DNA of 30,062 nt from an uncultured archaeon (lineage in GTDB: Archaea; Thermoplasmatota; Poseidoniia; MGIII; CG-Epi1). Shown here piece by piece: positions 1-30,062 of the stretch (positions are counted from its first letter, which is position 1; each line of letters begins with the position of its first letter). The position numbers were made by a program, and so were the translations under genes. The stretch spans positions 1 to 30,062 of the forward strand of contig CAZXZT010000001.1 in NCBI GenBank assembly GCA_964645695.1, read 5' to 3'. The notes beneath the pieces were generated by a model. The model was given only the letters and a program-made list of their open reading frames with translations. It was not told where the DNA came from and ran no database searches.

Positions 1-2603
1 ATGGTCGGCATCACGCTGGAGATAAGATCGTTCAACTTTACCTGCCCTCTTCCATCTGCCAATTCTCCAGCAGTACGGACGGCGGTCCACTTCCATTCTG
101 GTGCAGTTATAAACACAATCTCCTTGGGATTGGCAATTTTTGCAATGTTCAAAATGGATCGCGTGTCTTCTAAAGTCTGTTTAACTAGATCCTCGCCCGT
201 TATCAAACTTAAATCCGGACTGTGACCTTCAGGAAATGGCTGATTCAGAATGAAATCCTTCTCTCCGGAAATAGCCCAGGCTTCCTCTGCCGTATGCGGT
301 ACAATTGGTGCAATCCCCCGATTTACGACAGATATGTACTCCTTCAATAACTCTGCATGGGGTTCACCTGTTCTTTGAAGGTACCATCTGAAATATTGTG
401 GTAACTCGAAGAAAAAAAGACGTGTCGATGTTCTAAATTTCAATCTTTCAGATGCCTTGTGAGCTTGATTAGAGATGCTTGCCATAATCTCACGGAACCA
501 GGCGTCGACGGGGTGATTTGTGGTTCTGCCTTTTCCCTTGTTCTTTCTTACAAAAGATAACCAGTTATTCAATTTCTTGCCAGCTGTTTCTGCAAAAGTG
601 ATCTCCCAGTTTGGATCGTCAAGACCTTCACCGGCATTGCACAGAGTGAAACGGACAACGTCGGCCCCGTATTTTGACGTCAATTCCTTGAGAGTGAAAA
701 AATTGCCTCTGGACTTGGACATCTTTTCTCCTTCAACAAGGACCCAGCCATTGACTGCAAAACCTCTGGGCCATTTGTCTTCTCCAAACATTGCCGTGTG
801 ATTAAACAGACTGAACGACAAATGATTCTGTATCAGATCCTTGCCACTTATCCTCAAATCGTAGGGGTACCAATAGTTGAATTCATTACGCCATTTTATG
901 ACGTCTGCCTGCTTTACACCGCTATCTTCTGCTGCCAACTTGGTGTTACCGTCTCCAAATATTGCGTCGAACAGAGATTCGGTGAGCTGGTTTTCCTTCA
1001 AGTCCTTAAGATAATGGGCTACTGTGTAATAGGCCATGTAGATTGTTGAATCGCTCAGTGATTCAATGACCCAGTTATCGTCCCATGGCAATCTAGTTCC
1101 CAGACCCTTTTCACGGACACAGGCCCAGTTCTTCAACCATTGCAAGACATATTCAAATTGAGCACGGGATTTGGAAGGATAAAGTTCCATGGACTTCAGG
1201 GCCTTTTCAGTGGTTTCGGTCCATTTTTCGTCACTGTATCCTAAGAACCACTGATTATCTACTATCTTGACTACGCAATCTGCAAGCCAACGCGACTGGA
1301 CTGGACCTGTCAACTCGTAGTAAATTATTGCTTTGCCATTTTCAACCAATTCGTTCTTGACCAATTCCCTCGCTTCTTCTACTGGCTTGCCGGCAACCTT
1401 CCCTGTGGAACCAAGCATGACTCCGTGATTGAAACTATGCATGTACAGCTCTTGTTTGGCTTTCTCCAGTTTACTTCTCTGCGTCTGATTCTTTATTCCC
1501 AGATCCTGGCAGAGTTTGGGTGCTGGAAGCGTACCCATTTCTCCTGAATCAAGAATTGCTACAGGTTGAATCGACTTTACATATTCATAATCCAATCCCC
1601 AGCTCTCACAATCTGAAGCAGACTTCTGCAGGTCGGCAAGTCCTTGATAATCGTCTGGCGAATCGCTTGGTACGGAAGTCACAATTCCTGAACCTATTGA
1701 AGCGTCACAGAACTTGGATGGAAGAACCATTACTTCGCTATCAATATGGGGTGCTACGTATTTCTGGCCAACCAGATCCTGGCCCTGAACTTCTCCCAGT
1801 TCCTCGATATCGTGCCCCTGGAGATTAAGCTTGAATGGCATCTTTTGCGAAATTATCCAGGTTTCATTGCCTACTTTGGCCTTGGTGTAGGTACCCTTCC
1901 CATCAATCCAAATGTTGGTTTGACCGAAAACAGTCTCGGGGCGCAAGGTTGCCGCAACGAGAAAATGATCTTCTCCCTTGAACTTCAGCAATGTATATTC
2001 TTGTGGAGTTTCACCCTCGCCTGAAAGTCGGTCATGATCGCCCACAACTGTTTCTCTCTTGGGGCACCAAACAACTGGAAAACTGCCTTTAATCAGATAC
2101 TCTCCAGCCAACAGCTTATTGAACTGCCAACGTATGAATCTATCATAAGGCGGGTTCAAGCTGGTTGTGATGAAACTGCGCCTCCAGTCGATGGATGTAC
2201 CAAAGTTTTTAAGGTCCTCAATTGATTTTTCAGGAAAATATTTTGTCCATTCTTCTGGATTTGAAAATTTTTTGATGAGGTTCTGGCTTAGGCCCATCTG
2301 CTTTAGCGCGCTAATCTGCCCTTCTTCGCCTTCCTCGACTCTTTGAGCGGCAGCCACAATTGGAGTGCCCGTGCAATGAAAAGCGAAAGGGAACAGTACA
2401 TTCTTGTTCTTCATTCTTTGATAGCGGGAAACCATGTCTGCTCTAAGGTAAGTGAATGCATGTCCCAAATGCAGATAGCCATTCATGTAAGGGTAAGGGC
2501 AATTTACGAAGTACTTCTCCTGATCCTCCTTCGGCTCTGATTCGAACAGCTTGGCCTCTTCCCATTTTTTCCGCCATTTCTTTTCCAAGGCTTTTGCATT
2601 CAC
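1..2603 (-). CDS. leuS: Leucyl-tRNA synthetase, archaeal type (3' end beyond the left edge; absent from the ORF track)
   Basis: Manual reverse-strand translation from GTG at 2603: VNAKALEKKWRKKWEEAKLFE...PYPYMNGYLHLGH (HIGH motif), HCTGTPI, IDWRRSF, SGKDLIQNHL, KMSKS (711-725), APEWKW near 63-110. All spot-checked segments are in one frame, and an in-frame TAA upstream makes 2603 the furthest possible start. Confidence 0.96.
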   Translation of the reverse strand, partial: MNAKALEKKWRKKWEEAKLFESEPKEDQEKYFVNCPYPYMNGYLHLGHAFTYLRADMVSRYQRMKNKNVLFPFAFHCTGTPIVAAAQRVEEGEEGQISALKQMGLSQNLIKKFSNPEEWTKYFPEKSIEDLKNFGTSIDWRRSFITTSLNPPYDRFIRWQFNKLLAGEYLIKGSFPVVWCPKRETVVGDHDRLSGEGETPQEYTLLKFKGEDHFLVAATLRPETVFGQTNIWIDGKGTYTKAKVGNETWIISQKMPFKLNLQGHDIEELGEVQGQDLVGQKYVAPHIDSEVMVLPSKFCDASIGSGIVTSVPSDSPDDYQGLADLQKSASDCESWGLDYEYVKSIQPVAILDSGEMGTLPAPKLCQDLGIKNQTQRSKLEKAKQELYMHSFNHGVMLGSTGKVAGKPVEEARELVKNELVENGKAIIYYELTGPVQSRWLADCVVKIVDNQWFLGYSDEKWTETTEKALKSMELYPSKSRAQFEYVLQWLKNWACVREKGLGTRLPWDDNWVIESLSDSTIYMAYYTVAHYLKDLKENQLTESLFDAIFGDGNTKLAAEDSGVKQADVIKWRNEFNYWYPYDLRISGKDLIQNHLSFSLFNHTAMFGEDKWPRGFAVNGWVLVEGEKMSKSRGNFFTLKELTSKYGADVVRFTLCNAGEGLDDPNWEITFAETAGKKLNNWLSFVRKNKGKGRTTNHPVDAWFREIMASISNQAHKASERLKFRTSTRLFFFELPQYFRWYLQRTGEPHAELLKEYISVVNRGIAPIVPHTAEEAWAISGEKDFILNQPFPEGHSPDLSLITGEDLVKQTLEDTRSILNIAKIANPKEIVFITAPEWKWTAVRTAGELADGRGQVKLNDLISSVMPT

Positions 2604-2724
2604 AGAGCGCGAGAAGAGGGACCATTAAAAACTTAGACAAAAAGACCAGAGGTTAGCTAAAAAATGTAGAAAGAGTCAAAAAACGACCAATAGTAATTAT
2701 AGGACCATTCAATCCGAGACGAAC

Positions 2725-3213
2725 ATGATTAGGTTTGGGCCAGCGGGAATACCTCTTTCCTGCAAGGGAAGGACTATCAGAGACGGAATTGAAGACATAC
2801 ATGCTCTAGGTTTGCATTGTATGGAAATCCAATTGGTGAGAGGCAAGTATGTCGATGAATTGGAGGACTTCGAAGAACTGGGCGAAATCGCGCAGTCATT
2901 AGATATTCATATGGCAATTCACGCTCCTTACTACATGGATTTTCTGGGTAACGGATACATGCGCAACAAGTCGAAAAAATTCCTTGAATTCGCTGGCGAG
3001 GTCGGGAGCATGATTGGGGCCAGAAATGTAGTTACGCACATTGGACCCTATCATGGAATTTCATCTGAAGAGGCACTCAAAACGCTCATACCAATATTCA
3101 GAGACATGCGCAACCATTACTATGCCAACAATTACAGTCCTCAAATCGGTGTCGAACTGTCTGGAAAACCAGACCTTTTTGGGAGTATTAGAGAAGTGGC
3201 TGCCGTAAAGTGA
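2725..3213 (+). CDS. Endonuclease IV / xylose-isomerase-like TIM-barrel protein, N-terminal half (frameshifted relative to 3210-3623)
   Basis: IRFGPAGIP start, IHAPYY, VVTHIG and GVELSGK match the archaeal AP endonuclease (Nfo-like) metal-ligand positions. The ORF ends mid-barrel. Confidence 0.8.
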   Translation: MIRFGPAGIPLSCKGRTIRDGIEDIHALGLHCMEIQLVRGKYVDELEDFEELGEIAQSLDIHMAIHAPYYMDFLGNGYMRNKSKKFLEFAGEVGSMIGARNVVTHIGPYHGISSEEALKTLIPIFRDMRNHYYANNYSPQIGVELSGKPDLFGSIREVAAVK

Positions 3214-3623
3214 AGGGTATACAGCCCATTATCAACTGGCCACATCTACACGCCAGAGGAAATCGCTGGCTGAATGATCGTGAAAGTTTCAAACGCGTAT
3301 TCGATTTCTTCGAGAAAGCCTTGGGTTTGAAAAAATTCTACACTCACTTCTCGGGCGTTGAATTTGATACGGAAGGCAATGAGAGGCACTATTCTCCAAT
3401 CAAAAAGGGTGAAATCAAATTTGAATATCTGGCAGAGGTTATCCTAGAAAATAACTATAATGTGATAACTATCTCTGATTCGCCACTCATGGAACACGAC
3501 GCCATGTACATGAAACTGATAATGGAACGTGTTGAAGCAAGGCGCCAGGAAAGAATGGCAAGGCGTGAAGCTGCTGAAAGAATCAAAGAATCGAGGAAGG
3601 CAGCTGCAGAGGCCGAAAGCTAA
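3210..3623 (+). CDS. Endonuclease IV-like protein, C-terminal half
   Basis: PIINWPHLHAR, YTHFSG, ERHYSP and ISDSP complete the barrel. It begins in the -1 frame at GTG 3210, overlapping the TGA at 3211-3213. Confidence 0.8.
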   Translation: MKGIQPIINWPHLHARGNRWLNDRESFKRVFDFFEKALGLKKFYTHFSGVEFDTEGNERHYSPIKKGEIKFEYLAEVILENNYNVITISDSPLMEHDAMYMKLIMERVEARRQERMARREAAERIKESRKAAAEAES

Positions 3624-3628
3624 ACTGA

Positions 3629-3636
3629 TTTATAAT
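3629..3636 (+). promoter_or_regulatory. TATA box of the first PKD lipoprotein gene
   Basis: TTTATAAT 21 nt before ATG 3658. Confidence 0.5.
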
Positions 3637-3657
3637 ACCATACTAAGATTAGCCCGC

Positions 3658-4713
3658 ATGAGATGCCTACCTTTTCTGGTTGCAGGAATCCTTCTCTTTT
3701 CGGGATGCCTGGATTTTCTTGATGAAAACAATGAAAACGGAGCTCCACAGGCTGTTGCAAACTCTGAAGGTGGGTCTAATTTTGAACCAAATGAAGAAAT
3801 CACATTCACCGGCAAAGGTAGCAATGATCCAGACGGTGATATTCTTGAATATTTCTGGGATTTTGATAAAAATGATGACAAGGATGAAGGCATAATCGGT
3901 GACATAACGAAAAATGGTAAAATTACACATTCATACGAAAACGAAGGAATTTACACTGTAACACTCACTGTTACAGATGGAAATGATTTCAGCACAGCAA
4001 CCGTCAAAGTTACCATTCAAAAGCCCACGAGCGACATAAGGGCAATAGTAACCACTAGTGACGAAACGGACTCGGTAGCTGGTGAGGAGCAGGTGACTTT
4101 CACTTTTTCAGCTACGGATTCAGTATCAAACAGCTCAATAACAAAATTCGAATGGGACTTCTCCTACGACCCTATTGATGGCTTCAATCCAGATGAAGAA
4201 ACCACGGAACCTGAAATCTCGTGGGATTTTTACTCGGGAAAATACACTGTGAGAGTCAGGATAACAAATGAGATGGGAGAAAGTGACGAATCTGATTACT
4301 CAGACGGTGTGGAACTCCGCATCAACTACGAATACAGTAGTACGCGGACCATTGATTCAGATATGCAAGAGCATTTGGTCCAAGTGTACGGACTTCCGGC
4401 AAGATACATCAGGGTGACGCTGGAATACGAAACCAACTCGGTTCACACACGGGATCTGGATCTATACCTGTACAATACGACTCAGGAAATAAATCCAGAT
4501 GATGAAGAAAACGAAAATGTTGAGAGTAATACAACACATGACAATGGAGATACCGAACAGGTAAATACAATAGAACTAGACTATTACAATAGCACAGACC
4601 GTGCCTGGTTTGATGATGCAAGCGAACTCGGAGACTGGACGGCAGTTGTTGACCATGAAAGAACAGGTGAGTCTGAGTATACTATCAAAATAGAGGTAGT
4701 ATACTGGGAATAA
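3658..4713 (+). CDS. PKD-domain lipoprotein (two PKD/Ig-like repeats plus an acidic C-terminal beta domain)
   Basis: Start moved to ATG 3658: signal peptide with lipobox-like LFSGC, and TTTATAAT 21 nt upstream. PKD motifs DPDGDILEYFWDFD...HSYENEGIYTVTLTVTDG and FEWDFSY. DLDLYLY is a PPC-like motif. Confidence 0.8.
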   Translation: MRCLPFLVAGILLFSGCLDFLDENNENGAPQAVANSEGGSNFEPNEEITFTGKGSNDPDGDILEYFWDFDKNDDKDEGIIGDITKNGKITHSYENEGIYTVTLTVTDGNDFSTATVKVTIQKPTSDIRAIVTTSDETDSVAGEEQVTFTFSATDSVSNSSITKFEWDFSYDPIDGFNPDEETTEPEISWDFYSGKYTVRVRITNEMGESDESDYSDGVELRINYEYSSTRTIDSDMQEHLVQVYGLPARYIRVTLEYETNSVHTRDLDLYLYNTTQEINPDDEENENVESNTTHDNGDTEQVNTIELDYYNSTDRAWFDDASELGDWTAVVDHERTGESEYTIKIEVVYWE

Positions 4714-7638
4714 TCAGTCTCTTGTAACAACGGCCGCTTTACTTGTCTGCCCATCCAGCATAACGTTTAAAGGATTGGAAAACCTAACATGTTTAATCGG
4801 GCCATACTCCCCTTTCAGTTCCTGTTTACTCAAGACATCCCATTCGATATCAGATGATTTAGAAGTCAAATATCCAACACCAAACGAAACTATGTTCTGG
4901 AAGAAGTGGGTTCCTTGCGAGGCCTCGACAGGATAATCGCTCATCTCGCATTCTATAATTGTGGAGGCACCTGATATCTGGGCCCAGCGGACGGGAATTC
5001 CCAGCCATTTGTCTGTTGAACCCCAACGACCTGGACCAACTAACAAATATGGATTTCCTGAACTTATCAAGTCAGTGTTCAATTTCTCCAGATTTTCAAC
5101 TATCTCTTCGGTTTCGCCCCTTGCAAAATCACTAGGATGAATGTATACTACATCTCTTATATCATCTATTAAGCCATTTCCTAGGGAACTGTCTGAACGG
5201 CAAATCAGCGTTCCCTCCTGACTCTCAATATCAACCTCGATGTCAATAGGTTCCCATACTAGGGGACGGGCTTGCAAGAATGAGAATCGTTTCGACTTTG
5301 ACAATGAATCCAACGTAACTGCAAATTCAATTTCGACGGGGCCACTGAAACCAGCCTCGGCTACTCTCAAGAAAAAATTGATAATGCCGGACAGGGGGAA
5401 CTGTTCATGTTTAGTGACGCCCGCGAAAGTTACCAGCCTTACTCCGCTCCTTGATAATCCATCATAAATTGCATCATTCTCCGGTGAATAAACGGAGCCT
5501 ATGGGATGCAATTGCCTATCCATTTCAGCTTTTGACAAATCCAGATGAGATAGATTTTTCGATGCCTGGGTGTCTAACTCAGTTTCGGTCTTTGACATGT
5601 CGACGGCCCAAAATTCTCTCTGTGATGAACTCAGGTAATCTTCAGTTGTTGCAAACTGAAACTGTTGTTCAGGATGGCTGGGAGAGAACCTGAAGACCTT
5701 TTCGCCCTCTACGACTGCCTTTCCCAGACCTAAAGCCACTGCAACCACTCCTTCTTCAGGCAAAGCGTCACCAAGAGGATAAAAATTTCTTGAACGAGCA
5801 ACTCCGGAAAAGGTAGGGTAAAAGGCATTCCCGTGCTTCTGTCCTTCTACCTGCTGAATTACGACGGCCATTTTTTCCTCCTCTATACTGTTGGGTGTTG
5901 AGGCAATATATGATTTCGAGTTCGTGTAGAATACCGATGCATATACCAACTTTATGGAGTCGCAGATATTCTGTAACCTGACCTTCGGGTCTGGATGATT
6001 GTTGGAAAGCATATAGGTCTCATAGACTCCTGCGAACGGCTGGTGCTGAGAATCCTCGAGCAAACTTGACGAACGAATCGCGACGGGATACTCTATCCTG
6101 TCCGAGAAAGATTTTATGTCCTCGTAAATCGAATCCGGCAGATCCACTTTCAAGAATTCTTTAGCTATATCTTTGTCATCAATCTGTGACGTATCTGAAT
6201 AGGCAATGGAAGAAACCCGTTCATTCCTCATAAATTCATCAAAAACGGACGTTCCGACAACGGCACAGGGAGGGACGCTAATCATGATATCTGGAAATTC
6301 GGATGAAAGGTCAGATGACGCCAGAAGAGAATGAAAAAAAGCAAGGCTTCGGCCTTTACCTCCTAATGATCCACCACCAATTCTTAGGAAGTCGCGACCA
6401 ATGTCCAATACTTTTAGCGAGAAGTCAGCCACCTCCCCTCTTTGGTGTTGCCTCTGGAAATCACGCATCATTGCGAGAAGAACCGATCGGACCTCTTCTA
6501 TATCCTCAAAATCACCGACTTGCTTCGGACGAAGTGCAGTTGCCAGATCAAATTCTGTACGAGCTCTGAACCAGCGTGAAAAGTCGTTACGCTCTCCATG
6601 ATATCTCAATGAATCGGAATCGATGTAAGGAAGAAGGTCTATCATCTCTTCAATATCCTTGGCCCTGCCAACTTCGTTGCCATCAGAATCACGAAACACG
6701 AAGTCGCCAAAACCCATTTTTTCGCGCATGAAGGCCCTAATTCCCTTTAGCAATCCCGAATCGGATTTGTCCAGAAAATCAGCATTTAGTTTTTTGGCAA
6801 TCTTCCTATTCTCAGGTAGAGAAGATTGCATTATAATTGGGATGTCATTATTGTCCTTCTGAACGAGTTTTATAAGTTCAGAACCTGCCTTAGGATTGTG
6901 CTCTCCTTTCCAGGGATAGCCTGCATCCGTTATCAATCCAATAATGTGCTTCGAGTACTGCTTGTAGAAGTGCTGAGCTTGTTCCATGTCAGTTGCAAGT
7001 AGAATCTTAGCACGGGCTCTTCGTCTCAGAACCTTGTGATGCAGACTAAGACCTTCACCGGCCAAACTACCTGTCTGTTTCATCAATTCCTGATACAACT
7101 GGGGGAGAAACAGGGAATAGAAGCGTCTTGAATCCTCAGCTAGCAGTATAACTGGAACAGCGGACGTGGCGGTGTCTTCCTCTACATTTCTTAAATCCTC
7201 TATAATTTTTATTATGGCAAAAAAAATCTGGGAATTGCCAGACCAGACAAAAACCAGATCGATACCTTGGCTTTTTTTGAACAATGCCAATTCGCGAGTG
7301 TTATAGGCAAGCAAAACCACAGGGATATCTTCCTGAATTTCTTTGGCTTTGTTACCAAAGACATGAACCAGCATTTCACCAACTCTAGACATGGTGATTA
7401 CCAGATCGTAATGTCTTTCCCTCAATTCTTGAAGAGCCTCCTCGGCAGTGGTTACATGGGTGATACGGGGTGCTGACGAAAGACTCAATTGCTTGTATTC
7501 AAGCAGAATAGTCTCATTTATCCTTCCATCCTCTTCCAGAGTGAAATGGTCATATGGACTGGAAACTAGAAGGACCTCGCGGACGCGAAAACGCATCAGG
7601 GTCTCGAATCGGCTGTGCTGTGTAGGGAACTGGTCCAC
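4714..7638 (-). CDS. Receiver-domain / PEP-synthase-like ATP-grasp fusion protein of unknown function
   Basis: Two receiver-type segments (VLLVSS..DLVITM..VVLLAY; ILLAED..GLITD..IIMQSS..FLDK). ATP-grasp motifs GGKG, AIRSSSLLED, FAGVYETY, VEIEFA, LQARP. C-terminal GPGRWGS...SQGTHFF. Confidence 0.85.
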   Translation of the reverse strand: MDQFPTQHSRFETLMRFRVREVLLVSSPYDHFTLEEDGRINETILLEYKQLSLSSAPRITHVTTAEEALQELRERHYDLVITMSRVGEMLVHVFGNKAKEIQEDIPVVLLAYNTRELALFKKSQGIDLVFVWSGNSQIFFAIIKIIEDLRNVEEDTATSAVPVILLAEDSRRFYSLFLPQLYQELMKQTGSLAGEGLSLHHKVLRRRARAKILLATDMEQAQHFYKQYSKHIIGLITDAGYPWKGEHNPKAGSELIKLVQKDNNDIPIIMQSSLPENRKIAKKLNADFLDKSDSGLLKGIRAFMREKMGFGDFVFRDSDGNEVGRAKDIEEMIDLLPYIDSDSLRYHGERNDFSRWFRARTEFDLATALRPKQVGDFEDIEEVRSVLLAMMRDFQRQHQRGEVADFSLKVLDIGRDFLRIGGGSLGGKGRSLAFFHSLLASSDLSSEFPDIMISVPPCAVVGTSVFDEFMRNERVSSIAYSDTSQIDDKDIAKEFLKVDLPDSIYEDIKSFSDRIEYPVAIRSSSLLEDSQHQPFAGVYETYMLSNNHPDPKVRLQNICDSIKLVYASVFYTNSKSYIASTPNSIEEEKMAVVIQQVEGQKHGNAFYPTFSGVARSRNFYPLGDALPEEGVVAVALGLGKAVVEGEKVFRFSPSHPEQQFQFATTEDYLSSSQREFWAVDMSKTETELDTQASKNLSHLDLSKAEMDRQLHPIGSVYSPENDAIYDGLSRSGVRLVTFAGVTKHEQFPLSGIINFFLRVAEAGFSGPVEIEFAVTLDSLSKSKRFSFLQARPLVWEPIDIEVDIESQEGTLICRSDSSLGNGLIDDIRDVVYIHPSDFARGETEEIVENLEKLNTDLISSGNPYLLVGPGRWGSTDKWLGIPVRWAQISGASTIIECEMSDYPVEASQGTHFFQNIVSFGVGYLTSKSSDIEWDVLSKQELKGEYGPIKHVRFSNPLNVMLDGQTSKAAVVTRD

Positions 7639-7791
7639 GCAATCCTAGTAACTACTTACTTTAACTATCTATGGTGAGCGCATATCTTGTCTGGAATTGC
7701 AAGATTTCAAACTCGCTAAAGGGTTAAGGAAGGAATTGAGTAGTATTTTATATGAGGATATTCAATCAGACTAACCAAAGGACGCAATACC

Positions 7792-8802
7792 TTGGAAACT
7801 GAACCATTTGTATCGATTGTAATACCTACCACGGGCGAAGTCAAATTCATAAAAGGGCTGGTAGAAAGTGTAACTGGACTCGACTACCCTAAAGAAAAAT
7901 TTGAATTGATACTTATTGGGGACAAACCGACCTCACTACTGGAAAAGAACTCGAAAAGGGCAAAGGATGAAGGTATAGATGTAAATGTGGAATATAAACC
8001 CGTACCCGCCGGGCAAAAAAGAAACATGGGTACCAGAATCGCAAAAGGAAGTATAATCGCATTTACCGATGATGATACTATTCTAAGAGAAGACTGGATC
8101 AGGAACGGTCTAAAACACCTTTCTGAAAATGAAAATTACGTGGGAGTGGGTGGTCCAAATTATACTCCAAAAGAAGAATTGCCCTTTGCCAAGGCCGTTG
8201 GTCGAATATTCGGTTCGAAGTTCCTGTTTTCGTTTAGATATACTGTTGGGCACTCCAAAGCCAGAGAGATCGCGCACAACCCCACCTGCAACTACCTAAT
8301 CAAAAAAAGCGCAGTCCAAGAAATTAAGTTTCATGAGAATCTGTGGCCTGGTGAGGACGTAGAATTTGACATCCGGCTGAAAAAAGCGGGATACAGAATT
8401 CTGTACTCGCCGGATGTTGTTGTCTGGCATCACCGTAGAGCTCGACCTACTGCCTTTCTCAAACAGATGTTCAACTATGGAAAGACAAGAGCTCAGGTCA
8501 CGCGGATGCATCCGGAAAGTTTTGATATTCGGCACTTCACTTTTGTGCTGGCCTTCATAGTCCTAATGTCACTTTATTCCATATCATATCTAGAACTGGA
8601 AATGCCTGTGATTGGGGAACTTGATATCCTTGTCCCCCTGTTCCTGAACGGACTCTACTTTGTCATATTGGGGCTGGCAGGAATTCTTGTAGGTTATCAG
8701 ACTGGAAAATTCAAACAGGCGGGGTACGCCCCCTTAGTATTGTTCATTCAGCACTTTGGATATTCCTTGGGACTCGTCTACGGATTTCTAAGAAAGCCTT
8801 AG
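7792..8802 (+). CDS. Family 2 glycosyltransferase with C-terminal membrane helices
   Basis: VSIVIP start, G..RNMG...AKG.IIAFTDDD (DXD), GEDVEF..RL, VVWHHRR, then hydrophobic helices. TTG start. Confidence 0.9.
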   Translation: METEPFVSIVIPTTGEVKFIKGLVESVTGLDYPKEKFELILIGDKPTSLLEKNSKRAKDEGIDVNVEYKPVPAGQKRNMGTRIAKGSIIAFTDDDTILREDWIRNGLKHLSENENYVGVGGPNYTPKEELPFAKAVGRIFGSKFLFSFRYTVGHSKAREIAHNPTCNYLIKKSAVQEIKFHENLWPGEDVEFDIRLKKAGYRILYSPDVVVWHHRRARPTAFLKQMFNYGKTRAQVTRMHPESFDIRHFTFVLAFIVLMSLYSISYLELEMPVIGELDILVPLFLNGLYFVILGLAGILVGYQTGKFKQAGYAPLVLFIQHFGYSLGLVYGFLRKP

Positions 8803-8836
8803 CAAAAACCTTTACAAAGGGACTATTTGGGAGACT

Positions 8837-9259
8837 GTGGATTTAGACTATCAAAAATTGCTGGATAGGGCCAGAGAAGGTTTGGAGGACGTCATGAGCA
8901 GTGCAGAGCGTTTTAGGCCACCAGTCCCTGATGTACTCCATGAAGGAACTAAAAAAACTATAATCCGGAATTTTACTGAGATAATTGATACCTTGAGAAG
9001 GGATGAGAATCATCTCTACAAGTTTCTACTACAGGAACTGGGAACTGCAGGCTCAATCAATAACCGGAGACTGGTGCTTCAAGGAAGAGTTCCAGAAAAA
9101 AAGATCAAAGAGCGAATCAGCTCTTACATTGATACCTTCGTCGTATGTCAAGAATGTAGCCGACCTGACACCTCTTTTCTAAGAAGTGCAAGAACTCTGA
9201 TTCTACACTGCGAGGCATGTGGCGCGAAAAAACCTATCCGTAACAGTTTAGCAATCTGA
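8837..9259 (+). CDS. eif2b: Translation initiation factor aIF-2 subunit beta
   Basis: DYQKLLDRA, ERFRPP, TIIRNF, HLYKFLLQELGT, and the C4 zinc finger CQECSRPDT...CEACGA. No TRAM extension. GTG start. Confidence 0.95.
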   Translation: MDLDYQKLLDRAREGLEDVMSSAERFRPPVPDVLHEGTKKTIIRNFTEIIDTLRRDENHLYKFLLQELGTAGSINNRRLVLQGRVPEKKIKERISSYIDTFVVCQECSRPDTSFLRSARTLILHCEACGAKKPIRNSLAI

Positions 9260-9302
9260 ACGTAGCAGATACTCTTAAGACATGGTCAATCTAGGGCTAC
9301 CG

Positions 9303-10859
9303 ATGCGGAAGATTCAGGTGCTGGTCGCAACCTTCACGGTCGTCATGATGTGCTTTGGTGGATGCCTTGATGATAGCGAAGACGGTGAAACCAACCGCGC
9401 TCCTGAGGCTCTAATCCTGATGCCAAGGCAGGCATCGGTAATGGAAGCTGGAGAGCCGTTCCAAATTGATGGATCTGCGTCCACAGACCCAGACGGGGAC
9501 GAACTACAGTACATGTGGACGTTATCGGGTCTGGGAAGTCCTACTGATCTGAGCACCAAAATGTCAGATTTGGTTACCGTTGACACTCCTGGAAATGATT
9601 TGGTACTTACATTGATGGTCAGGGACCCTGGCGGGCTTACAAGTCAGGACATAGTCGTGATAAGTGTCGAACCGGGTAACCGGCCACCTATTGCTACAAT
9701 AACTACTCCGAGCAACGGAGGGGCTTACTCAGAAGGAAAAGAAGTGGCATTCAACGGTATGGCCAGTAGCGATCCTGACAACGACATATTGTCATACAAC
9801 TGGGACTTGGGCGATGCAGATGGACCAACCTACCCTGCTTCCAAACAGAGTAAATTCGAAATGGAGCTAGATGAAGGCGACTATCGTGTTACGCTTACAG
9901 TTGAGGACCCTGACGGTGAGGCGAGTTCAGTTACGCACTCTTTCTCGGTGACGAATTTGCCACCCATAGCTTCAATCGAAGTTGACACGAACTCGGTCTT
10001 TACTGGGGAATCTATACAATTCTCTGGTGAGGACTCTTACGATCCAGAAGGTGGAGCTCTCGATTATCTTTGGGATTTTGGTGACAACCAGACTTCGTCG
10101 TTAAAATCACCTCAGCACAGCTGGGGACAGGCCGGAACCTACAATGTAAAATTGACTGTTGAGGACGGAAATGGGCAAGAGGGATCTGCCACAAAGAGCA
10201 TTGAAATAAAGTCGCTTGGGCCAACTGCTAAATTTGTATTCAAGGATAGTGGAAGTGAAGTGGAAAAGGTCAGAGCCAACTCCAATATCACTCTGGATGC
10301 CAGCGATTCCAGTGGACCTGACGGAGAAATAAAGGAATACAAATGGGATTTTGGTGATGGAATCGAAAGGACCACAAATGAATCCTCAACTGAATACTCA
10401 TGGTCTTCTGGAGGTTACTACAATGTCACTTTAGTAGTAGTAGACGAGAATGATGAAACTGGAACAATAACCAGAATCTTGCAAGTGGTTCCAGAAGATT
10501 ACGTAGATGAAGGTCAGGATGGAACACTTGTTGTTCAGAATAGTGATGAAAATTACAATCTGGATGTCGAGATATTCGTATCCTCTGTAGAAATAGAATT
10601 CAGTGAGATCGGATGTGTCGGCGTTGGAGGGCTTGATTATTCAATTACTGTTCAGGATTCTTCAGGAAATGAAATCGGTAGTAATCAAGGAAGTATAGGA
10701 TGTGGAGGTGAGACTACTAGTTGGGACACTGCATTTTATGACAATGAGGGGAATGGAGTAGAATTAGGAGAATACCAAGTCACAATTACCTTTACTAACA
10801 ACGGAACACCAGTTCAGGCTAACTGGGATTATCGACTCGCCATTAATTACAACTTCTAG
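9303..10859 (+). CDS. PKD-domain lipoprotein with four PKD/Ig-like repeats
   Basis: Lipobox-like CFGGCLDD and four repeats of P.A...(D/G)P(D/E)(G/N)...Y.W...V.L.V.D. ATG 9303 is preferred over 9282 on TATA spacing (CTTAAGAC 21 nt upstream). Confidence 0.82.
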   Translation: MRKIQVLVATFTVVMMCFGGCLDDSEDGETNRAPEALILMPRQASVMEAGEPFQIDGSASTDPDGDELQYMWTLSGLGSPTDLSTKMSDLVTVDTPGNDLVLTLMVRDPGGLTSQDIVVISVEPGNRPPIATITTPSNGGAYSEGKEVAFNGMASSDPDNDILSYNWDLGDADGPTYPASKQSKFEMELDEGDYRVTLTVEDPDGEASSVTHSFSVTNLPPIASIEVDTNSVFTGESIQFSGEDSYDPEGGALDYLWDFGDNQTSSLKSPQHSWGQAGTYNVKLTVEDGNGQEGSATKSIEIKSLGPTAKFVFKDSGSEVEKVRANSNITLDASDSSGPDGEIKEYKWDFGDGIERTTNESSTEYSWSSGGYYNVTLVVVDENDETGTITRILQVVPEDYVDEGQDGTLVVQNSDENYNLDVEIFVSSVEIEFSEIGCVGVGGLDYSITVQDSSGNEIGSNQGSIGCGGETTSWDTAFYDNEGNGVELGEYQVTITFTNNGTPVQANWDYRLAINYNF

Positions 10860-11542
10860 ACTTCTATTGAAAAGGAAACGCTGTTGCTCTTCTGTTGCAG
10901 TAGTTCACTAAGTTTCACTATTCTTGGGTTCAGAGACGAGAGACATCGATTGATTCCCTCCAGATGGCCTTCTCCAACAATGGCAACTATCTTATTGTAT
11001 TTTTTTGTTCGGAAAAGCTTTACCAAATTCACTGACATGTATGTGTCGCGTCGATCAATCAGCTGGGCTTTAATAGACGGATAACGTTTAGAGAATTCTT
11101 CCAACTCTTTTGAGAAGTCACCGGTGCTCATACTCTGATCGAGATTAAGGTCTCCTCCTCCTACAAAGGAGATAGAACTGTCTGCAATCAAATTCCAGAA
11201 TTCATTCCATGGCATGTTTCTCCATGCTTCCTTAAGAGTTGGAAGTATTGGTCTGTCTATCAGATTAACCTGAGCGCCAAGACTTCTTGCTATTTTTGCG
11301 CCTGCTAGCATCTCCGAACCTGGCGAACTGCCAAAAGTATCTCCTAAGTATTCTTGTAAGCGCGACAATGCCCTCAGAAAAATAGGCCCCTTGGAATCTC
11401 TTTTATCAGAATTGAGGGCAAACCATCTTTCTCTATCCAGTTCCAGCGCTACGGCATCTGGCCCAAATTCCCGAATATATATTTCAAGCGGACGCTCCAG
11501 ATCTATGACATGGGCAGTTCCAATAATCATCAAATCAGGCAT
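10856..11542 (-). CDS. TraB/GumN (pheromone shutdown) family protein
   Basis: IIGTAHV, PDAVALELD..R, PGSEM..G, LIDRPI..TL, LIDRRDTYM, VAIVGEGHLEGI. Confidence 0.9.
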   Translation of the reverse strand: MPDLMIIGTAHVIDLERPLEIYIREFGPDAVALELDRERWFALNSDKRDSKGPIFLRALSRLQEYLGDTFGSSPGSEMLAGAKIARSLGAQVNLIDRPILPTLKEAWRNMPWNEFWNLIADSSISFVGGGDLNLDQSMSTGDFSKELEEFSKRYPSIKAQLIDRRDTYMSVNLVKLFRTKKYNKIVAIVGEGHLEGINRCLSSLNPRIVKLSELLQQKSNSVSFSIEV

Positions 11543-11573
11543 TGGATCAACGGACCTTTATAATGGAAGAGTG

Positions 11574-11581
11574 TTATATAA
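11574..11581. promoter_or_regulatory. Palindromic TATA box TTATATAA between the divergent TraB and zinc-ribbon genes
   Basis: Perfect TTATATAA 19 nt before ATG 11601. The same octamer occurs at 19332-19339 between the divergent cgi121 and HhH genes. Confidence 0.55.
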
Positions 11582-11600
11582 CGTACGTAATTAGCTACTC

Positions 11601-11807
11601 ATGTTCAGCTCAAAGAACGACGACCCGGACGGACCCTCCAAATGTCCATCGTGCAGTAAGGATATAGGAGTCGAGGATAACACCTACAGATTTCAGATCG
11701 TTGACTTTACGTCTGAAGGTGCAGGTGGAAACCAGAGGAATGCGGGAAGAATAATTGCAGTTTCCTGTTCCAAATGCAAGAAAGTCATGGGTTTCGTTAA
11801 TCAATAG
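11601..11807 (+). CDS. Small zinc-ribbon protein (CxxC...CxxC), 68 aa
   Basis: CPSC and CSKC pairs, ATG start, TTATATAA 19 nt upstream, and it fills the gap between two genes. Confidence 0.65.
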   Translation: MFSSKNDDPDGPSKCPSCSKDIGVEDNTYRFQIVDFTSEGAGGNQRNAGRIIAVSCSKCKKVMGFVNQ

Positions 11808-12735
11808 GTATCAAATCCAGAAAGATAATAAAGAAAAAAAGAGTTGCAACTGCCTCGACGGTTGCCAAAATGATAGAGCCCTTGGCAACAGTCTCATATG
11901 TTGGTTGCGAATTAATTGGCAAATATACATAATGAATTATTATTTCCAAGGGAAGAATCCACCCTGTCCACAAAAGAAGCTTGTAATTCCACGGAAAAAT
12001 CTCTAAGAAACCGCAGTAAAGTAGAGTTAGCACGCCGATAATCGTGAAGGTCCAAGAAAGGCGCATTGTGAAAATGGCACCAAACTTCGTTGCGAATGTA
12101 TTGATGCCCGACTTACGATCAAAATCGAAATCAACAGCCATAGTAGGGCAATACAATGCCATCAGATAGCAGAATGTAGCGAAGAAATATAGACGAGGGA
12201 AATCAATAGCGGATTGGTTAATAGACCAGGCTGCTAGCGGGAGCAAGAAACCTAAACTTATGCCGTTACAAACTATATCAATACCTGGTCTGGTCTTGAG
12301 ACGAAAAGGTTCAAGATTGTAAACAAATGAAATAAATGTCAAACCAAGGATACAATAAATAAACTCGGAATTGTATCTCAAAGACATAATCAAACATGAA
12401 GTTTGGAAAAACCAGAAAAGATACCATGCTTGCCTAACAGTTATAGAACCGCGAACAAGCAAGCTGAATTCCTTTCGAGGATTCTTTCGATCAAATTCCA
12501 AGTCACAAATGTGGTTCAGTAAAAAAGTAGAGGATGTTAAAAGCGCAACAATTGCAAAACCGTAAAATAGATCGAAATCAAAAAGTACCTTTGCCCCGAC
12601 AACATAACCGATGAAAAAAGGGGTGAAACTAACCATCCAGAACTCAAATCCTATGGATCTCAACCATGTTAAATTGGGAAACAACTGATTTGAGATTAAA
12701 CGGGAAAATAGTTCATTTGACATTTTATGAATCAC
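11797..12735 (-). CDS. UbiA-superfamily prenyltransferase (LyeJ/CrtEb-like motifs); start at GTG 12735 or ATG 12723
   Basis: Multi-pass hydrophobic protein with NHICDLEFDRKNPRK, YNLEPFRLKTRP.ID and DFDFDRKSGINTFATKFG. Confidence 0.85.
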   Translation of the reverse strand: MIHKMSNELFSRLISNQLFPNLTWLRSIGFEFWMVSFTPFFIGYVVGAKVLFDFDLFYGFAIVALLTSSTFLLNHICDLEFDRKNPRKEFSLLVRGSITVRQAWYLFWFFQTSCLIMSLRYNSEFIYCILGLTFISFVYNLEPFRLKTRPGIDIVCNGISLGFLLPLAAWSINQSAIDFPRLYFFATFCYLMALYCPTMAVDFDFDRKSGINTFATKFGAIFTMRLSWTFTIIGVLTLLYCGFLEIFPWNYKLLLWTGWILPLEIIIHYVYLPINSQPTYETVAKGSIILATVEAVATLFFFIIFLDLIPID

Positions 12736-12789
12736 TGCCCTCTAGAGCGATGAGCCCAAGCTTAATAGCTTTAGGCCACATGCGAAAAC

Positions 12790-15830
<3,041 letters not shown>

Positions 15831-15881
15831 TTAAACATACCTCTTAAAATGTGTTTTTGTCGTCTATTAATCTAATGCTAA

Positions 15882-16451
15882 TTAAAGTGTTTTTCTGCCT
15901 GGTCTCCACCCTGCTGGACAAAGCTTTCCGGACTGCAAGGCTTGAAGGGTCCTGACCGTTTCGTCGACGTTGCGACCGATGTACGGCGGATTTACTGTAA
16001 TGGATCTTAGATAACCTTGCTCATCTATGATAAATGTCCCACGGAAAGCCTGACCTGGTTCCTTGTCCAAAACACCGTATGAATTACATATCTTCAGAGA
16101 CGGATCGGCCAAAAGAGGATAAGACAATTTGTCTATACCTCCCTTCGTACGGGGCCTTTCCATCCAGGCCTTATGTGTATATTTTGAGTCCGTTGAACAG
16201 CCAATAAGCATGCAATTGGCTTTCTCAAAATCCTTGATACGGCGATTAAATGAGTGCAATTCCGTCGGACACAAGCTAGAGAAATCACGAGGATAGAAGA
16301 ATAGGACGGTCCAGCGTTTGTCTTCAATAATTTTAATCAGAGAAACTTTATCGAAGAGTATTTCTTTTTTCCTAGAGTCGAACTTGACTATCTCACCCTC
16401 GAACAATGGTGCGGATTTTCCTATTCGCGGGATTTGGTTAGTCAAAATCAA
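15882..16451 (-). CDS. ahpC: 2-Cys peroxiredoxin (AhpC/Tsa family)
   Basis: FFYPRDFSSLCPTE (PxxxSxxC peroxidatic motif), GRNVDE, resolving LCPAGW. TTG start preceded by the Shine-Dalgarno-like GGGTGA. Confidence 0.92.
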   Translation of the reverse strand: MILTNQIPRIGKSAPLFEGEIVKFDSRKKEILFDKVSLIKIIEDKRWTVLFFYPRDFSSLCPTELHSFNRRIKDFEKANCMLIGCSTDSKYTHKAWMERPRTKGGIDKLSYPLLADPSLKICNSYGVLDKEPGQAFRGTFIIDEQGYLRSITVNPPYIGRNVDETVRTLQALQSGKLCPAGWRPGRKTL

Positions 16452-16540
16452 TTACCGTTTCACCCAATTAAGAAAAATGTATAAAGTTTTGCCAATAATC
16501 TATGTGGGTGTATGGTATAAATGATAAAATTCTTGATTAA

Positions 16541-17602
16541 TCACTTGAAAAATGAGGTTGTGGCCTCAATAACTGCTGAAACGTCCTCATCTGTAAGGCC
16601 AGGATGGACTGGAAGGCTTAGGACCTCACTAACCAAGCGTTCAGCGTTAGGACAGGGCATTTTCAGATCTGACATTGGCGAGTAGTGATACAACAAGCTT
16701 GGATAATAGATTCCTGTGCCTACTCCGTTCTCCCTGAGATGGCTCTGTAGCTGATCACGTTGCTCGCAACGAATGGTATACTGGTGAAAAACGTGACCTC
16801 GACGATCCTCGGGAATCTGCACGTGCTCTGCTAAAGTTTCATTGTAACGATTTGCAATTTCACGACGACGAAGATTAAAAGCATCCAGCTTAGACAACTG
16901 TACCCGACCGATTGCAGCTGATATATCTGTCATTCTGTAGTTATATCCGAATTCGGTGTGCTGGTACTGAGCTGTCATTCCATGAGCTCTCATTGCCCTG
17001 CAACGCTCGGCAATTGCAGAATCATCCGTAGTGATTATTCCGCCTTCGGAGGTTGTCATATTCTTGGTAGGATAAAAGCTGAACCAGCCTGTTTCGCCAA
17101 AGCTTCCAGCCCGTCCTCCCCAAGATTGTGCATTATGTGCCTGAGCAGAATCCTCAATCAAGAGTAAATTATTTTTCTCGGCAATCTCAATTAGGGTCGG
17201 GACGTTCGCTAATTCACCATACAAATGCACTGGCTGGATAGCCTTGGTCTTGCCTGTAATGGATTGTGTGACTTGAATGGGATCCAAGGTGAAGCCATCT
17301 TCTTCCACGTCTGCAAAAACGGGTTTGGCACCAGCCATCATAATCACTGAAGCCGTCGCAAAAAACGTGAAAGGGGTTGTTATAACTTCATCCCCTGGGC
17401 CTATGTCATTAGCCAGCATGGCCAAATGGCCAGCTGTAGTGCCATTGTTCGTGGCAATAGCATATTTTACACCACACATAGTTGCAAATTCTTCCTCGAA
17501 AAAGGACACTTCAGGACCTTGAGCAATTGTTCCAGAACGCAAGACTCTATCGACTGCCGCTCTCTCCTCGGAGCCCATCTGCGGGCTTGCAATTGGTATC
17601 AC
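16541..17602 (-). CDS. DegT/DnrJ/EryC1/StrS family sugar aminotransferase
   Basis: GPEV..FEEEFA, TTPFTFFAT, PVHLYG, IEDSAQAH, SFYPTKNMTTSEGG, GYNYRM, LSLPVHP. Confidence 0.95.
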   Translation of the reverse strand: MIPIASPQMGSEERAAVDRVLRSGTIAQGPEVSFFEEEFATMCGVKYAIATNNGTTAGHLAMLANDIGPGDEVITTPFTFFATASVIMMAGAKPVFADVEEDGFTLDPIQVTQSITGKTKAIQPVHLYGELANVPTLIEIAEKNNLLLIEDSAQAHNAQSWGGRAGSFGETGWFSFYPTKNMTTSEGGIITTDDSAIAERCRAMRAHGMTAQYQHTEFGYNYRMTDISAAIGRVQLSKLDAFNLRRREIANRYNETLAEHVQIPEDRRGHVFHQYTIRCEQRDQLQSHLRENGVGTGIYYPSLLYHYSPMSDLKMPCPNAERLVSEVLSLPVHPGLTDEDVSAVIEATTSFFK

Positions 17603-17753
17603 AGCGACTGCATCGAAAAAGTACCTATTAAAAACAAAGGCATCGCCGTTATGTCTATTTTCTAGAAAGGTGGAACACTAAATAGTTTTTAGACGATATA
17701 TTGGCCAAAGGTATATATACTAGTATTTGGGAAGATGCTTCGGTGTACAAACC

Positions 17754-18344
17754 ATGTTTGAAGAAACAAACTGGAAAACCGTAGGTGCCGAGTTCATGGG
17801 GACGTTCTTTTTAGTCTTCATAGGTCTCGGGGCCTTTGGAGAGCTTGGTGGGGGTTTTGCAGGCGCTTTAGCGCTTGGTATGACCCTCATGGTCCTGATG
17901 CACATATTTGGGCCTATATCTGGTTGCCACCTCAATCCCGCGGTGACTATCGGAACCATGATGTCTGGCAAGACCAGTCAAGACGATGCAATGGCATACA
18001 TGGGTGGTCAAGTTCTTGGAGCTCTAGTCGGCGCAATGGCTTTGGCAGGCAAATTTAGTGTAGTCGAAGGTGATATATTCATGCTGACTGCGGCGATGGT
18101 GGGGACGGCTTTCTTCGTGATGGCCCTATTATCTACACAAGATCCATGGGCTGTTGGGGGGACTTTATTCCTTGTGACTGCGATAGCAGATGGATTTGGT
18201 GTTGTAAACCCCGGAGTAGATCTAGGTAGCTTTATTGCTATAACCATAGATGGTGGAGACGCTGGAACTTGGTACTACGGATTCGTTGGGTCTGTTTTGG
18301 GAGCCTTCATAGGTTGGGCAATCAAGGACAACCTCCTGGATTAA
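17754..18344 (+). CDS. MIP/aquaporin family channel, short divergent form (196 aa)
   Basis: AEFMGTF, ISGCHLNPAVT, YMGGQVLGA, second box NPG. ATG 17754 is preferred over 17727. Confidence 0.85.
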   Translation: MFEETNWKTVGAEFMGTFFLVFIGLGAFGELGGGFAGALALGMTLMVLMHIFGPISGCHLNPAVTIGTMMSGKTSQDDAMAYMGGQVLGALVGAMALAGKFSVVEGDIFMLTAAMVGTAFFVMALLSTQDPWAVGGTLFLVTAIADGFGVVNPGVDLGSFIAITIDGGDAGTWYYGFVGSVLGAFIGWAIKDNLLD

Positions 18345-18389
18345 CAAAAAAAAGAACTAATGGGGCGAGGGGCTACAGCCCCTCTTTCC
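18345..18389 (-). terminator. Hairpin plus U-tract terminator after the ferritin-like gene, possibly bidirectional
   Basis: Inverted repeat AGGGGCT-AC-AGCCCCT (18368-18383) just after the stop at 18390, followed on the minus strand by T8 (18346-18353). Confidence 0.6.
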
Positions 18390-18800
18390 CTACATTAACT
18401 GGGTCACTTCCTCGACGGAACGGAGTTCCTGGAAATAGATTTGTTCGATTGAATCGTACATCTCTTCATCGTCTTTGATCAGAGACAATACATCCTCATA
18501 ACCTGATGCTGCTTTTTTCTCGGTCTTGAGGGCCTCTCTCAACATTACTTTGTAATCCGTAGCGTGAACAATCTTGGTCGAGTCACGCTCAGTCACCGCA
18601 ACACCACCTAATTTAACTATAGCTGATCGGACCGCGTTGGCATGGGTATGCGACTCGCTAGCTTCTTCGTCGAAAAATTCTTTTAAGTGAAGGCGATTGA
18701 TACCTTTTACATATGCAGAGTAATGAGAGTAAAGGGCTTCTGCCCGTAGCTCCCATGCAAGCCCACCATTAAGTTTCTCGATAAGTTTTGAGTTACTCAT
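18390..18800 (-). CDS. Ferritin-like / bacterioferritin-like four-helix protein
   Basis: LN..LAWE...Y, EEASESHTHA..V...IVKLGG, EALKTEKKA...Y, QELRSVEE. 136 aa. Confidence 0.85.
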   Translation of the reverse strand: MSNSKLIEKLNGGLAWELRAEALYSHYSAYVKGINRLHLKEFFDEEASESHTHANAVRSAIVKLGGVAVTERDSTKIVHATDYKVMLREALKTEKKAASGYEDVLSLIKDDEEMYDSIEQIYFQELRSVEEVTQLM

Positions 18801-18841
18801 GCTAATCTATACTTGCTTTGGTTGATAAAACTTTTGACTTT

Positions 18842-19330
18842 CTACCGTGACTGGACTGGAAGTGTGGCGGTACGGGTCATGACTATCTTCTGTTTTTCAT
18901 CAAAATCAAGTCTCTCAAGAACATCCTCGTCGAGGCCTAGGGTGGAATAGTCAAAATCTGTATGTGAAATCACTGACTCGTCGAGCTCCAGCAGATCTGA
19001 CAGATGGGCTGGTACTTGATCAAAAGCGACCCAGGCTACAGTCTTGGTGCTGGCATTGACTCCTGCAATCTCAATTGCCTTTGAAATCTGTCTCTGGGCA
19101 GTTAGGTATAGCAACAATTCAGTTGAACGGTCCTTGGACAGGTTATATTTGCCTTCGTGGGCCTTTTTGGCGAGACGGGCACTCTGGTTGAGATGCTGAG
19201 GTCCACACACTTTTCCAGACTCAATCAAAGCAAAATTGGGACCTATCAAAGACATTAGCTCGGTAATGTCTCCTTCTTTCAAACGGCCACTACCTACTTC
19301 CAACACCACGATATGCAATCGACAGAGCAT
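18842..19330 (-). CDS. cgi121: KEOPS complex subunit Cgi121
   Basis: Start moved to ATG 19330, which removes the overlap with the divergent gene. Signature GPQHLNQSARLA......NLSKDRSTELLLYLTAQRQISKAIEIAGV. Confidence 0.85.
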   Translation of the reverse strand: MLCRLHIVVLEVGSGRLKEGDITELMSLIGPNFALIESGKVCGPQHLNQSARLAKKAHEGKYNLSKDRSTELLLYLTAQRQISKAIEIAGVNASTKTVAWVAFDQVPAHLSDLLELDESVISHTDFDYSTLGLDEDVLERLDFDEKQKIVMTRTATLPVQSR

Positions 19331-19374
19331 ATTATATAACAGGTAGCGCGGTTCAGATGACTGGAGGAAATACC

Positions 19375-20079
19375 ATGGATCCTGAAACAGAGGGTAAAGT
19401 TGCCCAACTTGAAACTGGTTTGAATCTAGAACAACAGAGACTGGAAAAGTTATGGGATGCTTACGAACAGCAGGAAAAGGATCTAAATGCATCTTTAGAT
19501 CAAATTAATATTTTGGAAGCTGATATCGAAACTAAGGGTACTCTAATCACTTCGTTGCAGGAACTGCTCGGGGAGAGAGATGCTAAAATTCGTGAACTGG
19601 ACGTGGAAAGGCAGAGGCAAAGTAAGGTCGAGGCAGAGTATAGTCCGAGAATCAAGGAAATGGAAGAGACAATTAAGGATCAAACTGGCAAATATGATCG
19701 ACTTCTTTCGATTACGCAGGAAATGGAGGATGAACTTGATCTGGCTAGACGTGCATTGCACGCCAGAGATAGTTGGTTTAACCTGAATGTGAGTAGTCTC
19801 GAGTCCATATCTGATCTGATAAAAGAGTGGAGAGATATTCAGGCTGGGAAATTCCCTGAAAGTGGTGGAACGGCAGGGCCTGGTGGCGGAAAATCAGAAT
19901 TTGTCGAAGCTGTATCCACAATAAAGGGACTCGGTGCAGTCAAAGCTGAGAATTTGTATGATGCTGGATTCCACACTGTGGAAGAACTAAAAGCCGCATC
20001 CGTGGAAGATATTGCAAGCGTTGTCGGTTTCACCAACTTAAGCGCAAACAAAGTGGTCAACGGCGCCAAAGGACTTTAG
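19375..20079 (+). CDS. Coiled-coil protein with C-terminal helix-hairpin-helix domain
   Basis: About 130 aa of heptad-rich helix, a Gly-rich linker, then IKGLGAVKAENLYDAGF.TVEEL..AS.EDIASVVGF. Shine-Dalgarno GGAGGA at 19363-19368 supports ATG 19375. Confidence 0.8.
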   Translation: MDPETEGKVAQLETGLNLEQQRLEKLWDAYEQQEKDLNASLDQINILEADIETKGTLITSLQELLGERDAKIRELDVERQRQSKVEAEYSPRIKEMEETIKDQTGKYDRLLSITQEMEDELDLARRALHARDSWFNLNVSSLESISDLIKEWRDIQAGKFPESGGTAGPGGGKSEFVEAVSTIKGLGAVKAENLYDAGFHTVEELKAASVEDIASVVGFTNLSANKVVNGAKGL

Positions 20080-20615
20080 ATTCGTAAAAAATTTACAACA
20101 GTTTTTTCGTTCCTGACCTCTGGGTGGAAAGACACACCGAACATTTCTCTTGATTTGTGTTTGACTGCTTGAACACTCGTTTCGCTTCTGGCTAATACTG
20201 TAAAGAAGTCCAAATGGTCCACCGAGAAATTGTGGAGGGCATATGCTTGAAATTTTCCATGACAGAGGCTATTGGGTTCCAAAGTCTTCACCTCAATCAT
20301 TCCAATCTCGACATTTTCGATTATTTTATCCTCAAAAAGAGAACAGACTATCTGCATCCCTGAACAAATGCCGAGAACTGGCCTCTCAAAGTCGAGTAGG
20401 AGGTTCTTAAATATCTTCAAATCATTCAGATAGGCATTGTCCTGTAGTGAGGTACCGCAAATCATGATTTTATCGGCACCAGAAACGTCCTTTTCAGTGC
20501 ATTCTGCATAGTGTCGAACCTTGCAATATTCGGGCTTGACTATCTTAGCAATAGGGGAAACAAATTCCATTTCACTCAATTTCTCGCTACAAGTGGATAT
20601 CAGAAGATGGTTCAT
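20076..20615 (-). CDS. Stand-alone class I glutamine amidotransferase (glutaminase subunit)
   Basis: Nucleophile elbow PVLGICSGMQ and the His-Glu pair in GVSFHPE give an intact Cys-His-Glu triad. Confidence 0.88.
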   Translation of the reverse strand: MNHLLISTCSEKLSEMEFVSPIAKIVKPEYCKVRHYAECTEKDVSGADKIMICGTSLQDNAYLNDLKIFKNLLLDFERPVLGICSGMQIVCSLFEDKIIENVEIGMIEVKTLEPNSLCHGKFQAYALHNFSVDHLDFFTVLARSETSVQAVKHKSREMFGVSFHPEVRNEKTVVNFLRI

Positions 20616-21286
20616 TCTAACTTCACCTCTTTAATTTCCAGACGTCCTGCAAAATTGGAATAGTGCTTTGTTGACTTGACTATCTTTATCGATCGTCTGA
20701 ACAAGGGTGCATCCTGAACAAATGATTCGATCTCGCCACCTTCTCCTGCTGGATTTATACCGTATTCTGATTCCAGAGCAATCAGCTCCTCTACAGATTT
20801 GGAATCGATCTTCCTGCCAAGCCAAGTCGCATCCAGAGGTTCTGCGGCGACACCCGTTATGATGGATACTACATTGGTTGCAATTAGTTCCTGGAGCAAC
20901 GATTTTTGTGTCTTTTGCCACAATGGATTAAAACACCAAAGGTTTAGATCGTTGCACGCTCTTTGAATTCTTGTAGACTGATAGGTTGAGGCCAAAGCTC
21001 CAGAGACAACTCCGTCAATTGAGTATTGTGAAATTGCAGACCTGATGATTGAATGTAGATCCTCCAGTTCCCTCTCCTTGACACCGCTTGTTCTAGACAC
21101 AAGATGGGGGAACCCCATTGCCTCAGCTTGCGTCCTGGTCCATTCAATAGCTGGAGTGTGAAACATCCAGCTGTCCTCGCGTTCTGAATGAAGGGTCAAG
21201 AGACAACTTATCTCGTTTTCCTGAGATGCGTGTTGCAGAGCAAGATAGGAATCCTTGCCTCCCGAGAACAAAACTGCCAGTTTCAT
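20612..21286 (-). CDS. dph6: Diphthine--ammonia ligase (Dph6, PP-loop ATPase)
   Basis: LFSGGKDS, SWMFH, GVVSGALAS.YQ, NPLWQ, GVAAE, WLGR, PAGEGGE.ESFV.DAP. Confidence 0.9.
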   Translation of the reverse strand: MKLAVLFSGGKDSYLALQHASQENEISCLLTLHSEREDSWMFHTPAIEWTRTQAEAMGFPHLVSRTSGVKERELEDLHSIIRSAISQYSIDGVVSGALASTYQSTRIQRACNDLNLWCFNPLWQKTQKSLLQELIATNVVSIITGVAAEPLDATWLGRKIDSKSVEELIALESEYGINPAGEGGEIESFVQDAPLFRRSIKIVKSTKHYSNFAGRLEIKEVKLE

Positions 21287-21870
21287 CGCTTCCTTTTAGC
21301 TATCAGATAAACTTCGCTTGATTTCTTCCTCGATGCTTCTGGCGATAGTGTCCTGACGGAACCAAACTCATCTATGACGGCTTCACGGAAATCTTGAAAG
21401 TCTGAACCTTCGAAAACTTTGACCACGAACGAAGTGGCTTTTCTCTCCGATGCAATGTCCAGTGCTAAGGACGACAATTCCACGGAACGGGCCTGATCTA
21501 CAGAATAGTTGCCGGAGAGATTAGGGCTCATATCTGATATAACCACGTCGGCCCTTGGCAAGAGGTTCTCCAGTTCTTTCCTCGTTTCCAGTTCACGGAG
21601 ATCTCCCTGAATGAATTGAGCGCCCTTCAAGGGAAGAACATGCTGTAGGTCCACGCCTACTAATTTCCCATCATCGCCAACATGCTCGAGAGCTACTTGG
21701 GACCAGCCTCCCGGTGCGGCTCCAAGATCCAGAACCGTATCGGCTTTCTTGAATATCTTGCTTTTCTTCTGGATGTCCATCAACTTGTAGGCTGATCTGG
21801 CACGATAGCCTTCCCTACGTGCACGTCTCTGGAAAGCGTCGCTACGACCTCTCCGTCCTTGACCTGGCAT
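21283..21870 (-). CDS. rlmE: 23S rRNA 2'-O-methyltransferase RlmE (FtsJ/RrmJ)
   Basis: GYRARSAYKL, VLDLGAAPGGWSQ, VISDMSPN, FVVKVFEG, ASRKKSSEVY (K-D-K-E tetrad). Start moved to ATG 21870, forming a TAATG overlap with the HEAT gene. Confidence 0.95.
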   Translation of the reverse strand: MPGQGRRGRSDAFQRRARREGYRARSAYKLMDIQKKSKIFKKADTVLDLGAAPGGWSQVALEHVGDDGKLVGVDLQHVLPLKGAQFIQGDLRELETRKELENLLPRADVVISDMSPNLSGNYSVDQARSVELSSLALDIASERKATSFVVKVFEGSDFQDFREAVIDEFGSVRTLSPEASRKKSSEVYLIAKRKR

Positions 21871-22925
21871 TATGATCCGCCAGCTTTTTTGAGGGCCCAT
21901 TCCGCCGCTTTACAAATATTTCTATCAGCACCGGTGGTCGTGCGGTTACGTATGATGCCTAAATGTGGCTTGACCAGAGCAGGTTTGTTCGAACCGATGT
22001 AGCCCAGTGCTTTGACAACTTCAATATGAATGTACCAGTCCTCATTCTTGAGGGCCTTGGCCAGTCGAGGTACTGCATGATATACAATCATTGCATCCTT
22101 ACTCCCAATTCTACCCAGTGCCGTAGCAGAGGCTTTCCTGAGTTCCGACGATTTACTTTCAAGACCTTGGATGAGACCAGGGACTGAAGCCTTGACTGCA
22201 TCGGGACTCGCGAGACCGAGCATTCCTATACAGTCTGCAGCTCTTTCCTTCAGGCGTTCGCCTGAACCGAAAGCAACAATGACTTCAGGGGCCAAAGCCA
22301 ACGAGGGGTCAGGATATTTTCTTGCAAATTCAGTCAGGAGGACAATCGAATGATACTTGACACGCCAATCGTCGTCTGCCAGCGCATTCTTCAGTTCAGG
22401 TAAGGCCACTTTGGGCACGCTGTGGAGAATCTTCGACAAAGATTCCTGTGTCTGGTAACGAATGTCCTTATCGTCGTCGCTTAGCATCTCGAAAAGGACG
22501 GCGATGGTGTCGCTTGTTTTGGTGTCGGATTTTAGAGAAAAACGTGTCCAGATATCAACCACCTTGCTTCTGACGCTTGGGTACGGGCTATCTAGGGTCT
22601 CCTGAATTGTTTCAAATATCTCCTCTTCGCGTGAAACTCTGACTTTACGAAGTTCGAGCAAACCGTCAATAATCGCTTCCTGAGGAGAGGCCAGCTGACC
22701 TGGCAATACTCTTAGGAAAGAAGTTATAATCGGATCGGCCCACTTATCATCAGTTTGGGCCTGAATTACGAGAGCTTGCACCGCGGCGCTCCTTTCAATT
22801 TCCGTACCGCTTTCCATTTCGGCAAGATTTCGCTCTATTTTACGGTCCAGAGAACTGCCACCAGCAGAATCGGCCCACTGGCCAACAGTTTCTTTCAAAT
22901 TCTGGAATCTATCCCGAAAACCCAC
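21870..22925 (-). CDS. HEAT-repeat protein
   Basis: Tandem repeats of about 40 aa such as L.D.D..(I/V)R.....L..I and L.S.SSELRKASATALGRIG. Confidence 0.85.
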   Translation of the reverse strand: MGFRDRFQNLKETVGQWADSAGGSSLDRKIERNLAEMESGTEIERSAAVQALVIQAQTDDKWADPIITSFLRVLPGQLASPQEAIIDGLLELRKVRVSREEEIFETIQETLDSPYPSVRSKVVDIWTRFSLKSDTKTSDTIAVLFEMLSDDDKDIRYQTQESLSKILHSVPKVALPELKNALADDDWRVKYHSIVLLTEFARKYPDPSLALAPEVIVAFGSGERLKERAADCIGMLGLASPDAVKASVPGLIQGLESKSSELRKASATALGRIGSKDAMIVYHAVPRLAKALKNEDWYIHIEVVKALGYIGSNKPALVKPHLGIIRNRTTTGADRNICKAAEWALKKAGGS

Positions 22926-22947
22926 GATGGCTCATCTGGGGATGATA

Positions 22948-22956
22948 GTAATAAAC
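22948..22956. promoter_or_regulatory. Candidate bidirectional TATA element shared by the HEAT operon and gatD
   Basis: The 50-nt divergent spacer holds one AT-rich element: TAATAAAC 19 nt before the gatD ATG, and TTTATTAC 22 nt before the HEAT GTG. Confidence 0.5.
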
Positions 22957-22975
22957 CTAGCTTGATTGAAGGAGC

Positions 22976-24235
22976 ATGCCGACGGTGGCAGAAAAGTTCA
23001 TAAGCGACAATGGCGCGAAGTTCCATGACCGCATCAGGATAAGTACAGACAAAAAAACATACGAGGGGGTTTTGTTACCTAGACATAGTTTTTCGGGAAG
23101 TAATATCGTGGTCCTGAAACTTGACAACGGCTATAATATTGGAGTTTCTGTAGAAGGGGCAGAATTGACGATTCTTTCAAAGGCGAAGAAAAACAAGAAA
23201 GAATTTCCTGAAAAAAAGAAGAACAAAGGACTGAGGGATATTTCCGTACTGGCAACCGGGGGCACTATTGCATCCTTCGTCGATTACAAAACGGGAGCTG
23301 TAAGTCCGGCAATAACTGCTGAAGAATTGGTAAATTCAGTCAGCGCACTGGACGAGATTGCAAACATCAACGCCGAACCTCTTTTCTCATTGGCTTCTGA
23401 GGATATGACACCCAAACATTGGAAGAAAATAGCAAATAAAGCGAAAGAGATTCATGACAAGAAACAGCACGGAATAGTAATTGGACATGGGACTGACACT
23501 ATGGCCTACTCGGCCGCTGCACTCTCATTTCAACTGCCTGAAATATCCAACCCTGTAATATTCACTGGTGCGCAACGTAGCCCAGACAGACCCTCGAGCG
23601 ACGCGCACTTGAATCTGACAGGAGCTACCAAAGCTGCTATGACCGATCTGGGTGAGATTGCTGTCGCCATGCATCAAACCACAGATGATGAAAACGTAGC
23701 TATATGGAGGGGGACGCGAGTCAGAAAAGCTCATTCTTCAAGAAGAGATGCCTTTATGTCTCCGAACGAAGCGCCGTTGGGTCTGGTAAAAGAACATGTA
23801 GAATATAGAGGCAAGTATCGTCCCGTTGCAAAGGAAACTAGACTGGAATCTGGCTTTGAGGATAATATCGGAATGGTATGGTCGCATCCTGGACTTAGAA
23901 TTGAAGACTGGGAGAGTATAACTTCCAGTAAAAAAGGAGTGATTATCGCTGGAACTGGATTAGGACATGTCAAATCGGAACTTCTAGAAAGTATTGGTAA
24001 AACGGCCAAAGACATGCCTGTGGCTGTTACAACTCAGTGCCTGGGAGGATCCACAAATCTTAATGTGTACAGAAATGGAAGAGAACTGCTTGGAAAGGGA
24101 GTCGTAGAGGCTTATGATACACTACCAGAAACGGCGTTAGTGAAGATGATGTGGCTTTCGAAACACAAAACCGATGAAGTTAGAGAATTAATGGGCAAGA
24201 ATCTAGTTGGAGAAATATCGAATTCTCGGAAATAG
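22976..24235 (+). CDS. gatD: Glu-tRNA(Gln) amidotransferase subunit D
   Basis: N-terminal EGVLLPR...VVLKLDNGYNIG, ATGGTIAS, HGTDTM, GAQRSPDRPSSDA, RKAHSSRRDAF, GTGLGH, LPETALVK. Shine-Dalgarno GAAGGAG. Confidence 0.96.
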   Translation: MPTVAEKFISDNGAKFHDRIRISTDKKTYEGVLLPRHSFSGSNIVVLKLDNGYNIGVSVEGAELTILSKAKKNKKEFPEKKKNKGLRDISVLATGGTIASFVDYKTGAVSPAITAEELVNSVSALDEIANINAEPLFSLASEDMTPKHWKKIANKAKEIHDKKQHGIVIGHGTDTMAYSAAALSFQLPEISNPVIFTGAQRSPDRPSSDAHLNLTGATKAAMTDLGEIAVAMHQTTDDENVAIWRGTRVRKAHSSRRDAFMSPNEAPLGLVKEHVEYRGKYRPVAKETRLESGFEDNIGMVWSHPGLRIEDWESITSSKKGVIIAGTGLGHVKSELLESIGKTAKDMPVAVTTQCLGGSTNLNVYRNGRELLGKGVVEAYDTLPETALVKMMWLSKHKTDEVRELMGKNLVGEISNSRK

Positions 24236-24276
24236 GGTCACGGAAATCTCTTTAGACCGCAGTTCAGTATTGACAC

Positions 24277-25392
24277 ATGATTAAGCCCCGACATCAAGAA
24301 TTAGCGGATTTGCTAATTAACCATTCATGTTCTCTGAAAAAAGGCGAGAGGTTGTTGATCGAGGCCTTTGACATACCTGAAGAAATGGTTATCGCTACTG
24401 TCAGAGCCGCAAGAGAAGTTGGCGGATTGCCATTTGTTTCATGGAAAAATAATCTGATCCTCAAAGAACTAATAACTGAGACTACTGATGACCATATGGA
24501 CTTGATAGGTTCTGTTGAAAAATTCAGAATGGAGAAAATGGATGCCTACATCGGCTTCCGGGGAAGTCTGAATATTGCCGAAATGTCGGACGTCGAATCT
24601 GAGAAAATGGCTATTTATCAGTCAAAACTGTTACAAAAAGTGCATTTTCAGGAGAGAGTACCAAATACAAAATGGGTAGTTCTGAGATGGCCGACACCAT
24701 CGATGGCACAGCAGGCCAACATGTCGACTGAAGCATTCGAAAGATTCTACTTCGATGTATGTTGCCTGGACTATACTAAAATGGCTAAAGCAATGAAACC
24801 TCTCAGAGAATTAATGAACAGGACAGACAGAGTCCATATCAAAGGACCTGGAACAGATCTGCGTTTTTCAATCGATGGAATACCTGCTGTCTCCTGTGCC
24901 GGTGAACACAATGTCCCTGATGGTGAGTGTTTTACGGCACCCGTGAAAGACTCGGTAGAAGGGCATATTCAATTCAACGCTGAAACATTGTACCAAGGGA
25001 CGGTGTTCAACGACGTAAGGCTGGAATTTGAGAAAGGTAAAGTCGTCAAGGCAACTGGGAGCGATGATGAAAAAATAAATAACATTCTGGACTCTGACGA
25101 TGGCGCAAGGTATATTGGTGAATTCGCAATCGCCTTCAATCCGCATATAACAGAACCAATGAAAGATATTCTTTTTGATGAGAAGATAGCTGGAAGCTTT
25201 CACTTCACTCCTGGAAACGCATATGACATGGCTGACAACGGTAACAGGTCTGACGTGCACTGGGACATGGTTCTCATTCAGAGACCGGACTATGGGGGCG
25301 GAGAGATATGGTTTGATGACGTGCTGATTAGAAAGGATGGAGATTTTGTTATTTCGGAATTGAAGGGCCTAAATCGAGGAAATTTAGTATAG
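24277..25392 (+). CDS. Aminopeptidase, M29 (thermophilic metalloprotease, AmpS/PepS) family
   Basis: [54 protein letters not shown]. Confidence 0.93.
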
Positions 25393-26516
25393 TGGTAAAC
25401 GAAAAGAAAGTAAATGCAATCGCTGATGCGGAACAGGCAGGTCTTTACTATTCCAGCAATGCTGAGCCTGGTTATACCAGAAAAATGAATGAAAAGGAAT
25501 CGCTCTTTTTTGATATGAGCGGAAAACCATTAAAATCAAAGAGAGAACTCAAAAGAGCAATCGAACTCAGAATCCCACCAGCCTGGACTAAAGTTTGGAT
25601 TTGCGATAAAAAGAACGGACATTTGCAAGCCACAGGAATAGATTCCAAAAAGAAAACTCAGTACATTTATCACCCAATCTGGACACAATTAAGGAGCGAA
25701 GCCAAATTTGACAAAATGGTCTCATTCGGAGAAGCTCTCCCCAAAGTAAGGGACCAGTACTTCGAAGATCTGGCTAAGGAAGGTAACCAGAAACAAAACA
25801 ATATGCCTTATGAAAGAGTAATGGCCCTTATTGTCAGATTGTTGGATACCACATTCATTCGTATAGGAAATGAAACTTCAAGAGATGACGAGAAAGCCAC
25901 TTATGGCTTGTCAACTATGCAGGACGAGCATATGGATTTTGAACCAACTGAAATAACAGATGAAGATGATAAATGGTACGATTCCCAGGTGGGTGGTAAA
26001 TTCACATTCGTTGGAAAAAGTGGAAAGAAACATGAAATCGAGATAAAGGATGAAATCTTTGTGGACCTCCCGGCCCTCATTATGCTGTGCAAGTATACAA
26101 AAAAGGAAAGGGGAGGTGACCTCTTTGCATTTTTTGACGGAGAAGGAAAGACACACGATGTCAAAGCTTACCACGTCAACGAATACATACAGGAAATTGC
26201 AGGAGAAAAATTCACGGCCAAAGATTTCAGGACATGGGGAGGGACAAAACTGGCTGCCAGGGAATTGACGAAGTTCAAAAGCAAAGATAACAAAGCCCAA
26301 CGCAAAAAGAATATAACCAAAATGGTTAAAGCCGTTTCAAGTCAGCTGGGTAACACACCTGCCGTTTGTAGAGGATCGTATATTCATCCCCGATTCATAG
26401 GAGACTATCTCAAAGGATCCTTCTTTAGATTGTGGAAGGATAGTCTTGAGGGAGAAAACTTAATCCACCTCACAGAAAACGAAAGTCACGTAATAAGGTA
26501 TCTAAAAAATAGATAG
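25392..26516 (+). CDS. DNA topoisomerase IB, short bacterial/poxvirus type
   Basis: LRIPPAWTKVWIC, HLQATG, QYIYHP.W, and the catalytic set RIGNE (Arg), GKSGK (Lys), KDFRTW (Arg), LGNTP (Asn at the His position), SYIHP (Tyr). Confidence 0.93.
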   Translation: MVNEKKVNAIADAEQAGLYYSSNAEPGYTRKMNEKESLFFDMSGKPLKSKRELKRAIELRIPPAWTKVWICDKKNGHLQATGIDSKKKTQYIYHPIWTQLRSEAKFDKMVSFGEALPKVRDQYFEDLAKEGNQKQNNMPYERVMALIVRLLDTTFIRIGNETSRDDEKATYGLSTMQDEHMDFEPTEITDEDDKWYDSQVGGKFTFVGKSGKKHEIEIKDEIFVDLPALIMLCKYTKKERGGDLFAFFDGEGKTHDVKAYHVNEYIQEIAGEKFTAKDFRTWGGTKLAARELTKFKSKDNKAQRKKNITKMVKAVSSQLGNTPAVCRGSYIHPRFIGDYLKGSFFRLWKDSLEGENLIHLTENESHVIRYLKNR

Positions 26517-26547
26517 GTTTAAACACCCATATTGAATAGTTGCACCA

Positions 26548-26766
26548 ATGGCTCTAAGTGACCTTACACCAAGGGACAAGAAAGTTTACGAATACCTGAA
26601 AGCCAAGGATTTTGTCGAGAATGCATGGTCTACGAGTAAGGCTGCCAGAGCGCTGAAGATGAAAGAAGACGATGTTTATGTTTCACTCTGTAATCTAGCT
26701 GAATACATGAGGAACAACATCCATATTCACTACAGGGATGGTTCGATCCGAATCGGAGCCAACTAG
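26548..26766 (+). CDS. Small winged-helix-like protein, 72 aa
   Basis: LTPRDKKVYEYL...WSTSKAARALKMKEDDVYVSL..L followed by a beta hairpin. TTTAAACA 22 nt upstream. Confidence 0.6.
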   Translation: MALSDLTPRDKKVYEYLKAKDFVENAWSTSKAARALKMKEDDVYVSLCNLAEYMRNNIHIHYRDGSIRIGAN

Positions 26767-27059
26767 CTACTCAACGTAAAGAGTTGCCAATCTCCTTTGC
26801 CATCCAGATAGCCTAGACGAACCCCGCAATCCAGCCATCCATGTGCATAATTTATTGCGGCAAAGGCATCATCTCCTCTACCCTCTTTCAGAAAATACTT
26901 TGAGTCTGAAAGATAGGCGCCTACCATTGCCAGAATATCCTGTGCTTTGGAATGACTCTTGCCTTCTGAATCACCAATAATTGACACTTTACTAAGCGCT
27001 TTTTCAGTCAGTGCTAAATATTTTTCGATTCTAGACAAAGTGACTGGATATTCATCCAT
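26763..27059 (-). CDS. DUF357 family protein
   Basis: IEKYL..TEKAL, AYLSDSKYFL..G...AFAAINYAHGWLD.G.RLG. Confidence 0.9.
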   Translation of the reverse strand: MDEYPVTLSRIEKYLALTEKALSKVSIIGDSEGKSHSKAQDILAMVGAYLSDSKYFLKEGRGDDAFAAINYAHGWLDCGVRLGYLDGKGDWQLFTLSS

Positions 27060-27136
27060 GATTGGGATAGGATGCTACACTTAATCTTTATAGTAACTAA
27101 CCGAAACCATTAATTTCAGGGGTAAATCTTGTTACT

Positions 27137-28258
27137 GTGCACAAAAGACTAGGCGCTTCCGTAATTATAGTGATGCTTATGACAAGTATCTTTGCTTATT
27201 CTGCACCTACAGTTCAGGGAGAAGAAACTGAAAATGGGTTACTGAGCAATCCTATACCTTTGCATCTAAATCTGAAGGAAGCTGCTGAATTTTCACCTGA
27301 AACTAAATCGGACATTGAATATATTGCTGCGGAAGAAAAGTATTCTTCCCACGAACAAAACACTCCGCCACCCGTTTCAACACGAAATAAAGGAGAGTTC
27401 AAGTCAATGGGTATGTGGGAGAGTGACCCTGTTGGCTACGAAGTAACCATAACTAGTGTAATGTTCAACCTATGGTGGGTTGAGGATCCGGACGATGAGG
27501 ACTATGATGCGAATCTAGAGCTCAGATGGACTGTGTTCCTCGATGGTGAGCAAATATTCCAGTATGAGGACAATGAGGATGACAATGATGGGGATGAATA
27601 CGAGGATGGAACAGGTCCTTGTGACCAAACAAGAGATAATCCCTGTGAATATGCAGAGTCACCAACTAATGATTTTCCAGAAACTGTAGTCCAAAGCGGA
27701 CAAACACTTTCTCTTGAGGCTGAAATGAAGGCCTTTCAGGCCATCTATATCTACTATGACAACATGAGTCGAGACTCGGGAATGATGATTATGGCAAATG
27801 CTGTTAGTTTTGGAAATTCAAATATCGGAAGTGATACAGTAGGGTTTGAATTTGTGCAAGCATGGGGAACAAACGTACAAGAAGCAATTGATGGTAACTT
27901 TCTAACAATTATAGTAGACAATATTGAAATCGATAATTCCCAGCAAGTAAGTGGCTACCCTATGATAACCGAAGGTGCAACTTACGACTTCAATGGAACG
28001 AGTGTAAAATCTACAATGATAACTTGGAAAATCGAGGATGAATATGCAAAACTAGAACAGACCATAATTAGTTTCTCATATGGACGAAAGGCGTCAACAA
28101 CTACGCCCCCAATATCTATTAATATTGTAGATTTACCAAGTGCAAAGTCAAGCCAGAGTGGTGAAGACGGGTTGTTACCAGAAAGTTTACTAGGATTTGA
28201 AATTCTAGTGTCTGCGCTTGCCTTAATGGCTGTGGCGCTAAACAGAAGAGAACTTTAA
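27137..28258 (+). CDS. Secreted acidic surface protein with C-terminal PGF-CTERM-like anchor (LGF variant)
   Basis: N-terminal signal peptide, D/E-rich body, and terminal GLLPESLLGFEILV + hydrophobic helix + NRREL. Paralog of 28276-29325. Confidence 0.8.
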   Translation: MHKRLGASVIIVMLMTSIFAYSAPTVQGEETENGLLSNPIPLHLNLKEAAEFSPETKSDIEYIAAEEKYSSHEQNTPPPVSTRNKGEFKSMGMWESDPVGYEVTITSVMFNLWWVEDPDDEDYDANLELRWTVFLDGEQIFQYEDNEDDNDGDEYEDGTGPCDQTRDNPCEYAESPTNDFPETVVQSGQTLSLEAEMKAFQAIYIYYDNMSRDSGMMIMANAVSFGNSNIGSDTVGFEFVQAWGTNVQEAIDGNFLTIIVDNIEIDNSQQVSGYPMITEGATYDFNGTSVKSTMITWKIEDEYAKLEQTIISFSYGRKASTTTPPISINIVDLPSAKSSQSGEDGLLPESLLGFEILVSALALMAVALNRREL

Positions 28259-28275
28259 TAAAACGAACTCAATGC

Positions 28276-29325
28276 ATGGGCTCCATGAGAATGCCACTCG
28301 CTTTCCCAGTTACTGCAGTTTTTGTCATAGCCCTGTTTGCAATTGTCAACGATACAGACGGAGAGGAACCAGAATATCAGAATCCTGATATCCAACTTAA
28401 GTTTAATTTGAAAGAGGATGCAGAGTCCTTAACACAACAGACCAAGATGCCTGACGAACCCGAGGCCCATTCGACCGGATCTGCAGACTATGATCAGTAC
28501 CCTTTCTTCAGAAGTAATCGGCAACCTGCCAAGGTCAGTACCTGGACCAGTCTACCTGCCGAATTTGACGTTTCAATAAACATTGAGACTGCAGATATAT
28601 GGTGGGTAGGGAAAGACCCTGATTACGAGGCTGACTGTGAATGGACCTTCTATATCCATCACAACGATCAGGAGGTAAGCGAGAATGTTGAAACTTGTTC
28701 AAGCAATGGAGATGAGCTTATCAGGGAAACATACAATGTTGGTACTACCATTGACCTTGTTACTGGAGATACCTTCGCTCTGGAACTATGGTACGAAGGA
28801 TGGGAAGATGTTGACATCTACCACGACAATGTGACCTATGATACTGGATTAAATGTAGGAGGTAGCCACGTTATTTTGTTTGGTGGAATGTGGAAGGGCT
28901 CAGAAGTCACTGTCGAGTTCTCCGAAGCTTGGCCCACCAACTGGGACACAAACATAAGAGCCGGATATATCATGGTCATGGGCGCTGACGGGTACATGGC
29001 AGATAACAATAAAGCTAGTGATATGGAAGGTTCGGAATACTCTATCCAGATGGCAAATGGAACTGTAGATGTAACGTCTACCATCATAAAATGGACTGAA
29101 GTCACTGGCAATGATCTGAAGATAATGATGGATTATACGGCCTTTGACCATATGGGTAACAGCAGTGCAAACGGTACTCTTAGTGCCCCAATAGTAACGT
29201 TGACTCTTGAGAAGGACCAAAGCGGACTACTTGGAGATGAAGGCGGATTCCTAGGCTTGCCCGGATTCGAAGTAATGATAGCTATTCCGGCAATAGCATT
29301 CGTGGCAAGGCGATTCAGGAACTGA
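28276..29325 (+). CDS. Secreted acidic surface protein with PGF-CTERM-like anchor
   Basis: Signal peptide and terminal GFLGLPGFEV + hydrophobic helix + RRFRN. Confidence 0.82.
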   Translation: MGSMRMPLAFPVTAVFVIALFAIVNDTDGEEPEYQNPDIQLKFNLKEDAESLTQQTKMPDEPEAHSTGSADYDQYPFFRSNRQPAKVSTWTSLPAEFDVSINIETADIWWVGKDPDYEADCEWTFYIHHNDQEVSENVETCSSNGDELIRETYNVGTTIDLVTGDTFALELWYEGWEDVDIYHDNVTYDTGLNVGGSHVILFGGMWKGSEVTVEFSEAWPTNWDTNIRAGYIMVMGADGYMADNNKASDMEGSEYSIQMANGTVDVTSTIIKWTEVTGNDLKIMMDYTAFDHMGNSSANGTLSAPIVTLTLEKDQSGLLGDEGGFLGLPGFEVMIAIPAIAFVARRFRN

Positions 29326-30062
29326 ACGATAGCATTTTCTGTATAGGTTTTGACGCTCTCTGAACAATTTTCTCAGGAAGGGTTACTTCCCATCTGGAGA
29401 GATCACTGCCCGAATCGATTGCCTCCATTATCGGCTGAATTTTATCCAGAGATATCTGGGCCATATGGCTACAACGTACCGAACAGGCTGTTGCAAACTC
29501 CACTGTCGGAAATTCTTCCATCAGGTTCGATGTTAACTCGCATTCTGAAGCGATGAAGGCCTTCTCAAGACCTCCCGTTTCTACTCGACGGGAAATGTCA
29601 TTGCTAATCTGAGTGGTACTTCCATAGAAATCAGCCTCCTGCAATACTTCTGGTTTACATTCCCAATGAACATAAAGCATACGATTTTCATTATCCTTAT
29701 CAATTTCAAATGTTCTTCTAACAGACAATATGTCCTCTAAACTAAATTTCTCGTGAACTTGACAGACTGCGCCCTTAGTACTATTATTGCTTCCAGGATA
29801 CAAGATTTTCTTTTTTCCTTCTAAGACCATTTCAAGATTCTGAGCAAAAAATAGATCTGGGACAAATATCAATTCCTCGCCTGGCATTTCTAGAGCTATA
29901 CGTTCTGCATTAGCTGAAGTACAACAAACCTCACATTCGGCTTTCGCTTCTGCATAACTGTTGATATAGATCATGACCGGGACGCCAGGGTATTTCTCCT
30001 TAAGATTCCTTACATCCTGAGCACTGAAATCATCAGCTAATGAACAACCAGCCGTTTTATCA
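29315..30062 (-). CDS. nadA: Quinolinate synthase NadA (5' end beyond the right edge)
   Basis: Frame extended past the listed ATG: AGCSLADD...YINS.AEAKA...CCTSANA, PD...A.N, CQVHEKF, VHWEC, GST, CSVRCSHM. Confidence 0.93.
   Translation of the reverse strand, partial: DKTAGCSLADDFSAQDVRNLKEKYPGVPVMIYINSYAEAKAECEVCCTSANAERIALEMPGEELIFVPDLFFAQNLEMVLEGKKKILYPGSNNSTKGAVCQVHEKFSLEDILSVRRTFEIDKDNENRMLYVHWECKPEVLQEADFYGSTTQISNDISRRVETGGLEKAFIASECELTSNLMEEFPTVEFATACSVRCSHMAQISLDKIQPIMEAIDSGSDLSRWEVTLPEKIVQRASKPIQKMLSFSS

Follow-up and report, generated by a model that had tools for sequence, protein, structure and literature searches.

The locus analyzed here raises the question of where Dph6, the enzyme for the last step in diphthamide formation on elongation factor 2 (EF-2), obtains its nitrogen. 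Enzyme catalogues list Dph6 under EC 6.3.1.14, as a ligase that depends on ammonia. In the window, by which we mean the whole 30,062-nt stretch of archaeal DNA that was analyzed, dph6 is directly followed by a gene encoding a stand-alone class I glutamine amidotransferase (GATase). It has been proposed that the ammonia source of Dph6 varies, some archaea having fusions with GAT-II/AsnB and eukaryotes having RidA domains, and a class I GATase partner is not mentioned in that study (de Crecy-Lagard et al. 2012, PMC3541065). In our search of the literature, we found neither a report on a class I GATase that partners Dph6 nor a characterization of any archaeal Dph6, and according to a 2021 review the assignment of the haloarchaeal dph6 gene still awaits experimental confirmation (PMC8305020). 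The original prediction for this locus had claimed that such a system was undescribed. This stands for the class I partner, but not in the sense of complete novelty, because a varying ammonia source had already been proposed.

We propose that dph6 and the GATase gene together encode a two-subunit, glutamine-hydrolysing diphthamide synthetase, a reading to which we assign a probability of about 75%. Given that the pair recurs in many archaeal lineages, in some cases as a fusion, the final nitrogen of diphthamide is probably derived from glutamine rather than from free ammonia. If this is true, many archaea use nitrogen from glutamine to finish an EF-2 modification that is universal, and a new EC entry will be needed for an activity that is currently without an EC number. 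Hundreds of database entries now named ‘GMP synthase’ or ‘hypothetical protein’ would require correction, and the system would add a rare example of a synthetase that modifies proteins and is served by a class I amidotransferase. Two small soluble proteins would also suffice for a direct test of the question on the nitrogen source of Dph6 that was posed in 2012.

Identity of the two proteins

The product of dph6 scores 263.7 bits against the NCBIfam model TIGR03679 (Dph6_archaeal), which is well above the curated equivalog cut-off of 197.3, and 210 bits against Pfam PF01902. It contains the SGGKDS PP-loop, which is common to Dph6 proteins with and without a partner, and the EGGE/DxE motif that sets Dph6 apart from the DUF71-B12 subfamily (PMC3541065). 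Moreover, dph6 is the single PF01902 copy in the source genome, and its assignment to Dph6 is in line with the pathway context described below. GAT-II and Asn_synthase domains were not detected by Pfam in the 224-aa protein, and it is therefore not one of the AsnB-Dph6 fusions. The PP-loop and the EGGExE motif are shared with the ammonia-dependent Dph6 proteins (EC 6.3.1.14), such as yeast YLR143W and Pyrococcus PH1257 and PF0828 (PDB 2d13, 3rk1). These proteins, in contrast to the window Dph6, have no class I GATase partner, and the eukaryotic ones contain RidA-like C-terminal domains in its place.

The protein encoded downstream matches Pfam PF00117 with 54.4 bits (cut-off 22.8). As stated in the original prediction, it lacks a synthase domain, and the 179-aa open reading frame thus encodes a stand-alone class I GATase. 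The predicted intact Cys-His-Glu triad was confirmed at the codon level (Table 1). Cys84, His164 and Glu166, together with the oxyanion residue Gly54, are invariant in an alignment of 69 family members, and Pro165 is conserved in at least 90% of these. On the basis of its profile match and triad, the protein is classified as a class I (triad) glutamine amidotransferase with predicted glutaminase activity.

No curated model is available for the family to which this GATase belongs, which we refer to as the Dph6-associated class I GATases. We defined the family by a length of about 170–195 aa, four motifs and a location downstream of dph6 or fused to it. The four motifs, LSxxEFVxPI with an invariant Glu, CGT(S/A)L, LGIC(A/S)GMQ and FHPEVRN, are all present in the window GATase, which is encoded downstream of dph6 and matches the family profile over its full length with 223.6 bits. 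The N-terminal sequence that had been quoted as atypical was read correctly; it is, however, not an oddity, since its motif is conserved across the family. We infer that this motif, and in particular Glu17, may have a role in the subunit interface or in activation.

Table 1. Positions in the window of the dph6-GATase pair, its sequence motifs and the upstream gene.
Feature	Position	Strand	Basis or remark
rlmE, FtsJ-type 23S rRNA methyltransferase, upstream of dph6 and co-directional	21283..21900	-	PF01728, 175 bits
dph6, diphthine-ammonia ligase, 224 aa, proposed synthetase subunit	20612..21286	-	TIGR03679, PF01902
SGGKDS PP-loop, ATP pyrophosphatase motif, Dph6 residues 8-13	21248..21265	-	motif and codon check
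EGGEIE, Dph6-specific EGGE/DxE signature, residues 182-187	20726..20743	-	motif of PMC3541065
GAGGTG, Shine-Dalgarno-like, inside the 3' end of dph6, 8 nt before the GATase ATG	20624..20629	-	putative function
ATGA overlap, dph6 stop TGA and GATase start ATG	20612..20615	-	plus strand reads TCAT
Stand-alone class I GATase, 179 aa, proposed glutaminase subunit	20076..20615	-	PF00117
Glu17 codon, family-specific N-terminal motif LSExEFVxPI	20565..20567	-	invariant in family
Cys84 codon, predicted catalytic nucleophile (GICSGMQ)	20364..20366	-	codon check and family alignment
His164-Pro165-Glu166 codons, remaining catalytic triad (FHPE); His164 at 20124-20126, Glu166 at 20118-20120	20118..20126	-	codon check and family alignment

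Proposed reaction of the two-subunit enzyme

The two-subunit GMP synthase serves as the model for the proposed reaction. By analogy, the PP-loop of Dph6 would use ATP for adenylation of the diphthine carboxylate of EF-2, while Cys84, His164 and Glu166 of the GATase would hydrolyse glutamine. The nascent ammonia would cross the interface between the subunits, presumably through a channel in a Dph6-GATase complex, to reach the active site of Dph6, where its attack on the acyl-adenylate would yield diphthamide, AMP and PPi. The overlapping start and stop codons and the GAGGTG sequence upstream of the GATase start codon may couple the synthesis of the subunits, so that both are made in roughly equimolar amounts. 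A two-subunit Dph6-GATase complex that channels ammonia from glutamine is what the original prediction put forward, and comparative genomics supports it: the canonical GuaA glutaminase, the conservation of the linkage and the existence of natural fusions, each treated below, all turned out favorably for a glutamine-dependent diphthamide synthase.

Linkage of dph6 and the GATase gene in other archaea

In the order to which the source organism belongs, the GATase gene is located directly after dph6 in 20 of 20 untruncated loci, overlapping it by ATGA (GTGA in one case), and these loci include two genomes from a second family in which the other neighbours are different. The GATase family as a whole is large, archaeal and uncurated, and contains at least 325 protein clusters. 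When GTDB species genomes were scanned with a 21-sequence sub-alignment of the family as query, at least 418 confirmed members were found. The best 80 of these (≥418) loci, which span DPANN lineages, Thermoplasmata, ANME-2/Methanosarcinales, Methanomicrobiales and Bathyarchaeota (Bathyarchaeia), were inspected for the presence of dph6. The gene is located upstream, on the same strand and within 4 kb of the GATase gene, in 72 of the 80, and the two genes are immediately adjacent in 55 of these 72. In 32 of these 80 loci from other phyla, the genes as called overlap by 4 nt. Among the same best 80, dph6 and the GATase gene are separated by 0.7–3.4 kb of unrelated genes in 13 loci, and no dph6 was found near the GATase gene in seven. 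Five genomes with an unlinked GATase were tested, and each of them contains exactly one Dph6. The intervening genes in DPANN were considered as possible parts of the system and rejected, because they are heterogeneous (GNAT, SLT, TauE, SIMPL, a hydrolase).

Of 151 Thermoplasmatota genomes that were sampled, about 10 (~7%) have a true member of the GATase family, and in all 10 it is encoded directly downstream of dph6. The linkage is strongly conserved, in the order as well as in Thermoplasmatota, DPANN archaea, Bathyarchaeia and methanogen lineages. The partner was present in 26% of the sample from the DPANN phylum that holds the Pacearchaeota genomes. Most archaea thus do without a GATase partner. 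The idea that the system would be useful in ammonium-poor water did not survive this survey: the family is common in DPANN from groundwater and sediment, in Bathyarchaeia and in relatives of methanogens, and no member was detected among the sampled genomes of Marine Group II, which belongs to the same class as the source organism.

Natural fusions and their predicted structure

The search for fusions between the two proteins, a further point on which the original prediction could be judged, yielded at least nine natural Dph6-GATase fusions. Six are protein clusters in which Diphthami_syn_2 is followed by the GATase domain, two of which were verified on MAG contigs of 95 kb and 23 kb, and three further fusions are encoded in GTDB genomes. 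One of the natural fusions is a Methanothrix protein of 431 aa. These fusions are rare, being metagenomic singletons or pairs, and a shape search of the ESM Atlas did not reveal a large cluster of them. Their linkers of about 20–65 residues argue against simple frameshift artefacts, without excluding these. Long open frames upstream of the GATase gene in three GC-rich genomes were also considered as fusions and rejected, since dph6 is located in another frame.

Two of the fusions were modelled with AlphaFold2, which gave a pLDDT of 95.4 and a pTM of 0.93 for the first and a pLDDT of 95.0 and a pTM of 0.92 for the second. The Dph6 domain of the modelled fusion superimposes on PH1257 and PF0828 with TM scores of 0.93–0.95 and an rmsd of 1.2–1.5 Å. 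In these models the domain pair is confidently placed, because domains of about 225 and 180 residues that were oriented independently could not reach such pTM values; the high pTM may nevertheless be over-confident, since the fusion alignment contains only six paired rows. Foldseek searches against the PDB gave single-domain matches only, and hence no two-domain template for the interface.

A separate lineage of Dph6 is associated with the GATase

A tree of Dph6 proteins splits 40 that are linked to or fused with the GATase from 20 partner-less ones of Thermoplasmatota, with a branch support of 100/99. The window Dph6 falls in the GATase-associated group, and the Dph6 proteins of Marine Group III do not group with those of Marine Group II. 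Unlike the ammonia-dependent Dph6 proteins, the partner-linked ones form a separate group with signature residues of their own (C28, A84, Q108, C118, N120, P150 and P179). This signature is present in 15 of 15 held-out partner-bearing Dph6 proteins, whose genes are unlinked to or separated from that of the GATase and had not been used in deriving it. As a perfect predictor of a partner the signature was rejected, since C118 and N120 are found in 5 of 11 DPANN Dph6 proteins without a detected partner. Several DPANN Dph6 proteins without a detected GATase carry most of the signature residues, and three are located inside the GATase-associated group. The signature is therefore partly phylogenetic, i.e. 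lineage-based.

A different arrangement is found in the AsnB-Dph6 fusions (PMC3541065), in which Dph6 is likewise combined with a glutamine amidotransferase module that has been proposed to supply ammonia for the amidation of diphthine. In those proteins, an N-terminal class II (Ntn) glutaminase and a second PP-loop domain are fused to Dph6, whereas the glutaminase of the window system is of the class I triad type and is a separate protein encoded downstream. Among 120 DPANN genomes with Dph6, 31 contain a class I partner and 48 an AsnB-type fusion (counted by frame length, three being checked by Pfam), and none contains both, against 12.4 expected. In a quick tree, the AsnB-type Dph6 proteins are the sister of the GATase-linked group. 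With less confidence than we have in the two-subunit synthetase itself, we lean towards a broader view. A distinct Dph6 lineage would be active only together with a class I glutaminase dedicated to it, as a glutamine-hydrolysing diphthamide synthetase that is heteromeric or, occasionally, fused. The module of two genes would have passed from one archaeal phylum to another, being present in Marine Group III and not detected among the Marine Group II genomes that were sampled. Dph6 would then have two glutaminase solutions that exclude each other, this module and the AsnB fusion.

These data also bear on the possibility that the GATase is an independent enzyme, such as a gamma-glutamyl hydrolase or a free glutaminase, or a regulator, which is co-transcribed with dph6 and delivers no ammonia to Dph6. 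The weak Peptidase_C26 matches of the GATase would fit such a role, as would its N-terminal third, which is unlike that of amidotransferase subunits of known function, and the loci in which the two genes are separated (13) or no dph6 is nearby (7 of the best 80 of at least 418). We nevertheless consider this improbable. Fusions arose independently in several lineages and the two domains are confidently packed in the models; every tested genome with an unlinked GATase contains a Dph6 of the linked type; the GATase partner and the AsnB-type fusion exclude each other; and the nearest structures and profiles are those of GuaA glutaminase subunits, which are coupled to a synthase.

The diphthamide pathway and the substrate of the linked Dph6

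A glutamine-dependent amidoligase could also have changed its substrate, in which case the partner-linked Dph6 would act on something other than diphthine on EF-2, as has been proposed for DUF71-B12. Such a change would agree with the separate grouping and signature residues of the linked Dph6 proteins, and DUF71 is known to have more than one function (PMC3541065). The contents of the source genome speak for diphthine. Dph2 is encoded, and EF-2 has the acceptor loop LHEDAIHRGPAQ and carries HEDAIHRG, with the acceptor His. Dph5 was not found in the source MAG, which is 84.6% complete; it is present in 9 of 12 genomes of the genus, where its gene lies next to carA, and the carA contig of the source genome begins inside carA.

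Since Dph2, the EF-2 acceptor His and, in the genus, Dph5 are present, a change in substrate would leave the pathway without its last-step enzyme: dph6 is the sole PF01902 copy in the source genome, and the same is true for the linked gene in each of nine other partner-bearing Thermoplasmatota genomes. Furthermore, the window Dph6 scores above the Dph6 equivalog cut-off and has retained EGGExE instead of ENGE(F/Y)H, which is the motif of the DUF71-B12 subgroup (PMC3541065), and it has also retained Y102-Q103. A changed substrate is thus, in our view, slightly less probable still than an independent GATase.

The GATase is not the glutaminase subunit of GMP synthase

The closest relative in sequence and fold of the proposed glutaminase subunit is subunit A of GuaA (profile E ~1e-24; Foldseek TM 0.74–0.78 by target). 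In the two-subunit archaeal GMP synthases of M. jannaschii and P. horikoshii (PDB 2lxn, 7d40, 1wl8, 2d7j), a class I GATase of about 180–190 aa is likewise combined with a separate PP-loop enzyme that adenylates the substrate, and the triad and oxyanion Gly of GuaA subunit A are retained in the window GATase. The differences are that the partner is Dph6 (PF01902) and not GuaA subunit B, and that a protein side chain takes the place of XMP as the proposed substrate. In addition, the N-terminal third of the GATase contains LSxxEFVxPI and shows no alignment with canonical GuaA subunit A, and CGT replaces GGP.

It could be argued that the GATase works for GMP synthase, as a divergent GuaA subunit A next to the canonical one, given that GuaA subunit A is its top match in both NCBIfam and the PDB and that its relatives carry the JGI label ‘GMP synthase (glutamine-hydrolysing)’. 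However, its best NCBIfam match, NF001975, reaches only 62.5 bits against a cut-off of 198, and TIGR00888 reaches 55.5 against 172. The family profile cleanly separates the two groups: members score above 170 bits over their full length, and GuaA subunit A proteins score below 90 bits at positions 42–177 only. The window GATase shares 31% identity over 104 residues with a canonical GuaA subunit A. The canonical subunit coexists with the GATase: among 31 genomes of the genus, 27 have full-length orthologues with 202–221 bits, above the NCBIfam cut-off, and the source genome has a fragment on contig C120. The GATase is thus not the only GuaA glutaminase of this organism, a finding that would have told against the original prediction had it been otherwise.

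GMP_synt_C was not detected in any of five DPANN genomes that contain the GATase with dph6 at most 4 kb upstream. The GATase gene adjoins dph6, whereas guaAB, encoding GuaA subunit B (the ATP-pyrophosphatase of GMP synthase), is located on contig C19. The earlier remark that no partner synthase is encoded nearby accordingly holds for guaA; carA is located on contig C46, also not on the contig of the window. Besides CarA, PurQ and the GuaA subunit A fragment, the other GATases of the source genome are a C26-like hydrolase and a 550-aa frame, which from its size alone is taken to be CTP synthase. Taken together, the reading as a second GuaA subunit A is largely refuted and is very improbable.

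The junction and its gene neighbourhood

The predicted overlap between the stop codon of dph6 and the start codon of the GATase gene was found as described (Table 1), and GGAGG or GAGG is present at the place equivalent to that of GAGGTG in orthologous dph6-GATase junctions. The junction of rlmE and dph6 is also ATGA (21283-21286). In this compact genome such overlaps are common, and for that reason the ATGA overlap alone is weak evidence. As for transcripts, three true RNA-Seq runs contained none of the sampled words; an RNA-labelled run, which is probably DNA, contained 27% of them, and its short contigs span neither the GATase gene nor the junction.

Within the genus, rlmE is a conserved neighbour and the block HEAT-rlmE-dph6-GATase is syntenic; in the two genomes from the second family of the order, none of rlmE, the HhH gene and cgi121 was found next to dph6 and the GATase gene. 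What exceeds chance is that the pair is conserved in different phyla. Hence, although common ATGA overlaps such as that of rlmE/dph6 and the synteny of the whole block within the genus might suggest that dph6 and the GATase gene adjoin by chance packing in a small compact genome, this least probable reading is refuted by the second family, in which the pair is kept while its flanks change, and by its recurrence in several phyla and as fusions.

The dph6-GATase gene pair

The coordinates of the pair and of other features discussed are collected in the table. The dph6 product scored 210 bits against Pfam PF01902 and 263.7 bits against the NCBIfam equivalog TIGR03679 (cut-off 197.3). It contains the PP-loop SGGKDS and the sequence EGGEIE, a form of the EGGE/DxE motif by which de Crecy-Lagard et al. 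(PMC3541065) tell Dph6 apart from the DUF71-B12 subfamily. The second gene encodes a stand-alone class I glutamine amidotransferase (GATase; PF00117, 54.4 bits) with Cys84 within GICSGMQ and His164 and Glu166 within FHPE. The ORFs, the ATGA sequence and the profile matches thus bear out the original prediction of an overlapping pair whose GATase has a Cys-His-Glu triad. The overlap alone means little in such a compact genome, because the rlmE/dph6 junction is likewise ATGA.

The HEAT-repeat gene, which overlaps the start of rlmE by 31 nt, forms with rlmE, dph6 and the GATase gene a co-directional block that is syntenic throughout the genus. The gene converging on the GATase gene is conserved as its neighbour within the genus only.

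Coordinates of features in the window and at other loci (G, genome, G000 being the window's own MAG; C, contig; L, extracted locus)
Feature	Position	Strand	Basis or remark
dph6, 224 aa	20612-21286	-	ORF call
GATase gene, 179 aa	20076-20615	-	ORF call
dph6 TGA/GATase ATG overlap (ATGA)	20612-20615	-	plus-strand bases read TCAT
GAGGTG motif	20624-20629	-	8 nt upstream of GATase ATG
rlmE/dph6 junction	21283-21286		ATGA
HEAT-repeat gene, 351 aa	21870-22925	-	
rlmE + HEAT-repeat gene	21283-22925	-	
Coiled-coil + helix-hairpin-helix (HhH) gene, 240 aa	19357-20079	+	
3' overlap of HhH and GATase genes	20076-20079		4 nt
GNAT genes between dph6 and GATase gene	L068:1247-1708; L098:3487-3960; L095:3531-3992; L082:2745-4004		DPANN
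Partial Dph6 matches, family f3	G027:C2:26669-27055; G038:C2:82557-82946		examples
CbiA/GATase_3 gene	L128:2426-3922		precedes Methanothrix fusion
Fusion L134	G061:C173:4800-7009		
C26-like GATase gene, 255 aa	G000:C74 (L009:1462-2229)	-	
dph5 beside carA	G005:C46:265-2048		example
carA contig of the window's MAG	G000:C46:1-1014		starts inside carA

The GATase family

An HMMER search of 1.84 billion representative proteins gave 325 clusters at E < 1e-10, the best 150 of which were all below 2e-21. Family members have ~170-195 residues and share four motifs: N-terminal LSxxEFVxPI, CGT(S/A)L (where GuaA has GGP), LGIC(A/S)GMQ and FHPEVRN. Eight residues are invariant in an alignment of 69 sequences (E17, G54, G82, C84, G86, F163, H164 and E166), and on this ground the Dph6-linked GATase is predicted to be an active glutaminase. 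The family has no solved structure of its own, the nearest being those of GuaA subunit A (E ~1e-24 to the family profile), nor a specific curated model in NCBIfam or Pfam. Its members are named "hypothetical protein" at NCBI and "GMP synthase" at JGI.

The GATase is not the GMP synthase glutaminase

The best NCBIfam match of the window's GATase was GuaA subunit A, at 62.5 bits, far below the cut-off of 198. A second gene of the genome (contig C120), cut by the contig end, has the canonical N-terminus of GuaA subunit A (57.8 bits over only 68 residues), and 27 of 31 genus genomes have a full-length GuaA subunit A (202-221 bits). The window's GATase is 31% identical to one of these over 104 residues, its N-terminal third remaining unaligned. 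The sub-cut-off score and the separate canonical subunit confirm that the GATase is distinct from the GuaA glutaminase, and the reading of it as a GuaA paralogue is disfavoured. The ATP-pyrophosphatase subunit (GMP_synt_C) is encoded on contig C19; it was not detected in five DPANN genomes carrying a partner GATase with dph6 no more than 4 kb upstream.

The genome's further class I GATases comprise CarA, PurQ, a 255-residue C26-like hydrolase and a 550-residue frame taken, from its size alone, to be CTP synthase. With these accounted for, the dph6-linked GATase alone lacks a known partner. The C26-like protein matches gamma-glutamyl-CDP-amidate hydrolase best (76 bits, below the cut-off), and its gene overlaps one encoding a PqqB-like metallo-beta-lactamase fold.

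Conservation of the linkage across archaea

Within the order, the GATase gene immediately follows dph6 in 20/20 untruncated loci of the genus and a second family (45-69% identity), with ATGA or GTGA junctions preceded by GGAGG or GAGG. The second family keeps the pair; rlmE, the HEAT and HhH genes and cgi121 were not found beside it there. A scan of GTDB species genomes yielded at least 418 confirmed family members, and the best 80 loci came from Woese-, Pace-, Nano-, Aenigm- and Iainarchaeota, Thermoplasmata, ANME-2/Methanosarcinales, Methanomicrobiales and Bathyarchaeota. Among these 80, 72 have dph6 no more than 4 kb upstream in the same orientation; the genes are immediately adjacent in 55, with a called 4-nt overlap in 32, and are separated by 0.7-3.4 kb of heterogeneous genes in 13. 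Each of five genomes whose GATase gene lies away from dph6 still encodes exactly one Dph6.

Dph6 was present in 144 of 151 sampled Thermoplasmatota genomes and a true partner (> 170 bits on the family profile, full length) in about 10, directly downstream of dph6 in 10/10. The neighbourhood is conserved within the order, in the best loci elsewhere and in Thermoplasmatota; adjacency by chance is disfavoured. The partner occurs in 31 of 121 genomes sampled from the DPANN phylum holding Pacearchaeota. The two other families of the class, f3 and f4 (taken to be Marine Group II), yielded no partner in the genomes sampled; weaker matches there span only the GuaA-like part of the profile. The suggestion that the pair is useful in ammonium-poor water is not supported: members of the family are common among groundwater and sediment lineages and were not found in the sampled Marine Group II genomes.

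In the four GNAT-containing DPANN loci, the stop of the acetyltransferase gene overlaps the GATase start, and in L082 GNAT is fused to a squalene/phytoene-synthase-like domain. The other inserted genes, encoding SLT, TauE, SIMPL and an 825-aa hydrolase, seem unrelated. The f3 Dph6 matches span only Pfam positions 72-86 to 218, in frames of 260-293 aa, with an N-terminal PP-loop region that seems to have diverged strongly or been replaced.

Dph6 lineage and exclusion of AsnB fusions

Of 60 Dph6 sequences placed in a maximum-likelihood tree, the 40 linked to or fused with a GATase are separated by one branch (support 100/99) from 20 partner-less Thermoplasmatota sequences; those of Marine Group III cluster with partner-linked Dph6 from other lineages rather than with Dph6 of Marine Group II. 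Seven positions set the linked group apart (C28, A84, Q108, C118, N120, P150 and P179). This signature, which is partly phylogenetic, is present in 15 held-out Dph6, of which five come from the genomes whose GATase gene is unlinked and ten from separated loci. A larger quick tree placed three DPANN Dph6 without a detected partner inside the linked group, and Dph6 of the AsnB type (fused to GAT-II/Asn_synthase modules), together with five partner-less DPANN Dph6, as its sister. That the linked lineage has an altered substrate is a disfavoured reading of this grouping.

The 120 DPANN genomes with Dph6 (G193-G312) comprised 31 with the class I partner (2 fused), 48 with long AsnB-type or Asn_synthase-type frames, assigned from open-frame length, and 41 with neither. 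The domain content of three AsnB-type frames was checked and proved to be GAT-II + Asn_synthase + Dph6 or Asn_synthase + Dph6. Partner and AsnB type occurred together in 0/120 genomes versus 12.4 expected (nominal Fisher p 5e-9, overstated because the sampled genomes are related).

Fusions and predicted structure

The search for fusions was successful: all six long hits of the representative search have Diphthami_syn_2 followed by the GATase, and three more fusions (L134, L166 and L167) occur in GTDB representative genomes. For two of the six, MAG contigs of 95 kb and 23 kb confirmed the fusion; the 95-kb contig is from a Methanothrix MAG, where NCBI names the fusion "diphthine--ammonia ligase". 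Linkers measure ~20-65 residues. AlphaFold2 models of two fusions, computed from an alignment that combined fusions with separate Dph6 and GATase rows, reached mean pLDDT 95.4 and pTM 0.93, and pLDDT 95.0 and pTM 0.92; pTM values of 0.92-0.93 require the predicted structures to fix the two domains confidently relative to each other. Foldseek matched the N-terminal domain to Pyrococcus Dph6 (TM 0.93-0.95 by target) and the C-terminal domain to GuaA subunit A (TM 0.74-0.78), and gave no two-domain template. An unrelated enzyme that is merely co-transcribed with dph6 is likewise disfavoured.

The cobyrinic acid a,c-diamide synthase-like gene preceding the Methanothrix fusion is probably a coincidence. 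The 3' part of L134, at the end of the contig, passes into low-complexity sequence rich in Ser, Pro and Gly, probably an assembly artefact.

Proposed function and pathway context

The best-supported reading is that the pair encodes a two-subunit glutamine-hydrolysing diphthamide synthetase, in which glutamine hydrolysis by the GATase would supply Dph6 with ammonia for amidation of the ATP-activated diphthine carboxylate. The proposed relationship would resemble that of archaeal GuaA subunits A and B, the GMP synthase background to which is established knowledge.

The ammonia source of Dph6 has been proposed to vary, through AsnB fusions and RidA domains (2012, PMC3541065). Clustering with a class I GATase is not reported in that paper, and we found no mention of such a partner in the other papers retrieved, including Narrowe et al. 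2018. New here are the contrast between Marine Groups III and II; the Dph6 tree and signature, with its held-out confirmation and limits; the mutual exclusion with AsnB fusions and the absence of GMP_synt_C from partner-bearing DPANN genomes; and the two high-pTM fusion models.

The window belongs to a 1.1-Mb MAG that consists of 193 contigs and has a completeness of 84.6%; close homologues of its proteins are labelled "Candidatus Poseidoniia archaeon" and "Marine Group III euryarchaeote". No Dph5 was found in the assembly. Of 12 genus genomes, 9 encode it, with dph5 immediately next to carA (351 aa, the CPSase small subunit), and since the carA contig of the window's MAG begins inside carA, dph5 was probably lost at the contig break. 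The window's dph6 is the sole PF01902 gene of the genome, Dph2 is present, and EF-2 on contig C182 bears the LHEDAIHRGPAQ acceptor loop.

Follow-up and report, generated by a model that had tools for sequence, protein, structure and literature searches.

How did a type IB DNA topoisomerase (TopIB) of the short, bacterial kind come to lie among archaeal housekeeping genes, and is it a working, settled part of that chromosome? The question is raised by a 30,062-nucleotide stretch of a contig from an uncultured archaeon of the class Poseidoniia, which we analyzed at its full length and refer to as the window. The long eukaryote-like enzyme of Thaumarchaeota and their relatives is the only archaeal TopIB discussed in PMC2647321, PMC8185306 and PMC4824112 (Dahmane 2016), and these papers, together with PMC2621148, describe the short form solely in bacteria and viruses. 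Topo VI has been stated to be the sole enzyme that relaxes positive supercoils in Euryarchaeota (PMC2647321).

Identity and Predicted Structure of the Protein

The gene is an open reading frame with a GTG start (25392..26516, forward strand) that encodes 374 amino acids. Two Pfam domains matched the protein, both far above their cut-offs. The N-terminal DNA-binding domain, Top1B_N_bact (PF21338; E 3.5e-19, 68.7 bits against a cut-off of 27), spans residues 39–84 (25506..25643, forward strand) and contains the IPPAW and GHLQATG blocks. The catalytic core, Topoisom_I (PF01028; E 2e-34, 119.4 bits against a cut-off of 23.7), spans residues 100–326 (25689..26369, forward strand). The same Pfam search of the 374-residue protein gave no match to a PF02919-type N-terminal core or to Phage_integrase, and no NCBIfam model matched.

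We located the catalytic residues by aligning homologs from archaea, bacteria and viruses in 70 rows. Four of them are invariant across all rows: Arg157 (codon 25860..25862), Lys209 in GKSGK (26016..26018), Arg280 in DFRTW (26229..26231) and the nucleophile Tyr330 in SYIHP (26379..26381), all on the forward strand. The fifth, Asn321 in LGNTPAV (26352..26354, forward strand), takes in bacterial enzymes the place of the His found in poxvirus and eukaryotic ones. Position 321 is Asn in 66 prokaryotic rows and His in the other 4 of the 70, one from a giant-virus MAG, two from other IMG/VR contigs and one from another Thermoplasmatota genome. Judged by this alignment, R157, K209, R280, N321 and Y330 are the bacterial form of the catalytic pentad.

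AlphaFold2 modeling from the 70-row alignment gave a mean pLDDT of 91.1 and a pTM of 0.84. When the model was compared with known structures in Foldseek, Deinococcus radiodurans TopIB (3m4a) matched at E 4e-19 and the variola TopIB–DNA complex (2h7f) at TM scores of 0.66/0.77 with an rmsd of 4.3 Å. Human Top1 and the Xer recombinases ranked below the D. radiodurans enzyme and the variola complexes; XerH and XerA were weak matches, all with Foldseek E > 0.01. The length of 374 residues falls inside the roughly 310–400 expected of a short TopIB that lacks the eukaryotic cap and linker. Taken together, the domains, the pentad, the predicted clamp fold and the size identify the protein as a short bacterial/poxvirus-type TopIB. 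The initial annotation, made by reading the sequence, had described a 374-residue short TopIB with a complete catalytic set, and the ORF, both domains and the pentad all confirmed this.

The enzyme from D. radiodurans (2f4q, 3m4a) is the sole solved relative found by sequence (E 7.5e-38, over residues 39–369) and the best match in both sequence and fold. It shares the PF21338 + PF01028 architecture, the Asn-for-His pentad and about 31–32% identity over nearly the full length. Relative to it, the archaeal protein adds a 14-residue acidic insertion containing KWYD and a 6-residue insertion at 130–135, comes from an archaeal host and belongs to a distinct clade together with its Marine Group II relatives. 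Poxvirus TopIBs (variola 2h7f and 3igc; vaccinia 1a41) have the fold, the clamp and a similarly small size in common with it, but the identity is 17% and they carry His where Asn321 stands here; relatives from giant viruses branch outside the prokaryotic clade. The long TopIBs of Thaumarchaeota and eukaryotes (e.g., Caldiarchaeum 6z01) share the catalytic core family PF01028. They exceed 500 residues, whereas the Poseidoniia protein has neither the eukaryote-type N-terminal core domain nor the linker; the structural match is weaker (TM 0.43), and the evolutionary origin appears to be separate and bacterial. Nor does the protein qualify as a tyrosine recombinase or integrase, given that it has no integrase domain match and no mobile-element context.

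Genomic Neighborhood

Directly upstream of TopIB lies an M29 aminopeptidase gene (24277..25392, forward strand; PF02073), an adjacency that is conserved in family f1, the probable Marine Group III family to which the studied genome belongs. In the TAGTG at 25390–25394, one base is common to the TAG stop of the peptidase gene and the GTG start of TopIB, an overlap that had already been remarked on. This suggests that the two genes are co-translated from one transcript, and TopIB is probably co-transcribed with the M29 gene in family f1. The conserved block also includes the gene for GatD, subunit D of the archaeal Glu-tRNA(Gln) amidotransferase (22976..24235, forward strand; PF18195, PF00710 and PF17763), and, downstream of TopIB, a conserved 72-residue ORF that we call orf72 (26548..26766, forward strand), which is recognizable from synteny and from empty sites and has no Pfam match. 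By Pfam, the neighbors are archaeal housekeeping genes: GatD, the M29 peptidase, DUF357 and NadA.

Nine other f1 genomes, four of the same genus and five of a second genus, have their genes in the same HEAT-GatD-M29-TopIB-orf72-DUF357 order. The G+C content of TopIB (0.405) and its GC3 (0.413) are inside the range of the neighboring genes. Within the genus, dN/dS is 0.03–0.09 in pairs with unsaturated synonymous sites, which indicates strong purifying selection. On these three grounds, TopIB is a native, settled chromosomal gene, and the earlier descriptions of it as domesticated and as not foreign in composition both stand. A chimeric contig, which the initial annotation had named as a danger, or a contaminant can be ruled out by the shared gene order together with the native composition.

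We also found none of the usual traces of a mobile element, in agreement with the first reading of the sequence. The window has no tRNA gene, the neighbors of TopIB include no integrase, and the only flanking repeats are short ones that are most likely chance matches. Promoter- and terminator-like sites around TopIB did not exceed the level in shuffled sequence. Near-identical proteins at NCBI carry the name "DNA topoisomerase IB" and are assigned to a Candidatus Poseidoniia, Poseidoniales or Thermoplasmatota archaeon; like the housekeeping neighbors, they identify the host as an archaeon.

The site itself is not constant within the family. Some f1 species without TopIB (97% and 94% complete) have empty sites, where the M29 gene is followed directly by orf72, and so does the sister family f2. 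In the second f1 genus (g3), the block between M29 and orf72 holds TopIB, a pterin-4a-carbinolamine dehydratase and an MscS channel. The empty sites and the variable insert block mark the M29-orf72 junction as a site of gene gain and loss. TopIB copies of Marine Group II lie at several unrelated loci, with no neighboring genes in common with f1.

Predicted Activity and Other Topoisomerases of the Cell

TopIBs of Deinococcus and poxviruses act by a swivel mechanism through a 3'-phosphotyrosyl intermediate, relaxing supercoils of both signs without ATP or Mg2+ (cited in PMC2647321). From this analogy we infer the enzymatic activity and the cellular role of the Poseidoniia protein. Its two domains would clamp duplex DNA, and Tyr330, assisted by R157, K209, R280 and N321, would attack one strand to form the 3'-phosphotyrosyl link. 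The broken strand would then swivel and be resealed, so that positive and negative supercoils alike would be relaxed with no need for either cofactor.

The cell in which this would take place has other means of controlling DNA topology. About 10 kb upstream of TopIB, the window contains the gene for DNA gyrase subunit B (13872..15797, reverse strand), an ORF with a PF00204 match and a TIGR01059 score of 982 bits, which passes the cut-off. The genome's own assembly, which is 84.6% complete, yielded no GyrA, but 28 of the 31 genomes of the genus and 291 of 301 in the class have it. Three genomes of the genus place gyrA about 61 kb upstream of TopIB, a distance that a 30-kb contig does not span. 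Since gyrB is in the window and gyrA lies at that distance in relatives, we attribute the absence of GyrA here to an assembly gap. The coexistence of TopIB with gyrase that had been proposed for this organism is thus borne out by gyrB nearby and by GyrA in its genus.

The studied genome has Topo VI-A, as do 148 of 151 from the class. Its one type IA enzyme scored 401 bits with the bacterial topA model, which is below the cut-off of 456, and 171 bits with the archaeal model. We considered whether TopIB might compensate for a missing gyrase or Topo VI, and this was ruled out: GyrA and Topo VI-A are found, at the frequencies given above, in genomes with and without TopIB. After gyrase, Topo VI and the TopA-like type IA enzyme, TopIB would be the cell's fourth topoisomerase, and so probably an accessory one.

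Distribution among Poseidoniia

The initial annotation had proposed a survey across Marine Group II and III MAGs, and we counted the gene by a PF21338 search of species genomes. Matches were found in 118 of the 301 species genomes of Poseidoniia, in both orders; the order of the studied genome accounts for 30 of 45. Restricting the count to high-quality genomes gave 26 of 74, and counting by genus gave 16 of 30. In the rest of the phylum the domain is sporadic, with about 9 matches in 290 genomes, concentrated in one family.

The pattern is sharply genus-specific. Two genera have the gene in 34 of 42 and 15 of 18 genomes, compared with 0 of 15 and 0 of 18 in two others. In the studied genus, 24 of 31 genomes have it, and those that lack it are 55–88% complete. 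About 60% of Poseidoniia species lack the gene, including some with genomes 93–98% complete, so TopIB is dispensable.

Phylogeny and Origin

A search of 1.84 billion cluster representatives returned 9,189 relatives (50% clusters) at E ≤ 0.001, of which 711 were at E ≤ 1e-30. Our careful maximum likelihood tree had 103 rows and 355 columns and was built under LG+C20+F+G4, with ultrafast bootstrap and SH-aLRT support (given in that order below). It was rooted on long-branched sequences from giant-virus MAGs, and its bootstrap correlation was 0.985, which means that it had not fully settled.

All Poseidoniia copies form one clade in this tree (97/84), within which f1 (99/93) and Marine Group II (100/97) separate, mirroring the two orders. 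Sister to this clade (100/96) is a marine group with two named members, both from Planctomycetota MAGs (MCH7573011.1 and MCZ6836750.1), with proteins 45–49% identical. Trueperaceae and Rhodothermales sequences come next outward, and the whole clan is nested among bacteria. The phylogeny therefore upholds the earlier suggestion of a horizontal acquisition of bacterial type, given the giant-virus root. The direction of transfer depends on this root and on a bacterial sample that comprised 45–60 rows, drawn from more than 9,000 clusters, in our trees.

We also built a quick tree to which 38 unbiased representatives of 50% clusters were added. The clan of f1, Marine Group II and the Planctomycetota clade stayed intact at 99, and the three formed a trichotomy without internal order. 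That trichotomy leaves room for separate early acquisitions by the two orders or for transfer between them. Within Marine Group II, the gene tree mixes two families (f3 and f4).

TopIBs of other Thermoplasmatota fall elsewhere among bacteria in the careful tree. A single origin of all Thermoplasmatota TopIBs, a group defined after the tree had been seen, was rejected (AU p 0.005, at a cost of 106 log-likelihood units). Going by these trees, the other Thermoplasmatota acquired TopIB separately from Poseidoniia. For Poseidoniia themselves, the simplest reading to which the trees point is one old transfer from a bacterium to the stem of the class, or to a very early member, followed by descent with many losses.

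A Lengthened Hairpin before the Catalytic Lysine

The acidic insertion before the lysine of GKSGK, which had been singled out by eye, is a true insertion relative to all bacterial rows. It consists of residues 184–199, EPTEITDEDDKWYDSQ (25941..25988, forward strand), with 7 acidic and 1 basic residue among 16. The enclosing segment, H180–F206, is 25 residues long in the studied protein and 25–26 in the f1 copies, compared with 18–19 in the Marine Group II copies (except one with 13) and 11–12 in all bacterial rows and the Planctomycetota-labelled sister clade. All f1 copies keep KWYD in this hairpin, whereas its acidic flank differs among them. A second insertion, EGNQKQ at residues 130–135 (25779..25796, forward strand), is specific to f1: segment 127–141 is 15 residues long in f1 rows, whereas bacteria and most rows of Marine Group II have 9. 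The Planctomycetota-labelled proteins have a hairpin of the bacterial 11 residues and no insertion at 130–135. That the hairpin is lengthened in both archaeal clades, and not in their sister clade, supports a single transfer.

In the AlphaFold2 model, the acidic insertion extends the turn between strands 181–186 and 199–207 (DSSP), with a pLDDT of 69–81 there. K209 falls in the next turn, at the opposite end of the same sheet. From this strand order, the insertion is predicted to point away from the active site.

Discussion

We consider it very probable that the locus encodes an active short TopIB, which early Poseidoniia acquired once from a bacterium and passed on mostly vertically, with losses, and which serves as an accessory swivel. 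The recipient on that one occasion would have been the ancestor shared by all Poseidoniia (Marine Groups II and III) or else one of their earliest members. Mostly vertical inheritance with many losses would have followed, and in Marine Group II movement between loci as well. In family f1 the gene would have become seated in the GatD-M29-TopIB-orf72 string, and the enzyme would act as a swivel beside gyrase, Topo VI and the TopA-like type IA enzyme.

The number of acquisitions is where this account is most open to challenge. Family f1 and Marine Group II might each have taken up TopIB from related marine bacteria, or one from the other within the class, with no copy handed down by the class ancestor. 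The two groups of proteins are only 29–37% identical, below the 40–47% that f1 copies share with many bacterial ones, and they have no neighboring genes in common. The empty M29-orf72 site in f2 and in some f1 species, the mixing of f3 and f4 in the Marine Group II gene tree with its differing loci, and the trichotomy that appears when more rows are added are all as expected from two or more acquisitions. A later insertion in f1 fits the differing loci and the empty sites as well as loss does. However, the careful tree unites all Poseidoniia copies, the split between f1 and Marine Group II parallels the two orders, and the same hairpin is longer in both archaeal clades while it keeps its bacterial length in the sister clade and in bacteria. 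We therefore regard multiple acquisitions as unlikely beside the single old transfer.

The other alternatives concern the status of the gene and of its product. TopIB would not be a settled chromosomal gene if a virus or mobile element carried it as cargo, or if it came from a chimeric contig or a binning error. The M29-orf72 junction is indeed a hot spot of insertion and deletion, as the g3 block with its dehydratase and MscS genes illustrates, and a preprint places unspecified topoisomerases on oceanic mobile elements, one of them tentatively of Marine Group II. Against this stand the same housekeeping gene order in nine independent MAGs, the native composition, and the lack of tRNA genes, integrases or flanking repeats of note; IMG/VR, too, holds no close relative. 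The whole proposition seems to us barely credible. A viral origin of the gene was rejected on the same IMG/VR scans, in which the best matches were 23–36% identical and came mostly from the giant-virus MAGs that we used as outgroup. It is also very improbable that the protein has lost general relaxase activity and is now a site-specific, recombinase-like cleaver or a non-catalytic DNA binder whose acidic hairpin blocks DNA. TopIBs and tyrosine recombinases share a fold, and XerH and XerA were weak structural matches; the insertion is strongly acidic (7 of 16 residues), and poxvirus TopIB is sequence-specific. Yet strong purifying selection has kept all five catalytic residues and the N-terminal domain invariant, and the insertion is modeled in the turn between sheet strands 1 and 2, opposite the turn that holds K209.

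What the longer hairpin does is a separate matter. Its stepwise lengthening (11 residues in bacteria, 18 in most copies of Marine Group II, and 25–26 with an invariant KWYD and an acidic flank in f1) might be an archaeal adaptation that docks the enzyme to archaeal chromatin, the replisome or the transcription machinery, or that tunes it against gyrase. We offer this as speculation and think it rather doubtful. If it were true, the short TopIB would be a lineage-defining, regulated part of a largely bacterial-style supercoiling kit made up of gyrase, the TopA-like enzyme and TopIB, and the host of that kit would be the most abundant planktonic Euryarchaeota.

Enzymes of this kind are well known, and public annotation already names this one. 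What our analysis adds is the extent of its distribution, its single-clade history and its clade-specific hairpin. The initial annotation took the thaumarchaeal long form to be the known archaeal TopIB, which agrees with the reviews; the acquisition it described for this genome is old and class-wide, and not special to it. It had also raised the possibility that such a clade is already documented as widespread. Widespread it is, in both orders, but documented only through database names: full-text literature searches on TopIB together with MGII/MGIII, Poseidoniales, Thermoplasmatota or Euryarchaeota turned up no description of a Poseidoniia TopIB clade.

The gain from this locus is in distribution and evolutionary history, not in mechanism. 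A bacterial-type TopIB has settled in about 40% of the species of Poseidoniia, which are dominant among the planktonic Euryarchaeota of the surface ocean. These archaea also have a bacterial-derived gyrase and a TopA-like enzyme, which makes TopIB another case of archaeal DNA-topology control being built from bacterial parts. The series of genera with and without the gene offers natural material on what a swivelase contributes where gyrase is already present.

Indel site and downstream ORFs of the TopIB gene

In the order to which the window belongs (Marine Group III-like), the junction between the M29 aminopeptidase gene and a conserved 72-aa ORF (orf72) is an indel hot spot. The junction loci are L127:5110-5180, L128:5113-5183, L129:5116-5172 and L113:6011-7595. 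No insert is present in family f2 or in some species of f1, the window's own family. TopIB is the sole content of the junction in the window's genus, and a second genus carries TopIB together with pterin-4a-carbinolamine dehydratase and an MscS channel.

The next gene after TopIB is orf72 (window 26548-26766, + strand); in genomes lacking TopIB, it comes immediately after M29. Copies of orf72 in the order's two families are 54-85% identical, and a Pfam search with it returned no match. Further downstream, two adjoining ORFs of 373 aa (27137-28258, +) and 349 aa (28276-29325, +), neither with a Pfam match, keep their synteny within the window's genus. Both are fast-diverging, with 33-58% identity as against 70-85% for their neighbours.

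TopIB in Marine Group II and other Thermoplasmatota

In the maximum-likelihood gene tree, rooted on giant-virus sequences, TopIB of genus g22 (Marine Group II family f3) clusters with the copies of a second Marine Group II family, f4 (loci compared: L103, L104 and L116 against L093-L094 and L115). Because the genes downstream of g22 TopIB are also common to the f4 copies, this grouping suggests that a segment was transferred between the two families.

In one Marine Group II genome, G202, TopIB is present twice, as closely related copies on separate contigs (L090 and L091). In another locus from this group, a divergent TopIB of one genome adjoins a 262-aa ORF (L109:835-1623, - strand) that weakly matches the histone fold (PF00125, E 2e-4).

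Canonical bacterial-like short TopIBs also occur outside the class Poseidoniia, in family f10 (5/8 genomes) and in a few other Thermoplasmatota (L160-L167). These branch among bacteria, apart from the Poseidoniia clade, and were therefore acquired independently of the Poseidoniia enzyme.

Accompanying topoisomerases

DNA gyrase subunit B is encoded about 10 kb upstream of TopIB (window 13872-15797, - strand). A search of the whole G000 assembly, from which the window comes, found gyrA neither on the window's contig nor elsewhere; three genomes of the genus have gyrA about 61 kb upstream of their TopIB gene. The sole type IA topoisomerase of G000 (587 aa; contig C139, L168:340-2103, - strand) scored 401 bits against the bacterial topA model TIGR01051, under the cut-off of 456, and 171 bits against the archaeal topA model, far below its bacterial-model score. 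Since the type IA enzyme fits bacterial topA better and is accompanied by gyrase and TopIB, the topology kit of this lineage is largely bacterial-style.
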